64,000 nt of DNA, from NCBI GenBank assembly GCA_016176335.1, contig JACOXI010000006.1, positions 12,788 to 76,787 of the forward strand, written 5' to 3'. The notes below the pieces were generated by a model. The model had not been told where the DNA came from. It worked only from the letters and a program-made list of their open reading frames with translations, and did not search any database. The first letter of the stretch is position 1; each line of letters begins with the position of its first letter. The DNA comes from Candidatus Daviesbacteria bacterium (lineage in GTDB: Bacteria; Patescibacteriota; Microgenomatia; Daviesbacterales; UBA10151). The position numbers and the translations under genes were made by a program. Positions 1 through 64,000 of the stretch are shown here, in pieces.

Positions 1-434
1 GGAAAAGCAGGGGAGAAGGAAGGGAAGGTTGGATGTATCAGGAAATTTTAGATACCCCAAAAAAATTTGGTATAGAAGATAGGGTTAAATTTTTGGGATT
101 TGTCCCGACAGAAGATTTACCGTATCTTTTATCCGGGGCAGAAGTTTTTGTACTCCCTTCTTTATGGGAAGGATTTGGCATACCTGTCTTGGAGGCTATG
201 GCTTGTGGTAGTCCGGTGATAGTTTCCAATATCTCCTCTTTGCCGGAAGTGGTAGGTTCGGCAGGGTTATTGGTAGATCCATATTCCACAGATCAGATTG
301 AACAGGCAATAAGAACCATAGTCACTGATAAAAAACTGCAACAGAAATATTCGAAAAAGGGTCTTCTGCAAGCTAAAAAATTCTCCTGGGAAAAAATGGC
401 AAGAACTGTTTTAAAAGTTTTTGAAAAAGTTTAG
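1..434 (+). CDS. Glycosyltransferase family 4 (GT-B), C-terminal fragment; 5' end lies upstream of the window
   Basis: Frame is open from nt 3. C-terminal GT4 signature [30 protein letters not shown]. Confidence 0.8.
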
Positions 435-488
435 ATTTAAGCGCGGGGTGTTTGCTTATAGTTCGTATCTCCCATATAATTAACTTAT

Positions 489-1091
489 ATGGCCATTTTT
501 AAGGATCGCATGGGTAGATCGCTTTCAATAAAGACAGCAACTTCAAAGATATCTAATCGAATTTATAATTATTATGCTGATTTTTTTATTTTTTGGCTGC
601 ACCTTTTCTGTTACATTCCATCTCACCACGTCCGCAGATTTATTTTAAGATTGGCAGGCGCCAAAATAGGCAAAGGCACGTCAATCCATATGGGTTGCCG
701 ATTTTTCTCTTTAAAAAATATAACAATCGGGGAGGATTCAATTATCGGAGAGGGAATTTTTATGGATGGTAGAGCACCTGTAAAGATTGGGAATCACGTT
801 GATATTGCCTCACAAGTTATGATCTATAGCAGCGAGCATGATATTAATTCGGAAGATTTCCATGCCGCATTAGGTCCGGTGGAAATTGGGAATTACATAT
901 TTATTGGTCCAAGGGCGATTATTCTTCCTGGAGTAAAAATAGGAAAGGGAGCGGTGATTGCTGCCGGAGCAGTGGTTACAAAGGATGTAGCGGAGTTTGC
1001 TATTGTTGGTGGGGTACCTGCTCAGGTGATAGGGGAGAGAAAGATAAGAGATCCGCATTACAGATTAGGCAGGGCGAGATTATTTCAATGA
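489..1091 (+). CDS. Hexapeptide-repeat (LbH) sugar O-acetyltransferase, WcaF/maltose-acetyltransferase-like
   Basis: Repeated [LIV]-G-x-x-x-x hexapeptides ([37 protein letters not shown]). Confidence 0.8.
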
Positions 1092-1098
1092 TAATATA

Positions 1099-1204
1099 AA
1101 TTAACCTAATTAATCTAATTAACCTAATTTCTAAATAATGACTAATGACAAAATTTCAAAATTGGGAATTATTTAGGTCAATTAGAAATTAGTAATTAGA
1201 AATT
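1099..1204. repeat. AT-rich tandem repeats upstream of the ORF at 1207: (AATTAAYCT)x3 and (AATTAGAAATT)x2
   Basis: aattaacct aattaatct aattaacct ... aattagaaatt agt aattagaaatt CT ATG. Confidence 0.7.
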
Positions 1205-1206
1205 CT

Positions 1207-1749
1207 ATGAAATACTTTTTTATCATTTTCTCTGCTTTACTTCTCATTTATATGCTTTGGCCGGGGCCTACAAAAATATCAGATTTGTCTCCCCTACCCT
1301 CCTCTGCAAAATCCACACTGTCAGGTGATACAGTTCAAATCCCTAATGTCTCCGCATATTTTTCAAACAACTTTAGAGATTTCGTTGTCCCATTTTATAC
1401 CAAGAATTATCAGCAAAACTTTCTCCCTTTTCCTCCACTACGGTTAAACCACCCGCCCGAATACTCTTGGACAGTCATAAAAAAACATACGGAAACTACC
1501 TATTTGGAAGAGTTAGTATATCCACTGCGAGATTCACTCTATGTAAACGGGTATGAGATATTTCGTCCTGATGGTACTCCCATATTTTATAGCGTTCCCA
1601 AGCTTGAAGAGGAAGGTAAGGAATGGCAAACCAAAACAACACTGCGATTATACACATCAAATATCATTGTGCGGATTATTGTTTGGGCAGGAATTTTAAT
1701 TTCAATGCAAAAGATTTTCCAACTCGGAAAGAGGATTGCAAAAGTATGA
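1207..1749 (+). CDS. Hypothetical membrane-anchored protein
   Basis: N-terminal hydrophobic segment. 4-nt ATGA overlap with the next gene. Confidence 0.5.
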   Translation: MKYFFIIFSALLLIYMLWPGPTKISDLSPLPSSAKSTLSGDTVQIPNVSAYFSNNFRDFVVPFYTKNYQQNFLPFPPLRLNHPPEYSWTVIKKHTETTYLEELVYPLRDSLYVNGYEIFRPDGTPIFYSVPKLEEEGKEWQTKTTLRLYTSNIIVRIIVWAGILISMQKIFQLGKRIAKV

Positions 1750-3173
1750 ATCTAACGAAGTTTTATCATATTTTGGAAAAGACGATTTTTTATCTTACTT
1801 TATTTTTATTCATCTTTATTCCCTTATATCCTAAATTTCCGCTTTTAAGTATTCCCGGCACATATGTTGCAGTCAGGTTGGAAGACGTATTAATTGCCTT
1901 AGCAATTATTCTGTGGACTGGATATATAGGTATAAAGAAAGCTTGGAGTTTTTTCGCAAAAGATAATATTGGCAGGGCATTTTTACTATTTTTCTCAATA
2001 GGAGGATTATCATTGTTTTCAGCAATTTTTCTCACCCACTCTGTTGAGCCTCATTTAGGGATATTACACTTATTAAGAAGGATGGAGTTTATGTTGCTGT
2101 TGCCCATTGTTGCCACAATTTTTACCACCAAAAAGAGGTTAATTTTAGTATTGGTTATTTTATTTTTAACAACTTTTGCGGTTAATATTTACGGGTTGGG
2201 ACAACAGTATCTAGACTTACCGGTAATATCTACTACAAACTCCGAATTTGCAAAAGGGTTGATTTTGCGACTCACACCGGGCGCCAGGTTAAATTCCACA
2301 TTTGCCGGACATTACGATCTGGCTGTATTTTTAGCTTCAGCATTAGTTGTTTTTACTGCCTTATTCTTTGCAGCAAGTCGGGTATGGAAGATTCTGATAT
2401 TGGCGATTTCCGCTCTTTCTCTATTTATATTGGTATTGACTGCAGCGAGGGTTTCTTTTATTGCTGCTTTTATCGGTATTTTATTTGCATTAATTTTTTC
2501 CAAAAAGAAAAAATACCTAATTCTCATTTTTATATCTTTGGCTTTGGTTTTACTTTACCCTTCCCAGCTAAGAGACAGATTAAAAGGGAGTGTCACGGTA
2601 AATTTATTAAATTTAGGACAAAGGTATGAGGGGAGAAACTTAAACCAGCAGCTGGAAAGCAAATTAAATATACCCACCCTTCCTTATAAAATGGCCAGCC
2701 GCTCCGCACTTGCCACACCTTTTGCCAGCGCAGAAGCTGGTCTACCTGTTGATATTACACCGGGAGAACCAATTAACGAAGTTGATCTGGCTGTTTACAG
2801 ATCATTTCAAATCAGATTAAATATTGAATGGCCAAGAGCGGTAAATGCATTTTTGAAAAATCCTTTTTTGGGGACAGGTTATGCATCTTTAGGTATAGCA
2901 ACGGATAATGATTTTTTAAGAAGTTTAGGAGAGGTGGGAATTTTAGGAACAGCCGCCTTCTTTTTAATCTTACTTTCAATTTGGAAGAAAATATATCAGG
3001 GAATAAGAAACGAAGATAAATTAATCAGATATTTTTGTGCAGGAACACTAGCTTTAATAGGTGTATTTTTATTAAACGGTTTGTTTATTGATGTATTCGA
3101 GGCATCAAAAATCGCATCACTTTTTTGGATGATTCTGGGGTTAAATTTGGGTATTTTAAATCTTAAAAAATGA
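1746..3173 (+). CDS. O-antigen ligase/polymerase-like (Wzy_C family) polytopic membrane protein
   Basis: Many TM segments with Wzy_C-like core (TAARVSFIAAFIGILFALIF). Internal ATG at 1746 chosen because the 1623 start overlaps the previous ORF. Confidence 0.65.
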   Translation: MNLTKFYHILEKTIFYLTLFLFIFIPLYPKFPLLSIPGTYVAVRLEDVLIALAIILWTGYIGIKKAWSFFAKDNIGRAFLLFFSIGGLSLFSAIFLTHSVEPHLGILHLLRRMEFMLLLPIVATIFTTKKRLILVLVILFLTTFAVNIYGLGQQYLDLPVISTTNSEFAKGLILRLTPGARLNSTFAGHYDLAVFLASALVVFTALFFAASRVWKILILAISALSLFILVLTAARVSFIAAFIGILFALIFSKKKKYLILIFISLALVLLYPSQLRDRLKGSVTVNLLNLGQRYEGRNLNQQLESKLNIPTLPYKMASRSALATPFASAEAGLPVDITPGEPINEVDLAVYRSFQIRLNIEWPRAVNAFLKNPFLGTGYASLGIATDNDFLRSLGEVGILGTAAFFLILLSIWKKIYQGIRNEDKLIRYFCAGTLALIGVFLLNGLFIDVFEASKIASLFWMILGLNLGILNLKK

Positions 3174-4666
3174 AATTATTAAACATTTTTAAAAATCAAT
3201 ATTTTTGGTTGAGTTTAGTGATACTTTTGGCATTTGCGGTAAGGCTCTATAAAATTGACTCACCCATTGCCGATTGGCATTCCTGGAGACAGGCAGACAC
3301 GGCAAGCGTGACCCGAAACTTCATCAAAGAAGGGTTCAACCCTTTTTTGCCAAAGTATGATGATATGACCGGTGTATCAGAGAAGCCGATTGTTAACACC
3401 TTGAGGTTTAGATTTGTGGAATTTCCCGTCTACAACATAGCGGTTTATCCTTTTTACCTGCTCTTTGGAGTTTTGGAGAAAATCAGTAGATTGGTTTCCG
3501 TTATCTTCTCATTAGGCAGTTTAATATTTTTATACCTGATTACTAAAAAATATACCAGCGTAGTGATTGCTTTGACTTCGGCGTTAACATTTGCCCTTTT
3601 ACCCTACAATGTTTTTTTCTCAAGAACAACATTGCCTGAACCAACTTTTGTTTTTTTTGCTTTGGGAATGGTTTATTTTATGGATAGATGGATATGGGAG
3701 TCCGCCAGCCCATGGTTGGGAATTTGGGCATTCATTTTTACCGCCCTGGCATTTTTGATGAAACCTTGGGCCGCCTTTTATTTTTTACCGCTTTTCTATT
3801 CTGTTTACAAAAATACGGGTAGGATTTGGCCTTTGCCAAAAAGATTTATCCTGTTGACTGTTGCGGCGATAATCCCTTTTATCTTATGGCGACTTTGGAT
3901 TCTGCAACAACCACAGGGAATACCAGCTTCTTCTTGGCTTTTAAATAGTGACGGTATCCGTTTCCGGCCCGCTTTTTGGTGGTGGATTGTTTCCGAAAGA
4001 TTGGGTAGGGAAATATTGGGCGTAACAGGTTTAGTTTTATTTTTTATCGGGTTTATCCAAAAGCCAAAAAACAGCTCGCCTCGCGGAGCGGGTAACTATT
4101 TTTTACACTTTTGGGCCCTCTCCCTATTCCTATTTTTCATTATCTTTGCAACCGGTAATGTCAGACACGATTATTATCAGGTTCTGTTTGCTCCCATAGC
4201 TTCTATATTTTTAGCATACGGTTTTATCAACCTAATTTCGGGCAGTAATCCTTACATCCCAAGAATATGGACCATAGTTTTGGCGCTTTGGTTTTTTCTA
4301 CTCACCTATTATTTTGGGTGGAAGTATGTTTCCGGTTTATATCAGATAAATAATCCTGTGATTGTTGAGGCAGGTCAAAGGGCCGACCAGATTTTGCCCA
4401 AAAAAGCGGTAGTTTTAGCCCCTTACAATGGTGATACAGCCTTTCTTTATCATATAAACAGGCCGGGTTTTGCGGTTGTACCGTTATCAATAAAGGAGAT
4501 GGTGGCAGATTATGGTATTACACACTTTGTTTCGGTTTCAAGGGATGACAAGACAAACTGGGTGATCAGATATTTTCAAGTTTTAGAGGACAATCCCAAG
4601 TTTGTGATAGCTGATTTAACCGAAATGAAAAAACCCTTTGATGATATTTTAGACCCGGAACCTTAA
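3170..4666 (+). CDS. GT-C fold membrane glycosyltransferase (PMT/ArnT, GT39/83-like) with C-terminal soluble domain
   Basis: N-terminal polytopic region with the YKIDSPIADWHSWRQADTASVTRNF loop motif typical of ArnT/PMT-type transferases. Confidence 0.6.
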   Translation: MKLLNIFKNQYFWLSLVILLAFAVRLYKIDSPIADWHSWRQADTASVTRNFIKEGFNPFLPKYDDMTGVSEKPIVNTLRFRFVEFPVYNIAVYPFYLLFGVLEKISRLVSVIFSLGSLIFLYLITKKYTSVVIALTSALTFALLPYNVFFSRTTLPEPTFVFFALGMVYFMDRWIWESASPWLGIWAFIFTALAFLMKPWAAFYFLPLFYSVYKNTGRIWPLPKRFILLTVAAIIPFILWRLWILQQPQGIPASSWLLNSDGIRFRPAFWWWIVSERLGREILGVTGLVLFFIGFIQKPKNSSPRGAGNYFLHFWALSLFLFFIIFATGNVRHDYYQVLFAPIASIFLAYGFINLISGSNPYIPRIWTIVLALWFFLLTYYFGWKYVSGLYQINNPVIVEAGQRADQILPKKAVVLAPYNGDTAFLYHINRPGFAVVPLSIKEMVADYGITHFVSVSRDDKTNWVIRYFQVLEDNPKFVIADLTEMKKPFDDILDPEP

Positions 4667-4676
4667 CTCAACTTAC

Positions 4677-5870
4677 ATGAAAGTTTTAATGTTGACACCA
4701 TACCTTCCATACCCATTACTCACCGGAGGTCAAACCAGGTCATACAATTTGATTAAGAGATTATCTAACTTGGGACATAAGATTACTCTTTTCTGTTTAA
4801 TAAAGGATAATAGCGAAAGAAAATATGTAGGTGAGCTGGAGAAGTTTTGTCAGGAAGTACAAGTTTTTAAACGTTCAGGACATCCTTGGACTGCAACAAA
4901 CATTTTGAGGACGGGTTTTAGTTTCTATCCTTTTTTAGTGATCAGAAATTGGGCAGGAGGTGAAAAAGGAACAGTAAAAAATAAATTAGAGGAGGAAAAT
5001 TTTGATTTGATTCACGCCGAAACATTTTATGTTATGCCACATATTCCAAAAACCAACATACCTATACTTTTGGTCGAACAAACTATCGAGTATTTGGTTT
5101 ACAAACATTTCGTAGATGAATTTAAAATTCCTGCAATCAAACAACTTTTGTATGTAGATGTGGCAAAAATGAAGTATTGGGAACTAAATTATTGGAAGCA
5201 GGCAAAAAGAGTTGTGGCCATGTCCGAAGATGATAAAAAAGCGATGATAAAGCAATTGCCTTCTTTGGCGGTAGACATTGTGCCCAACGGAGTTGACAGC
5301 GATTTTTTTGGTAAGAAAATTACCAATCAATCAAAAGATCCTGTTATTCTTTATCTGGGAAATTTCACTTGGTTGCAAAATAGAGAGGCGGTTGCAGTTT
5401 TGGTAAATAAAGTTTGGCCAAGGATAAAGAATAAATTGCCAACTGCCAAACTTTGGATTATTGGTAAAAACGCCAAGGAATTTTTCGCCAATTTGGAATC
5501 AGGCGACGTTAGAGTAGATGAAGTTTTAGATGTCAGAGAAGTTTATCAGAAGGGTGCTGTTTTGGTTGCGCCGATTTATGGCGGAGGAGGAACAAGATAT
5601 AAAAACTTGGAAAGCTTTGCGTCGGGACTTCCGGTTGTAACAACATCTATTGGGATAAGGGGGACAGAAGCAAAAGATAAGGTGGAAGTAGTGATAAGGG
5701 ATGAACCGGAAGATATTGCGGCAGCTGCCATAGATTTAATAAATAATAAGAGCTTTTCTAAAATAATTGCCGAAAATGCCAAAAAAATGGTTAAAGAAAA
5801 ATATGACTGGGACCCAATTGCTAAAAAGTTAAGCAATATTTATGAGCAGTTAGGGCAAGTTAAGTCTTGA
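4677..5870 (+). CDS. Glycosyltransferase family 4
   Basis: GT-B C-terminal motif YGGGGTRYKNLESFASGLPVVTT. Confidence 0.8.
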   Translation: MKVLMLTPYLPYPLLTGGQTRSYNLIKRLSNLGHKITLFCLIKDNSERKYVGELEKFCQEVQVFKRSGHPWTATNILRTGFSFYPFLVIRNWAGGEKGTVKNKLEEENFDLIHAETFYVMPHIPKTNIPILLVEQTIEYLVYKHFVDEFKIPAIKQLLYVDVAKMKYWELNYWKQAKRVVAMSEDDKKAMIKQLPSLAVDIVPNGVDSDFFGKKITNQSKDPVILYLGNFTWLQNREAVAVLVNKVWPRIKNKLPTAKLWIIGKNAKEFFANLESGDVRVDEVLDVREVYQKGAVLVAPIYGGGGTRYKNLESFASGLPVVTTSIGIRGTEAKDKVEVVIRDEPEDIAAAAIDLINNKSFSKIIAENAKKMVKEKYDWDPIAKKLSNIYEQLGQVKS

Positions 5871-5874
5871 TGTT

Positions 5875-7002
5875 ATGAGAATTGTAGTTGATTGTCGTTT
5901 GTATTCAGTCCAGGCAGGTATAGGCAGATATATTCGTAATTTAATTTTCAATTTACAAAAAATAGATAAGAAGAATACATATTTTATTCTTCTTCTTAAG
6001 AAAGATTACGATTTATTGGTAAATCAAAGAAATTTTGTTCGGGTAGTGGCTGATTTTCAATGGTATGGAATAACAGAACAGCTAAAACTTCCCAAACTTC
6101 TCCATAAGTTAAATCCGGATCTGGTACATTTTCCCCATTTTAACTTGCCTATCCTATATAGAGGAAAATTTGTTGTGACTATCCATGATTTAACCCACAA
6201 ATATTTTGCTATGAAAAGAGCAACAACTCATGGCCGCCTAATTTATTTTTTAAAACAGATCGGGTATAAAGTAGTTTTCAAAAAGGCAGCAACGGAGTCT
6301 GGGACGATTATTACTCCATCTCACTATATTAAGAATCTGATAGCTAAAGAGTACTCAATTCCCGAAGAGAAGATGGTAGTTACTTACGAGGCAGTTGATC
6401 ACAAATTCATTTCTATAAGTGAAAATATTAAAAAGGGAGAAATTGAAAATGTGATGAAAAAATTTAGTGTCAGTCTCCCCTATTTGTTTTATGTAGGAAA
6501 TGCTCATCCTCATAAGAATGTGGAGGGGTTGATTAAAGCTTTCTTTAAACTGAAAGAAAAATACCAAAACCTAAAGTTAGTTTTATCAGGTCCAGATCAT
6601 TATTTTTGGCAAAGGTTAAAAAAAGAGTATCAATTAAGTGAAATTGTTTATACAGGATATGTTACAGATGAGGAAATGGTGGCTCTTTACAAAAATGCAT
6701 CATCTTTTGTGATGCCTTCATTTGAAGAAGGATTTGGTATACCGCTACTTGAGGCAATGGCAAGTTTTGCTCCTGTGGTTTCATCAAATGCCGGAGCACT
6801 TCCTGAAGTTGGAGGAGATGCCGCACTTTATTTTGATCCCCGAAATACCAATGATATGGCAGATAAGATTTCACAAGTGTTAGATAGTGAAAAACTTAAA
6901 GAAGAGTTAATAGATAAAGGACAGAAAAGAGTAAAATTTTTTAGTTGGGAAAAATTGGCCAAACAGACTTTGGAGGTGTATCGGAAGGAAACGATTTTAT
7001 GA
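5875..7002 (+). CDS. Glycosyltransferase family 4
   Basis: EEGFGIPLLEAMASFAPVVSSNAGALPEV motif. Confidence 0.85.
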   Translation: MRIVVDCRLYSVQAGIGRYIRNLIFNLQKIDKKNTYFILLLKKDYDLLVNQRNFVRVVADFQWYGITEQLKLPKLLHKLNPDLVHFPHFNLPILYRGKFVVTIHDLTHKYFAMKRATTHGRLIYFLKQIGYKVVFKKAATESGTIITPSHYIKNLIAKEYSIPEEKMVVTYEAVDHKFISISENIKKGEIENVMKKFSVSLPYLFYVGNAHPHKNVEGLIKAFFKLKEKYQNLKLVLSGPDHYFWQRLKKEYQLSEIVYTGYVTDEEMVALYKNASSFVMPSFEEGFGIPLLEAMASFAPVVSSNAGALPEVGGDAALYFDPRNTNDMADKISQVLDSEKLKEELIDKGQKRVKFFSWEKLAKQTLEVYRKETIL

Positions 7003-8108
7003 AAGTTGCTCTTGTTCATGATGACTTGGTTCAGTGGGGTGGGGCTGAAAGAGTTTTAGAGGGACTTTGTGAAATTTTTCCGGATGCTCCGATTTTTACA
7101 TCAGTTTATGACTACTCAAACAAAGAATTAGCCAAGCGGTTTGGAGATAAAAAAATAATTACTTCTTTTTTGCAAAAAATTGTCGGATGGAAGACTCTTT
7201 ATAAAGCCTTGTTGCCATTATATCCAATAGCTTTCGAGCAGTTTGATTTGACAGGTTATGATCTTGTTATTTCACACACCACCAGATTTGCAAAAAGTAT
7301 AATTACCAAACCTCAAACGAAACATATTTGCTATTGCCACACACCGCCAAGATTTTTATGGCATATTCCAAAGAAAGAAAATTTTGGAGCAGGAGAAGTA
7401 CTTTTTAGCAAAATGAGGATTTTTGATAGAATAAGCTCTGCCCGGGTAGATCATTTTATTGCAGGTTCAAAAAATGCTCAAAAAAGAATTCAAAAAATTT
7501 ACAAGATGGACTCAACTGTAATATATCCGTTTATAGATCTTGGGAGGTTTGAAGGTATTGAAACTTTTGATGGGGGATATTTTGTGGTAGTTTCGCGGCT
7601 AAATAAATATAAAAAAGCGGATTTGGCAGTTGAGGCATGTAAAATATTGGAAGTACCATTAAAGATCATCGGTACCGGACCGGAGCTTGATAGACTCAAG
7701 AGAATTCAGCCCCACTTCGCCAAGGCTTCGTGGGGTAAAGGAGTTTGGGGGGGAATTGAATTGTTAGGGCATCTGAATGATGACGCAGTAGTCAAAGTTT
7801 TGGCAGGATGCAAGGGGTTAATTGTTCCCGGCATAGAAGACTTTGGGTTGGTGGCGCTGGAGGCCCAAGCGCTCGGCAAGCCGGTTATAGCTTATTCAGA
7901 AGGAGGGAGTTTAGAAACAGTTGTAGAAGGCAAAAGCGGAATTTTTTTCCATGATCAATCTGTAGACAGCTTGGTACAGGCTATTAAAAGACTTGGTAAA
8001 ATAAAAATTGAACCTTTAGGTTGTATAAAAAATGCCAGTGAGTTTAGTAAAGAAAACTTTATATCTAATTTTAAACTTACAGTTGCTAGTTTAGGGTACA
8101 CTATATAA
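6999..8108 (+). CDS. Glycosyltransferase family 4
   Basis: MKVALVHDDLVQWGGAERV N-terminus and EDFGLVALEAQALGKPVIA motif. ATGA overlap with the previous gene. Confidence 0.8.
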   Translation: MKVALVHDDLVQWGGAERVLEGLCEIFPDAPIFTSVYDYSNKELAKRFGDKKIITSFLQKIVGWKTLYKALLPLYPIAFEQFDLTGYDLVISHTTRFAKSIITKPQTKHICYCHTPPRFLWHIPKKENFGAGEVLFSKMRIFDRISSARVDHFIAGSKNAQKRIQKIYKMDSTVIYPFIDLGRFEGIETFDGGYFVVVSRLNKYKKADLAVEACKILEVPLKIIGTGPELDRLKRIQPHFAKASWGKGVWGGIELLGHLNDDAVVKVLAGCKGLIVPGIEDFGLVALEAQALGKPVIAYSEGGSLETVVEGKSGIFFHDQSVDSLVQAIKRLGKIKIEPLGCIKNASEFSKENFISNFKLTVASLGYTI

Positions 8109-8114
8109 AGATAT

Positions 8115-8744
8115 ATGATTTACGATTCTTTAAAAAGATTGTTGGATATAATAGGGTCGGCTGTTGGGTTAGTGATTCTTTCCCCGATATTCTTATTGGT
8201 GGCAATTGCAATAAAAGTTGATTCCCCGGGTCCTGTGTTTGCTGACACCCCAATGAGAGCGGGTAATGATGGGACACTTTTCAAAATTTATAAATTTAGG
8301 TCAATGGTTAAAAATGCACACGAGCTTTTGGAAAAAAATCCTAAACTTTTGGTAGAATATAAAAGAAATAGTTATAAGATTTTTAACGATCCTAGGATTA
8401 CCAGGGTAGGTAAGATTTTAAGAAGATATTCTGTAGATGAATTTCCTCAACTGTTTAATATATTAAAAGGCGAAATGAGTCTGGTTGGACCAAGAGCTTA
8501 CTATCCGTATGAGCTGGAAGAACAACAAAAAAAGTACCCGAGTTCCAGAAAATATGTCAAAATAATACTGTCGGGAAAACCCGGTTTAACAGGTGTCTGG
8601 CAAGTAACCGGAAGATCAGAGATTAACTTTGACAAAAGAGTTAAGATGGATGCAAGTTACGTGAAGAAAAAATCTATTATTTATGATTTTTGGCTGATTT
8701 TAAAAACGATTCCCGCTGTCTTGTACGGTAGAGGAGCCATTTAA
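8115..8744 (+). CDS. Undecaprenyl-phosphate sugar phosphotransferase (Bac_transf family, WbaP/WecA-like priming enzyme)
   Basis: KRLLDIIGSAVGLVILSPIFLLVAIAIKVDSPGPVF...DEFPQLFNILKGEMSLVGPRA. Confidence 0.85.
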   Translation: MIYDSLKRLLDIIGSAVGLVILSPIFLLVAIAIKVDSPGPVFADTPMRAGNDGTLFKIYKFRSMVKNAHELLEKNPKLLVEYKRNSYKIFNDPRITRVGKILRRYSVDEFPQLFNILKGEMSLVGPRAYYPYELEEQQKKYPSSRKYVKIILSGKPGLTGVWQVTGRSEINFDKRVKMDASYVKKKSIIYDFWLILKTIPAVLYGRGAI

Positions 8745-8745
8745 G

Positions 8746-10653
8746 ATGGCTATTTTTAACCTGACAAGAAAAATTAATTCGCTAAGTATGAAACATCAAA
8801 GAAAACGCGGTAATAGCGCCTTTTTAAGAAGAATTTTAATTTCTATTGTGGTAATTTTACTCTTTTCCATTATTCCCTCTTTTTTTGTCTATACCGGGTT
8901 TAGGGATACTATAACTCATGGGAAGGCTGTGGTTGCATCATACAGTGCCCAAAATTACGACTCATTAAAATCAGAGGTCTCTGCTACCAAAGTTGGGCTT
9001 CAGAGAGCAAATTTCGCTCTAAATTTCCTTTTCTGGTTGAAAATCATTCCGTTTTTGGGCGGATATTATTCGGATATAAAGGGTTTTTCATCCGCAGGAG
9101 TTGAAGAACTTAAAGCTTTAGAAAAAATTATTAAAATTTTTGAACCTGAAAAGATAGACTTGGGTTTTAACGGCCAGCCAAAAGGTGGACCGGAGAGGAT
9201 GACACAAATAATTAAAATACTGGACAGGGTACAACCGTATTATGGTGATATTCAGAAAAATTTGGAAATGGCTGCCGCGTCCGTCAAGAATATAAATACA
9301 GATAAATATCCGCTTAAACTTAAAGGTAAAGAAATAAGGAAAAATCTACTGCTTGCAAAAAATTTTATAGTTGGTGCTGAAATTGGCATCACAAAAGGGA
9401 AAGATGCAGTTATTCTTGCTCCAAATGCACTAGGTCTACAATCACCCAAAACATATCTGCTTTTGTTTCAAAACGATAAAGAAATCAGGCCGACCGGAGG
9501 GTTTATAACCGCATATGCCACCCTCACTTTAACTAATGGACAAGTTTCATCCTCTACATCTGATGACATTTATAGATTGGATGAAAAACTTTTGGCAACT
9601 TGTCTTTCCAAAATTTGTCCCCTGACTCCGCCTGCCCCAATTACCAAATATTTACCGGAAGTGACTGGAAAGACAAGATCCGCCTGGAGTATGAGAGATT
9701 CCAATATTTCTCCGGATCTACCTACCTCTGCAAAGGAATTCGAAAGAATGTATGAACTTTTAGGTCAAGGGTTACCTTTTGATGGGATTATTTATATTGA
9801 TTCACAAGTTGTTGAAGAGCTGATTGAAATAACAGGACCAATAGATGTATATGATACGAAATATTCCGCAGAGGAAGACAAAAGATGCAGTTGTCCAAAT
9901 GTGATCTATGAATTGGAATCTTATGCGGAAATTGCTGCCAAGGGCGAGCAAGACAGAAAGGCAATTTTGGGAGTTTTGATGCAACAAATTTTGGCAAGAA
10001 CCACAGGTGCAGATATTGAGAAAATCCCACAATTTGTGGAAACTATAGTAAGACTTGCAAACCACAAGCATATTATGTTTTTCGCACACGACCAAAAACT
10101 GCAACAAGCTCTTTCAAATCTTAATTGGACAGGTGAAATAAGGGGCGCCTCCGTCACTAAAAATTATGATGGAGATTATTTACATATTAATGACTCAAAT
10201 TTTGCCGGAGGAAAATCCAATTTATATGTTGAGCAAACTGTGACACAAGAAATAATGACTCAAAAAGATGGAATAGTGAAGAAAAAAATTACTGTTGAAT
10301 ATAAAAATCCCCAACCATTTGGTGTCTGGCTAAACGGCATAAATCGTGATTATGTCAGATTTTATGTACCTTTAGGAAGTAAACTCATTTCTTCCAAAGG
10401 ATCTGAAGATGAAGTGGTAAGTTCAGAGGATTTAGGTAAGACTGTCTTTGAAGCTTTTATCCAAGTTAGGCCTCAAAATTCCAGGAAACTGGAAATGGAA
10501 TATACTGTACCCTATCAACCCAAAGGAGAGTATAAGCTGTTAATCCAAAAACAACCGGGAGCTAAAGATTTTGAATATAAAATTAAGTTAAATGGGAGAC
10601 AAGTTGAAGATTTTAAGTTAGATATGGATAAAGAGTTCAAGTTTCCTCTATAA
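8746..10653 (+). CDS. Hypothetical membrane-anchored extracytoplasmic protein (length and context reminiscent of DUF4012)
   Basis: One N-terminal TM then a ~600-aa soluble region. Sits directly downstream of the priming transferase. Family assignment is from memory only. Confidence 0.45.
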   Translation: MAIFNLTRKINSLSMKHQRKRGNSAFLRRILISIVVILLFSIIPSFFVYTGFRDTITHGKAVVASYSAQNYDSLKSEVSATKVGLQRANFALNFLFWLKIIPFLGGYYSDIKGFSSAGVEELKALEKIIKIFEPEKIDLGFNGQPKGGPERMTQIIKILDRVQPYYGDIQKNLEMAAASVKNINTDKYPLKLKGKEIRKNLLLAKNFIVGAEIGITKGKDAVILAPNALGLQSPKTYLLLFQNDKEIRPTGGFITAYATLTLTNGQVSSSTSDDIYRLDEKLLATCLSKICPLTPPAPITKYLPEVTGKTRSAWSMRDSNISPDLPTSAKEFERMYELLGQGLPFDGIIYIDSQVVEELIEITGPIDVYDTKYSAEEDKRCSCPNVIYELESYAEIAAKGEQDRKAILGVLMQQILARTTGADIEKIPQFVETIVRLANHKHIMFFAHDQKLQQALSNLNWTGEIRGASVTKNYDGDYLHINDSNFAGGKSNLYVEQTVTQEIMTQKDGIVKKKITVEYKNPQPFGVWLNGINRDYVRFYVPLGSKLISSKGSEDEVVSSEDLGKTVFEAFIQVRPQNSRKLEMEYTVPYQPKGEYKLLIQKQPGAKDFEYKIKLNGRQVEDFKLDMDKEFKFPL

Positions 10654-10665
10654 TTTTCCAAAGGA

Positions 10666-11310
10666 ATGAGAAGTTTTAAGACAGAAGGGATTATTTTAAA
10701 GAGGAGAAATTTTGGTGAAGCTGATCGGATTTTGACTGTTTTTACACCCTCCAGGGGGAAAATTTCTGTTTTGGCAAAAGGAGTTAGAAGAATTAGGTCA
10801 AGGAGAGCTGGTAATGTTGAACTCTTAAACAGAGCAGTCATGTATTTACACCAGAGTAAAGGTCTGCCGATTTTAACCGAGGCGCAAACTTTGGCATCTT
10901 TCCAAAAAATCAAAGAGGATTTGACCCTGTCTACCTATGCTTATCATATTCTGGAATTAGTTAATAAGTTAACAGCAGAGAACCAGGAGAATAGGAGGCT
11001 GTATAGTGATTTAGTTGAGGTTTTGGGATGGTTATCCAAAAATCCCAGACAAATCTTCATCAGAGCATTTGAGGCAAAAATCTTATCAAACTTAGGATTC
11101 ACAAACTTTCAACTTCACACACAGGATTTGTCAAGTAATGTGAGGCAGTTGTTAAGAGATTTGGAATTGTCTTCTTGGGAAAAAATTGAGGCAATAAAGG
11201 TGAAGGAGAAAGAGGCTCTGGAACTGGAACATATCTTGCGATACTATATAGAAAGAACAATTGAGGGAAAATTGAAAAGTAGACAGTTTTTGAAAGACTT
11301 ATATGGATAA
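10666..11310 (+). CDS. recO: DNA repair protein RecO
   Basis: N-terminal OB-fold signature FKTEGIILKRRNFGEADRILTVFTPSRGKISVLAKGVRR. Confidence 0.85.
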   Translation: MRSFKTEGIILKRRNFGEADRILTVFTPSRGKISVLAKGVRRIRSRRAGNVELLNRAVMYLHQSKGLPILTEAQTLASFQKIKEDLTLSTYAYHILELVNKLTAENQENRRLYSDLVEVLGWLSKNPRQIFIRAFEAKILSNLGFTNFQLHTQDLSSNVRQLLRDLELSSWEKIEAIKVKEKEALELEHILRYYIERTIEGKLKSRQFLKDLYG

Positions 11311-12943
11311 TGATTTAATGCAAAAAATTGTAGCTCTTTGTAAAAGGCGGGGATTTGTTTTTCCAGGCTCTGAACTTTATGGAGGACTTAATGGTACATG
11401 GGACTTAGGACCACTCGGTGTTATTTTAGCAAATAATATCAAAAATGAGTGGTGGAAGAATATTGTTCTTTTGAGAGATGATGTTGTGGGTTTGGATTCG
11501 GCGATTCTTCATCACCCCAAAGTCTGGGAAGCATCTGGTCATATATATTCTTTCACGGATCCCCTCGTAGAATGCTCTGTTTGTAATGCAAGATTTAGAA
11601 CGGATCACTTAATCAAATATCCTAAGTATTATAGAGCTGTTTTAGCTGAAGCTGACGAATACGTTGATAGGAGCTTAAAGGTTGTAGAAGAAATCCATCA
11701 AAATGTTAAAAATCTCATGGTAATTTTAAACAAGCTAAATAGTAGTCGGAATCTACCTTCTCTTACTTCGGAAGAGAAAAAAGTTATAGAGGAGAGAGCA
11801 AGAATTCTGAATGAAATTATAGACGATGAGCTTAAAAAAGGTAGTAAGAAACTGGAGGAAATCGGCCTAGTAATTAAGGAAACAGCGCAGTATAAAAGAT
11901 TTAGAGGATTTTTGGTAAAGTTTCTTTATTTAGATAGGATGGTATTTTGTCCTGTATGTGGATCTAAGAATTGGTCTACCCCAAAAGATTTTAATCTTAT
12001 GTTTAAAACTCACTTGGGTCCAGTTGAAGAAAGCGGTTCTTTAATCTATCTTAGACCGGAAACAGCACAGGGTATCTTTATTAATTTCCAAAACGTATTG
12101 GATACAACACGACTAAAAATTCCTTTTGGCATTGCTCAAATTGGTAAAGGTTTCAGAAATGAGATAACAACAGGCAACTTTCTTTTCAGGGTTAGAGAAT
12201 TCGAAATGATGGAGCTAGAATTCTTCGTTAGACCAGGGGAGGGAGAAAAACAACATCAATATTGGAAAGAGGAAAGATTGAGATGGTATATAGATCTTGG
12301 AATAAATAAAGAAAATATCAAAATAATAGATTTACCAAAAGAGGAATTAGCTCATTATTCAAAGGGTACTGCAGAGATTTGGTATAAGTGGCCCTTTATG
12401 GGATTCGGAGAACTCGAGGGTGTCGCCAATCGAGGAGATTACGATCTTAAGAGGCATTCTGAATATTCGGGTAAGAAATTGGAGGTTGTTGATCCAGTAG
12501 GCGCTGAGGGAATAGAAACTCCTATGCCACCTTATACTCCATATGTGATAGAACCATCAGTAGGTGTTGGTAGAGCAATGCTAGCATTTTTAATAGATGC
12601 TTATTCTGAAGATGGAAAAAGGATAGTTTTGAAACTTCATCCGAAGTTGGCTCCATACAAAGTTGCGGTTTTTCCGCTTCTTGCAAACAAACCCGAGCTG
12701 GTCAAATTAGCCAGAGAAATTTATGTTGATCTGCGAAAGGGTTTTATGGTAGCCTGGGATGAGAGGGGTAATATTGGAGGAAGATATGCTTCTCAAGATG
12801 AGATTGGTACTCCATTTTGTGTGACTGTTGATTTCCAAAGCCTTGAGGATGAAATGGTAACTGTAAGAGATAGAGATACAACCAAACAGGATAGAGTTAA
12901 AATGGTTGACTTGAAACAGTTGTTATCTGATAAACTCATTTAA
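11303..12943 (+). CDS. glyQS: Glycine--tRNA ligase, alpha2 (GlyQS) type
   Basis: RRGFVFPGSELYGGLNGTWDLGPLG N-terminus, class II motifs and CxxC insertion. Confidence 0.9.
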   Translation: MDNDLMQKIVALCKRRGFVFPGSELYGGLNGTWDLGPLGVILANNIKNEWWKNIVLLRDDVVGLDSAILHHPKVWEASGHIYSFTDPLVECSVCNARFRTDHLIKYPKYYRAVLAEADEYVDRSLKVVEEIHQNVKNLMVILNKLNSSRNLPSLTSEEKKVIEERARILNEIIDDELKKGSKKLEEIGLVIKETAQYKRFRGFLVKFLYLDRMVFCPVCGSKNWSTPKDFNLMFKTHLGPVEESGSLIYLRPETAQGIFINFQNVLDTTRLKIPFGIAQIGKGFRNEITTGNFLFRVREFEMMELEFFVRPGEGEKQHQYWKEERLRWYIDLGINKENIKIIDLPKEELAHYSKGTAEIWYKWPFMGFGELEGVANRGDYDLKRHSEYSGKKLEVVDPVGAEGIETPMPPYTPYVIEPSVGVGRAMLAFLIDAYSEDGKRIVLKLHPKLAPYKVAVFPLLANKPELVKLAREIYVDLRKGFMVAWDERGNIGGRYASQDEIGTPFCVTVDFQSLEDEMVTVRDRDTTKQDRVKMVDLKQLLSDKLI

Positions 12944-13036
12944 CTCGAGTTTGCAACTCTCGTTAAATAATTTTGAACCCAAAATATCTTGTTAAAATTG
13001 CAAACTGAAGTATTTTGGGTATAGAATAGATTAGTA

Positions 13037-13975
13037 GTGGAAAAAATAAAAATCTGGTTTGCTGCCCATAAAGTAACTGCCATTTTGGCAGTTTTAATTA
13101 TCTTAATTCTTTCAGCTGCTTTATTTACTTTCCAAAAAATCATATCTAAACCTGCTGGTTCGGTTGAAGAAGTTGATCTAATTTTTGATGCAGAAGGTCC
13201 CTATGCCCAAATTTTTCCCAGAAAAGACGGCAATGCCTTGATTTTGCGCCTTACCAGAACCAGCTCTTATGATGCTATTTCCTATGAATTGGCTTATACC
13301 AGCAAAGTTTTGGAAACAGCAATACAGGGAGGTAGGGTGCTGGATGGGGGAGAATCAGCAGATTCGGCAAGCTCACTGCAGGTGGATTTGGGGAATTCGG
13401 GGACAATTGATAGAGGGGTTATAGGTACGATTAATGTATCGGAGAAAAAGGGGGAGTATGAACAGGAAATTTTGTTTGGGACCTGTTCCAAAAATATCTG
13501 TAAATACGATAAGGGTGTTGAAAATGGGACTTTGACTCTGCATATAGTACGTGTCTCCTTTGGAGGTAAAAAAAAGGCATACAGGATGGTGACACAGTGG
13601 CATTTGCAAAAACCTGATGTGGCTTTAGGGCAACTTACCTCCGGCGATGGACATTTTATTTATATGTTGGATGCAGACAGACAGACACTTGCCAACGTAG
13701 GATTTTCGATAGTAAACGACTTAACCGGTGTTCCAAAACTCCCGCCTGGTAAAGAGGTTTTAGGCAAAGTTTATTCTTTAAATGTGCCTATTGCCAAACA
13801 GCTTCCAAGTGGATCAATAAGCTTGGAATTGGTTGAAAACCCGCAGGAGGGAGCAAAACTTTATAGCCATAATGGCAGTGACTGGAAGGAGTTAGATACA
13901 AAAATTGATGGAAGTAAATTATCTGCTAAAGCAGACGGTGCAGGAATTTTTGCAGTTTTAATCCCTAGAAAATAA
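13037..13975 (+). CDS. Hypothetical secreted/membrane-anchored protein
   Basis: GTG start and N-terminal TM helix. No recognisable domain. Confidence 0.5.
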   Translation: MEKIKIWFAAHKVTAILAVLIILILSAALFTFQKIISKPAGSVEEVDLIFDAEGPYAQIFPRKDGNALILRLTRTSSYDAISYELAYTSKVLETAIQGGRVLDGGESADSASSLQVDLGNSGTIDRGVIGTINVSEKKGEYEQEILFGTCSKNICKYDKGVENGTLTLHIVRVSFGGKKKAYRMVTQWHLQKPDVALGQLTSGDGHFIYMLDADRQTLANVGFSIVNDLTGVPKLPPGKEVLGKVYSLNVPIAKQLPSGSISLELVENPQEGAKLYSHNGSDWKELDTKIDGSKLSAKADGAGIFAVLIPRK

Positions 13976-13983
13976 CTATCGAT

Positions 13984-14102
13984 TCAGTCGGCAACCTCGC
14001 TCTCTTGCTCACTAATGCAAGCATCCTGCGGCTAATCGCCTCGGATACGCTCGCTTCGCTCGTCTAGAGTTCGCTGTGTTCGGAGGTAGCCTCCTTCCGC
14101 AT
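13984..14102. repeat. GC-rich structured intergenic element (core CGCTCGCTTCGCTCG); member of a dispersed degenerate family
   Basis: Local GC far above the genome background. Contains the GGAGGtagCCTCC hairpin and shares a CTCGCTTCG-like core with the elements at 57645-57712 and 63406-63494. Confidence 0.5.
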
Positions 14103-14130
14103 AAATTTCCTTCTTGACAATTGATATTAA

Positions 14131-14170
14131 AATGGTGGAAAATGGTTATAGATGGTGAAAAAGGGTGAAA
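14131..14170 (+). promoter_or_regulatory. Putative MraZ operator: four direct repeats (A/G)TGGT(G/T) phased exactly 10 bp apart
   Basis: TGGTG at 14133, TGGTT at 14143, TGGTG at 14153, GGGTG at 14163. Lies upstream of mraZ, downstream of TTGACA at 14114-14119. Confidence 0.6.
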
Positions 14171-14247
14171 ACCCTTAGATTTTCTGCCCAGAAAGACCGC
14201 CTTCGTCAAGATGACTTGGCTTCGGCGAGATCAAAGAGGATGTCCTC

Positions 14248-14658
14248 ATGTTTTTGGGCGAATATCCAACACAATTTTCAGGACGCGGCAGAGTAATACT
14301 ACCTAAAAAATTAAGAGAAGGAATCTCGGGTGACGAGATTATATTAAGTAAAGGATTTGAAGGTTGTATATGGGGATTTAATAAGAAGGTATGGGAGAAA
14401 GAAGCGGAAAAGCAACTTGAGGTGTCAAGTTTGGATGAAAAGGCAAGGCTTATGAGAAGATATATATTCTCATCAAGCATTACAGTGGAATTGGATGGAC
14501 AAGGTAGATTTGTGATTCCACAAAGCCTTCTTAATTATGCACAGGTTAAAGGGGGAGTGGTAATAATAGGAGCCGGTGATCATTTTGAGGTTTGGCAAAA
14601 GAGTTTATGGGGAAAGCACTTAAGGGCAATAGAGAAGGAATATGGAAGATTACCATGA
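14248..14658 (+). CDS. mraZ: Transcriptional regulator MraZ
   Basis: MFLGEYPTQFSGRGRVILPKKLRE and a second repeat GQGRFVIPQSLL. Confidence 0.9.
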   Translation: MFLGEYPTQFSGRGRVILPKKLREGISGDEIILSKGFEGCIWGFNKKVWEKEAEKQLEVSSLDEKARLMRRYIFSSSITVELDGQGRFVIPQSLLNYAQVKGGVVIIGAGDHFEVWQKSLWGKHLRAIEKEYGRLP

Positions 14659-15595
14659 GGGGAACCCTCTGATAGGTAAGACCTATCATAACAGCGTTTT
14701 TTTGAAAGAGGTAATGGGTGCACTCGACCCCGCCTATGGCGGGGTCAATATCCGAGATGCCTGGTATATAGATTGTACCTTAGGCGACGGAGGGCATTCG
14801 ATAGAAATCATCAAGCGGGGTGGGAGAGTTATTGGAATAGACGTAGACCCGCAGGCCCTTGGGAGAGTGCAAGAAAGGTTTAAAGAATTGGGGTATTTGG
14901 GGATTTTAGGGGAAAGAATCAAGTTAGTTCAGGGAAATTTTAGGGATGTTAAAAAATTAATACAGCAGACGGACGCCGGAAAAGAATTTGCAGGTGCCAT
15001 ATTTGATCTGGGGGTTTCCTCTGTGCAGCTTGAAACCCCTGGAAGGGGTTTTTCTTTCTCCAAAGAGGGACCCTTGGATATGAGAATGGATCCGACTTTA
15101 CAAGTTCGTGCTTTAGACCTTATTAATGCTGGCGGAAGAAAGGAACTGAATGAGTTATTTAGTCGTTTGGGTGAAGAAAAATATTCTAGGCGTCTGGCTG
15201 ACGCTTTGGTACTCGCCCGTGAAATAAGAGGAAAGGATATAAGAACAACCAGGGATCTGGCTGATTTTGTGGAAAAGGTGGTGGGAGGAAGAAAGGGCAG
15301 GATCCATCCTGCAACTCAAGTGTTTCAGGCCCTAAGAATAGCCGTGAATGATGAGTTGGGAGCTTTACAGGAAGGGTTGGATCAAATAATAGATCTAATG
15401 GAGAAGAAGGGCAGAATCGTGGTTATTAGTTTTCATTCATTGGAGGATAGGATTGTTAAATTTACTTTTAGAAAATGGGAGGAGGGGGGGAAGGGTTTGA
15501 TTATAACGGAAAGACCGATTGTACCATCAGATGATGAGGTGAGAAATAATCCTAGGTCGAGGTCGGCAAAGATGAGAGTTTTTCAAAGATTATGA
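14642..15595 (+). CDS. rsmH: 16S rRNA (cytosine1402-N4)-methyltransferase RsmH
   Basis: YIDCTLGDGGHS and DLGVSSVQLE motifs. Confidence 0.9.
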   Translation: MEDYHEGNPLIGKTYHNSVFLKEVMGALDPAYGGVNIRDAWYIDCTLGDGGHSIEIIKRGGRVIGIDVDPQALGRVQERFKELGYLGILGERIKLVQGNFRDVKKLIQQTDAGKEFAGAIFDLGVSSVQLETPGRGFSFSKEGPLDMRMDPTLQVRALDLINAGGRKELNELFSRLGEEKYSRRLADALVLAREIRGKDIRTTRDLADFVEKVVGGRKGRIHPATQVFQALRIAVNDELGALQEGLDQIIDLMEKKGRIVVISFHSLEDRIVKFTFRKWEEGGKGLIITERPIVPSDDEVRNNPRSRSAKMRVFQRL

Positions 15596-15888
15596 CAATC
15601 ATTAAAAAATTTGAACCGGAACTGCCACAAAAGAGAATTTCTAAAAAATTGGTTGTATCCATATTAGCATGCCTTTTTGTATTAACTTTGGTGCAAATTT
15701 GGGTTTCTAATACCCTTGTTTCCTACGGTGAGAAGTTTGAAAGACTTTCTTCTCTTGAGCAAACCTTAAAAACAGCAAATCAGATTCTTGAAAATGAAAT
15801 AGCAAAAAAAGCTTCATTGACAAACTTGGCCACAGAATCAGCTGAACTTGGTTTTTATAAACAGGAGAGTATACAATATATTCGTTGA
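15592..15888 (+). CDS. ftsL: Cell division protein FtsL-like (small bitopic coiled-coil protein)
   Basis: Position between rsmH and ftsI. Single TM plus coiled coil. Confidence 0.6.
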   Translation: MTIIKKFEPELPQKRISKKLVVSILACLFVLTLVQIWVSNTLVSYGEKFERLSSLEQTLKTANQILENEIAKKASLTNLATESAELGFYKQESIQYIR

Positions 15889-17588
15889 TGCGAATTTATT
15901 GGATAAAAATTTTCTTTCTTCTTTTCTTTTTAGCGATCTTTCTACGACTTTTCTATTGGCAAATAATAAGGGGTGAATTTCTACAAGCACAAGCCGAAGG
16001 TCAACACTTTACCGATGTTACACTAAAAGCTATCCGGGGAAAAGTATTCTTTTCCGACGGAAGTTTGCTTGCCTCGTCAAACCCTTCTTACCTGTTATTT
16101 GGTCTGCCGAAAGTTATCAAGGAAGACAAAAGGGTAGATACCGCATACGCTCTTGCCAAAATTATTGCCGGGTCGGATGCAAAAGATGTTTCGGAGGTTG
16201 CAAAAGATACCATCAATAAACTTTCCCAGGATCTTTATTGGATTAGACTTTACAGTAATATAACAGTTGAGCAAAAAAAAGCAATTGAGCGGTTAAACAT
16301 ATCAGGGATGGGCTTTGAGCAGGGAAGTGTCAGGTTTTACCCGGAGGGGTCTTCATCTGCTCATCTTCTTGGTTTTGTTGGGAAGGATGCCAAGGGTGAT
16401 GATAAGGGATATTTTGGGTTGGAAGGATATTATGATGGTGAATTGCGCAGTCTTAAAGGATTGGTCAGGCAAGAAAGAGATGCGGTTGGTTTACCTATCC
16501 TGATTGGTAATTTCCAAACAACAAATGCGAGAAACGGTAAGGATTTAATCTTAAATATTGATAGATCTGTTCAATTTATTGTGGAGCAAGCTCTCAAAAA
16601 TGGTCTTGAAAAATATGGAGCAAAATCCGCATCAGCAGTTGTCATGGAACCAAAAACAGGTAATATTTTGGCCCTTGCTTCTTTTCCAAACTATGATCCG
16701 CTAAATTATTTTAATTACCCAAAAGAATACTACAAGAATCCGATAGTTGCAGATCTTTATGAACCCGGTTCAACTTTTAAAGTTTTGGTCATGGCAGCGG
16801 CCTTAAATGAAGAAGCGGTTAAGCCGGATACAGAGTGTGATATTTGCCAAGGGCCAACCTCAATTGGGGGATTTATCTTGAGAACCTGGAATAATAAGTA
16901 TTTCCCTAATACCAACATGCGTGATGTGATAGTACACTCTGATAATATAGGAATGGTTTTTGCGGGTAAAAAATTGGGGTTAGATAAGTTTTACTCATAT
17001 CTTGAAGATTTTGGTTTGGGTACTCCGTCAAATATAGACTTACAAGATGATTTCTCATCAGATATTAGAGCAAGAGCAGAGTGGAGAGAAATAGACTTGG
17101 CAACAGCATCTTTTGGTCAGGGAATTGCTGTAACAGGTATACAAATGGTTAAAGCTGTAGCAGCAATTGCCAATGGGGGAAAATTAATGGAGCCCCATGT
17201 TGTCAATAAAATTTCCGATGAGAATGGAGTTTTTGAAATCAAGCCTAAAGTGATAAAAGAAGTTATTAAAGAATCTACTGCCCAGCAGGTTAAAGAAATG
17301 ATGGTGGCGGCAGTTTCAGAAGGGGAGGCAAAATTTGCCAAGCCAAAAGGATTTAAAATAGCCGGTAAAACAGGTACTGCCCAAATTCCGGTAGCAGGAC
17401 ATTATGATCCCAATAAAACTATAGCCTCTTTTGTAGGATTTGCACCAGCCGATCATCCAAAATTTGTCATGTTGGTACGTTTCGATCAACCCTCATCATC
17501 CATATATGGTTCGGAAACCGCTGCTCCAACCTTTTTTGAAATTGCCAAAGAACTTTTTACATATTATAAAATTGCACCGGACGAGTAA
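15885..17588 (+). CDS. ftsI: Peptidoglycan D,D-transpeptidase FtsI (class B PBP)
   Basis: Catalytic triad motifs STFK, SDN and KTGT. Confidence 0.9.
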   Translation: MMRIYWIKIFFLLFFLAIFLRLFYWQIIRGEFLQAQAEGQHFTDVTLKAIRGKVFFSDGSLLASSNPSYLLFGLPKVIKEDKRVDTAYALAKIIAGSDAKDVSEVAKDTINKLSQDLYWIRLYSNITVEQKKAIERLNISGMGFEQGSVRFYPEGSSSAHLLGFVGKDAKGDDKGYFGLEGYYDGELRSLKGLVRQERDAVGLPILIGNFQTTNARNGKDLILNIDRSVQFIVEQALKNGLEKYGAKSASAVVMEPKTGNILALASFPNYDPLNYFNYPKEYYKNPIVADLYEPGSTFKVLVMAAALNEEAVKPDTECDICQGPTSIGGFILRTWNNKYFPNTNMRDVIVHSDNIGMVFAGKKLGLDKFYSYLEDFGLGTPSNIDLQDDFSSDIRARAEWREIDLATASFGQGIAVTGIQMVKAVAAIANGGKLMEPHVVNKISDENGVFEIKPKVIKEVIKESTAQQVKEMMVAAVSEGEAKFAKPKGFKIAGKTGTAQIPVAGHYDPNKTIASFVGFAPADHPKFVMLVRFDQPSSSIYGSETAAPTFFEIAKELFTYYKIAPDE

Positions 17589-17735
17589 GTGCGGCAATAA
17601 TGTATAATCGCTTGCGATTACATCGCGTCGCTTCTTATCTGCAAGAGAGGCATGTAGCGACTCATAACGCGATGCGTTATAATCGTTTACGATTACATCG
17701 TTCACTTCTTGTAACGTGGACGTTATAATTAGCCT
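17589..17735. repeat. Intergenic tandem imperfect ~45-bp repeats, each starting with TATAAT and containing a short hairpin
   Basis: tgTATAATCGCTTGCGATTACATCGCGTCGCTTCTT vs gtTATAATCGTTTACGATTACATCGTTCACTTCTT. A third TTATAAT sits 7 nt before the murE ATG at 17737. Confidence 0.6.
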
Positions 17736-18939
17736 CATGAATCTGATAAGGAAGATAGCCAAAAAATTTCTTCCGCAAAAAATTATTAATATTTTTTATC
17801 ATTTACCAAAAGCTTTTTTGGCAAATGTAGTATATGGTTTCCCTACAAGGCGACTAAAAGTAGGAGGGGGACTTACAGTGATTGGAGTTACCGGAACAGA
17901 CGGGAAAACCACCACCGTAAACATGATTTATCAAATACTTAAAGTGGCGGGGAAAAAAGTTTCTATGATCTCTACTATTAATGCTCCAGGTTTTCATGTT
18001 ACTTCTCCTGATCCGTTTGCGGTGCAAAGACTTGCCAAGAAAGCCAAAGTTTCAGGTGATAAATATTTAATTTTGGAAGTAACTTCACATGCTTTGGATC
18101 AATATAGATTTTGGGGTATTAAATTTGATGTTGGTGTTGTGACAAATATCACACATGAACATTTGGATTACCACAAAACTTTTGAAAATTACCTTAATGT
18201 AAAAACGTTCCTACTTAAGAATGTCAAATTTGCCATAGTGAATGATAATTTAAGGGAAGTTTTAGGAAAAAAAAGCGGTAAACTAATTACTTTTGGATTA
18301 GATAAAGGAGATTTTAGTCAGAGGCAGATCAGGCTAAATTTAAAAATTTTTGGTGATTACAATTTGGAGAATGCTTTGGCAGCACTGGCCTGCGGGTTCG
18401 TTTTGGATATTGATAGAAAAATTGCCCAAAGAGCATTGGAAAGATTTGGTGGAATAACTGGCAGAATGGAAGAGATTAAAAATAATAAGGGTATAAAAAT
18501 CTTTATTGATTTTGCACATACACCAAATGCGCTGTTACAAGCTCTTCAAGCCTTAAGACCCAAAACTTCAGGTAGATTGATTGCAGTATTTGGATCAGCA
18601 GGGAAAAGAGATGTTGAAAAAAGAAGTTTAATGGGTGAGATTGCTGCCAGGCAAGCAGATATAGTTGTGGTAACAGCAGAAGATCCCAGAGGAGAGATAG
18701 AACAAATTAATGTAGAGATTACAAAAGGCGCGAAAAAGATGGGGTTAAAGGAAGGGATAAATTTATTTATAACACATGACAGACAAAAAGCTATCAGCCT
18801 CGTTGTAAATGATTTGGCCAGAAAAGGAGATGTAGTGGGGATTTTTGGAAAAGGGCACGAAACATCGATGAATTTGGATGGGAGAAAAGAAATTCCCTGG
18901 TCTGATTTTGAAGCAGTAAAAAAAGCTCTAAATGGATAA
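17716..18939 (+). CDS. murE: UDP-N-acetylmuramoyl-L-alanyl-D-glutamate--diamino-acid ligase MurE (short form; start may be ATG 17737)
   Basis: GVTGTDGKTTT P-loop and TNITHEHLDYH motif. Confidence 0.8.
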   Translation: MDVIISLMNLIRKIAKKFLPQKIINIFYHLPKAFLANVVYGFPTRRLKVGGGLTVIGVTGTDGKTTTVNMIYQILKVAGKKVSMISTINAPGFHVTSPDPFAVQRLAKKAKVSGDKYLILEVTSHALDQYRFWGIKFDVGVVTNITHEHLDYHKTFENYLNVKTFLLKNVKFAIVNDNLREVLGKKSGKLITFGLDKGDFSQRQIRLNLKIFGDYNLENALAALACGFVLDIDRKIAQRALERFGGITGRMEEIKNNKGIKIFIDFAHTPNALLQALQALRPKTSGRLIAVFGSAGKRDVEKRSLMGEIAARQADIVVVTAEDPRGEIEQINVEITKGAKKMGLKEGINLFITHDRQKAISLVVNDLARKGDVVGIFGKGHETSMNLDGRKEIPWSDFEAVKKALNG

Positions 18940-19516
18940 CAAATTCAAATTAATAATTGATTCTTTTGGTCATGACAAATTTAAATTCGATGAACCTATT
19001 AGTAATTATAGTGCCTTGAATGTTGGTGGGCCGGCTAAATTATTTTTTATCGCCTTTACCACCGGGGAATTGGTGAAAATTATTAAAATGTGTAGAGATT
19101 TACGCCTTCCCTATTTTTTGTTTGGAACCGGAACTAAAATGATGATTTCGGATCAGGGATTTTTGGGATTGGTAATAAAAAACAGAACTAAAAATATCCA
19201 AACAATTTCGGTTAAGGGCAAAGTATCAAGATTCGGGGTGGGTGTGGAAGAGGCTTTGATTGAAGTGGATTCCGGTGTTAGTTTGGGTAAATTCGCCGAA
19301 GAGTTGGAAAGACAAAATCTTTCAGCGGAGAGTTTCAAGGGTATTCCGGGGAGCATCGGCGGAAATCTTTTGGTGAGCACTGTTTTGCAAAAATTAGTAA
19401 AAAGTATTAAAGTATTAGGTCAAGGTTCAGAAATAGGGGAAATAAATTCTGAAAGTTTAAGCTTTAAAAAGCATATAATTCTATCAGCAGTTTTTAAGAT
19501 AAAAGCAAAAGAATGA
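18932..19516 (+). CDS. murB: UDP-N-acetylenolpyruvoylglucosamine reductase MurB, FAD-binding N-terminal part only (C-terminal MurB_C domain absent)
   Basis: NVGGPAKLFF...LFGTGTKMMISDQG...GIPGSIGGNL align to MurB N-domain. ORF stops where MurB_C should begin. Confidence 0.65.
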   Translation: MDNKFKLIIDSFGHDKFKFDEPISNYSALNVGGPAKLFFIAFTTGELVKIIKMCRDLRLPYFLFGTGTKMMISDQGFLGLVIKNRTKNIQTISVKGKVSRFGVGVEEALIEVDSGVSLGKFAEELERQNLSAESFKGIPGSIGGNLLVSTVLQKLVKSIKVLGQGSEIGEINSESLSFKKHIILSAVFKIKAKE

Positions 19517-19531
19517 TTATACGGAGTAAGT

Positions 19532-19576
19532 ATGAAGTATCAAATTGCGGGAGGTAAAAAGCTGGAAATGGAGTGA
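19532..19576 (+). other. 14-codon mini-ORF (MKYQIAGGKKLEME) duplicating the murA N-terminus, immediately upstream of murA
   Basis: Peptide parallels the murA start MRYIINGGHRLDGE. Ends TGA 2 nt before the murA ATG. Confidence 0.5.
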
Positions 19577-20832
19577 ATATGCGATACATAATTAACGGAG
19601 GACATCGGTTGGATGGAGAAACCCGAGTTTCAGGAAATAAAAACTCTATTTTTCCTTGTGTTTCCGCAGCTCTTTTGACCAAGGATGAGGTTGTTTTGGA
19701 AAATATTTCCAATATCCGCGATGTGGAGATTTTAGTGGAGATTCTTAAAAAATTGGGAGTTTTGGTAGAAAGAGAGGGGTCTAAACTTATTATTAGGGCG
19801 AAAGATATTAAAACTGTTAATTTACCCCAAACTCTCATGACAAAACTTCGGGGTTCAATAGTTTTGGTGGGTGCTATTTTAGCAAGGAAAGGAAAAGTTA
19901 ATTTTTATCATCCGGGAGGAGATATCATTGGCCAAAGAAGTATCGGGGTTCATCTGGCAGGCTTAAAAAAGTTGGGCGCCACCTTAAAAAAAAATGATCT
20001 TAAATACTCTCTTCAACTTATGGAGGGAGCAACTTCCGCTACTGTTTTTCTAACAGAGTCTTCCGTCACAGCCACCGAGAATTTGATTTTGTCATGCGTT
20101 TTGGGGAGTAAAAAGGTTATTTTGAAAAACTGTCCGGTTGAACCGCATATTTTAGACTTATGTTCGATGTTACTTAAGATGGGTGCAAAAATTGAGGGAG
20201 TTGGTACGCATACCCTTCTGATTGAGGGTGTGGAGCAATTGTCTGGAACTCGTTTTAAGATAGGTATAGATTTTATTGAAGTTGGGACATATGCTATCGC
20301 AGCTGCGATTACGGGTGGTAAGGTTACTATCAGGGGTTTGGATAATACTGAATTGGATCCAATTTTCGAACCTCTTTCACGTTTTGGGATTGAGATTGAT
20401 TCCAAAGGAGATACCCTTACTGTTTTTTCAGACAAACTAAAGGCAGTTTCTAAAATTACCACTAATGTTTGGCCGGGTTTTCCGACAGATTTAATGAGTG
20501 CTGCAATTGTTTTGGCAACTCAAAGTAAAGGTATGACTCTGTGCCACGACTGGATGTATGAGTCTAGAATGTTTTTTGTGGATAAATTGATTTCTATGGG
20601 AGCAAAAATCAATCTTGCCGACCCGCATAGAGTATTTGTTTTAGGTCCTACCAAACTTAGGGGAAGAATGCTGGAGACTCCCGATATAAGAGCCGGTATG
20701 GCTTTAGTTTTGGCCGCCCTGATTGCTAAAGGTAAGAGTACCATAAATCAAGCGGAACTGATTGAACGGGGATATGAGGATGTTGTCGGTAAATTAAGAA
20801 GTCTGGGCGCAGACATCGAAAAAGAATCATAA
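19573..20832 (+). CDS. murA: UDP-N-acetylglucosamine 1-carboxyvinyltransferase MurA (Asp in place of the fosfomycin-target Cys)
   Basis: Full-length EPSP-synthase-like fold. Active-loop reads HPGGDIIGQRSIGVHL. Confidence 0.9.
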   Translation: MNMRYIINGGHRLDGETRVSGNKNSIFPCVSAALLTKDEVVLENISNIRDVEILVEILKKLGVLVEREGSKLIIRAKDIKTVNLPQTLMTKLRGSIVLVGAILARKGKVNFYHPGGDIIGQRSIGVHLAGLKKLGATLKKNDLKYSLQLMEGATSATVFLTESSVTATENLILSCVLGSKKVILKNCPVEPHILDLCSMLLKMGAKIEGVGTHTLLIEGVEQLSGTRFKIGIDFIEVGTYAIAAAITGGKVTIRGLDNTELDPIFEPLSRFGIEIDSKGDTLTVFSDKLKAVSKITTNVWPGFPTDLMSAAIVLATQSKGMTLCHDWMYESRMFFVDKLISMGAKINLADPHRVFVLGPTKLRGRMLETPDIRAGMALVLAALIAKGKSTINQAELIERGYEDVVGKLRSLGADIEKES

Positions 20833-21963
20833 ATGATTGCAATACAAGATAGATTCCCTCATTTTAAAAGGCCGGTAACTTTCCTGAAATATTATCTTTC
20901 CAAACAGTATGTTAAACTTTATCCCCAGGATATGTTTGTTGCTGTTTGCGGGTCTTTAGGCAAAACAACAACTGTTAGACTTTCTCAAGCTGTTCTTTCT
21001 CAAAAATACAAAACAATAACAACTGAAGCAAATAAAGATTCAGTAACCAACATCCCTCAAACATTGCTCAAGTTAAATCCATCTTTTCAAAAAGCAGTTT
21101 TGGAAATGGGAGCAGATTCAGCTGGAGAGGCAGATTTCTACCATTCATTAGTGAAACCTAAAGTTGTTATTTTGACCAGAATCATTTCCGAACAAGCGGA
21201 AATAAGCAAACTTTTATCTTTTCTTCCAAATGATGGCATAGTAATTCTTAATTGGGATGATATAAATAGTAAGAAACTGGCTCAACAAGTCCCCTCTCAA
21301 GTGGTTTATTATGGTACGGATCCTCAAAATTGTACTGTATGGGCAGCAAACGTCAGAATTGAAAATTTCAGAACCAATTTCGAGTTAAACCTGGGAGTAG
21401 AAAGAGTTAAAGTTGAGCTTCCAGCCCTTGGGTTGCACCAAATTTATCCGGCGCTGGCAGCAGCTGGTTTGGGGGTCATTCATGGAATTCCTCTCACCAA
21501 GATAAAAATTGCATTAGAATCTGTTGAGCCGGAAGATCACAAGTTCCAATTACTTTTAGGACCAAATGGTTCTTATATTTTGGATGATACCTTCAGCGCA
21601 ACTCCAATTGAAGTAGAATCTGCCATTGATACTCTAGTACAAATACCGGCCAGAAGAAGGATGTTGGTACTGGGAGAAATGATTGATCCCAACTATTCTG
21701 CTGATGAATACAGAAAAATTGCGGAAAAGATTTACAAAGAGAAGTTGGATTTTATTTTCTTAGGACAAGGTTCTATTAAGGTCATCGCGGAAGAATTAAC
21801 AAGTCTTGGTTTTTGGGAAGAAAGAGTTGAATCAAATATGCTAAATTCCCAACTTGTTTCCAAACTGCTTAAAATTTTGGGTAAAGGAGACGTTTGTCTG
21901 ATAAAATGTTCCCGTTCAGTTAGATTGGATGAAGTAGTAAAAAGGATTGCTAGAAAGAATTAA
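20833..21963 (+). CDS. murF: UDP-N-acetylmuramoyl-tripeptide--D-alanyl-D-alanine ligase MurF (short form)
   Basis: VCGSLGKTTT P-loop and NIPQTLLKLNPSFQKAVLEMGAD motif. Confidence 0.75.
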   Translation: MIAIQDRFPHFKRPVTFLKYYLSKQYVKLYPQDMFVAVCGSLGKTTTVRLSQAVLSQKYKTITTEANKDSVTNIPQTLLKLNPSFQKAVLEMGADSAGEADFYHSLVKPKVVILTRIISEQAEISKLLSFLPNDGIVILNWDDINSKKLAQQVPSQVVYYGTDPQNCTVWAANVRIENFRTNFELNLGVERVKVELPALGLHQIYPALAAAGLGVIHGIPLTKIKIALESVEPEDHKFQLLLGPNGSYILDDTFSATPIEVESAIDTLVQIPARRRMLVLGEMIDPNYSADEYRKIAEKIYKEKLDFIFLGQGSIKVIAEELTSLGFWEERVESNMLNSQLVSKLLKILGKGDVCLIKCSRSVRLDEVVKRIARKN

Positions 21964-21968
21964 AATTT

Positions 21969-22976
21969 ATGACTCAACTTTTGGGTTTAGTCCTATTATC
22001 TTTTGTCACTACCAGTATATGCATGGTTCCTGTTATTGATCTTTTGTACTTTCTAAAAAGAAAATTTGAAAGAGCGATTCAGACTGATAAAAATAGTGAA
22101 ACTCCCATCCACGATAGATTAATGAAACAAGACGAGACCACCCCGTCCGGCGGTGGAATACTGCTGATACTAGTATTAGTTGTTTTGAGTATTGGTTACG
22201 CATTTATAAGTACTTCGGTAGATAAAATCAGCTTGACGATTCTTCTTTTTACCCTACTCTCCTTCGGAACATTAGGTTTAGTAGATGATATTAAGTTAAT
22301 GGTTACAAGAAGAAGGGGTAAATTTTTAGGTTTGGATAGAAAGAAAATGCTAATTGTTCAAGGGTTACTAGCCTTGATTATAGGTTCATTTCTGTACTTT
22401 ATTGCAGGTATCAATAACCTGTATATTACAGGTTTGGGGAATTTCATTATCGGGGCATGGTATATTCCCCTTGCGGCATTTGTGATTGTTTCGTTTGCCA
22501 ACGCTTATAATATCTCGGATGGATTAGACGGTTTATCAGCAGGATTATTACTTATTTGTTTATTTGCATTTTTGGCTTTGGCTTCTGTTGCGCTGGATCT
22601 GACACTAGCCTCCTTTATCGGAATTTGGATAGGTGCTCTTTTTGCATATCTTTATTTTAATGTTTGGCCGGCAAGGATTTTTTTGGGAGATGCGGCAAGT
22701 TTCGCCTTTGGAGCGACATTGGCAGTGGTTGGCCTCTTAACAGGGAAAATCTTGGCATTGGCAATAATCGGGGGAATGTTTGTGGTAATTGTTGCATCGT
22801 CATTAATGCAAATAATTTCCAAAAAAATATTCGGGAGAAAGATTTTATCAATATCTCCCCTTCATATGTATTTTAGATACCTTGGTTGGGAGGAAGCTAA
22901 AATTGTGACCAGATTTTGGTTAATACAGGGACTGTTTGCTATTTTTGGTCTGTGGATAGCCTTACTTTCCAAATGA
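21969..22976 (+). CDS. mraY: Phospho-N-acetylmuramoyl-pentapeptide transferase MraY
   Basis: NAYNISDGLDGLSAG motif. Confidence 0.9.
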   Translation: MTQLLGLVLLSFVTTSICMVPVIDLLYFLKRKFERAIQTDKNSETPIHDRLMKQDETTPSGGGILLILVLVVLSIGYAFISTSVDKISLTILLFTLLSFGTLGLVDDIKLMVTRRRGKFLGLDRKKMLIVQGLLALIIGSFLYFIAGINNLYITGLGNFIIGAWYIPLAAFVIVSFANAYNISDGLDGLSAGLLLICLFAFLALASVALDLTLASFIGIWIGALFAYLYFNVWPARIFLGDAASFAFGATLAVVGLLTGKILALAIIGGMFVVIVASSLMQIISKKIFGRKILSISPLHMYFRYLGWEEAKIVTRFWLIQGLFAIFGLWIALLSK

Positions 22977-24073
22977 AGAATCAATCAAAAGCGACACTGT
23001 ACTCACAAAAACAACAACTGGACTTAACTCTTCTTTCTACGATTGGAGTTTTGGTAGTTTTTGGCCTGGTGATGGTTTATGATGCATCTTCAATTCAAGG
23101 GTTAAATGATTTCAAAGATAGCTATTATTACATCAGGCAACAGATAATCTGGGTGTTTTTGGGATTTCTTTCTCTGCTTTTTTTTTCCAGATTTAATTAT
23201 TTAAATTTTAAAAAATTGGCTTTGCCGCTCCTCTTGGTATCCCTGCTGCTTCTTGTTGCAGTTTTTATACCGTCTTTGGGGGTTTCCGGCGGCGGAGCTC
23301 ACAGATGGTTAAAGATTGGGCCAGGTACAGTTCAGCCCGCTGAAATCATAAAGCTTACCGGGGTGATATTCCTTGCTTTTGTCTTTGAAAAGAGAATCAG
23401 AATACTCCCTCTGTTAGTGTTAATCGGAATTGTTACATTAATTACTGCAGTTTTACAAAAAGATTTAGGTTCAACAATTGTGTTTGTTGCCACCTCTTTA
23501 ATTATATATTTTGGTGCAGGTGCTCCGGTCCTGCATTTTTTTTTGATACTCCCTGTTGGAGTTTTGGCTTTTGTGACGCTGGTTCTAACATCAAGCTATA
23601 GAAGCAAAAGAATACTCTCTTTTTTGGATCCATTTTCCGATCCCCAAGGTTTTTCCTATCATATTTCTCAAGTTCTAATTGCTTTAGGTTCGGGAGGCTT
23701 GTTTGGATTGGGTTTAGGTCACTCACGACAAAAATTTGAATACATTCCCGAAGTTACAACAGACTCAATCTTCGGAATTATTGGGGAAGAACTTGGTTTT
23801 TTAGGATCCGCCTTTTTAATTGCTTTATTTATAATCATTATTTTAAGAGGTATTAAAATTTCCCAAAACTGCCCTAATAGGTTTGGACAAATTTTGGCGC
23901 TCGGGTTGACATCGTGGTTGGGCATACAGGCTGCTATCAATCTTTCTTCAATGGTTGCCCTACTGCCTCTAACCGGAGTTCCGCTACCCTTCATCTCCTA
24001 CGGCGGTTCTGCTGTGCTTTTGAACCTCACAGCTGTTGGGATACTTCTAAATATATCTTCAAACCTAGGGTAG
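22973..24073 (+). CDS. ftsW: SEDS-family peptidoglycan glycosyltransferase FtsW
   Basis: Polytopic SEDS protein in dcw position. ATGA overlap with mraY. Confidence 0.85.
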   Translation: MKNQSKATLYSQKQQLDLTLLSTIGVLVVFGLVMVYDASSIQGLNDFKDSYYYIRQQIIWVFLGFLSLLFFSRFNYLNFKKLALPLLLVSLLLLVAVFIPSLGVSGGGAHRWLKIGPGTVQPAEIIKLTGVIFLAFVFEKRIRILPLLVLIGIVTLITAVLQKDLGSTIVFVATSLIIYFGAGAPVLHFFLILPVGVLAFVTLVLTSSYRSKRILSFLDPFSDPQGFSYHISQVLIALGSGGLFGLGLGHSRQKFEYIPEVTTDSIFGIIGEELGFLGSAFLIALFIIIILRGIKISQNCPNRFGQILALGLTSWLGIQAAINLSSMVALLPLTGVPLPFISYGGSAVLLNLTAVGILLNISSNLG

Positions 24074-24103
24074 GATTAAGATTAGCCGTGTTAAAATGTA
24101 GAA

Positions 24104-25234
24104 ATGAATAATGATGTAAAAATTTTGGTAACAGGAGCTCATTTAACGCCGGCAGTTGCGGTATGCGAGGAACTGAAAAAGGAGAAAGAGATAGAGATTG
24201 TCTATGTGGGGAGAAATTCCACCATGGAAGGACAAAATGTGCAGTCTTTTGAATCGGGAGTTTTTCCTGCTCTCAATATCAAATTTATTCCTTTAATTGC
24301 CGGTAAATTACAAAGATATATTTCCGTTTATTCAATAGTTTCTTTATTAAAAATTCCCGTTGGGTTTGTGCAGGCGTTCTTTATATTATTGAAGGAGAAA
24401 CCGGATGTAATTTTGTCTTTTGGGGGATATGTAGGATTACCTATTGTTGTTTGTGGTTGGCTTTTATCTATTCCAATTATTATTCATGAGCAAGGCCTTC
24501 AAATGGGGCTTGCAAACAAGATCAGCTCCCATTTTGCGGACAAAATTGCCGTCTCATTTAAAGAGACTAAAACTTTGCCGGACAAGATCACAACGGTCAC
24601 AGGTAATCCTTTAAGAAAAGAAATTCTAACCTTGGGGAAAATGGATAAAGACTACAGCAGGTTCTTCTTAAATGCCAAAAAAGATAAAACTCCGGTGATT
24701 TTCATAACAGGAGGCATTCAGGGATCACACATAATTAACCAATGCATTGAGAATACTTTGGTAAGTCTCTTAAAAAAATTTTATGTAATTCATCAAACAG
24801 GTGAATCCGTTTTTGGAGATTTTGAAAGATTGTCTAAATTACAAAATAAACGATATCTGGTGAAAAATTGGATTGGAGAAGAAGTAGGTAATGTCATGAA
24901 GTTTTCTGATGTGTTAGTTTGCAGGGCAGGGATCAATACGCTTTCTGAAGTTACTTTCTTGGAAAAAAGTGCTCTGGTTATACCAATCCCCTATCAAAAA
25001 GAGCAACTTAACAATGCAAGATTTTTTGAACAGTTAGGAACTATTCTGCTGATTCCTCAAACAAAGTTATCTCCCAAAATCCTCATTGATAGTCTGGAAA
25101 AAATTTTAAAAGAAAAAATAATTTTTGAAAAAAATGGAAAACAGGCAAAAGAAATTTTTATTAAAGATGCCCCCAAAAGATTAGCATTGGAAACTATACT
25201 TTTGTCAAAAGCTTTCAAAGTTTTTAGTAATTAA
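24104..25234 (+). CDS. murG: Undecaprenyl-PP-MurNAc-pentapeptide GlcNAc transferase MurG
   Basis: GT28 fold in dcw position. N-terminal G-loop variant TGAHLTPAVAV. Confidence 0.75.
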   Translation: MNNDVKILVTGAHLTPAVAVCEELKKEKEIEIVYVGRNSTMEGQNVQSFESGVFPALNIKFIPLIAGKLQRYISVYSIVSLLKIPVGFVQAFFILLKEKPDVILSFGGYVGLPIVVCGWLLSIPIIIHEQGLQMGLANKISSHFADKIAVSFKETKTLPDKITTVTGNPLRKEILTLGKMDKDYSRFFLNAKKDKTPVIFITGGIQGSHIINQCIENTLVSLLKKFYVIHQTGESVFGDFERLSKLQNKRYLVKNWIGEEVGNVMKFSDVLVCRAGINTLSEVTFLEKSALVIPIPYQKEQLNNARFFEQLGTILLIPQTKLSPKILIDSLEKILKEKIIFEKNGKQAKEIFIKDAPKRLALETILLSKAFKVFSN

Positions 25235-25247
25235 TTTTTAAGACATT

Positions 25248-26045
25248 ATGTTTAGGAGAAAAAACAACAACTCAAAGAGAAATTTGCTAAAAAAAATTTT
25301 TATTTTCGCTTTGTTTATATTGATACTGTTAGCTATTTATTTTTTTTTCAATTCTTCTCTCTTTAAAATAAAAAATATAAGTTTAAAGACAGAGTCTTTA
25401 GATTGTCTTGGTAATAATGAGGAGATTAAAAAAGATTCCGAAATTGTTAGTCAAAACACCATTTTTTTTAACAGTAAAAATGTAGAGAAAAAATTAAAAA
25501 ATAAATTTTATTGTATAAAGACAATAATTTTTGCAAAAAAATTTCCCAATGGAATGGAACTAACAATTATAGGCAGGAAGGCAGAAGCCAAATTAATTCC
25601 GCTGCCAATTTATGAAGCAACTGCCTCGTCCAATCTGGAGAATATTGCCACACCCTCCGCTACGGATATTTTTTTGGTGGATGGGGAGGGCAAAGTCTTT
25701 TCAAAAGGGGATTTGGCTGGAGATTTACCAATAATACTGATATATAAGGGCAGTTTGAATCTGGGGGAGAATTTAGGCGTTTATATCATAAATGCGCTGA
25801 AGATTTTAAACAAAATTGGACCCTTTGGAATTGACAGCAAACTCTCCAAAATTGCTACGGGTGAGTTTTTGGTCACAGGTACTGTTCCAAAAATTATATT
25901 TAAACTAACAGAACAGATTGATATTCAACTTGCATCTTTACAATTAATCCTGGAGCAAGCTAAAATAGACCAAAGCAGGTTGGAGTTTATCGATTTAAGA
26001 TTTGATAAACCCGTTGTGAGGTTTGCCCCTAAAAAAAATGGCTAA
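25248..26045 (+). CDS. ftsQ: Cell division protein FtsQ/DivIB-like (bitopic, POTRA)
   Basis: N-terminal TM. Positioned between murG and ftsA. Confidence 0.6.
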   Translation: MFRRKNNNSKRNLLKKIFIFALFILILLAIYFFFNSSLFKIKNISLKTESLDCLGNNEEIKKDSEIVSQNTIFFNSKNVEKKLKNKFYCIKTIIFAKKFPNGMELTIIGRKAEAKLIPLPIYEATASSNLENIATPSATDIFLVDGEGKVFSKGDLAGDLPIILIYKGSLNLGENLGVYIINALKILNKIGPFGIDSKLSKIATGEFLVTGTVPKIIFKLTEQIDIQLASLQLILEQAKIDQSRLEFIDLRFDKPVVRFAPKKNG

Positions 26046-26089
26046 GGATGAACAAGTTCTCTTTAACAGTTTATATATAGAAAGGAATT

Positions 26090-27388
26090 GTGGCTAAAGA
26101 TAAAATTGTCTGCGGAATAGATGTTGGTTCATCAAAAATAGCAACTCTCATTGCTTCCATTGATGAGGGTGGAAAAATCAATTTAATAGGTGTTTCCTCT
26201 ACACCTTCAAAAGGTGTCAGAAGAAATCAGGTTGTGGATATAGTGGAAGCAGTTTCTGCTATTACCGAGTCAGTTGAGGCGGCAGAAAGAATGGCAGGAT
26301 ATTCTATTTCATCGTCCTTTGTCTCGCTTGGAGGTCCTCAAATTGAGAGTGTTAATCAACATGCAGTTGTTGCTGTTTCAGAACCGGAGGGGGAGATTAG
26401 AGAAAGTGACATTCACAGAGTCAACGAGGCAGCCAGAGCCATCCCTCTGCCATCCTCAAGAGAAATATTACACGTTATTCCAAGAACTTTTACCGTTGAC
26501 GGACAAGAGGGTATCAAAGACCCGATTGGCATGACCGGTGTGAGACTGGAAACCGAAACTCACATTATTACAGGTTCTTCAACCTCAATGAGAAATCTTG
26601 TCAAGTGTGTGTCAGAGGTGGGGATAGAGGTGACGGAATTGGTTTTTTCCGGTATTGCCGCATCAATTGCTATTTTGACGGATACCGAGAAAGAATTGGG
26701 GGTAGTGTTGGTTGATATTGGCGGTGAAACAACAGATGTAGTTGTCTTTATAGACGGGTCGGTTGCATATTCCGCGGTGATTCCAATTGGAGCACGTCAT
26801 ATCACATCAGATATGGCTGTTGGACTGCGAATATCTTTGGAATCAGCAGAAAAAATCAAAATGTCTTTGGGGCACTTGCCCAAATTGCCCGCATTATCAG
26901 ATGAAAGGGAAGAAGAGGCAAAAAGCAGTTCAACCAAGAGAAAAGAGGAAGAAATTCTGGATATTAAGGCTTTGGGGATAGTGGAAGATATACAAAAAAT
27001 ATCTAAGAAAGCGGTGGTTGACGGGATTATCAGACCCAGGCTTCAGGAAATATTCAAGTATGTGGGCAAAGAGATCAAAAAAAGCGGATTTGGGACACAA
27101 GTACCATCAGGTTTGGTGATTTGTGGAGGAGGAGCTTTGACTGTGGGAGCAATGGATCAGGCAAAATATGTTTTGGGTTTTCCCGCAAGAATAGGACAGA
27201 TTGACGGATTATCGGGTATGATTGAAGAAATTGATTCCCCAACATTTGCATCATCTGCCGGTCTAATTATGTATGGCGCAACTCAAAGTTCGGGTTCGGA
27301 AATACGATTGCCGGTATTTTCAGGTAATCTGCCTTTTAGGGGAATGATTCAAAAGGCAGTAGCATTGGTAAAATCATTTCTGCCGTAG
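26090..27388 (+). CDS. ftsA: Cell division protein FtsA
   Basis: Actin-fold N-terminus IVCGIDVGSSKIATLIAS. AAGGAA SD before the GTG start. Confidence 0.9.
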   Translation: MAKDKIVCGIDVGSSKIATLIASIDEGGKINLIGVSSTPSKGVRRNQVVDIVEAVSAITESVEAAERMAGYSISSSFVSLGGPQIESVNQHAVVAVSEPEGEIRESDIHRVNEAARAIPLPSSREILHVIPRTFTVDGQEGIKDPIGMTGVRLETETHIITGSSTSMRNLVKCVSEVGIEVTELVFSGIAASIAILTDTEKELGVVLVDIGGETTDVVVFIDGSVAYSAVIPIGARHITSDMAVGLRISLESAEKIKMSLGHLPKLPALSDEREEEAKSSSTKRKEEEILDIKALGIVEDIQKISKKAVVDGIIRPRLQEIFKYVGKEIKKSGFGTQVPSGLVICGGGALTVGAMDQAKYVLGFPARIGQIDGLSGMIEEIDSPTFASSAGLIMYGATQSSGSEIRLPVFSGNLPFRGMIQKAVALVKSFLP

Positions 27389-27437
27389 CCTTTTTAAGGG
27401 CTTGATATTAATAATAGGAATTGTTATATTCTGCAAT

Positions 27438-28586
27438 ATGTTAATTAAACCTGATCTACAAAGATTTGCCAAGACTAAAGTTGTCGGATTGGGTGGCGGT
27501 GGATCCAACTCCATTAACTCCATGATTGCACTTCAGCAAATTCAGGGGGTGGAATTTGTAGCTGTCAATACCGATGCTCAAGCTTTAATGAGCAATCAAT
27601 CTCCAACAAAAGTTCAAATTGGTGAAACACTAACCCGTGGTTTGGGTTCAGGAGGGGATCCGGAAATAGGCAGACAGGCCGCAGAAGAATCCATTCAGAA
27701 ACTGCAGGATGTGCTGCAGGATGCGGATATGGTTTTTTTGACAGCCGGTATGGGCGGAGGTACGGGTACAGGTTCTATCCCTCTTGTTGCACAGACTGCC
27801 AAAAGTCTAGGCGCTTTAACAGTGGCTGTTGTTACAAAACCATTTGCTTTTGAAGGCACAAGAAGAATGGTTGTTGCCGAAGAAGGGATTGAAAAACTTA
27901 AAGATAAAGTTGACGCTTTGATTATTATCCCGAACCAAAGATTGCTTGAGACAGTTGATAAAAATATCACTTTGCAGGATGCGTTTAGATTGGCAGACTC
28001 TGTTTTAGGTCAGGGAGTACAGGGGATTTCAGATTTAATCACCATGCCCGGCCTAATTAATGTAGATTTTGCAGATGTTAAAGCAGTGATGTCTTCTGCC
28101 GGATCTGCTTTGATGGGTATTGGAGTTGCCGGTGGTGAAAACAGAGCCGCAGCTGCTGCAAGAATGGCAATTGCATCTCCATTACTCGAAGTTTCAATTG
28201 AGGGGGCAAAGGGAGTGTTGTTTAATATTGTCGGAGGGCCTGATCTGTCTATGGCGGAAGTGAATGAGGCGGCACAAATTATTGCTCAAGCAGCAGATCC
28301 GGATGCCAACATTATCTTTGGCGCAACAATTAAGGAAGATCAGTTGGATCAGGTAAAACTTTCGGTTATTGCCACCGGCTTTGACGAGACAAGGAGGAAG
28401 TTACGAGATTATATAGGTACGGGGATTGGCTCTGCTCCTTTACAAAATGCAGCTACGCCATGGCAGAAAGAGGAAGAAGTAGAGGAAGCCCCAACTCCTC
28501 AAACAGTTTCTGAAACCGAAGAAGAAGTGGTCAGAGACGAGGAAGATAATTTGGAAATTCCTGCGTTTTTGCGTTCTAACCGCTAG
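27438..28586 (+). CDS. ftsZ: Cell division GTPase FtsZ
   Basis: GLGGGGSNS and GGGTGTGSIPLVA tubulin signature. Internal ATG at 27438 preferred. Confidence 0.95.
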   Translation: MLIKPDLQRFAKTKVVGLGGGGSNSINSMIALQQIQGVEFVAVNTDAQALMSNQSPTKVQIGETLTRGLGSGGDPEIGRQAAEESIQKLQDVLQDADMVFLTAGMGGGTGTGSIPLVAQTAKSLGALTVAVVTKPFAFEGTRRMVVAEEGIEKLKDKVDALIIIPNQRLLETVDKNITLQDAFRLADSVLGQGVQGISDLITMPGLINVDFADVKAVMSSAGSALMGIGVAGGENRAAAAARMAIASPLLEVSIEGAKGVLFNIVGGPDLSMAEVNEAAQIIAQAADPDANIIFGATIKEDQLDQVKLSVIATGFDETRRKLRDYIGTGIGSAPLQNAATPWQKEEEVEEAPTPQTVSETEEEVVRDEEDNLEIPAFLRSNR

Positions 28587-28618
28587 TCACAACTTTCATA
28601 TTCTGCTAAAATTACCTC

Positions 28619-31459
28619 ATGAAATTTCGAGCTGTTTCTTCAAAAGTTAATTTTGCAGAGCTTGAGGAGCAAATCCTAAAGTTTTGGAAAGAAAATAATA
28701 CTTTCGAAAAATCTGTGGAGTCACGGCCGGAGAATAAAAGATGGACATTCTTAGATGGTCCTCCTTTTGTGACCGGTACACCTCACTATGGTTCTCTGCT
28801 TTCCAGTATCCCAAAGGATGTTTTCGGAAGATATTGGACTATGAAAGGGTATAGGGTGAGACGCGTTTGGGGATGGGATGGACACGGACTTCCCATTGAA
28901 AATAAAGTTGAGGTAAAACTTCATATCAAGCGGAAAAAGGACATTGAAGAAAAAATAGGAGTGAAGATTTTTATTGAAGAATGTTTAGTTTACGTAAATG
29001 AGGTTTCTTCCGAATGGGAATGGTATATAGAACATATAGGCAGGTGGGTTGATTTTAAAAATGCCTATAAAACCTGGGATTTGCCATACATGGAATCTGT
29101 GATGTGGGTTTTCAGAAAGATGTATGATAAAGACCTGATATATAAAGGTGTGAGGGTTTCTTTATATTGTCCGCATTGCGCTACCCCAATTTCCAATTTT
29201 GAAGTTGCCATGGACGCGGATAATTATAAAGATGTTACAGAGTCCACGGCAGTTTATAAATACCAGCTAAAAGATGTGCCCCAAACTTATGTTCTGGCTT
29301 GGTCAACAACTCCCTGGAATAAAATTGTTACGCCTGCGCTGGCTGTGAATCCAAAATTAACTTATGTCAAGGTAAGTCAGGGTAAAGAAAATTATATTTT
29401 GGCAAAACCCACGTTGAAAATACTCAAAGATGAACTAAAGTATAAGATTGTAAAGGAATTTAAAGGTAGTGAGTTGGTAGGGAAAGAATTTGTTCCCCAT
29501 TATTCTTTTTACAAAATAGAGCCGGGCAAGAGAGCCTTTATTATTGTTGGTGATGAGTTTGTTACTGCTTTGGAAGGCACAGGTGTTGTGACTTTGGCAG
29601 TTTATGGTGAGGAAGATTTGAAGGTTTTGCAAAGAGAAAATATCCAAATGGTGATGCACTTGGATGAAGAGGGGGTAGTTTTGGATAATGTGGCTCAATT
29701 TGCAGGGTTACATTATCTGGATGCTAATAAAAGGGTATTGGAGGATTTGCAGGAAAGAGGGTTAATTTATAGATTGGATGATTATACTCACTCCGTAGCC
29801 CACTGCTGGAGGTGTGCAACTCGTCTCTACTTCGCACCTAAAGATGCATGGTACGTTAATGTCCAAAAAATAAAACCTCAACTGTTTAAAAATAATGAGG
29901 CTATTAATTGGTTTCCAAAACACTTTAAAACAGGGCGATTTGCCAAAAGCATGGAGGCGGCCCCGGATTGGAACATCTCAAGAAACAGATACTGGGGATC
30001 TCCTGTTCCTGTTTGGGAGTGTGTATGCGGGAAGAGAACAGTGCCGGGTTCTGTTAGGGAACTTGAAGAATTATCCGGTAAAAAGATTACAAATTTACAT
30101 AAACCGGATATTGATGAGGTGGAGATCAAGTGCTCAAGTTGTGGCCAAATGGCCAAAAGAGTTGCGGAGGTGTTAGATTCCTGGATAGAAGCCGGATCAG
30201 CCTCTTTTGCAGAGAGACATTTTCCATTTGAAAAAGATTTAAAGCTGGAGGATTTTTTCCCGCCTGATTTTATTGCCGAATATACAGGTCAAATTAGGGC
30301 CTGGTTTTATGTATTACATGTGATAGGAACAGCGCTATATGATTCGCCTGCTTTTAAAAATGTGTTGGTGGAAGGAGTGATGCTCGGTACTGATGGCAGG
30401 AAAATGAGTAAAAACTACGAAAATTTCCCTGATCCCAGGGAAGTGATGGGCAAGTTCGGGGGAGATGCTTTAAGGCTTTATCTTTTAGGCTCTCCTATTA
30501 TGAAAGGTGAAGATGTAAATTTTTCTAATGATGGGGTACCGGAGACAACAAGAGGGTTTTTGCTAATTTTGTGGAACTGCTATAAATATTTTGTAGATTA
30601 TGCCAATACGTTTGGTTGGAATTGTGACTCTAAGGAAACAGCAGAGGCTAAAGAATCTTTGACGGTTTTGGATAAATGGATTTTAGGCAGATTAACGGAG
30701 TTGGTTTTAGATCTAAAGACAAGCTATGAAAGTTTTGATACTTCAACAATTGTGAAGTTACTTCGGGAATTTATAGTTAATGATTTGTCTACCTGGTATA
30801 TCAGAAGAAGCAGGGATAGAATAAGTGGTGAGAACCAACAAGATAGAAATATCGCATTAAGCGTGCTCTTGGGAGTGTTGGTTACCTATTCCAAACTGTT
30901 GGCTCCAATCGCCCCATTTATTGCGGAAGAAATCTTTAAAAATTTAACAGGGGAGGAATCCGTGCATCTTCAAGATTTTCCGGAAGGTGACAACAGTCTG
31001 CTGGATAAAAATCTTATTGAAGATATGCAGAGAGTCAGAAAAATAGTTGAGGCGGGTCATGCTAAAAGAAAGGCTGCAAGTATAAAGCTTAGACAACCGT
31101 TAGCCTCATTAACATATTCAACGATCGCAAAATTGGAAAAAGATTTAGAACAATTACTGGCTGAAGAATTAAACGTAAAGAAAGTTGAATACAAAAAGTC
31201 CTCGAGCAAAGAACCGACAGTGGAGCTGGATACAAACATTACCCAAGAGTTAAAAGAAGAAGGGATAGCCAGGGATTTAATTAGGGAGATACAGCAGTTA
31301 AGGAAGCAGCAGAATCTGACTTTGGCAGATAAAACAAAGATTACCGCTCCCAATTGGCCGAAAGATTTTGAAAAGCAAATTCTAGTCGGTACAGCTTCTG
31401 TTTCTATTACAAAAGAAGAGAAACTCACTGTTATCAAAGTAGAAAATGGTCAAGCTTAA
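28619..31459 (+). CDS. ileS: Isoleucine--tRNA ligase, eukaryote/archaeal-like type 2
   Basis: GPPFVTGTPHYGS (HIGH variant) and GRKMSKNYENFPDP (KMSK-NYPDP-like). Editing-domain region present. Confidence 0.8.
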   Translation: MKFRAVSSKVNFAELEEQILKFWKENNTFEKSVESRPENKRWTFLDGPPFVTGTPHYGSLLSSIPKDVFGRYWTMKGYRVRRVWGWDGHGLPIENKVEVKLHIKRKKDIEEKIGVKIFIEECLVYVNEVSSEWEWYIEHIGRWVDFKNAYKTWDLPYMESVMWVFRKMYDKDLIYKGVRVSLYCPHCATPISNFEVAMDADNYKDVTESTAVYKYQLKDVPQTYVLAWSTTPWNKIVTPALAVNPKLTYVKVSQGKENYILAKPTLKILKDELKYKIVKEFKGSELVGKEFVPHYSFYKIEPGKRAFIIVGDEFVTALEGTGVVTLAVYGEEDLKVLQRENIQMVMHLDEEGVVLDNVAQFAGLHYLDANKRVLEDLQERGLIYRLDDYTHSVAHCWRCATRLYFAPKDAWYVNVQKIKPQLFKNNEAINWFPKHFKTGRFAKSMEAAPDWNISRNRYWGSPVPVWECVCGKRTVPGSVRELEELSGKKITNLHKPDIDEVEIKCSSCGQMAKRVAEVLDSWIEAGSASFAERHFPFEKDLKLEDFFPPDFIAEYTGQIRAWFYVLHVIGTALYDSPAFKNVLVEGVMLGTDGRKMSKNYENFPDPREVMGKFGGDALRLYLLGSPIMKGEDVNFSNDGVPETTRGFLLILWNCYKYFVDYANTFGWNCDSKETAEAKESLTVLDKWILGRLTELVLDLKTSYESFDTSTIVKLLREFIVNDLSTWYIRRSRDRISGENQQDRNIALSVLLGVLVTYSKLLAPIAPFIAEEIFKNLTGEESVHLQDFPEGDNSLLDKNLIEDMQRVRKIVEAGHAKRKAASIKLRQPLASLTYSTIAKLEKDLEQLLAEELNVKKVEYKKSSSKEPTVELDTNITQELKEEGIARDLIREIQQLRKQQNLTLADKTKITAPNWPKDFEKQILVGTASVSITKEEKLTVIKVENGQA

Positions 31460-32510
31460 GTTGGTTAACTGGCAAATTACCCTGGTCAGTATCCTGATTG
31501 TCAGTATTGGAATTTTGGTAATTTTTTCATCTTCGAAAGAGCTTGCTTTGCAGCAGACAATCTTTTGTATTTTGGGCTTATTGTTGTTTTTTTTAGTTTC
31601 ACAGTTGGATATTCATTATTTGACGAGCTTGAGTAAACCCGCATATTTTTCAGTGGCCTTCCTTTTAATTGTAGTGTTAATTTTGGGAATAGAAACAAGG
31701 GGATCGGTCAGATGGATTCCTTTAGGATTTATCAATATCCAGCCATCCGAATTTGCCAAACCGGTTCTCGTCTTATTTTTGGCGAATTTTTGGTCGACTA
31801 ATTTGCCTACATGGAGAAATATCTGCAAAAGCTTACTTTGGATACTACCCTTTTTTATTTTGATATTCAGACAACCGGATTTAGGTTCAGCATTAACCAT
31901 TGCAGCCATTTGGCTGGGAATGTTAGTCAGTACAAACATCTCTTTGAGAAAAATTATCGTCATGGTGTTAATTGCCTTTTTTGTACTGCCTATCAGTTGG
32001 ACGGCCCTGCGGGATTATCAGAGACAAAGGATTATAAGTTTTATTACTCCTCAATCAGATCCTTTGGGGTACGGTTATAACCAGATTCAATCAACTATTG
32101 CCGTGGGCTCCGGTCAGCTTTGGGGTCGGGGATTGGGAAGAGGGACGCAATCGAGGCTGCAGTTTCTGCCGGAGTTTAGGACTGATTTTATTTTTGCATC
32201 CATTGCGGAAGAATTAGGTTTTTTAGGCTCGACTCTGATTCTTTCTCTCTATCTTTTTCTGATAGGCTATTGTTTGATGCTAACAGGTAAAATAGCTGAT
32301 CCGGCGAATGTCTTGGCCATAGTAGGAGTAGTATCTATGATCTTATTTCAAACCTCCGTCAATATAGGCATGAACATAGGATTACTGCCAATCACAGGTA
32401 TCACTCTGCCGCTTATTTCGTATGGTGGCAGTTCTTTGATTTCAACTTTCATGCTGTTAGGATTGGTTTCATCGGCTTGGAAGTTTGGGAAAAGGGTTGA
32501 CCCCGCTTAG
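31446..32510 (+). CDS. rodA: SEDS-family protein RodA/FtsW paralogue
   Basis: Second polytopic SEDS protein, outside the dcw cluster. Confidence 0.75.
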   Translation: MVKLKLVNWQITLVSILIVSIGILVIFSSSKELALQQTIFCILGLLLFFLVSQLDIHYLTSLSKPAYFSVAFLLIVVLILGIETRGSVRWIPLGFINIQPSEFAKPVLVLFLANFWSTNLPTWRNICKSLLWILPFFILIFRQPDLGSALTIAAIWLGMLVSTNISLRKIIVMVLIAFFVLPISWTALRDYQRQRIISFITPQSDPLGYGYNQIQSTIAVGSGQLWGRGLGRGTQSRLQFLPEFRTDFIFASIAEELGFLGSTLILSLYLFLIGYCLMLTGKIADPANVLAIVGVVSMILFQTSVNIGMNIGLLPITGITLPLISYGGSSLISTFMLLGLVSSAWKFGKRVDPA

Positions 32511-32551
32511 CGGGGTTGACTCCCAATCTCAAGAGAGGTAAAATCATCTCC

Positions 32552-32857
32552 ATGTTAAGTTACGCAGTTTGTGAAATAGGTGGAAAACAATATAAAGTTT
32601 TGCCAAACATTCCCTTTAATGTTGATTACCGGGGAAAGGAAGGTTTGGACATTGAGGCAAACGTCATGCTGTTGGCAAAAGATGGAAAATTGCATCTGGG
32701 AAAGCCCTATCTTAAGGAAAAACTTACTTTAAAATTTGTAGAAAACAAAAAGGGCGCGAAAATTAGAGTCAGCAAGTATCACGCAAAAGCCAATTACAGA
32801 AGGACAACGGGAATAAGGCCCAAATTTACCACCTTGATTTTATCTGTGAAAAATTGA
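32552..32857 (+). CDS. rplU: 50S ribosomal protein L21
   Basis: YAVCEIGGKQYKV...RVSKYHAKANYRRTTGIRPKFT. Confidence 0.9.
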   Translation: MLSYAVCEIGGKQYKVLPNIPFNVDYRGKEGLDIEANVMLLAKDGKLHLGKPYLKEKLTLKFVENKKGAKIRVSKYHAKANYRRTTGIRPKFTTLILSVKN

Positions 32858-32904
32858 AGTATTGACTAAAATTTTCACAACTATTAGAATCAAACCAAAC
32901 ATAC

Positions 32905-33150
32905 ATGGCACATAAAACAGGCGGCGGAAGTACCAGAAAAAATAAAGACTCTATTTCAAAGCGTTTGGGCGTTAAAAAGTATGGTGGGGAAAAAGTTATT
33001 CCGGGCAATATTATTGCTCGGCAAAAGGGCAATAAATTTTATGCGGGAGCCGGCACAAAGCAAGGCAAAGACTATACCATATTTGCCACCATTACCGGCA
33101 AAGTGGAGTTTAAAAAGAGATTAAATAAGACTTTAATTAATGTTATTTAA
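32905..33150 (+). CDS. rpmA: 50S ribosomal protein L27
   Basis: [16 protein letters not shown]...GNIIARQKG. Confidence 0.95.
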
Positions 33151-33153
33151 ATA

Positions 33154-34005
33154 ATGGAAGAATCTATCTACGAGTTGGAAATAGACCTTTTGCAGCCTAA
33201 TCCTTTGCAGCCAAGAGGTTTAATCACCCCCGAATCTTTAGCGGAGCTGGCGGATTCTATCAAAGTACACGGCATACTGGAGCCTTTGGTGGTTGCCAAA
33301 ACACCCGCCGGTTATCAAATAATTGCCGGTGAGCGAAGATGGAGAGCCTCAAAAGTGGTGGGACTCGTCAAAGTACCGGTCATCATCCGTGAAACTACTC
33401 CGCAAGGTATGTTTGAGATGGCAATTGTGGAAAATGTACAAAGAATTGATCTGAATCCCTTGGAGCGCGCACAAGCATACAGAAGGCTGATGGACGAGTT
33501 TGGCTTGACTAATTCGGAGATTTCCGAAAGAGTGTCCAAAAGTCCTTCTTATATCTCCAATACAATCAGACTGCTGACCTTGCCCGATGCCTTAAAAGAT
33601 GCCTTAATGTCCGGTGCCACCACAGAAGGTCATGCAAGGGCCCTGGCTGCTTTGGAAGACCCTCATCTGGTAATTAACGCCTATAAGGAGGTGTTGAAAA
33701 GAAACCTGTCGGTCCGTGGCACGGAAGAGTTAGTCAGAAGATTGAGAGCACAACAGGGGATTGGGCCCAAAAGATCAGCTGTTGTTGAAACAATGCATAT
33801 ATTATCGGAACAGCTGGACAAGGTACAAAACGATCTGACTTCGACTTTGTCAAATAAAGTAGATAAGGCCCAAGTGAAATGTTCACAAACCGGTCAAAGG
33901 GCAAAAGTAGAGCTTGTATTGGAAGGGAATCCGGAAAAAACTACACCTCTCTTGGAGGATATCCGTCAGGCTATTGTCGGATATTTCAACCTTAAAGAGA
34001 ATTAG
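33154..34005 (+). CDS. parB: Chromosome partitioning protein ParB/Spo0J
   Basis: ParB box GILEPLVVAKTPAGYQIIAGERRWRAS. No parA alongside. Confidence 0.9.
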   Translation: MEESIYELEIDLLQPNPLQPRGLITPESLAELADSIKVHGILEPLVVAKTPAGYQIIAGERRWRASKVVGLVKVPVIIRETTPQGMFEMAIVENVQRIDLNPLERAQAYRRLMDEFGLTNSEISERVSKSPSYISNTIRLLTLPDALKDALMSGATTEGHARALAALEDPHLVINAYKEVLKRNLSVRGTEELVRRLRAQQGIGPKRSAVVETMHILSEQLDKVQNDLTSTLSNKVDKAQVKCSQTGQRAKVELVLEGNPEKTTPLLEDIRQAIVGYFNLKEN

Positions 34006-34008
34006 TTG

Positions 34009-34596
34009 CTACTTATTATTTACAAATCCGATACTTTGAGGCGGCCAGTATCTAAAAAAAGCTTTCCCGATGATTTCTTTTTTGGTCACACCTCCCCATT
34101 CCCTTGAATCCGAAGAATGCTGCCGATTATCACCCATAACAAAGTACTGGTCAGGGCCGGCTCTGACTGTTTGACCTTCGGATAAAAAGGAGCCATCTTC
34201 TGTTTTGGTTCCCGCAGGCAAATAGGTTTCATTCATTGCGACATCATTGACAAAGATGGTGTTGTTTTCCAGTCTGATGGTGTCTTTGGGCAGGGCAATT
34301 ATTCTTTTGATGAAGTCTTGTGATTCGTCCCTGGGATTTTTTAAGACAATAACATCTCCCCTTTTAGGAGTGCCAAATCTGTAACTTACTTTTTCCGTAA
34401 TGATGTAATCCCCATTGTGAAAGGTGGGGAGCATGGAGTTTCCGGACACTTTGTGGAATTGGGCAACGAACAAATATATCATGAAAAAAATCGCAACAAA
34501 AACCACAACTGTTTCAATAATTTCTATAAAATAACCGCCTATTTTATCAAAGAAACCTTTCTCTTCTCCGTAGTTTGGATAAGTATTCGGATCCAT
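34009..34596 (-). CDS. lepB: Signal peptidase I
   Basis: GNSMLPTF (catalytic Ser), PKRGDVIVLK and IKRIIALP (catalytic Lys) boxes. Confidence 0.9.
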   Translation of the reverse strand: MDPNTYPNYGEEKGFFDKIGGYFIEIIETVVVFVAIFFMIYLFVAQFHKVSGNSMLPTFHNGDYIITEKVSYRFGTPKRGDVIVLKNPRDESQDFIKRIIALPKDTIRLENNTIFVNDVAMNETYLPAGTKTEDGSFLSEGQTVRAGPDQYFVMGDNRQHSSDSREWGGVTKKEIIGKAFFRYWPPQSIGFVNNK

Positions 34597-34663
34597 GTTT
34601 TTGATTATCTCAAAGGAGTAAGTTGTGACGCAAGAGGGGGGATGTTAAAATTGTGTAAGTTTC

Positions 34664-34735
34664 GGACGGATAGCTCAGTGGTAGAGCGCTGCATTCACAT
34701 TGCAGATGCCGTGGGTTCAAATCCCTCTCCGTCCA
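34664..34735 (+). tRNA. tRNA-Val (anticodon CAC)
   Basis: Cloverleaf folded by hand: acceptor GGACGGA/TCCGTCC, anticodon stem CTGCA/TGCAG, loop TTCACAT, T-loop TTCAAAT. CCA not encoded. Confidence 0.85.
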
Positions 34736-34811
34736 CAGATTAGAATGTCTCAAATTGACTGACAGCTTGCCTGTATTTACAAAAATCACAATCTTTGTTT
34801 GCACTGGGCAT

Positions 34812-35201
34812 TTATCTAGATTTTAATTCTAAATCTTCTTTTTGAAGATCGAACTTTACCACAAATTTATCAAAAAAACCTTTCTGTCCGACAATCCCAT
34901 AAGCAGAACCTCTCATAGACATAAATCCTACTTCAGTTTTATATTCTATTCCCCCTACTTTTATTGAAATATTGTGAAGATAATAAAATTCCGGAAAACC
35001 TGTCAAACCGGAAACTTCTCGACGTTCTCCTTTAACTACATCTATTCGTAAAATTTCAGCAATATGTGCGTCAAATATACAAATATCTGCTCCTGAATCA
35101 ACTAAAACTTCATAAGGAACTTCTGTATCTTGTCTGATAACTTCAATTGGAATTACAGGACGAAGTACTCCGGGGCCGTACTTTTTATATCTAAATTTCA
35201 T
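34812..35201 (-). CDS. Retropepsin-like (clan AA) aspartic protease, small single-domain
   Basis: LVDSGADICIF with D-S/T-G-A catalytic motif and GxxG flap-like region. 129 aa. Confidence 0.7.
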   Translation of the reverse strand: MKFRYKKYGPGVLRPVIPIEVIRQDTEVPYEVLVDSGADICIFDAHIAEILRIDVVKGERREVSGLTGFPEFYYLHNISIKVGGIEYKTEVGFMSMRGSAYGIVGQKGFFDKFVVKFDLQKEDLELKSR

Positions 35202-35395
35202 TGATTAGAACCAACATATGAGGTTAGTTTAGAGGGTAATCTGGTTAAAATAGGTTTATCATAACCCAATTTACGTGCTTTATCCCAGACTAATTTAGCA
35301 GTTCTACCACTTGCCAAAACAGTCTTCTCATCACGCTTTAAAGCTACCCAAAGGCCTTTATATTTTTTATAAATATGCGTCCAGTCAATTGCCAT
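35198..35395 (-). CDS. DUF5678-like small protein (real start probably ATG 35395, not TTG 35401)
   Basis: MAIDWTHIYKKYKGLWVALKRDEKTVLASG... 4-nt overlap with the protease gene. Family assignment from memory. Confidence 0.5.
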   Translation of the reverse strand: MAIDWTHIYKKYKGLWVALKRDEKTVLASGRTAKLVWDKARKLGYDKPILTRLPSKLTSYVGSNQ

Positions 35396-35402
35396 AAGCA
35401 AA

Positions 35403-35433
35403 TAATATCACAATTTTGTAAGTTTTTTGCAAG
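35403..35433 (-). promoter_or_regulatory. Putative sigma70 promoter for DUF5678/protease pair (TTGCAA -35, extended TGnTATTAT -10); start codon ~7 nt downstream, leaderless-type
   Basis: Read on the minus strand: TTGCAAaaaacttacaaaattgTGaTATTATttgcttATG. Confidence 0.45.
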
Positions 35434-35588
35434 TTATTTCAATTATCTAACTCTCTTTTGAGCCAAAAAGTTCTCAAAATAAAAGCTATCTAACGTCAGG
35501 TGTTGGTAATCCAAAGTGCAAAGTCAGTCCACATCGAAAGTGGCTACCCGGATTTATTCTCCTAATTTTTTAATTGGCCAATTATTTT

Positions 35589-36041
35589 TCATTTTCTTTT
35601 TAATGGATCAAGTAAAGTATGCAAAATCATATACGGGATTCTATCTAGCTTTACATATTTAAACATTTTGTAGTTTGCTCTTCTTGCGGTAGAAGAAAGC
35701 TGATATTTCTGAATATTGCCCTTAGCGATGAACGGATAAAATCTTATTTCTCTGCGGAAACCGGCTTTTGTCTCCCATCTAAAGTTTATAAATAAAGGAG
35801 GTGATAGATGTCCCGCTTTTAAAACTTTTTCATAAATGTCCCAACCTGCTCCATAAATTGAAGCCTGTGGTTTATTGCTAACAGTTTTTACCTGAGCACG
35901 GAATAAACAACGTGAACATTGGATATCATACATTGGAAACCCTGCTGGTAGTAAAACTAATTCCTTCCCACAATTTGGACAGGGTATTAGTTCGCAAACC
36001 TCTTTTTCTCCTAAATCTCCTGTGAGTTTGTTATTCGCCAT
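35589..36041 (-). CDS. Zn-ribbon-containing PD-(D/E)xK-like nuclease (hypothetical)
   Basis: N-terminal TGDLGEKEV (Mrr/YraN/Hjc-like G..GE), CPNC...CSRC zinc ribbon, D...AQVK motif. Confidence 0.45.
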   Translation of the reverse strand: MANNKLTGDLGEKEVCELIPCPNCGKELVLLPAGFPMYDIQCSRCLFRAQVKTVSNKPQASIYGAGWDIYEKVLKAGHLSPPLFINFRWETKAGFRREIRFYPFIAKGNIQKYQLSSTARRANYKMFKYVKLDRIPYMILHTLLDPLKRK

Positions 36042-36042
36042 A

Positions 36043-36354
36043 CTATGGTTTTAACCCCCTCCCTGTTTTTGCAGAGGTATACTCAATTTTTGTAGGCGTA
36101 ACCTGTGCTAAAATAGGTGTTGCATCATTTCTTTCTGCACGAGACACCAAATTTTGCCGCTCTCTAGAAGAAAGTCCCGCCGGTTTTCCTAGTCCAGAAT
36201 ATTTAACCTGTGTCATCCACTCTTTGCCGCTTTTCCAGTTGGCAATCACATCAGCAGACCCACGACTTCCCGGTGATTGCTGGACGCTAGCTCCGGCTCT
36301 GCGTAGAGAATTTGCAACTCTATCTTCCGCTTTCAGTCCCTTCACTAATACCAC
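36043..36354 (-). CDS. Hjc-type (archaeal Holliday-junction-resolvase-like) PD-(D/E)xK nuclease-fold protein; catalytic Glu replaced by Gln (QVK)
   Basis: KGLKAEDRVANSLRRAG...GSRGSADVIA...TQVK...TPILAQV aligns with the Hjc motifs. Gly/Ala/Arg-rich and higher GC than the flanks. Confidence 0.55.
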   Translation of the reverse strand: MVLVKGLKAEDRVANSLRRAGASVQQSPGSRGSADVIANWKSGKEWMTQVKYSGLGKPAGLSSRERQNLVSRAERNDATPILAQVTPTKIEYTSAKTGRGLKP

Positions 36355-36692
36355 CCCCTTCCAGTATTAAAAATATTACAATTTGGACATTGCCAATCAG
36401 AATTATTCCCTCTATCTGGATGGTTTTGATTATCAGAAGGATTATAAACATGATACCAGCGACATTCAAGATCAAAAGCACTTTTTGCTGAATTTGAGTT
36501 TTCAAACCAAAAGTGAGTATACCTTCCGGTATTATTATTAACATGCTGATTCAACCGTTGAGCTAAATTAACATCTGATCGACCGACATAATGCCCAGTT
36601 GTTCCATCCCTCGATAAGATATAGGCTCCAGCAGAGACCCAGGATACATAACTATTTACGTTTTGCGTATTTAATTGATATGGACCACTCAT
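36345..36692 (-). CDS. GIY-YIG nuclease domain protein with C-terminal CPNC zinc-finger-like tail
   Basis: GAYIL...GHYVGRSDVNLAQRLNQH...DLECRWYHVYNP matches the GIY/YIG/R/H/E/N signature. Confidence 0.6.
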   Translation of the reverse strand: MSGPYQLNTQNVNSYVSWVSAGAYILSRDGTTGHYVGRSDVNLAQRLNQHVNNNTGRYTHFWFENSNSAKSAFDLECRWYHVYNPSDNQNHPDRGNNSDWQCPNCNIFNTGRGWY

Positions 36693-37354
36693 TAAATTTC
36701 ACCACCTTCCAAGTTTTGCTGAGGTTTAAAAACTCCCACAGCTACACCATCTATATTAAACAATTCGTCCTTAGCAGATTTATCAAAAACTAATGGTTGA
36801 TATTGCGGATTTTCCGGCTCAAGAATTATTTGAGTTCCTGTTTCTTTATAACGCTTAACTGTTGCTCCCTCTCTAGTCCGGGCAACGACTATGGAGTTAG
36901 GGGTAGGTACTGGATTTGGTTCGAATATTATAATGTCCCCATCCTGAATTCGAGGATACATGCTATCACCGACTGCAGTTATGAGATAAAGCTGTCTTTT
37001 GCTATTCTTTCCAAGAAGTCGAAGAGGAATTGGCAACATTTTTTCAGTAAACTCTTCCACTATCTGTTCCATGGGTGGACCACATCTTGCGCTTCCTAGA
37101 AGTGGAAGGAAAGAAACTGCTCCGGTTGCATCCTCTAAAGAATTTACTCGTATAACTTTTCCAGAAGCATCTCTAACGATTAAACCCAAGTTTTCAAGTG
37201 TTTTGATATGGTAAAAAACTGCATTTGGAGATTCAAAACCCAGTTCATCTGCTATATCGCTCATAGATAAAGTACTCCCATGGGCTAGAGCAGAACGTAA
37301 AAGTTCCATAATTTTTTGCTGTGGCGGTGTTAATCCTTTGGATGGCTTTAACAT
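36692..37354 (-). CDS. LexA/CI-like repressor: wHTH plus S24 self-cleaving peptidase domain (second copy in the window)
   Basis: N-terminal LTPPQQKIMELL...ADELGF..., C-terminal GDSM (Ser) ... VKRY (Lys). TAATG overlap with the GIY-YIG gene. The ORF-track TTG start at 37393 is the -35 box. Confidence 0.75.
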   Translation of the reverse strand: MLKPSKGLTPPQQKIMELLRSALAHGSTLSMSDIADELGFESPNAVFYHIKTLENLGLIVRDASGKVIRVNSLEDATGAVSFLPLLGSARCGPPMEQIVEEFTEKMLPIPLRLLGKNSKRQLYLITAVGDSMYPRIQDGDIIIFEPNPVPTPNSIVVARTREGATVKRYKETGTQIILEPENPQYQPLVFDKSAKDELFNIDGVAVGVFKPQQNLEGGEI

Positions 37355-37364
37355 ATCATTGTAT

Positions 37365-37393
37365 ATTTTAGCAATACAACCAAGAAAATGCAA
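37365..37393 (-). promoter_or_regulatory. Promoter of the S24-nuclease operon (TTGCAT-17-TAAAAT) with the palindrome TTGTAT-N9-ATACAA straddling the -10
   Basis: Read on the minus strand: TTGCATtttcttggTTGTATtgcTAAAATATACAAtgatATG. Confidence 0.5.
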
Positions 37394-37575
37394 GGAGCTA
37401 TTTTAAAGTTCTTGAATATTTTTCGTTTGAATACCTATTTCTTTCTCTGCTTCCTGGATTTCTTCCAAAATCTCTTTTGGATCTCGGTGGTTTGTATCTG
37501 ATCCAGATCCTGCTGGTTTGTAGGCACTGGCAGAGAGAATGTAGTTATTTTCTTCTTGGCCTTTTTCTGCTTATT

Positions 37576-38166
37576 TTATTTCTTCCATTCGATATGGCCA
37601 TTTACATTATGTTTCTCATAAACTTCTAAAACTTCTGTCACAAAGGCTAATACTTCCTGATGCCCTTCTTTTTTGGCCAATTTATACATTCTGATAAACA
37701 TCTTTTTACCGGATTCAGTTTGTTTTAGGTTTTTCTTAAGAAAGTTGCAGCGACTACAAAGCGTCTGGCCGTTATCGATAGTAGATTTTCCACCCTGATC
37801 TCTTGGAATCACATGATCTACATGTAATACTGCTCCTTCTCTGGTTCCCATCCCACATTGCACACATTTATATTTGTCTCTTTCGAAAATTGTTTTCTTT
37901 TGAGCAGGGGTAAAACTATCTAATTGGCGTTGGTCAACAAATCGTGGATCATACCTATAAATTCCTGTGCGTATTTTAATAAGGTAACCACTTTGGTGCA
38001 GTTGTCTTATTTGGCGATCAGGATCGCGAAAGATTTTACCTGTTCTTTTCTTATATTTATCAGTTGCCCAATCTACTATTTCCGGATGTGAAATATCCCG
38101 ATTGGGGTTTTTCTTAAAAAACTCCATAATCAGTCTTGCTTGGGATATACTATTTTTATTATTCAT
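37576..38166 (-). CDS. HNH endonuclease with N-terminal DNA-binding domain (putative restriction endonuclease)
   Basis: CVQCGMGTREGAVLHVDHVIPRDQGGKSTIDNGQTLCSRCNFLKKN. Confidence 0.8.
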   Translation of the reverse strand: MNNKNSISQARLIMEFFKKNPNRDISHPEIVDWATDKYKKRTGKIFRDPDRQIRQLHQSGYLIKIRTGIYRYDPRFVDQRQLDSFTPAQKKTIFERDKYKCVQCGMGTREGAVLHVDHVIPRDQGGKSTIDNGQTLCSRCNFLKKNLKQTESGKKMFIRMYKLAKKEGHQEVLAFVTEVLEVYEKHNVNGHIEWKK

Positions 38167-38173
38167 TGCTTAA

Positions 38174-39010
38174 TTAGAAAAGATTTTCTTGGTCAATCTT
38201 TGCTTCAAGTTTTAATCGTTTAATGGCTAAATCACAATATTCCTTATCGATATCTACACCTAGGCCCTTACGGTTATTTAAAGAAGCAGCAATCAGTGTT
38301 GTTCCACTACCCAGAAATGGATCTAAAACAACATCACCAATAAAACTAAATAACTTAATACATCTTCTTGGTAACTCTATGGGGAATGGTGCTGGATGAC
38401 CAATTTTCTTTTTGCTTTCACCGTTAAAAGTCCATATCCCGTTTGTCCATTCCATAAATTCTTGCTTTGTGATGTCATTTTTTCTACTCCCTCCTGTTTT
38501 TTTCCAACTATCTTTATACAAAACCAAAATCAACTCTACCGGAGCAATAACATAAGGAGCGGAAGCAGACATAAACGAACCCCAAGCGGTGCGACGAGAT
38601 ATGTTTCCTTCGTTCCAAATAATCGTTGAATGATACTTCCAACCAACATCTTTTGCAATTTTTGTAATGTCCGCGCCAACTGATTTTTGTCCGCCTTTAT
38701 TTTTATCAAGTGGAATATTTAGTAAAAAACGCCCTTCATTTTTTGCCAAGTCAAAACATTTCTTAATCCACTTTTGAGTAAATTCTAAATAATCCTCATA
38801 AGTCAGATCATCAGCATGGGAATTGTAGTGAATATCAACATTATAGGGCGGTGAAGTAACGATTAGATCAATACAAGATTTAGGAATGGCTGTAATCTTC
38901 AAAAAATCTTCGTTGTAAACAAGGATATCCTTACTCTTAAAGTAAGGTCCTTTTGTCTTACTTGTGAAATTTACCTCTTCTGATTGATAGTTTACCATTA
39001 TATTCCCCAT
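38174..39010 (-). CDS. DNA methyltransferase, beta-class (SPPY motif IV before FxGxG motif I); likely N4-cytosine or N6-adenine
   Basis: IDLIVTSPPYNVDIHY and LDPFLGSGTTLIAA. Confidence 0.85.
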   Translation of the reverse strand: MGNIMVNYQSEEVNFTSKTKGPYFKSKDILVYNEDFLKITAIPKSCIDLIVTSPPYNVDIHYNSHADDLTYEDYLEFTQKWIKKCFDLAKNEGRFLLNIPLDKNKGGQKSVGADITKIAKDVGWKYHSTIIWNEGNISRRTAWGSFMSASAPYVIAPVELILVLYKDSWKKTGGSRKNDITKQEFMEWTNGIWTFNGESKKKIGHPAPFPIELPRRCIKLFSFIGDVVLDPFLGSGTTLIAASLNNRKGLGVDIDKEYCDLAIKRLKLEAKIDQENLF

Positions 39011-39025
39011 AATTATTTTTCCTAA

Positions 39026-39661
39026 TTACCCATTGATTTTACTCTTCCCAAGTATACCTACAACTTTACCTTTCAAAGTTACCCTTTCCGTAAAATAGAT
39101 AATATCATACTTGGGATTTTCTGGTTTTAAGTACAAATAGGGCGGTTTATCTTCCGACATAAATCTTTTAACAGTTGTTTCACCATCCACATCTGCCAAA
39201 ACTATATCTCCGGATGAAAACTCTTTGGCACTTTTAACCAAAACTATATCTCCACCTTCAATCCCCGCATTAATCATGGAATCTCCGGAAATTTTTAGAA
39301 TAAATACTTCATCTTGCAAACGGGCAACATCAGGTGAAATTGTTTGCCACTGCCCACCAATCTCTACAGCAGAAATCGGAGAGCCAGCATGGGTAATGCC
39401 CAAAAAAGGAACAAAAGGAGGTTTACCAAGTACCTCGTAGCCTAAAGGTAAAATAGCTATTCCTCTGGCTTGAGATTCGTTACGCTTTATAAGCTGTTGA
39501 TCTTCCAGTTTAACGAGTAGATCGAGTATTGATTGGTTAGAAACTACACCAAGGCTGCTTTTCATTTCCTCAAAAGAAGGGGGGTAACCTGTGTCTTTGA
39601 TATATTTATATATCACATCAAGAAGCTGTTTTTGCCTTTCGGTAAGAGAAGATTTACCCAT
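39026..39661 (-). CDS. lexA: LexA repressor (canonical: HTH plus S24 peptidase)
   Basis: LTERQKQLLDVIYKYIKDTGYPPSFEEM..., GDSM, VKRF. Only 15 nt upstream of the methyltransferase gene. Confidence 0.85.
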   Translation of the reverse strand: MGKSSLTERQKQLLDVIYKYIKDTGYPPSFEEMKSSLGVVSNQSILDLLVKLEDQQLIKRNESQARGIAILPLGYEVLGKPPFVPFLGITHAGSPISAVEIGGQWQTISPDVARLQDEVFILKISGDSMINAGIEGGDIVLVKSAKEFSSGDIVLADVDGETTVKRFMSEDKPPYLYLKPENPKYDIIYFTERVTLKGKVVGILGKSKING

Positions 39662-39667
39662 AAATTC

Positions 39668-39697
39668 AATATACTAGACCATATAGTCGGGTGTCAA
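39668..39697 (-). promoter_or_regulatory. lexA promoter TTGACA-18-TATATT; ATG 6 nt after the -10 (leaderless-type); imperfect palindrome GACCATATAGTC in the spacer
   Basis: Read on the minus strand: cctcTTGACAcccgactatatggtctagTATATTgaatttATG. Confidence 0.55.
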
Positions 39698-39745
39698 GAG
39701 GGGAAAATCCGGTTTCCTCTTGTATCTGCTTCATTTAAACTCATA

Positions 39746-39775
39746 TTTTCTTCCCCATATTAAACCATACTTTAA
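39746..39775. repeat. 30-bp direct repeat copy 1 (TTTTCTTCCCCATATTAAACCATACTTTAA)
   Basis: Near-identical copy at 40827-40855. The two flank the RhuM-like gene. Contains CCATA-N5-CCATA. Confidence 0.8.
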
Positions 39776-39784
39776 GAATTTATT

Positions 39785-40777
39785 TTAGCTTTTTCCTTTC
39801 TTTAGTAATTTCTTAGCCATTTTGTCAAAATCGGAGATATATTTTTTATCTTCTATTCTTTTATATTCCACAAATTCCCCGTCAGCCTTACCCTGCGCTT
39901 GTTCCATACTTACCTTGCCGGCATTTTTCAATATACCTTTACCCATCAACGTAAGGTACTCATCAAGCTTCTTGACCCAGCCTTTCATTGTCATCGCTTT
40001 CTCGTTTATTGCTTGAATTTCAGCAAAAGAAAGATAGGCATCAATAATACGATTAAGCATTTGCAGCTCTTCTTCATAAAGATAATTTTTTGCGATATAG
40101 ATATCTCTTTCAATCGGATGGTGACCTGGAAAGTTTGTCAGACCAAGATTCTTTTTATTTTTATTAACCCGTTCCACTATAATTTCGGCCGCTGTTTTAC
40201 CTGTTACCGCGTAATGCATCTTGTTTTGCACGGTTTTGAAAAAAAGATCAGTCTCTTTAGCATTTTTGCGATAGTCAATAGATGTTGCATAAATATCCGT
40301 TACTTTTTGATATAACATCCGTTCACTGCTGCGAATATCACGAATTCTCTGTAACAACTCTTCAAAATATCGGGATTTGCGCCCTCCTTGCTTAAGACGT
40401 ACATCATCAAGAGTAAAACCTTTTACTATGTATTCTTTCAATCGTTCTGTTGCCCATATCCGAAATTGTGTACCCCGGACAGAATTTACTCTATACCCAA
40501 CTGAAATGATTAAATCTAAATTATAGTGTGCTACTTGGTATGTACGGCCATCAGATAGATGTTGTGCAAATTTTGCACTAGTTATAGTTTGATCTAGTTC
40601 CTTGGTTTGATAAATATTTTTAATGTGCTTTGTAATACCGGTTCTGTCTGTTTGAAATAGATTTGCCATCTGATCCTGCGTCAACCAGGCTGTTTCATCT
40701 TCAAAATGAACATCAACGGAAATTATGCCATCCTCTGATTTATAAATAATTACCTGATCTTCACTTATCTTTTTCAT
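39785..40777 (-). CDS. RhuM-family protein (virulence-protein RhuM / DNA-damage-inducible DinD-like)
   Basis: N-terminal block IIYKSEDGIISVDVHFEDETAWLTQDQMANLF...HYNLDLIISVGYRVNSVRGTQFRIWATERLKEY. Confidence 0.75.
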   Translation of the reverse strand: MKKISEDQVIIYKSEDGIISVDVHFEDETAWLTQDQMANLFQTDRTGITKHIKNIYQTKELDQTITSAKFAQHLSDGRTYQVAHYNLDLIISVGYRVNSVRGTQFRIWATERLKEYIVKGFTLDDVRLKQGGRKSRYFEELLQRIRDIRSSERMLYQKVTDIYATSIDYRKNAKETDLFFKTVQNKMHYAVTGKTAAEIIVERVNKNKKNLGLTNFPGHHPIERDIYIAKNYLYEEELQMLNRIIDAYLSFAEIQAINEKAMTMKGWVKKLDEYLTLMGKGILKNAGKVSMEQAQGKADGEFVEYKRIEDKKYISDFDKMAKKLLKKGKS

Positions 40778-40826
40778 AGTTTTACCTTTCTTAAATTCTC
40801 TAAAATTTCTTTTTCTAATTTTCGCC

Positions 40827-40855
40827 TTTTCTTCCCATATTAAACCATACTTTAA
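40827..40855. repeat. 30-bp direct repeat copy 2
   Basis: 29/30 identical to 39746-39775. Confidence 0.8.
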
Positions 40856-40878
40856 ATTTAGGGTCTACTCCTTCGTCC

Positions 40879-40892
40879 TTCGATTACACTCA
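40879..40892. repeat. 14-bp direct repeat TTCGATTACACTCA (tRNA T-arm-like), copy 1
   Basis: Identical at 41916-41929. One-mismatch copy at 41940-41953. Confidence 0.75.
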
Positions 40893-40970
40893 GGACTTTG
40901 GAAGTACAAGTAGGGACTGGGGTTTAGGGTATAGTCGGAAACAAAAATAATTAACGGATTCTGTGGATTA

Positions 40971-41240
40971 CTACTGGTAATCTTTTCTGTCTACTATTCT
41001 TCCGTCTGAATCATGAACGAATACTGCTGTTCCAAGATTTTTTGCAATTGACTCGGCATATTTTGCCGCTTCTTGTTGTGTATTAAATGATTGGCTCATT
41101 TTCTCTGACAATAAACTTTTTACAATCCACCCATTTTCTCGCGGAAGAACATGCTGATCTTTTTTTCCTTTTTCAACAGCTTCTTTATACGCAAGAATGG
41201 TTGGATTGTCCTGATCGGTTTTATACGGTATTTTTTTCAT
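40971..41240 (-). CDS. DUF2188-family small protein
   Basis: HVLPRENGWIVKS...FNTQQEAAKYAESIAKNLGTAVFVHDSDGRI. Confidence 0.6.
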   Translation of the reverse strand: MKKIPYKTDQDNPTILAYKEAVEKGKKDQHVLPRENGWIVKSLLSEKMSQSFNTQQEAAKYAESIAKNLGTAVFVHDSDGRIVDRKDYQ

Positions 41241-41245
41241 AATAG

Positions 41246-41407
41246 TTATTCCTTTATGGACGCTATATACGAAATTATATCACCTTCAGTCAATTGTTTG
41301 CCAGATAAATAATCGATTAATTTTTGTCTATTATCAAATTCTATATGGACAAATTGTAATTTTTCATCTGAGGTATATGAGCTTTCCACAATATTAATTT
41401 TAACCAT
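41246..41407 (-). CDS. Small hypothetical protein (53 aa; below the ORF-track cutoff)
   Basis: ATG...TAA ORF (MVKINIVESSYTSDEKLQFVHIEF...) filling the gap between the P-loop and DUF2188 genes. Same strand, 8-nt and 5-nt spacers. Confidence 0.4.
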   Translation of the reverse strand: MVKINIVESSYTSDEKLQFVHIEFDNRQKLIDYLSGKQLTEGDIISYIASIKE

Positions 41408-41414
41408 AGGATAT

Positions 41415-41849
41415 TTACGTTACCCATAACAGTGTTCTTCTTGATCCTGCATGTGTCATGTAAAAATGAGCATCGCTAAACTTTCTATCTCTGTTTAGAA
41501 AAGCAATAAAAGCTCGCTTTAGATCATCAGGTATTACTGCATAAATAATAGGTTTCTTTTTTGCTTTTAAAATCTTTTTAAGTTTTATCCCGGCACCTTC
41601 CTCTGTAGATAAAGTGGCATCTAAAATGATGCAGTGCTTGCGATTTAGCTGTGTTACCAAAAATTCTGTTTTTCCAGATGCGGTTCCTCCACATAATAAG
41701 ATTACCTCTTTAAAGGGGTTTTCTTTTAGGGCTTTTTCAAAATTCTTATCAGCTAATCTAGCAGATTCACGATGAAAGAATTCCGCTTTTTCAGGAGAAT
41801 AGTTTGGTAGCTTTTTCTTGATTTCGTCTGCCGAGATAACTAGAGGCAT
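41415..41849 (-). CDS. Small P-loop NTPase/kinase (zeta-toxin/AAA_33-like Walker A)
   Basis: VILLCGGTASGKTEF Walker A. 144 aa. Confidence 0.5.
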   Translation of the reverse strand: MPLVISADEIKKKLPNYSPEKAEFFHRESARLADKNFEKALKENPFKEVILLCGGTASGKTEFLVTQLNRKHCIILDATLSTEEGAGIKLKKILKAKKKPIIYAVIPDDLKRAFIAFLNRDRKFSDAHFYMTHAGSRRTLLWVT

Positions 41850-41915
41850 ATCTTTTTTTCTACATATTGAAACACAGTTATACTTTTAAATTCTACCAGG
41901 GTAATCTTAGCATGG

Positions 41916-41953
41916 TTCGATTACACTCACCACAGGTACTTCGATTATACTCA
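41916..41953. repeat. Two tandem copies of the 14-bp repeat (TTCGATTACACTCA ccacaggtac TTCGATTATACTCA)
   Basis: Together with 40879-40892, these bracket the 3-gene cassette at 40971-41849. Confidence 0.75.
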
Positions 41954-42001
41954 GTGCCATGGCAAAAATGAGGAGAGTTAGATAGCGAAAGTAGGAGGGA
42001 T

Positions 42002-42676
42002 TTATCCTGCCTTCCGCAAGGATGAAATCGCAGCAAGAAAATGTGCAGCTTTGTACAGTCTGTCAGGGTTTTCAACAGACCCTCTCTGTAAGACTGCTTG
42101 TCTTACTATAGCCTCAACTATCCCGATAGTACCCCAGACAGTTTCCGGTGTAATATTATATTTCCAGAAAGAAGGATGTAACATAAGACCTGTATCATCG
42201 TCTGCAGGAGTAATACCTAAATAATAGAAATTAACGGTTTCTGCTTGAGCAAGATTTCTTAAGGTCATTGCAAAAGCTAAAGCTACTGACAGACTAAATC
42301 CATAGTTAGGTTCCACCATCGCCCTAGACGGGAATAAACCATTGATAAATCGTGTTGCTTCATCTTCAGTGGAAATTCCTACCTTCCGAAGAAACCTGGT
42401 AGGATCAATTTTACCCGACTTGTAACTATCCATTTGAAATAATAGTCTAAATCCTTGTCTGGCCTTATCAAACATTCCAAATAAATCATTTGCACCTGCT
42501 CTGCCTCCAACAGGTATTGTTGTTACAGGGATATTTAGGCCTGCTAGATTTAATCTATCAACAACTCTTAGCATTCCATCAATAGCTACTCTGGATACAA
42601 AATTCAATCCACCTGCAAAAGTAGGTGTCTCGGGCATACCTTCCCGGTAAACTTCCAGTTCAAGATTGTTAGACAT
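42002..42676 (-). CDS. Hypothetical protein (no recognisable domain; higher GC than neighbours)
   Basis: 224-aa ORF of atypical composition. Confidence 0.45.
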   Translation of the reverse strand: MSNNLELEVYREGMPETPTFAGGLNFVSRVAIDGMLRVVDRLNLAGLNIPVTTIPVGGRAGANDLFGMFDKARQGFRLLFQMDSYKSGKIDPTRFLRKVGISTEDEATRFINGLFPSRAMVEPNYGFSLSVALAFAMTLRNLAQAETVNFYYLGITPADDDTGLMLHPSFWKYNITPETVWGTIGIVEAIVRQAVLQRGSVENPDRLYKAAHFLAAISSLRKAG

Positions 42677-42695
42677 AATGGGTTTATAGTATAGA

Positions 42696-42711
42696 ACACA
42701 ATATATTGTGT
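42696..42711. promoter_or_regulatory. Perfect 16-bp palindrome ACACAATATATTGTGT in a divergent promoter region, ~20 bp upstream of a TATAAT box
   Basis: Self-complementary 16-mer. The TATAAT sits 8 nt before the flippase ATG at 42742. Confidence 0.5.
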
Positions 42712-42741
42712 CAAGTATTTCTTATCTGTATAATTCATCAA

Positions 42742-43977
42742 ATGAAAGAAATTTTAAAACAATCATCCTGGCTTTTCACAGCACAATTGCTCACCAGAAT
42801 CATCAGTTTTTTTTATACAATCTATCTTGCCAGAATTTTAGGGGTGTCGGAGTTTGGTCTTTTAACTGTGGCTCTTGCCTACTTTTCCATTATTTCATCA
42901 GTGTCCGACCTTGGTTTTAATAGATTTCTCATCCGGGAAATTGCCAGAGGTAAAATAAAAATCCAAGAGCTCATCTGGAACATTGCGATGTTGCGGTTGA
43001 CTCTGACATCAGTCTTGTTTGCTGTCTTTTCAATATTTCTCTATATCCTCGATCCGGATAAAATGAGAGTGAGTTTAATTCTTTTGGCCACCCTTGCCAT
43101 CTTGCCTCAATCAATAGCTTTAACCTTTGATGCTGTATTTGTGGGACTTAGAAAATTACAATTTTCCGCAATATCTCTACTTCTGTCCGGTTTGGCTACA
43201 GTGGCAATAGGTATTTTTTTAGTTAGTAGGGGACTGGGTCCTACTGGTGCTATCAATGCCATAATTTTTGGACAACTGGTTTATGTCTTGGTTCTTTTCT
43301 TCTTTTTCTTGAAGCACGAAGGTGTCACTTTGCAATCGATAAAATTGCCGATATTAAAACAAACAATTACCGGTTCCTTACCATACGGGTTGCTGGGAAT
43401 AATGGGACTGCTGTATTTTAAGGTGGATGCTATTATTTTGTCTTATTTTAGGGGCAGTTTTGAAACAGGTATTTACGGGGCGGCCTACAGGTTTTTAGAG
43501 GCAGCCACTTTTATTCCCTACGCCTTCTTTGCCTCATTGTTTCCGGTTTTGGCAAAAGCTCATGACTTATCTCCGGCTTCGGTTAAACAATTGTATTTTA
43601 AATCATTGAAAATAATGGCGCTCCTAGGTTTTATTTTGGCAGCGGCTTACTTTTTTATACTCCCGCAAGTGATTTATATTTTTTTACCGGACTATCTTTT
43701 GTCAGTTGGGGCCATCAAGATTTTAGCCTTTTCCATTCCCTTCATGTTTCTTCACACTCCGGCAGTGGCAGTCCTTTTTTCTACTGATAAATATTTAAAA
43801 AAAGTGTTACTTTTTTCAGCTGTAATTTTGGGCTTTAATATAGTAGTAAACCTGATATTTATTCCCCGGTATGGTTTTTTGGCCGCATCCTGGATCACTG
43901 TTATATCAGAGGCGCTGTCATTTATAGTCTTTTTTCTGTTTACTCAATTTCAAATTCTTCAAAGAAAACATCAATGA
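42742..43977 (+). CDS. Polysaccharide/O-antigen flippase (MOP superfamily, Wzx-like)
   Basis: 12-14 TM helices, Wzx-like N-terminus MKEILKQSSWLFTAQLLTRIISFFYTIYLAR. Confidence 0.75.
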   Translation: MKEILKQSSWLFTAQLLTRIISFFYTIYLARILGVSEFGLLTVALAYFSIISSVSDLGFNRFLIREIARGKIKIQELIWNIAMLRLTLTSVLFAVFSIFLYILDPDKMRVSLILLATLAILPQSIALTFDAVFVGLRKLQFSAISLLLSGLATVAIGIFLVSRGLGPTGAINAIIFGQLVYVLVLFFFFLKHEGVTLQSIKLPILKQTITGSLPYGLLGIMGLLYFKVDAIILSYFRGSFETGIYGAAYRFLEAATFIPYAFFASLFPVLAKAHDLSPASVKQLYFKSLKIMALLGFILAAAYFFILPQVIYIFLPDYLLSVGAIKILAFSIPFMFLHTPAVAVLFSTDKYLKKVLLFSAVILGFNIVVNLIFIPRYGFLAASWITVISEALSFIVFFLFTQFQILQRKHQ

Positions 43978-44660
43978 CTGTTTACGAAAAGATTTTTAAA
44001 AAACACGGATTATCTATTACCCAACAGGAGATTCTGGATTTGGTAGGTCGCGAAAAAACCGTATTGGAAATAGGGCCGTCCGCAGGTTATATGACTGATA
44101 TTTTTTTAAAAAACGGTTGCGTGATAGATGTAGTGGAAACCGACAACAATGCCTTTGTTAAAATACCAAAGTTAGTTAGAAAAGCTTTACATTACTCGAT
44201 AGATGATCAAAATATTCAAAAATTTCTGGGCAGAGATTATGATTTTATTATCATGGCAGATGTGTTGGAACATTTGGTTGATCCGGAAAAATCATTGAGG
44301 GTTCTTTCTAAAATTGCCTTAAATAAAACCAAACTGATTGTCTCTTTGCCTAATATTGCCTGTTGGGCCATGAGAAAACAACTTTTTTTAAGAGGTGATT
44401 TCGAATATCAAAGCAGTGGCCTGTTGGATAAAACTCACCTCCATTTTTATACCCCTAAATCGCTGCCGAAAACCCTTTCGGAAAACAACTGGAAAGTGGA
44501 AAAAATGATCGGGACAATAACACGTCTGCCGTTTGACCACAGCATAAGCAGATGGCCGATTTTGGGATGGCTATATAAAAAAGTTATCCGCTCCAAATTG
44601 GTAGAAAGATTTAAAAATTTGTCATATTATCATTTTTTGGTAATTGCCTCAAAAAGATGA
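43974..44660 (+). CDS. Class I SAM-dependent methyltransferase
   Basis: VLEIGPSAGYMT (motif I) and IIMADVLEHLVDP. Confidence 0.75.
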   Translation: MTVYEKIFKKHGLSITQQEILDLVGREKTVLEIGPSAGYMTDIFLKNGCVIDVVETDNNAFVKIPKLVRKALHYSIDDQNIQKFLGRDYDFIIMADVLEHLVDPEKSLRVLSKIALNKTKLIVSLPNIACWAMRKQLFLRGDFEYQSSGLLDKTHLHFYTPKSLPKTLSENNWKVEKMIGTITRLPFDHSISRWPILGWLYKKVIRSKLVERFKNLSYYHFLVIASKR

Positions 44661-45637
44661 ATAAGACTGGTGTTTGTGTAATTATTCCCAACTGGAACGG
44701 TCAGCAGTTACTGAAAGATTGCCTCAACTCATTAAAAAGTCAAACTTATAGAAAATTTCAGATAATAGTGGTTGATAACGCCTCTGTCGATGATTCGGTT
44801 CAATATGTCAAGAAGAATTTTCCCGAGGTGATTGTTATTGGACTTGACAAAAATTATGGTTTTGCAAAAGCCATCAACGAAGGAGTTAGAAACGCAAATT
44901 CCGATTATGCGGTTTTTTTAAACAATGATACATATGCGGACAAAAATTGGTTAAAAGAACTTATAGCGATGGCAGATATTCACCCGGAGGTGATTTCTGT
45001 AGGCTGCAAATTGTTAAATTATTACCGGCGCAAAATAATTGATGGAGTGGGGATTATGATTAATGAAGTAGGTCAGGCCAGGTCATTAGGTTATCAGGAG
45101 GAGGATCAAGGACAGTATGACAAAGTAAAGTACATTTTTGGAGCAACAGCAGGAGCTGCTCTATTCAAAAGATCAGCGTTTATAAAGTTAGGAATGTTTG
45201 ATGAAAATTTCTTTATGTATTCGGAGGAGGTGGATTTTGCATTCAGAGCCCAATTTTCAGGTTATAAATCCATATTTTGCCCTAAAGCTATTGTCTATCA
45301 TAAGCATAAAGCCAGCGCTGGAAAATTGCCGCAACTTATTGAGTACTGGCAGTTTAGGAATATGTATCAAACCATCATTAAAAACTTTCCCATCAGGGTA
45401 ATCTTTAGAAAATGGAGGTGGTTAAAAATAATTTTGGTATATTTCAATACCATCATTTATCAAATAAAACTGGGTTTCATCTTGCCGCCAATTTTGGTGA
45501 CAGTATATCTAATTGTCAATTTACCCAGATTAATTATGCAAAGATATAAAATTCAAAAAAGTAAGCAGGTTTCAGATCAATATATAGAAGGTTTCTTCCA
45601 ACAGAAGAAAATTACTTTTTGGGGACTGCGGAAATGA
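44657..45637 (+). CDS. Glycosyltransferase family 2
   Basis: VCVIIPNWNGQQLL...IIVVDNASVDDS and a DxD region. Confidence 0.85.
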   Translation: MNKTGVCVIIPNWNGQQLLKDCLNSLKSQTYRKFQIIVVDNASVDDSVQYVKKNFPEVIVIGLDKNYGFAKAINEGVRNANSDYAVFLNNDTYADKNWLKELIAMADIHPEVISVGCKLLNYYRRKIIDGVGIMINEVGQARSLGYQEEDQGQYDKVKYIFGATAGAALFKRSAFIKLGMFDENFFMYSEEVDFAFRAQFSGYKSIFCPKAIVYHKHKASAGKLPQLIEYWQFRNMYQTIIKNFPIRVIFRKWRWLKIILVYFNTIIYQIKLGFILPPILVTVYLIVNLPRLIMQRYKIQKSKQVSDQYIEGFFQQKKITFWGLRK

Positions 45638-46781
45638 GCATTATCCAGGAAAAAATCGGCGGGTAAAACAAGCTGTTGGAGAAAATACTGTGAATTAAAA
45701 GCCCCCCTATTGCCGCTCCCAAAACTAAATTTTTAGGATGTGAATACTTAACAAGACTGATCAGAAAAATTAAGTAAGCAGTCAAGCCAACTACGCCTGT
45801 TGTTGAAGCAACAAACAGTAAGCTGGAATCGTTACTGGAGGCGCCGTGACTTTTTAAAAATTGCTCATCTCCCAAATTAAATTGCTTTATTGCATAACGG
45901 TAAGTATTAAATCCCACTCCTAAAATTGGGAATTTTTGGAATAAGATTGCCCCCTGTTCCCAAGTATTGAAACGGAAGGATGCGGATTGTTCCCTGTCAA
46001 TATTTCTGGGACTTGCCACCAGTTGAACATAGATTTGAAATCCCAAAAGGAGGATTGAAAATAAAATAACAGTGATTAGAAAAAGCTTTGTTGATTTTTG
46101 AAAAACAGCCCATATTGTTCCGCTTACTAAAAACATCAGATAACTTGAACGGGAGAAGGTGGTTAAAAGAGCCACATACAAAATAACAAAAAATATATAA
46201 AAAATTCTGCCTCGGACAAGGTGGTAGCCAATAAGGTGTTCTTTGGCATAAATAAGAAGCAGCAGAGTTAAAACCAAGTAAGCCCCGGCAAAATTAGGGT
46301 CCAAAAATGTGGAAACTGTTCTAAAATAGTGCGGATCCCAACCCCAAGCAGTTAAAAATCTCAAATCCGGTAAAAATAAAAACTGAATAAGCCCTGCAAC
46401 CGCGAGGGTTAGACCGGACAATATCAAAATTTTTTGGATATCATTTTTGAGTGCGGGGAACGCACCGGAGAGCATGATCCAGCACAGTAAGGTATAAAAG
46501 GCAAATCTGACTGTGTAAAAAAAGCTAATTAGGATTTCTTCCGGACGTAGGTGAAGCGGGGTTAACATAAGAGACAATATGGCAATGACAATAAATACCA
46601 TGGCGCTTTTTAAAAATAGCGGGGGTTTTTTAAGCTTGAATTTAAGTTTGACAAGTCCCAGTAGACAAAATAATATGATTGCCAAATCCAAGACAGTTGC
46701 CCCGCCTTGACCGGCGATAGGCAGTTTAATTAATTGACCGCTGATAATTGCCAGTGCTAGTATCCAACTATAAATATCCAT
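45612..46781 (-). CDS. O-antigen ligase/polymerase-like (Wzy_C) membrane protein
   Basis: Polytopic protein with TFSRSSYLMFLVSG core. Confidence 0.65.
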   Translation of the reverse strand: MDIYSWILALAIISGQLIKLPIAGQGGATVLDLAIILFCLLGLVKLKFKLKKPPLFLKSAMVFIVIAILSLMLTPLHLRPEEILISFFYTVRFAFYTLLCWIMLSGAFPALKNDIQKILILSGLTLAVAGLIQFLFLPDLRFLTAWGWDPHYFRTVSTFLDPNFAGAYLVLTLLLLIYAKEHLIGYHLVRGRIFYIFFVILYVALLTTFSRSSYLMFLVSGTIWAVFQKSTKLFLITVILFSILLLGFQIYVQLVASPRNIDREQSASFRFNTWEQGAILFQKFPILGVGFNTYRYAIKQFNLGDEQFLKSHGASSNDSSLLFVASTTGVVGLTAYLIFLISLVKYSHPKNLVLGAAIGGLLIHSIFSNSLFYPPIFSWIMLISAVPKK

Positions 46782-46783
46782 AG

Positions 46784-47821
46784 ATGAAATTATATCCTAA
46801 TATAACTTATATTTTTATCATTTGGCTGGTCTCGGTTTTATTTATTGCTTATTTTGGTTTTTCCGTCCTACCGCATTCGGGCAAATTTAGTGATAATTTT
46901 TTCCAGAGTTTTGCTAATTGGGATGGGGGACATTATTTGGGAATTGCCCAATTTGGTTACAGTGAAAAATTCCAGTATGCTTTTTTTCCTCTTTACCCCC
47001 TATTAATCAAGGGAGTCAACTTAATTTTACAAAATTATTTATTAAGTGGAGTATTAATTAGCATTTTATCTGCTTTTTTTGCTTTACATCTATTGTACAA
47101 ATTAGTGGCAGATGACTTTGATAAAAAAGTGGCAGAGAAAGTAATTTTATTATTGCTGTTTTTCCCCACCTCATTTTATTTTCTGACAGTATATTCGGAA
47201 GGATTATTCCTCTTAATGGTGGTGGCTGCCTTTTATTTTTTACGGCAGAAAAGATTACTGCTGGCCACTGGTCTGGCTGCTTTAGCCTCTGCCACGAGGC
47301 TTTCGGGTTTGGCAATAGTTGCGGCTTTGGTAGTGGAGGTACTCTTGAAAGAGGGACTAAATCGGAAAAATTGGTATATCATGCTCTCTCCCTTGGGATT
47401 TATCATCTACAGTTGGTATTTGTGGGGGCAAACAGGCGATCCATTTTACTTTATCAGCGCCCAAAGCTATTGGCACAATTTTATAAGTCTTCCAGGGTTA
47501 AATTTTTTTTGGACTTTGGGAAGTTTGACCCCTAATAAATTTTTGGATCTGGTCTTTGCCGCTTTTGGTTTGGGAATGGCCATGCGGGCTGTGAGATTTT
47601 TACCGCTTCCGTATTCTGTTTACGCTTTCGTCTCGCTGCTAATACCGCTTTTTACCGCCTCTTTAACTTCCATGCCGAGATTCTTATCAGTTGTTTTTCC
47701 GATATTTATACTTTTGGCATTAATGAAAAATAAGTACCTGATTTTGACTTATCAGATGATTTGTTTGATGCTGCTTTCTTTATTTATTGTGCTTTTTGTC
47801 AACGGTTACTGGATTAGTTAG
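46784..47821 (+). CDS. GT-C-fold membrane glycosyl(mannosyl)transferase-like protein (PIG-V/DUF2029-like)
   Basis: FANWDGGHYLGIAQFGY...FFPLYPLL motif and many TM helices. Confidence 0.5.
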   Translation: MKLYPNITYIFIIWLVSVLFIAYFGFSVLPHSGKFSDNFFQSFANWDGGHYLGIAQFGYSEKFQYAFFPLYPLLIKGVNLILQNYLLSGVLISILSAFFALHLLYKLVADDFDKKVAEKVILLLLFFPTSFYFLTVYSEGLFLLMVVAAFYFLRQKRLLLATGLAALASATRLSGLAIVAALVVEVLLKEGLNRKNWYIMLSPLGFIIYSWYLWGQTGDPFYFISAQSYWHNFISLPGLNFFWTLGSLTPNKFLDLVFAAFGLGMAMRAVRFLPLPYSVYAFVSLLIPLFTASLTSMPRFLSVVFPIFILLALMKNKYLILTYQMICLMLLSLFIVLFVNGYWIS

Positions 47822-48552
47822 GGAGTGAATATGACTTTGCGGGAGATTTCCGAAAAATTGGCAGAGGAGTCATAAGCTTTTATAGTAAAATTATTTTCCC
47901 CGTCATTTAAGGTCCGCTCGGATGAAAAATTACCTTCCTTATCCACGATAATCTGATTTCCGTTGATGTATATTTGTGATTTAGGTTCAGTCTTGCCCGC
48001 AATCTTTATCTTCCTTTCTCCTTGAATAGTTTTACCATCCAGCGGTTCAGATACCTCCAATAAGGGTTTTTCATTGTCAAAAATAACTTTTATTGTTTTT
48101 GACGGAAGGCTCATCTGGCCGTTCTCATCCAAGGTTTTGCCGTAGATGTTGTTAACCCCCAAGCCCAGTTGGATATTTTGGAAAGTGAATGAGCCGTCGG
48201 ATGAGCTTTTCTCTGTCTGCTTCTCTTCATCGTCTAAAAAAAGCTTAACTTTGGATTCCGGTGTGGCATAACCTTGGATGTTAATTTGAGCAGTATTTGT
48301 TGCTTCGTATGGGATATTAAAAATTGGAGGTGCCAATGATACGGTTGTATCTTTGAGATCAACTTTTTTAATTGGTGGAGTTATGAATTCTTTGATTGAG
48401 CCCAAAACTCTGATGAAGTTGGGAAGAATCCAAATAAGTGCAACATAAGTAAAGATTAACACCAAAAAAAGACTTATTATAAAATTTCTTTTGTTTCTTC
48501 TGGCAATTCTTCTGACTGCCCTGCGGTTGTATCTGTAAGATCTGTGTGCCAT
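47818..48552 (-). CDS. Hypothetical membrane-anchored protein with beta-rich (Ig-like) extracellular region
   Basis: Arg-rich N-terminus, then TM, then repetitive beta-strand-like sequence. Confidence 0.45.
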   Translation of the reverse strand: MAHRSYRYNRRAVRRIARRNKRNFIISLFLVLIFTYVALIWILPNFIRVLGSIKEFITPPIKKVDLKDTTVSLAPPIFNIPYEATNTAQINIQGYATPESKVKLFLDDEEKQTEKSSSDGSFTFQNIQLGLGVNNIYGKTLDENGQMSLPSKTIKVIFDNEKPLLEVSEPLDGKTIQGERKIKIAGKTEPKSQIYINGNQIIVDKEGNFSSERTLNDGENNFTIKAYDSSANFSEISRKVIFTP

Positions 48553-48649
48553 GCCTTTGAGATGATTCTACGTTTTACGCGAGTAAAAGGCAAGGTTCTG
48601 CGCAGCAGGTTCTTAACATGTTTGTTAATTTGATAGAATATGAAAGGTT

Positions 48650-48720
48650 GCGGGATTTGTATAGTGGTAATACGCTACCTTCCCAAGGTAGAGCCGCCAG
48701 TCCGATTCTGGTATCCCGCT
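48650..48720 (+). tRNA. tRNA-Gly (anticodon CCC)
   Basis: Acceptor GCGGGAT/ATCCCGC, anticodon stem CTACC/GGTAG, loop TTCCCAA, T-loop TCCGATT. Upstream TTCTTA-18-TAGAAT promoter. Confidence 0.85.
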
Positions 48721-48748
48721 CATTAGTTCAGGCCGACTTCAGACATAA

Positions 48749-48823
48749 GCCGACTTAGCTCAGAGGTAGAGCAGCTGTTTCGTAAACAGCAGGTCACTGG
48801 TTCGATTCCAGTAGTCGGCTCCA
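48749..48823 (+). tRNA. tRNA-Thr (anticodon CGT), CCA encoded
   Basis: Acceptor GCCGACT/AGTCGGC, D-arm GCTC-AGAGGTA-GAGC, anticodon loop TTCGTAA, T-arm ACTGG-TTCGATT-CCAGT. Confidence 0.9.
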
Positions 48824-50434
48824 CTATTTACTGGCTTCCACAAGTCCCTGTTGTGCCAGTTGATTTTGGGGATCAATTTTTAGGATTTCCTCAAAGATTT
48901 GTTTGGCAGACTGCTTATCACCCTTTGCCAAAAAGATTACTGCCAAATTCAGCCTAAGATTTAAATTTTTGGGGTTAATGGTGATGGCTTTTTGCATATA
49001 GTTTAGGGCGCTGTCGTATTGTTTTTCCTGAAAATAAATTGCCGCCATATTTTGATAAGACTGCCAAAGTATGGGGCTTAAGCTGGCAGCTTTCTGGTAA
49101 TACTCTAATGCTTTATCCAGCTGACCCAATTCCCTGTACACATTTCCGGCATTATGATATGCATCCGCATAATCGGGTTTTAGAGAAATCGCAGTCTTAA
49201 ACTCTTGCAGAGAACGCTCCTTGTTACCCCATCTGCCGTAAACATCCCCCAAATTATTGTGAGTATTCGGAGAGGATGGTGAGGTTTTGCCTGTGGCAAT
49301 CCATAAATTATCCTCATTTTTCCATTCTATATTTCTGATAATTGCTCTTGCGGACAAGGAAATTAAAATAATTGCGAAAATAGAATAGATGACATTTTTA
49401 TATTTTCCAATTGAGGCAATCTTATCCAAAATGAAGCCGGTTAAGGCAAAAATTCCCAAGCTTGGCAGATACAGATATCTTTCCGCAACGATCCAATTGA
49501 ATCTAAAGGGGGTGAGGGTGGGGGAAAGAGAGATCAAGAAAAAGGACAGCCAGAAAAAAACGGACTTGTTTTTTTTGAGTCCATACAAAATCAGCCCAAA
49601 AAAGACCATGGTAAAAACAGCTCTTAATGCAAAAGAGATTTGGCTGAATGACAGCTCGGAATGATAAAGAGTTAAAGTTTTGGGAAAGAACAGAAGTTCA
49701 AAATAAGATGATATGGCAACGGGAATTTGTATCAGAGGATTATCAATACCTTTTTGTTGGTAGTGTACTTGTTGCAAAGTTTCTTCTCTTTGGGGAAGAG
49801 CGGCTAAGTTTATCAAGAGGTAAGTTAGGGATAATAAGAAAAAAGGCAGGGTCCTAACCCAGTTTTTTTTAAAATTTCCAAAACAAAACTCATAAAGGGG
49901 AAAAACCACAAAAAGCCCAATAGGCATGACAGGATGTGACATCAGAGAAAACAGGTAAAAAACCACAGCAGAAAAGTACCGCTTTCGGCTTTTTTGGGAA
50001 ATAATATAAAGCATAAATGATAGGAGGAAGAAAAAAGTATATTGGGTATATATGCCTCCTGATATCCAAACAAAAGCTTCGGCAATTGCCGGGTGCACTG
50101 CAAAAAGACTGGCTGCAAAAAAAGCCAGCCGCCTTGATCTGTATATGTTTGAAAGTATTTGATAGATTAGGATGGTAGAACCCAAATGGAAAAATATATT
50201 GATGATTCTGAAAGCAAGAGGTGTTAATCCCGCAATATGGTAGGTAGTCCAATAAATAAGATGCCTGATGATGCCCAGAGAATAAGTATGGATAATGTAT
50301 CCTAAATCTCCAATGGTTGTTTTTTGGGCAATTTCCGCAATGTCGTCTGAAACAAAGGCATTACCCAAAGAATTTACAAAGGTAAAACTTACCAGTAGAG
50401 TTAACGTTACAAGAATTACTTTTTTTCCACTCAT
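48824..50434 (-). CDS. Polytopic membrane protein with C-terminal TPR repeats (PMT_2/GT-C-like N-domain plus TPR)
   Basis: ~10 TM helices then several TPR motifs (AYHNAGNVYRELGQLDKALEYYQKA...). Confidence 0.65.
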   Translation of the reverse strand: MSGKKVILVTLTLLVSFTFVNSLGNAFVSDDIAEIAQKTTIGDLGYIIHTYSLGIIRHLIYWTTYHIAGLTPLAFRIINIFFHLGSTILIYQILSNIYRSRRLAFFAASLFAVHPAIAEAFVWISGGIYTQYTFFFLLSFMLYIISQKSRKRYFSAVVFYLFSLMSHPVMPIGLFVVFPLYEFCFGNFKKNWVRTLPFFLLSLTYLLINLAALPQREETLQQVHYQQKGIDNPLIQIPVAISSYFELLFFPKTLTLYHSELSFSQISFALRAVFTMVFFGLILYGLKKNKSVFFWLSFFLISLSPTLTPFRFNWIVAERYLYLPSLGIFALTGFILDKIASIGKYKNVIYSIFAIILISLSARAIIRNIEWKNEDNLWIATGKTSPSSPNTHNNLGDVYGRWGNKERSLQEFKTAISLKPDYADAYHNAGNVYRELGQLDKALEYYQKAASLSPILWQSYQNMAAIYFQEKQYDSALNYMQKAITINPKNLNLRLNLAVIFLAKGDKQSAKQIFEEILKIDPQNQLAQQGLVEASK

Positions 50435-50462
50435 CTATTAATAGTAACATTGTAAGGAAATT

Positions 50463-51071
50463 TTATCTGGGGATAGACAAAACCATGCCAGGTTCTATAA
50501 GATCGGGGTTTTGTATATTGTTTGCTTTGGCAATTCGCTCGTAGGCATAGATATCCCCATAGGCTCTACCTGCTATTTTGGACAACCAATCACCCCAAAC
50601 AACAGTGTAAGAATCACCTGTGATTTTTTCTCCCCACAGGTTTTCTGTCTGATCCAAAGTACTCGCGACACTTTCCAGTTTTGGCATCTTTAGAACTTGA
50701 CCTGTTTCAATCTGATCCGGATTGGTTAAATTATTCGCCTGGGCCACTTCTACATATTTGTAACCATCGCCATAGTATTTTTCGGAAATTGTAAAAAGAG
50801 TATCATCCTGTTTGACAGTGTAATTGCCCGGTAAACTTTGTGGAGAAACATCTTCTTGAACTTCTTTTTGTTGTGCAGGGCCCAGATCCGCTTTACCTCT
50901 ATTAAAGAAATTAAATACCAAAATTCCCACCACCAGGATAATTAAGGCCCCCAAAATCATACTTAATTTGGACTGGTTAGACTGCACCTTACTTTCCAGT
51001 CTATCCACATAGTTTGCATAAACTGGGGAATCTGTTGTTGTTTTTTTGTTTGAGATTTTTCTTCTTGCCAT
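50463..51071 (-). CDS. Membrane-anchored protein with two LysM peptidoglycan-binding domains
   Basis: Two LysM units (YTVKQDDTLFTISEKYY...; YTVVWGDWLSKIAGRAY...). Start taken at internal ATG MARRKISNKK. Confidence 0.8.
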   Translation of the reverse strand: MARRKISNKKTTTDSPVYANYVDRLESKVQSNQSKLSMILGALIILVVGILVFNFFNRGKADLGPAQQKEVQEDVSPQSLPGNYTVKQDDTLFTISEKYYGDGYKYVEVAQANNLTNPDQIETGQVLKMPKLESVASTLDQTENLWGEKITGDSYTVVWGDWLSKIAGRAYGDIYAYERIAKANNIQNPDLIEPGMVLSIPR

Positions 51072-51143
51072 TTTAATAAATGGGGCAGCCCGCGATCTTG
51101 CGGGGGAACAGTAGTAATCCCTTTTTAAACTTATCCTTAGCAA

Positions 51144-51173
51144 TTGTCAAGAGGGTATTTAGTTTGTTACAAT
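51144..51173 (+). promoter_or_regulatory. tRNA-Asp promoter TTGTCA-18-TACAAT, 12 nt before the tRNA 5' end
   Basis: Hexamers at 51144-51149 and 51168-51173. Confidence 0.55.
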
Positions 51174-51185
51174 ACAAAGCAGTCT

Positions 51186-51261
51186 GGGACCGTAGTGAAC
51201 CGGTCATCACGTCTCCCTGTCACGGAGAAGATAGCGGGTTCGATTCCCGTCGGTCCCGCCA
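51186..51261 (+). tRNA. tRNA-Asp (anticodon GTC), CCA encoded
   Basis: Acceptor GGGACCG/CGGTCCC, anticodon stem TCTCC/GGAGA, loop CTGTCAC, T-loop TTCGATT. Lies inside the ORF-track 5' extension of polX. Confidence 0.9.
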
Positions 51262-51266
51262 AATCA

Positions 51267-53027
51267 ATGGAAATTTCCAATGCTAAACTTGCTAAAATCT
51301 TAAGGAATACAGCTGCTGCATATACCATTAAGGGAACTGGAAATCTTTTTCAAATCCGTGCCTATGAAAACGCAGCAGACAACATTGAGCATTCTACAGC
51401 AGAAATCCAAGATTTTTGGCAGGAAGGAAAACTGAATCAGGTTTCTGGTTTAGGGGAAAGTTTGAGAGGTTATCTTGATGAATTATTTAGCAAAGGGGAG
51501 GTTAGGCATTTTGAGGAAGTAAAAAAGGGAATTCCAAAGATATTTTTTGATCTTTTAGATATTCCAGGTGTTGGCCCCAAGACTGCAGACAAAATCGCCA
51601 AAATGGGGGTTTCTTCAGTGGAACAACTGAAAAAACAGCTCAAAGATGGGGAATTAGTTAAGATGGGGTTGTCTGACAAACTGGCCCAAAAAATTTTACA
51701 GGGTTTGCAGGAGGTGAGTCAGCGAGGAAATAGAATGCTTCTGCCTTATGCTTTTGCCCAGGCTGAAAAAATATTAAATTATCTGCAAAAATGTCCAGAT
51801 GTTCTGCAGGTTCACCCTTTAGGTTCTTTGCGAAGAATGGTGGCCACTATCGGTGATTTGGATTTTTCTGCAAGCTCAAACAGTCCCAAAAAGGTGACAG
51901 AGCATTTCTGCAGAATGCCGGGGATAGCCAGAATTATTGATCAGGGTGAAAATCAGGCTACGGTGGTACTCAAAAACGGTTTACAAGCGGATCTGTTGGT
52001 AGGCAAGACGGATGCTTACGGAGCATTGCTGCAGCATTTTACAGGCTCAAAATCTCATAATATTAAACTTAGAATACTTGCTAACGGGAAAGGATACTCT
52101 TTATCGGAATTCGGGGTGAAGAAAGTGAGTAGGGGACAGGTTACAGGATACAGTCAAAAAACAGAGACAGAAGAGGAATTCTACAGGCTTTTGGGAATGG
52201 ATGCTCCACCACCTGAAATAAGAGAAGATACTGGGGAAATAGAGGCTGCTCTAGAGCACAAATTGCCAGATTTGGTGGAACTTTACGATATAAAAGGGGA
52301 TTTACACCTGCATTCAAATTTTCCCATAAAAAGTCCTTCTCACGCACCGGGCGTAGATTCAATGGAGGATATGGTTAAGAAAGCAAAGGAGTTAGGATAT
52401 AGGTGGGTGGGTATTTCCGATCACCCGCTTGGATTTACCACCAGTACCCCAAAAGAGATGATTAAATGGGTTCAAATGAGGACAAAATTTATTCAAAATA
52501 TGCAATCGAGAACAAAAAGTATTCGAGTATTAAATGGACTCGAAATAGATATACTCGGGAATGGAACTTTGAGTGTACCCGATGAGGCTTTGGCCACTTT
52601 AGATTACTGTATAGCTGGTATTCACTCCGGTCACAGAGGTTCGAAGGACGAGATAACCAAGAGGTTGCTTTCGGCCCTAAACAGTCCACATGTAGATATA
52701 ATTTCCCACCCGACAAACAGATTGCTGAACGAAAGAGACTCGTCTGATGCTTTGTGGGATGAGGTTTTCAAGCTGGCAGCTAAAAATAAGAAGTTACTGG
52801 AGATTAATTCGCATCCCATGAGACTTGATTTAAGAGATGATTTGGTGAGAATGGCTAAAAAGTATGGAGTAAAATTTATTATCAATACTGATGCTCATAT
52901 GGTTTCGCAGATGGATAATATGCTGTTTGGAGTATCTGTTGCAAGACGAGGCTGGGCTGAAAGTAAGGATATTGTTAATACTTGGGACTGGACAGACTTT
53001 GCTAAATGGTTTAATATTAAGTCGTGA
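51267..53027 (+). CDS. polX: DNA polymerase X family with C-terminal PHP phosphoesterase domain
   Basis: Pol-beta-like N-terminus (HhH, GDxD: ATIGDLDFSAS) and PHP histidine motifs (HLHSNF..., GISDHP). ATG 6 nt after the tRNA-Asp CCA. Confidence 0.85.
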   Translation: MEISNAKLAKILRNTAAAYTIKGTGNLFQIRAYENAADNIEHSTAEIQDFWQEGKLNQVSGLGESLRGYLDELFSKGEVRHFEEVKKGIPKIFFDLLDIPGVGPKTADKIAKMGVSSVEQLKKQLKDGELVKMGLSDKLAQKILQGLQEVSQRGNRMLLPYAFAQAEKILNYLQKCPDVLQVHPLGSLRRMVATIGDLDFSASSNSPKKVTEHFCRMPGIARIIDQGENQATVVLKNGLQADLLVGKTDAYGALLQHFTGSKSHNIKLRILANGKGYSLSEFGVKKVSRGQVTGYSQKTETEEEFYRLLGMDAPPPEIREDTGEIEAALEHKLPDLVELYDIKGDLHLHSNFPIKSPSHAPGVDSMEDMVKKAKELGYRWVGISDHPLGFTTSTPKEMIKWVQMRTKFIQNMQSRTKSIRVLNGLEIDILGNGTLSVPDEALATLDYCIAGIHSGHRGSKDEITKRLLSALNSPHVDIISHPTNRLLNERDSSDALWDEVFKLAAKNKKLLEINSHPMRLDLRDDLVRMAKKYGVKFIINTDAHMVSQMDNMLFGVSVARRGWAESKDIVNTWDWTDFAKWFNIKS

Positions 53028-53093
53028 TATATGAGCAATGATTTAAGAATAATGATTGTAAATTCATAAATCATACTTCATAAATCGTAAATC

Positions 53094-53642
53094 ATGATTG
53101 GATACATTATTCTTGGTGTTTTAGTAATAGCAGTTTTATGGTTACTGGCCACTTACAATAGTTTGGTAACGCTTCGCAATCGGGTTAGGGAAGCATGGTC
53201 TCAAATTGATGTTCAGCTAAAAAGAAGATCCTCATTAATTCCTAATCTGGTGGAAGCGGTCAAAGGTTATGCCAAGCACGAAAAGGGGGTGCTGGAGGAA
53301 GTCACAAAAGCAAGGACAGCTTTGATGTCCGCCAAAAACCCACGTCAAGCAGCAGATGCGGATAATATGCTCACAGGGGCCCTCAAATCCTTATTTGCCG
53401 TGGCTGAAAACTACCCTAATCTTAAAGCTTCGGATAATTTTAAACAACTGCAGGAAGAGCTTTCGGATACGGAAACAAAAGTAGCTGCTTCCAGACAGTT
53501 TTACAACACCAATGTGTTGGATTTAAATAATTCCCTGGAACAAGTTCCTTCAGCTTGGATAGGTTCTATGTTTGGATTTACAAAAGAAGATTTCTTTAAA
53601 GCAACTGATGAAGAGAAAGCTGATATCTCCGTAAAATTTTAG
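53094..53642 (+). CDS. lemA: LemA family protein
   Basis: N-terminal TM plus [31 protein letters not shown]. Confidence 0.85.
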
Positions 53643-53669
53643 CTCCACTTGTAGTATAATCTTCTAACT

Positions 53670-54599
53670 ATGGCAGCTGTTAATACTGCTTGGGATCATA
53701 AGAACTCAAATACTTTTAAAACATGGCTGATCATGTTTTTATTTTCTCTTTTTACGGTAGCAGTAATTTATGTGATAGCCCAAGGATTTGGGTATGGTGA
53801 GGTAGGAGGATTGGGGATTGTGGGATTTGCCCTGATTATGGCAGGGATTATGAATTTTGTTTCTTATTACTGGTCTGACAAGATAGTACTCGGGGTGTCA
53901 GGTGCAAAGCCAATAAAAAAAGAAGATAACCCAGAGGTTTATAGAATAGTTGAAAATTTGTGTATCGCTGCAGGTTTACCAACTCCTAAAATTTATATTA
54001 TTGATGACACTGCCACCAATGCCTTTGCCACAGGCAGGGATCCAAAACATGCTGCCATTGCATATACCAAAGGAATTTTACAAAAACTTAATAAACAAGA
54101 ACTAGAGGGAGTAACTGCACACGAACTTTCTCATGTGGGTAACAGGGATACTTTGGTGATGGCTGTTGTTTCCATCTTGGTTGGGACAATTGCCCTGCTT
54201 TCGGATTTTTTTATGAGGAGTATGTGGTATGGAGGAAGAGGCAGTGATAGGGATAGTAGGGGAAATCAGTTATTTGTCATTTTGGCCATAGTTGCTGCCA
54301 TTTTAGCCCCGATTGTGGCCACTTTAATACAGCTGGCCGTTTCCCGCCGCAGAGAATTTTTGGCAGATGCATCAGGAGTGCTTTTAACCCGTTATCCGCA
54401 AGGGTTAGCATCAGCCCTACAGAAAATTTCCTCTGATAAAGAACCCTTGGAAGTTGCTAACAGAGGGACTGCTCATCTTTATATTGTTAACCCTTTCAAA
54501 GGTGTTGATGCAAAGCAATGGTTAGCAGGGCTTTTTAATACCCACCCACCTATTGAGGCCAGAATCCGGGCGCTGCGCGAAATGGAAGGCAAAGTTTAG
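53670..54599 (+). CDS. htpX: M48-family zinc metalloprotease HtpX-like
   Basis: HELSHV (HExxH) and 4 TM helices. Confidence 0.85.
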   Translation: MAAVNTAWDHKNSNTFKTWLIMFLFSLFTVAVIYVIAQGFGYGEVGGLGIVGFALIMAGIMNFVSYYWSDKIVLGVSGAKPIKKEDNPEVYRIVENLCIAAGLPTPKIYIIDDTATNAFATGRDPKHAAIAYTKGILQKLNKQELEGVTAHELSHVGNRDTLVMAVVSILVGTIALLSDFFMRSMWYGGRGSDRDSRGNQLFVILAIVAAILAPIVATLIQLAVSRRREFLADASGVLLTRYPQGLASALQKISSDKEPLEVANRGTAHLYIVNPFKGVDAKQWLAGLFNTHPPIEARIRALREMEGKV

Positions 54600-54614
54600 T
54601 ATAATCCAATTATA

Positions 54615-55181
54615 GTGCAATTAACCAAAGATAAAATAAAACATGTGGCAAAAAATGAGTTTAGTTTAAATTTAAAAGGTAAAACTGCAGTTTTTATTGA
54701 TGCTGCCAATATTGAACTTTCAGCAAAAGATCTTAGATTTAGAGTAGATTACCAAAAACTATATCATTGGTTAAAAAGTGAAGTTCAATTGTCTTCGATA
54801 GGATTTTATTCAGTCCGTTTTGATACAAAAGAGCATGATGGTTTCTTAACATTTCTTAAGCGCACCGGTTATAAGCTGGTAACCAAGCCGCTTAAGCTTA
54901 TAAAAAACAGGAAGGAAGGAGGACATCTACGAAAAGCCAATTTTGATGTAGAAATTGCTGTGGATGTGACAAAAAGATTAGACACATTTAATAATTGTAT
55001 CCTTTTTTCCGGAGATAGCGATTTCCATTATCTTATTAGAGAACTAAAAAGAAACGGGAAAATTGTAGTTGTTGCTTCGCTTAAATATCATGTTGCCAAG
55101 GAACTTGTTGAGAGTGCAGATTTTTATTTGGATTTACGTAAAATTAGGAGTAGAATCCAGAGAAGTGAAAGGAAGCCATAA
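54615..55181 (+). CDS. NYN-domain (LabA/DUF88-like) putative RNase; first 12 residues duplicated from gatC
   Basis: AVFIDAANI...FDVEIAVD...FSGDSDF. GTG start followed by QLTKDKIKHVAK, a copy of the gatC N-terminus. Confidence 0.65.
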   Translation: MQLTKDKIKHVAKNEFSLNLKGKTAVFIDAANIELSAKDLRFRVDYQKLYHWLKSEVQLSSIGFYSVRFDTKEHDGFLTFLKRTGYKLVTKPLKLIKNRKEGGHLRKANFDVEIAVDVTKRLDTFNNCILFSGDSDFHYLIRELKRNGKIVVVASLKYHVAKELVESADFYLDLRKIRSRIQRSERKP

Positions 55182-55261
55182 AAAAGCCCGTCTTTTACAA
55201 CGGGCGGTTGATAACAATCTGTTACCAGACTGCCATTTAATAATAAAGGATTGGATTTAAA

Positions 55262-55624
55262 ATGTCAATAATAATGAAATTAACCAAAGATAAAGTCCGC
55301 CTAGGGCAAGATAAAGTAAAACATGTGGCAAAGTTGGCAAATTTGCCGCTATCTTCCGAGGAAGAAGAGAAATATCCCGAACAGCTTTCAAAAATCCTTG
55401 AATATGTAGAACAACTAAATAAGGTTGATACATCCAATGTTGAACCAACATTTAATGTTTCAGGGCAGTCAAATGTGGTCAGAGTTGATAAGGTGGGGGA
55501 ATGTTTAAATCAGGAGGAAGCTTTATCTAATGCCCCCAAAAAAGAAAATGCCCGCCTGCAAACGCCTGAGCGTAGCGATGGCGGGCAGGGATTTTTTGTA
55601 ACAAAAGGAGTATTTGCAGAATAA
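55262..55624 (+). CDS. gatC: Glu-tRNA(Gln)/Asp-tRNA(Asn) amidotransferase subunit C, with C-terminal extension
   Basis: VKHVAKLANLPLSSEEEEKYPEQLSKILEYVEQLNKVDTSNVEP. Confidence 0.8.
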   Translation: MSIIMKLTKDKVRLGQDKVKHVAKLANLPLSSEEEEKYPEQLSKILEYVEQLNKVDTSNVEPTFNVSGQSNVVRVDKVGECLNQEEALSNAPKKENARLQTPERSDGGQGFFVTKGVFAE

Positions 55625-57023
55625 TTTAAAAATCAAAATGCAAAAATCAAAATTACAAATCAAAAATCAAAATTTAACAGAATTAACTTTAACAGAAACT
55701 TTAAGAGCTCTAGAAGAAAAGCAATTTTCGCTGGAGGAATTGAATAAAAATTATCTGGAAAGGATTGAAAAATATAATCCGCAGCTTAATGCCTATCTTC
55801 ATATAAACCAAGACAATAAAAAAATCCCTGCTGCTATAAAAGATGTTATATCTACAAGAGGAGTTCCTACAACTGCTTCATCAAAAGTTTTGCAAGGATA
55901 TATCCCCCCGTATGATTCAACGGTAATAAATCGTTTATTGGAAAATGGTATATCGATTATCGGAAAGACAAACTGTGATGAGTTTGCCATGGGTGGATCT
56001 GGGGAAAATTCAGCATATGGCCCGACAAAAAACCCTTGGGATATAAACAAAGTTTCAGGTGGTTCTTCTTCCGGCTCGGCAGTTGCTGTTGCAGCAGACC
56101 TTTGTGTTTTTGCACTGGGTTCTGACACAGGCGGCTCTGTCAGACAGCCAGCATCTTTTACAGGGATTGTTGGATTAAAACCTTCCTATGGTCGTGTTTC
56201 AAGGTATGGGCTAATTGCCATGGCCTCTTCTTTAGACCAAATCGGTCCTATGACCAAATCAGTTGAGGATGCGGCTTTGGTTTTAGATTGGATTTCAGGA
56301 GAAGACGGATATGATTCAAATTGTATAAATTCCAAATTCCAAATAACAAATAACAAATTGCAACAAGGTGTAAAAGGACTAACAATAGGAATGCCGAAGG
56401 AATATTTTGGAGTGGGATTAGATCCCAAAGTGGAAAAAGTTATTAAAGATGCCATAAAAAAGCTGGAGGAGTTAGGGGGGGAAACTATAGAAATAAGTTT
56501 GCCTCATAGCCAGTATGCATTAGCCGCCTATTATGTCATTGTTCCATCTGAAGTTTCATCTAACATGGCCCGCTACGATGGCATCAGATTTGGTAAGGAC
56601 AGAGAAAGTATAGGTCAGGAGGTTAAAAGGAGAATAATGCTAGGGACTTATTCCTTATCTTCGGGTTATTGGGAAGATTATTATGCCAAAGCTGCAAAGG
56701 TAAGGGCTTTAATAAAACAGGATTTTGAAAAAGCATTTGCTAACGTGGATATTATAGTAGGTCCGGTCTCCCCCACCGTAGCATGGAATTTGGGAGAAAA
56801 AATGGATGATCCGTTGACTATGTATTTATCTGATATCTATACAATTTCTGCCAATTTAGCAGGAATACCGGGATTATCTGTCCCTTGTGGATCTTCTGAC
56901 GGTCTTCCGGTAGGTCTTCAGATTTTAGGTAAGCAGTGGGATGAAGAAACTATTTTAAGGGTGGGATATGCATATGAACAAGTAACGGGTTGGCATAACA
57001 AGAAACCTAAATTAGATTTATGA
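55614..57023 (+). CDS. gatA: Glu-tRNA(Gln) amidotransferase subunit A
   Basis: Amidase signature GGSSSGSAVAVAAD. N-terminus encoded by the AAAATCAAAAT tandem repeat. Confidence 0.9.
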   Translation: MQNNLKIKMQKSKLQIKNQNLTELTLTETLRALEEKQFSLEELNKNYLERIEKYNPQLNAYLHINQDNKKIPAAIKDVISTRGVPTTASSKVLQGYIPPYDSTVINRLLENGISIIGKTNCDEFAMGGSGENSAYGPTKNPWDINKVSGGSSSGSAVAVAADLCVFALGSDTGGSVRQPASFTGIVGLKPSYGRVSRYGLIAMASSLDQIGPMTKSVEDAALVLDWISGEDGYDSNCINSKFQITNNKLQQGVKGLTIGMPKEYFGVGLDPKVEKVIKDAIKKLEELGGETIEISLPHSQYALAAYYVIVPSEVSSNMARYDGIRFGKDRESIGQEVKRRIMLGTYSLSSGYWEDYYAKAAKVRALIKQDFEKAFANVDIIVGPVSPTVAWNLGEKMDDPLTMYLSDIYTISANLAGIPGLSVPCGSSDGLPVGLQILGKQWDEETILRVGYAYEQVTGWHNKKPKLDL

Positions 57024-57053
57024 TTTAAGATTTAAGATTTAGGATTTAAGAAT

Positions 57054-58424
57054 ATGAATAAATATCAACCAGTCATAGGTCTAGAAGTACACGTAGAACT
57101 TAATACTAAAAGTAAGATGTTTTGCAGATGTTCTGCGGATTATTTTGGCAAAGAGCCTAATACACACACATGCCCGGTATGTCTGGGGCTGCCCGGAGCT
57201 TTGCCTTATATTAATCAGCAGGCAATAGATGATTGTATAAAAATAGGCTTAGCTTTAAATTGCCAAATTGCAGAAAAATCCCTTTTTGAAAGGAAAAATT
57301 ATTTTTATCCGGATCTTCCTAAAGGTTACCAGATTTCTCAATACAGATGGCCTTTGTGCACAAATGGAAAATTGATGATTGATGATGGAAAAATAATAAG
57401 AATCAACAGAGTTCATCAGGAAGAAGATACAGGAAAGCTAACTCACACAAAGGACGGAACACTGATAGACTTTAATAGAAGTGGAGTTCCGCTTGTGGAG
57501 ATTGTGACTGAACCTGATTTTACAAATGTAGAAGAGGTTAGAGAATATGCCAAAAAACTGCAGCAGCTTTTTAGGTACTTAGATGTTTCTAATGCGGATA
57601 TGGAGCGTGGCGATATGCGACTGGAGGCCAATGTAAGCGTAAAGCGTCAAGCCGCCGAAGGCCCGTTGCTTCGCCACGAGGCGAGCGAGCCCCGCCAAAG
57701 GCGGGGGGAAAGTGAATTACCAAATTACAGAGTAGAACTGAAGAACATTAATTCATTTAGATTTATGGTGGCGGCAATTGAGCATGAAATTAAACGACAA
57801 ATTACCGAAATCGAGGCAGGCAAAAAACTGACTCAAGAAACCAGAGGGTGGAATGAAGACAAAAAGTGTACATATTTGCAAAGGAGTAAGGAAGAGGCTC
57901 ATGATTACCGCTATTTTCCCGAACCGGATCTCCCTGAATTAATTTTGAACCCCAAAAAAATCCAACAAATAAAAAGTTCATTACCGGAATTGCCTTGGGA
58001 TAAAGCTAAAAGATACCAAAATGAATTTGGAATTAAAAAAGCAGATGCGAAGATCCTTTCGGAATCCAAAGAAGTGGCGGAATTTTTTGAGGAAGCAGTT
58101 GAACATGGCAAAAAACACCAAGTCGCCCCCCAAGATATTGCAAACTATATAGTTAACCAAAAACCGGATATAACTTCTGTCTTGCCAACACAAGCAGTAG
58201 AGGAGATAAAAGGGAAAAAAGTAGGGGTGATTGAGGATTTAAAGGAATTAGAAAAGTTGGCAAAAAAGTCAATGGAAGAAAATCAGAAAGCTTTGGAAGA
58301 TTACAAAAAAGGTAAGACAGAGGCGATCCAAGTCTTAATTGGTGGGGTGATGAAAATATCCTCGGGTAAAGCTGATAGCAGAAAAGTAAAAGAGGTTTTA
58401 GAAAAACTTTTAAAGAGTAAATGA
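57054..58424 (+). CDS. gatB: Glu-tRNA(Gln) amidotransferase subunit B, carrying a ~22-codon in-frame GC-rich insertion
   Basis: QPVIGLEVHVELNTKSKMFCRC... Insert QAAEGPLLRHEASEPRQRRGES lies between the conserved NVSVK and RVELKNINSF blocks. Confidence 0.9.
   Translation: MNKYQPVIGLEVHVELNTKSKMFCRCSADYFGKEPNTHTCPVCLGLPGALPYINQQAIDDCIKIGLALNCQIAEKSLFERKNYFYPDLPKGYQISQYRWPLCTNGKLMIDDGKIIRINRVHQEEDTGKLTHTKDGTLIDFNRSGVPLVEIVTEPDFTNVEEVREYAKKLQQLFRYLDVSNADMERGDMRLEANVSVKRQAAEGPLLRHEASEPRQRRGESELPNYRVELKNINSFRFMVAAIEHEIKRQITEIEAGKKLTQETRGWNEDKKCTYLQRSKEEAHDYRYFPEPDLPELILNPKKIQQIKSSLPELPWDKAKRYQNEFGIKKADAKILSESKEVAEFFEEAVEHGKKHQVAPQDIANYIVNQKPDITSVLPTQAVEEIKGKKVGVIEDLKELEKLAKKSMEENQKALEDYKKGKTEAIQVLIGGVMKISSGKADSRKVKEVLEKLLKSK
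57645..57712. repeat. GC-rich palindromic element inserted in-frame within gatB (hairpin CCCCGCCaaaGGCGGGG)
   Basis: ~66-nt stretch of much higher GC than the surrounding gene. Contains CCCCGCC/GGCGGGG and CGAAG/CTTCG stems. Its reverse complement resembles the 13984-14102 core. Confidence 0.6.
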
Positions 58425-58494
58425 ACTTCCCTCTTGAAATGGGTCTTAAGAGTACTGGTAGAATAGCTATGTTAAATCGTCATGACGGAAACTT

Positions 58495-61400
58495 ATGGCT
58501 AAATTTGTTCATCTTCACGGACATACGGAATACTCACTTCTAGATGGATTATCCAAAATCCCAAACTTGGTTAAAAAAGTCAAAGAATTAGGAATGGATG
58601 CTGTGGCAATCACCGATCACGGAGCAATGTATGGGGCCATTGAATTTTATAAAGCCTGCCAAGAAGCTGGCATAAAACCAATTATAGGTGTGGAGATGTA
58701 TATTGCCAAAAGGTCTCATAAAGACAAAGAGGGGAAAGTTGATAGCGAACCATTTCATCTGACAGTGCTAGCCCAAGATTACCAAGGCTATCTAAACCTA
58801 ATGAAACTAACAACTATTGCCCACTGTGATGGTTACTACTGGCGCCCCAGGGTAGACAAAAAACTGCTCAAAGAATTTAGCAAGGGTCTAATAGGTTTAT
58901 CAGGATGCCCTTCCGGAGAATTTATCAGATCACTTCAGGATGAAGATTACAAAAAAGCAGAAGAAACCATAAAAAGTTATCAGGAAATATTCGGAGAGGA
59001 AAATTTTTTTCTGGAAATACAGAACCACCCTTATCAGCAGTCTTTTGACAATTCCGAGGATGAGATTGTGAGGCAGGATTTACAAAGATTATTACAGATT
59101 CAAGATAAGACAAAGGGGGCAGTAAAAGATTTATCCGCAAAAATGGGCATCAGAATTGTTGCGACCAATGATTATCACTATGTTGAAAAAACTGATGCAG
59201 AAGCCCAGGATGCACTTCTTTGCATACAAACAGGAAAATTTTTATCCGAAACCCAAAGATTAAGAATGATTGATACTCCGGACTACTTTGTAAAATCCGC
59301 CGAGGAGATGGAAGAAAATTTCAGAGATTTGCCGGAAGCTTTAGAAAATACAGTGAAGATTGCGGCATCTTGTGATTTGGAAATACCTTTAGGTATAGCA
59401 AGATTTCCGGTCTTTAAAACCCCACAGGATAAAACATCAATGGAGTATTTGAGGAGACTGACTTACAAAATGGGTAAAGAAAGAATCAGGCTGACGAAAA
59501 AAATCAGTGACAGGATTGAATATGAACTTGGGGTAATTGAGCAGAAAAAATATGCTGATTATTTTTTGGTTGTTGCTGATTTTATGGAGTGGGCGCACCA
59601 GCGAGGCATCATCACAAATACCCGCGGATCTGCCGCAGGTTCCATGGTTTTGTATTGTTTGGGTGTTACCAACCTAAACCCGCTGGACTATCTTTTACCT
59701 TTTGAAAGATTTTTAACTATTCACAGGCCAACCCTGCCTGATATTGATGTGGATATAGCGGATGATAGAAGAGATGAGGTGATCGAATATGTTATGAAAA
59801 AATACGGAGAAGACAGAGTTGCACACATAGTTACTTTCGGAACAATGATGGGGAGAGCGGCAATAAGGGATGTTGGCAGGGTTTTGGGCATGGCGTATTC
59901 GGAAGTTGACAAGATAGCAAAACTAATCCCCCCGCCTCACCAGGGATTTCATAAGCCGCTTTCGGAGGTAATAAAGGAAGTTTCCGAACTGATGCAATTG
60001 TACAAAGATAATCCTCGAGTAAAAAAGTTACTCGATTTGGCGGTCAAGATTGAAGGAACTATCAGACATGCATCAATGCATGCTGCAGGCATTGTTATTT
60101 CACCGGATGACATTACCGGTTTTACTCCACTGCAAAGGGAGGCAAATGGAGAAAAATTAGTTTCTCAATATGACATGTTCTCTGTTGAAGATGCAGGTTT
60201 GGTAAAGATGGATCTTTTGGGAATAAGAAATTTGTCAATTTTGGGCAAAGCTCGCGAATATGTCGGGGAAAATCAAAAGATCCAAGTTGATCTAAACAAA
60301 ATTCCTTTAAGCGACAAAAAAACATTCGAGCTTTTGGCAAAAGGTGACACCATGGGGATCTTTCAATTGTCCTCCTCCGGCATGACAAGGTATTTGGTGG
60401 AGTTAAAGCCTTCAAGTATTGCGGATTTGGCTGCTATGGTTGCTTTATACAGACCAGGTCCTTTGGGGGTGATCCCGGAATATATACAAAGAAAGCACAA
60501 TCCTAAACTTATTAAATATCTGGATTTGAGAATGAAAGAGTATATGGAGCAATCATTGGGTCTTTTGGTTTATCAGGAGGATGTTTTATTTACTGCCATA
60601 AATATAGCCGGTTACTCTTGGGAAGAGGCTGATAAATTAAGAAAAGCTATGGGTAAGAAAAAGCCTGCCGAGATGGCCAAACAAAAAGGGCATTTTATAG
60701 ATGGATGTGTTGCAAACGGAATGAGAAGGGATAAGGCAGAGGCTATTTTTGCTCTAATCGCACCCTTTGCTGCTTATGGATTTCCCAAGGCTCATGCCGC
60801 CTCCTATGCCATGGTCGCCTACCAGACAGCTTATATGAAAGCCAATTTCCCGGTTGAATTTATGGCGGCTGTTATGACTGCCGAATCTGATGATACGGAT
60901 AAAATTGCCGCGGCGATAGAAGAGTGCAAAAGGTTGGGGATTGTGGTTTTACCGCCGGATATCAACAAGTCAGGAGTGGGATTTTCCTTAGAAAGGCTGA
61001 TTAATCTATCCAAGGAAGATTTGGAAAGAAGCTTGAGTGTATCCTCCGATACTAAAGCAAGGCAGGGTATTCGGTTTGGCTTGTCTGCCATTAAAAATGT
61101 GGGGGTTTTGGCCATTGAATCAATCCTGAAGGCCAGGGGAGATGGTGAATTCATCAGTTTAGCAGATTTATGCTTACGGGTGGATACCAGACTGGTTAAT
61201 AGAAAAACTTTGGAGAGTCTGATAAAAGCAGGAGCTTTGGATACTTTGGGTTTGAGATCCGCCCAACTTTTGATCTTAGATCAGGTATTGGAAGAGAGCC
61301 ATAAAGATTCAAAGAGTAAATTATCCGGTCAAGTTTCTTTATTTGACTCTTTGGAAGATAAAGGCTCAATGGGCAATAAACTCCCTGATGTTTCGGAATT

Positions 61401-62049
61401 ACCTTTGGAACAACTGCTTATCTTTGAAAGAGATTTATTAGGTTTTTATCTGCACGAACCCCCCTATCTTTCGACATTACAAAAGATTGGTCAGCATGTT
61501 TCATATAAGATTGCCGATCTGCATGAGGAGTTTATCGGACAAAAACTTGTTTTGGGAGGAGTGATAACGGAGGTAAAAAGGGTTTTTACCAAAAAGAGTA
61601 ATGCGGAGATGGCATTTGTCAGAATTTCCGATGGAATTTCCGGTATTGATTGTGTCATATTTCCTACAATCTTTGAGGAAAGCAAGCGTTTTCTTATCAA
61701 GGATCAGGTAATTATAGCCGCCGGGCGTCTTGACAAAAGGGAGGAGGAAATATCACTGGTTGTAGAAAAAATAAACTTGTTTGACCCTGAAAGTACTTCT
61801 GAAATATTTATAAGTCAAACTATGATAGAGATTTATGTACCTTCGGGCAGTGATGTAACTATTTTGCAGGCAATCAACAGGACATTAAGAAGTTTTCCGG
61901 GAAAGATTCCGGTGACATTGATTTTGCCCAGCGATGGGCAGCAATCGAGAAGAATGAATTTGCCTTTTTCTGTTGATCCCAACTCATCTTTACAAGAGGA
62001 GGTTGTAAAACTTTTAGGCGAGGGAGCCTTTAAGAGGACCCGTGCATAA
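58495..62049 (+). CDS. dnaE: DNA polymerase III alpha subunit
   Basis: PHP N-terminus ([15 protein letters not shown]), 1184 aa. Confidence 0.95.
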
Positions 62050-62077
62050 TTTTCCTTTTTATGTTAAGATTTTGTAC

Positions 62078-62392
62078 ATGATTTCAACTCAAATTGGTGA
62101 GCAGCTCATTCATATTGGAGATACTATCCGGGTACACAGTCAGGTTGTAGAAGGTACTAAATCGAGAATTCAAGTTTTTGAGGGGATATTGATCAGGTTA
62201 AAAGGTAGAGGAGAAAATAAGACTTTTTCAGTAAGAAAAATTGGAGCCGGGGGAGTAGGGGTTGAGAGAACCTGGCCGCTGAACAGTAAGAGTATAGTCA
62301 AAATAGAAGTGAAGAAAAAAACAACTGGGGTTAGAAGATCAAAGCTATATTACCTTCGAAATCTGACTGGAAGAGAAGCGGTAAGGGTATAA
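62078..62392 (+). CDS. rplS: 50S ribosomal protein L19
   Basis: [30 protein letters not shown]...[16 protein letters not shown]. Confidence 0.9.
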
Positions 62393-62412
62393 TCTATACT
62401 TTATACTTACTC

Positions 62413-63027
62413 ATGATATTTCCTACTCTCAATATCGAGAAGAAACTCTGGAGTTTGGGTTATAACTACATTTGTGGTCTTGATGAAGTTGGCAGAGGCT
62501 GTTTTGCCGGCCCTGTTTGTGTGGGTGCTGTTATTTTTCCCAAAGACTGTGAATTACTTGAAGGGCTGGCTGATTCTAAACTTCTGAAACCCAGACAAAG
62601 AGAGCAATTAGCGGTCAGAATTAAGAATCAAGCTGTAAACTGGACTGTTGCGGAAGTAGGTGTGGCCACTATAAATAAGTTAGGTATTGGCAAAGCAACT
62701 CAAATGGCATTCAGGAAGGCTACTAAACTTCTTGATCAACATCCAGATTATATCTTAATAGATGCTTTTTACATTAGACATTTAAGAAGAATTAGACAAA
62801 AAGCTGTTGCCGACGGAGATAAAATTTGTGCCTCCATTTCTGCTGCTTCTATTATTGCCAAGGTTTACAGGGATAAATTGATGAAAAAATTAGCCGTGAA
62901 ATACCCGCTATATAAATTTGGAAAACACAAGGGATATGGAACGAAGTTTCACCAAGAAGCTATTAGAAAATATGGGTTATCAAAAATTCACAGAACATCT
63001 TTTAATTTGAGTAGATTTATGATTTAA
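62413..63027 (+). CDS. rnhB: Ribonuclease HII
   Basis: ICGLDEVGRGCFAGPVCVGAVIF. Confidence 0.9.
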   Translation: MIFPTLNIEKKLWSLGYNYICGLDEVGRGCFAGPVCVGAVIFPKDCELLEGLADSKLLKPRQREQLAVRIKNQAVNWTVAEVGVATINKLGIGKATQMAFRKATKLLDQHPDYILIDAFYIRHLRRIRQKAVADGDKICASISAASIIAKVYRDKLMKKLAVKYPLYKFGKHKGYGTKFHQEAIRKYGLSKIHRTSFNLSRFMI

Positions 63028-63045
63028 GGTTGAAGATAATAAATC

Positions 63046-63405
63046 ATGAGCAATAAACAGACAGGGGATCAGGGAGAAGATTTAGCTTGTGAGTATCTGC
63101 AAAAACAAGGCTATAAAATCTTGGAAAGGAATTACAGGATAAGGGGTGGGGAGATTGATATTGTAGCACGCGACGGGGACACTTTGGTGTTTGTGGAAGT
63201 GAAAGCCCGCTCCTCACATGAATTCGGTCCACCTTCGGAGTCTATGACTCCTTGGAAAATAAAAGCCCTTGTAAAATGTGCCATGTTTTACGTTTCGAAA
63301 ATCAACTGGGGCAATAAGGAATACAGGTTGGATTTTGTCTCAATTGATTTTGCAGATAATAAGGAGAATCCTGTTATAGAATTAATTAGGAATATAACGG
63401 AATAG
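63046..63405 (+). CDS. yraN: YraN/UPF0102 family endonuclease
   Basis: GDQGEDLACEYLQKQGYKILERNYR...GEIDIVARDGDTLVFVEVKAR. Confidence 0.85.
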   Translation: MSNKQTGDQGEDLACEYLQKQGYKILERNYRIRGGEIDIVARDGDTLVFVEVKARSSHEFGPPSESMTPWKIKALVKCAMFYVSKINWGNKEYRLDFVSIDFADNKENPVIELIRNITE

Positions 63406-63494
63406 ATCCTTCGACCCATTCGACTGTCGTTCAGGGTCGCACTGAGCTTGTCGAACGTGCGACTCGCTTCGATCGCTCAGGATGACACTCTGTG
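63406..63494. repeat. GC-rich structured intergenic element between convergent genes (hairpin GTCGCAC-N15-GTGCGAC; core ACTCGCTTCGATCGCTCAGGA)
   Basis: GC well above the genome background. Shares the CTCGCTTCG core with 13984-14102 and a TTCGAT...CTCAGGA block with 40879-40896. Confidence 0.5.
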
Positions 63495-64000
63495 TCACTT
63501 CTTAATCTTGTGGTTTCCTTCAACCGCAAAGGGGATTTCTTCCCAGTCATGAGTTTTTCTAATCTTCTTATTGTAATGCCACATAGTTTCCAAAAGCGAC
63601 GCATCCACCCCCATTTTTTTAAACTCCCCTATTAAAGCTACCAAATCTTTGGGAAAACACTTGCCTCCAAATCCTCTTAAAGTGGTGACCTCTAAATGAA
63701 AATCTCCGATTCTATGATCGACAGCTGCCATTTTTTTAACTTCTTCGTATTTTATCCCCAATTTTTGGCAGTAATCATAAAAATAATTTGCAAAAGTAAC
63801 TTTCAAAGAAAGGAAAGCATTAGCAAAGTACTTAACTGTTTCAGCAGTGGTGGGATCTGTTAAAAAGATCTGTGTCTTTGGGAATCTTTGTTTAAAGATG
63901 ACTGCCACTCTTCTTGCAACCAGATCATTATTTGTTCCAATTACGGTTCTTTCAGCATTAATAAAATCATCCAGAAAATTTGCTTCAGTCAAAAATTCCG
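63495..64000 (-). CDS. UDP-glucose/GDP-mannose 6-dehydrogenase family, C-terminal part (5' end beyond the window)
   Basis: GFGGKCFPKD motif and UDPG_MGDP_dh C-terminal region. ORF is open to the window end. Confidence 0.75.
   Translation of the reverse strand, partial: EFLTEANFLDDFINAERTVIGTNNDLVARRVAVIFKQRFPKTQIFLTDPTTAETVKYFANAFLSLKVTFANYFYDYCQKLGIKYEEVKKMAAVDHRIGDFHLEVTTLRGFGGKCFPKDLVALIGEFKKMGVDASLLETMWHYNKKIRKTHDWEEIPFAVEGNHKIKK

Follow-up and report, generated by a model that had tools for sequence, protein, structure and literature searches.

In the analysed stretch of Candidatus Daviesbacteria DNA (64 kb in length, hereafter the window), the housekeeping SOS repressor gene lexA probably heads a self-repressed operon together with a DNA methyltransferase (M) and an HNH endonuclease (R) gene, an arrangement that would tie restriction-modification (R-M) to SOS signalling. 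LexA would thereby fill the slot of the small C (controller) protein of classical R-M systems. Gene identities, spacing, operator conservation, linkage statistics and gene fusions were derived from the sequences themselves. The lexA-M-R unit consists of the following features:

39668-39697, minus strand: lexA promoter, with the -35 element TTGACA (39697-39692), an 18-nt spacer and the -10 element TATATT (39673-39668)
39675-39690, minus strand: candidate LexA operator CCGACTATATGGTCTA, an inverted repeat filling the spacer between -35 and -10
39026-39661, minus strand: lexA1, encoding a canonical LexA of 211 aa with a winged-helix DNA-binding domain and an S24 autopeptidase domain
39011-39025, minus strand: lexA-MTase spacer of 15 nt, in frame, with an AGGA ribosome-binding-like motif
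38174-39010, minus strand: M, a beta-class N6_N4 DNA methyltransferase (MTase) of 278 aa
37576-38166, minus strand: R, a winged-helix and HNH endonuclease of 196 aa

A profile search with the lexA1 product detected LexA_DNA_bind (PF01726; 2e-14, residues 4-67) and Peptidase_S24 (PF00717; 7e-26), and the protein scored 155.8 bits against the TIGR00498 lexA equivalog, for which the cutoff is 110.95. It aligns over its full length to the LexA structures of T. maritima and E. coli. The protein carries the cleavage site Ala92-Gly93 and the Ser-Lys dyad (Ser128 in GDSM, Lys165 in VKRF); the cleavage and catalytic residues are invariant in 14 orthologues and across LexA-MTase fusion proteins, and LexA1 looks cleavage-competent. 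The 120 best homologues come from Daviesbacteria, Levybacteria and Curtissbacteria and are stand-alone ‘repressor LexA’ proteins with an identity of 65-85%, and among the matches listed the relatives of lexA1 are restricted to CPR bacteria. This evidence identifies lexA1 as the canonical LexA that Microgenomates inherit vertically, and the lexA with HTH and S24 domains that the earlier note had read at 39026-39661 is borne out by domains, equivalog score and orthologues. A phage CI-like repressor or a LexA of a mobile element was considered for this gene and rejected, because its closest relatives are uniform, lineage-restricted LexA proteins of 212-213 aa that share its promoter.

The lexA promoter is the best sigma-70-like match between positions 34000 and 42800 (11/12); overall, promoter-like sites are no more frequent than expected (25 against 28). 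Since the ATG of lexA1 lies only 6 nt past the -10 TATATT, the transcript is predicted to be leaderless or nearly so. Across 68 distinct upstream regions of orthologous lexA genes, the promoter and its internal box are conserved, with TTGACA exact in 45 of the 68 and an operator-to-ATG distance of 11-16 nt in 62, so that the single leaderless-type promoter (TTGACA-18-TATATT) previously proposed ahead of the three genes is confirmed. The GACCATATAGTC box described with it is present as well, at 39677-39688 of the plus strand. The clade consensus of the operator in the 68 regions, CCGACTAwATAGTCGG, is an inverted repeat. Using a position weight matrix (PWM) built from 35 distinct sites (training range 17.6-27.0 bits), we scored the window site at 18.9-21.4 bits; it was the top match in the 64-kb window, the runner-up reaching 13.8 bits as in shuffled sequence. 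In silico, the conserved palindrome in the spacer of its own promoter thus points to the autoregulation that is a feature of LexA.

The gap of 15 nt between lexA and the MTase gene is as given before, while that between the MTase and HNH genes is 7 nt and not 8. The 15-nt gap showed neither a promoter nor a terminator, and a scan of the minus strand from 39697 to 37576 gave no terminator-like site. Weak promoter-like matches lie inside the MTase gene (38658-38630, 9/12), and internal promoters within the unit are possible. With all three genes on the minus strand, the tight gaps and the one operator-bearing promoter agree with the claim that lexA heads a co-oriented unit with the MTase and HNH genes.

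The MTase matches N6_N4_Mtase (PF01555) at 3e-46 and the PADLOC model MTase_II at 2.3e-97. SPPY (residues 53-56) stands ahead of an FxGxG-type LGSGTT near residue 232, which is the motif order of the beta class, and this order and the PF01555 match corroborate the SPPY/FxGxG assignment made earlier. Among solved structures, 2zie and N4-cytosine MTases come closest; the modification suggested by the SPPY motif is that of N4-cytosine. In the R protein we found an HNH domain (4e-12; PADLOC REase_II 2.5e-11), of which D117-H118, N141 and two CxxC pairs are invariant in 20 homologues. Its AF2 model (pLDDT 81) predicts an N-terminal winged helix and an HNH domain, placed by Foldseek near McrA and Gme HNH. 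Sequence search and Foldseek for a solved homologue of the whole protein matched the HNH core and a generic winged helix only, and no known type II enzyme. Palindrome counts in the window, examined for a recognition site, revealed only the usual depletion of CTAG and a mild depletion of GATC.

The closest solved relatives of the HNH domain are the IscB/Cas9 HNH domains and the modification-dependent McrA, and no solved type II enzyme matches the protein over its full length, as would be expected if an orphan methylase stood next to a phage-type or homing HNH nuclease and the two formed no R-M pair. We find this hardly credible. In about 70 of 80 species loci the HNH gene is immediately preceded by the MTase gene, the two are fused in three loci, with a fusion in Brachyspira, and both match PADLOC models that are derived from REBASE. 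Moreover, the boundaries of the cassette at the DNA level are sharp and common (the 3' boundary of homology falls exactly at the HNH stop codon, the 5' boundary at about 38920-38950), only two cassette loci occur among 2.9 million viral contigs (IMG/VR), and a methyl-dependent nuclease beside its own methylase would be suicidal. Adjacency and PADLOC matches uphold the R-M pair claimed in the earlier note, and the HNH family is one paired with R-M, not a non-restriction family. By these features M and HNH together make up a mobile, type II-like cassette; it was found in at least 533 species genomes of bacteria and archaea, across phyla, between which identity is about 65% for protein and about 73% for DNA. 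One related locus repeats the lexA-M-HNH order of the window with an MTase that is 85% identical.

To place the unit in its lineage, we compared about 170 related loci, and most of those examined from CPR bacteria show LexA in linkage with restriction enzymes. A same-strand ORF follows directly in 82 of 86 lexA-orthologue loci, mostly at a distance of -26 to +20 nt, and this next gene is nearly always an R-M gene. One family of about 650 aa (HSDR_N_2+N6_Mtase+Eco57I), a type I/IIG-like methylase with HsdS nearby, accounts for 69 of the 82 ORFs and matches PADLOC MTase_I at 2e-162 or REase_MTase_IIG at 5e-173. The other downstream genes include N6_N4 MTases, a C5 MTase and an MvaI/BcnI REase, and in one locus (L123) the gene directly behind lexA encodes a restriction nuclease rather than a methylase. 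The loci are metagenomic and include some near-duplicates; dereplication left 40 distinct complete pairs of lexA and the 650-aa gene. This partner diverges in step with LexA, with a median identity of 65% where LexA is 55-75% identical, which argues for a long-maintained operon. The earlier suggestion that the R-M genes of the window may have been inserted into the lexA transcription unit has to be revised: this was not a chance insertion, as orthologous lexA almost always heads some R-M operon, and most likely the M+HNH cassette replaced an earlier R-M cargo. Thus lexA followed by an R-M gene appears to be the normal state in this lineage, of which the window would be a cassette-swap variant.

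Linkage extends to fusion of the two proteins. LexA, S24 and MTase form a single ORF in ten loci, and these in-frame fusions span two LexA clades and at least four MTase lineages. For the Parcubacteria-type LexA, 13 of the 120 best homologues carry PF01555. Behind the stand-alone Parcubacteria-type lexA of five loci, the next gene is DpnI in two and a type II MTase in one, the remaining two having a convergent unknown gene and an unknown 355-aa gene, respectively. Within the MTase family of the window, N-terminal extensions were found in 35 cluster representatives, with one cluster of LexA fusions and four of ParB fusions. In the window LexA and MTase are separate ORFs; as the 15-nt spacer is in frame, a single TAA divides them, and they are one stop codon short of the fusions of their relatives.

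The region around the unit carries further genes of interest, and the possibility raised before that lexA1 is the only lexA of the cell is countered by a second LexA-family gene:

40827-40855 and 39747-39775: 29-nt direct repeats of family D4, bracketing the RhuM / PDC-S05 gene
39785-40777, minus strand: RhuM / PDC-S05 gene, just upstream of the lexA promoter
36692-37354, minus strand: lexA2, the second LexA-family gene, with its own upstream region, Cys-Gly at the cleavage site, and Ser and Lys retained
36345-36692, minus strand: GIY-YIG nuclease gene, packed tightly behind lexA2
36043-36354, minus strand: PD-(D/E)xK/Hjc-like gene, packed tightly behind lexA2
35589-36041, minus strand: DpnI-catalytic-domain-like gene, packed tightly behind lexA2

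lexA2 lies 1.6 kb downstream of lexA1, to which it is 25% identical, barely passes TIGR00498 (111.1 bits, cutoff 110.95) and heads its own nuclease operon. The window carries two LexA+nuclease units in tandem. A phage origin of the HNH cassette or of lexA2 was dropped in view of IMG/VR, which held the two cassette loci and no lexA2. The 220-nt spacer between the HNH gene and lexA2 (37355-37575) was considered as an hsdS remnant, which was likewise dropped because blastx against all lexA-locus ORFs gave no significant match.

The block from 34.8 to 42.7 kb, beside a tRNA-Val that was the sole Rfam match within 34-43 kb, is island-like, with RhuM/PDC-S05, toxin-like genes, small nucleases and a slightly lower GC. 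Furthermore, each locus examined has different genes on either side of the lexA-R-M unit, and many R-M types are found behind lexA. The adjacency might on these grounds be a by-product of genome dynamics, in which R-M cassettes land in a defence-island hot spot 3' of lexA and use their own signals. We regard this as improbable, however, since gaps of -26 to +20 nt are too small for separate promoters or att sites, in-frame fusion has occurred repeatedly, with at least four MTase lineages, and the 650-aa partner and LexA diverge in step.

We screened the 64-kb window and 572 kb of related flanks for GACCATATAGTC-like boxes by pattern and PWM scans, and found the box at lexA promoters only and ahead of no other gene. 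Such a distribution would fit a LexA that is a dedicated, cis-encoded R-M controller in place of a C protein, controlling its own operon only and having no global SOS role, and whose S24 domain may chiefly mediate dimerisation or act as a private switch for induction. LexA is indeed almost invariably attached, or even fused, to an R-M gene; in two loci the M+HNH cassette has a C-like HTH_3 protein of 69-72 aa in the position of LexA; and the tandem arrangement of two LexA+nuclease units in the window is in line with such a private role. Yet this account is in our view unlikely, if the strongest of the alternatives. The Ala-Gly site, Ser and Lys are invariant in all clades, which argues for retained RecA-type cleavage, and LexA1 lies comfortably above the lexA equivalog cutoff. 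The absence of further boxes says little, because recA and uvr genes were missing from the DNA searched (a motif scan of the window found none). In addition, an SOS regulon of Patescibacteria was reportedly described by Sanchez-Osuna, Barbe and Erill in 2017.

In the lexA-M-R operon under SOS control, which we consider the best explanation, a LexA dimer would bind CCGACTA-N2-TAGTCGG, filling the -35/-10 spacer, and would keep all three genes expressed at a low, homeostatic level. RecA on single-stranded DNA, arising from damage, phage replication or incoming DNA, would trigger self-cleavage of LexA at Ala-Gly and hence the joint derepression of lexA, M and R, with M before R in the order of the transcript. 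LexA binding, co-transcription, SOS induction and a selective benefit are thus what we infer for the unit. CPR bacteria depend on external nucleotides, and in pneumococcus the methylase DpnA is induced in competence. With this in mind, the wiring might instead serve DNA uptake: in CPR cells that import DNA, incoming single-stranded DNA would activate RecA, LexA would be cleaved, and the methylase would come first to protect or mark new and repaired DNA, similar to competence-induced DpnA, or the nucleases would serve nucleotide recycling. The gene right after lexA is usually a methylase or a methylase-containing fusion, and in Parcubacteria genes of the DpnI family follow lexA, both of which would suit this purpose together with the nucleotide dependence and the pneumococcal precedent. 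Nevertheless, the uptake reading is inferential and agrees with the same sequences as a reading for defence, and in L123 a nuclease stands directly behind lexA; we judge it quite improbable, even more so than a hot spot 3' of lexA.

Extending SOS control of R-M beyond the window, we tentatively suggest, with somewhat less than even confidence, that LexA has been recruited CPR-wide as a standard, built-in controller of restriction. The SOS repressor and an exchangeable cassette of R-M genes or a methyl-dependent nuclease would then form one transcription unit, and in several lineages one LexA-MTase polypeptide, whose RecA-triggered self-cleavage would free the methylase from the operator-binding domain. 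Immunity and methylation would become inducible by single-stranded DNA (damage, phage, DNA uptake), the opposite of the restriction alleviation of model bacteria. Damaged E. coli cells lower restriction and do not raise it, and SOS is thought to dampen restriction, not to drive it, while R-M systems are usually controlled by small C proteins, promoter methylation or antisense RNA. CPR bacteria possess few regulators and no CRISPR, and their defence relies on R-M. If the proposal is true, a host DNA-damage sensor acts as a restriction controller, which is a new control logic, and LexA gains a function in CPR bacteria. The literature searched contained no published LexA-R-M operon or LexA-methylase fusion, though the 2017 paper on the Patescibacteria SOS regulon may hold one. 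The defined 16-bp operator, the self-cleaving fusions of regulator and enzyme and the natural pairs of split and fused proteins provide testable material. Moreover, the slot behind lexA, which among five of the loci holds unknown genes, is a promising site for new restriction or defence genes.

The unit of the window resembles several known systems. The type II R-M systems with C proteins (C.PvuII, C.AhdI, C.Esp1396I) likewise have a cis-encoded DNA-binding dimer upstream that autoregulates its promoter, and it is in this slot that two other genomes carry the HTH_3 protein with the M+HNH cassette. Their controller is, however, an Xre-type HTH protein of about 70-100 aa, whereas the regulator of the window is a full LexA with a winged helix and a self-cleaving S24 domain; the window thus resembles C-controlled R-M in its working, but with no small Xre-type controller it is not a member of that family. 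The order in the window is regulator-M-R, the regulator is a vertically inherited gene of the host outside the mobile cassette, and, with its operator filling the promoter spacer, only repression is implied, unlike in the C-protein systems. In contrast to a C protein, LexA could in principle also respond to RecA. The M.SsoII, M.EcoRII and M.MspI type, with an autoregulatory HTH at the N-terminus, joins a promoter-binding domain to a methylase, as do the LexA-MTase fusions of relatives; what is fused there is an entire LexA of about 200 aa that looks cleavable, while in the window the parts are separate ORFs.

Operons headed by lexA (lexA-dinF in E. coli; lexA-imuA-imuB-dnaE2) also combine an autoregulated lexA promoter with downstream cargo, and colicins E2, E7 and E9 are LexA-controlled HNH DNases co-expressed with a protective partner. 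The unit described here differs from both in that the cargo is an R-M system and that linkage to many R-M types extends through the lineage. A statistical association of LexA sites with COG0732 (HsdS) comes from the human gut SOS meta-regulon (Cornish et al. 2014, PMC3998124); that link is a prediction in trans for gut bacteria and comprises no lexA-R-M operon, CPR bacteria or fusions. Finally, in BrxR/CapW (WYL) and CapH-CapP a repressor likewise stands beside a defence system and is relieved by a DNA-damage or phage signal, but protein families and sensing differ, and in the window the sensor would be the cell's own LexA/RecA axis.

The earlier observation of a lexA-methyltransferase-HNH unit was confirmed and its interpretation is correct at the core: three ORFs of the same orientation lie on the minus strand within 39697-37576.

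Features of the lexA1 unit
39697-39668, minus: lexA1 promoter TTGACA-18-TATATT, best sigma-70-like match within 8.8 kb
39690-39675, minus: candidate LexA operator CCGACTATATGGTCTA, 18.9-21.4 bits, top matrix match in the window
39026-39661, minus: lexA1, 211 aa, LexA winged-helix and S24 peptidase domains
38174-39010, minus: methyltransferase (M), 278 aa, N6_N4 family
37576-38166, minus: HNH protein (R), 196 aa

The lexA1 product aligns over its full length with solved LexA structures, scores 155.8 bits against the NCBI lexA equivalog model (cutoff 110.95) and has retained the cleavage site Ala92-Gly93 together with Ser128 and Lys165. The methyltransferase starts 15 nt past the lexA1 end, shows the beta-class motif order (SPPY, then the AdoMet motif), matches PADLOC 'MTase_II' (2.3e-97) and has N4-cytosine enzymes among its closest solved structures. 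The HNH gene follows after 7 nt (previously given as 8 nt). A confident AlphaFold model of its product (pLDDT 81) predicts a winged helix at the N-terminus, helices at the C-terminus and a zinc-bound HNH core; Foldseek returned matches to generic parts only, the top HNH matches being McrA and Gme-HNH. The promoter -10 and the ATG are 6 nt apart, and a sequence scan found no terminator-like site between the three genes, in agreement with the single unit proposed before. The lexA1 TAA stop and the methylase ATG are in one frame, 15 nt apart (39011-39028), with TAA the sole stop between; a single base change at this stop would give a LexA-methylase fusion as in relatives.

The 120 best lexA1 relatives are stand-alone (212-213 aa, 65-85% identity), carry the source name 'repressor LexA' and come from Daviesbacteria, Levybacteria and Curtissbacteria. 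As far as sequence tells, lexA1 is the host's own LexA. Upstream of 68 distinct lexA sequences we found the common layout cTCTTGACAcc-CGACTAwATAGTCGGG-TAtaAT with the ATG a few bases on, where the inverted repeat, a candidate operator, occupies the promoter spacer; repressor bound at this palindrome would block RNA polymerase. The box noted earlier in the lexA promoter is thus real and conserved, as its score falls within the training range (17.6-27.0 bits) of a matrix derived from 35 distinct sites and the 68 upstream sequences share it. Neither the rest of the window nor 572 kb of related DNA yielded a further lexA-type box, and recA and uvr genes are absent from both. A LexA serving as private R-M controller and not as global SOS regulator is rather unlikely, and would be compatible with our main model. 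In the latter, the window unit is probably a LexA-autoregulated lexA-M-R operon: a LexA dimer on the spacer palindrome would keep its expression low and self-limited, and RecA on single-stranded DNA would provoke LexA self-cleavage and derepress the operon, M before R.

An exact DnaA-box consensus TTATCCACA lies 5-25 nt upstream of the lexA promoter, near its -35, in 12 of the 68 distinct orthologous loci (L122, L132, L134, L142, L145, L146, L156, L157, L160, L169, L170, L175; 0.12 expected by shuffling). It also occurs in seven of eight LexA-methylase fusion loci examined (L007, L010, L043, L052, L059, L083, L085), and fusion locus L072 has a copy with one mismatch; upstream of the window lexA1 the box is missing. 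Possible explanations are an input from DnaA to lexA expression and closeness to the replication origin.

The methylase and HNH genes of the window recur as a cassette in other genomes. Over 1500 close homologues (~65% identity) of the HNH protein are spread across unrelated phyla, and with each GTDB species represented by one genome, at least 533 relatives were confirmed, in hosts including Helicobacter, Brachyspira, Bacteroidota, Patescibacteria and DPANN archaea; viral contigs are nearly free of the cassette (2 loci). A homologue of the window methylase stands directly upstream of the HNH gene in about 70 of 80 fetched loci, and in three Brachyspira loci (L036, L054, L075) both are one ORF of about 475-480 aa. 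Since a methyl-dependent nuclease is not expected beside its own methylase, the two genes behave as a classical type II-like unit with M ahead of R, and that they form no R-M pair is barely credible. Cassette DNA homology ends in every locus at ~38920-38950 on the 5' side, past the variable first ~25 methylase codons, and exactly at the HNH stop codon on the 3' side.

In three lexA orthologues (LexA 74-85% identical) a different DNA methylase gene follows lexA after 2-96 nt, an HsdS gene is nearby and the genes flanking the unit are unrelated. With 80 lexA loci added by a metagenome scan, 86 loci were analysed: a same-strand ORF follows lexA in 82, mostly -26 to +20 nt from its stop, and a convergent gene in only one. 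Most of these ORFs (69 of the 82) belong to one ~650-aa family with HSDR_N_2, N6_Mtase and Eco57I domains, identified by PADLOC as type I MTase (2e-162) or type IIG R-M fusion (5e-173). Its divergence roughly parallels that of LexA (median 65% identity where LexA has 55-75%; 40 distinct pairs), which indicates that the operon is old. Within 5-6 kb, no HsdR-like helicase gene was found in these lexA-methylase-HsdS operons. Between methylase and hsdS, some carry an extra variable gene (L090:8607-9413, L165:5662-6432, L094:8563-10035) for a ~260-aa unknown protein or a Schlafen/AlbA_2+HATPase protein.

Other cargo after lexA, by locus
N6_N4 methylases: L098, L116, L162, L167
LexA-methylase fusion: L128
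C5 methylase: L149/L151
MvaI/BcnI restriction nuclease: L123
Genes without convincing Pfam/PADLOC match: L111:3782-4555, L122:3714-4097, L156:5624-6067, L175:1089-1460, L182:4124-5191

The unmatched genes in this 'R-M slot' may encode restriction or defence proteins that have so far escaped recognition. L116 has the same order as the window: lexA, methylase (85% identical), HNH. As the lexA-R-M linkage is general across loci, the window represents a cassette swap in a conserved 'lexA then R-M' operon, and the first insertion of R-M genes into the lexA unit, proposed in the earlier note, is amended to a most likely cassette replacement. Two features fit such a swap: no locus has DNA homology to the stretch from the last ~12 lexA1 codons through the spacer to the first ~25 methylase codons, and the LexA1 C-terminus (ILGKSKING) deviates from the clade consensus.

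Seen from the HNH side, a LexA-family gene lies upstream of the methylase in 9 of 80 species loci, nearly all Patescibacteria, and in seven of the nine LexA and methylase are a single ORF (454-486 aa); metagenome loci L007/L008 have the same fusion. Fusions, L128 and L176 included, span two LexA clades, that of the window (L010, 46% identical; L128) and a Parcubacteria clade (~30% identical), and at least four methylase lineages (25-39% identical to one another), and all keep the cleavage site and catalytic dyad. For the Parcubacteria-type LexA domain, 13 of the 120 best homologues have a methylase domain, and many others exceed plain LexA length; after five stand-alone lexA genes of this type the next gene is DpnI (two), a type II methylase (one), an unknown co-directional gene (one) or a convergent gene (one). 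Independent fusion arising repeatedly is a classical sign of functional coupling. Loci L025 and L030 have the cassette (methylase 82% identical) with a 69-72-aa HTH_3 protein where LexA stands, which marks this position as a regulator slot. A Parcubacteria-type fusion with the DnaA-box/promoter layout was also seen on a 2.2-kb contig binned 'Methanosarcinales archaeon' (L052, CAYSCV010000136.1), probably misbinned.

Neighbouring features in the window
36692-37354, minus: lexA2, LexA family, 25% identical to lexA1, Cys-Gly cleavage site
39747-39775 and 40827-40855: 29-nt direct repeats, 90% identical, flanking the RhuM/PDC-S05 gene
39785-40777: RhuM/PDC-S05 gene, between the repeats
34664-34736: tRNA-Val, adjoining the island

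With lexA2 present, lexA1 is not the only lexA-family gene, as had been thought possible. lexA2, barely above the lexA equivalog cutoff (111.1 vs 110.95 bits), heads a tight block (35589-37354, minus) of small GIY-YIG, PD-(D/E)xK/Hjc-like and DpnI-catalytic-domain-like nuclease genes, in which no methylase was found; together with the lexA1 unit this makes two tandem LexA+nuclease units in the window. TTGTAT-N9-ATACAA, overlapping the lexA2 -10 region, is a possible operator. The repeat-bracketed RhuM/PDC-S05 element resembles a cassette that has inserted beside the lexA promoter, 50 nt upstream of the lexA1 -35; the repeat part GGGGAAGAAAATATGAG is also upstream of lexA in L103, in a 90-nt stretch without the RhuM gene. 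The tRNA-Val island further contains (34812-35401 and 40971-42676, minus) a DUF5678 and retropepsin-like aspartyl protease pair, a DUF2188 protein, a zeta-toxin-like P-loop fragment (41415-41849), a 224-aa unknown gene and a 19-nt motif GTCCTTCGATTACACTCAG repeated at 40875, 41912 and 41936. That the lexA-R-M adjacency is an island or hot-spot artefact is quite improbable in view of the tiny intergenic gaps, the co-divergence of LexA and its partner and the LexA-methylase fusions.

Beyond the observed anatomy, conservation, linkage and fusions of the lexA-R-M unit, SOS-inducible restriction as a selected function across the Candidate Phyla Radiation (CPR) is a possible, tentative reading; a methylation response tied to DNA uptake is a very improbable one. 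Our literature search found no LexA-R-M operon or fusion, novelty being limited as 2017 Patescibacteria SOS work lay outside its scope. The nearest published hint found comes from a gut meta-regulon in which HsdS showed a statistical association with LexA sites (PMC3998124), while a review of R-M regulation names LexA solely for toxin-antitoxin systems (PMC3874152) and a 2026 preprint on CPR methyltransferases leaves SOS, repressors and operons unmentioned. Thus the window is one case of a lineage-wide LexA-restriction coupling that is apparently undescribed. The unit functions like a C-protein (controller protein) R-M system, and the fusions in relatives like M.SsoII-type self-regulating methylases, without being members of these families. 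The unit also has similarities to lexA-first SOS operons and to LexA-repressed colicin operons (HNH DNase and immunity), but differs from both in its R-M cargo.
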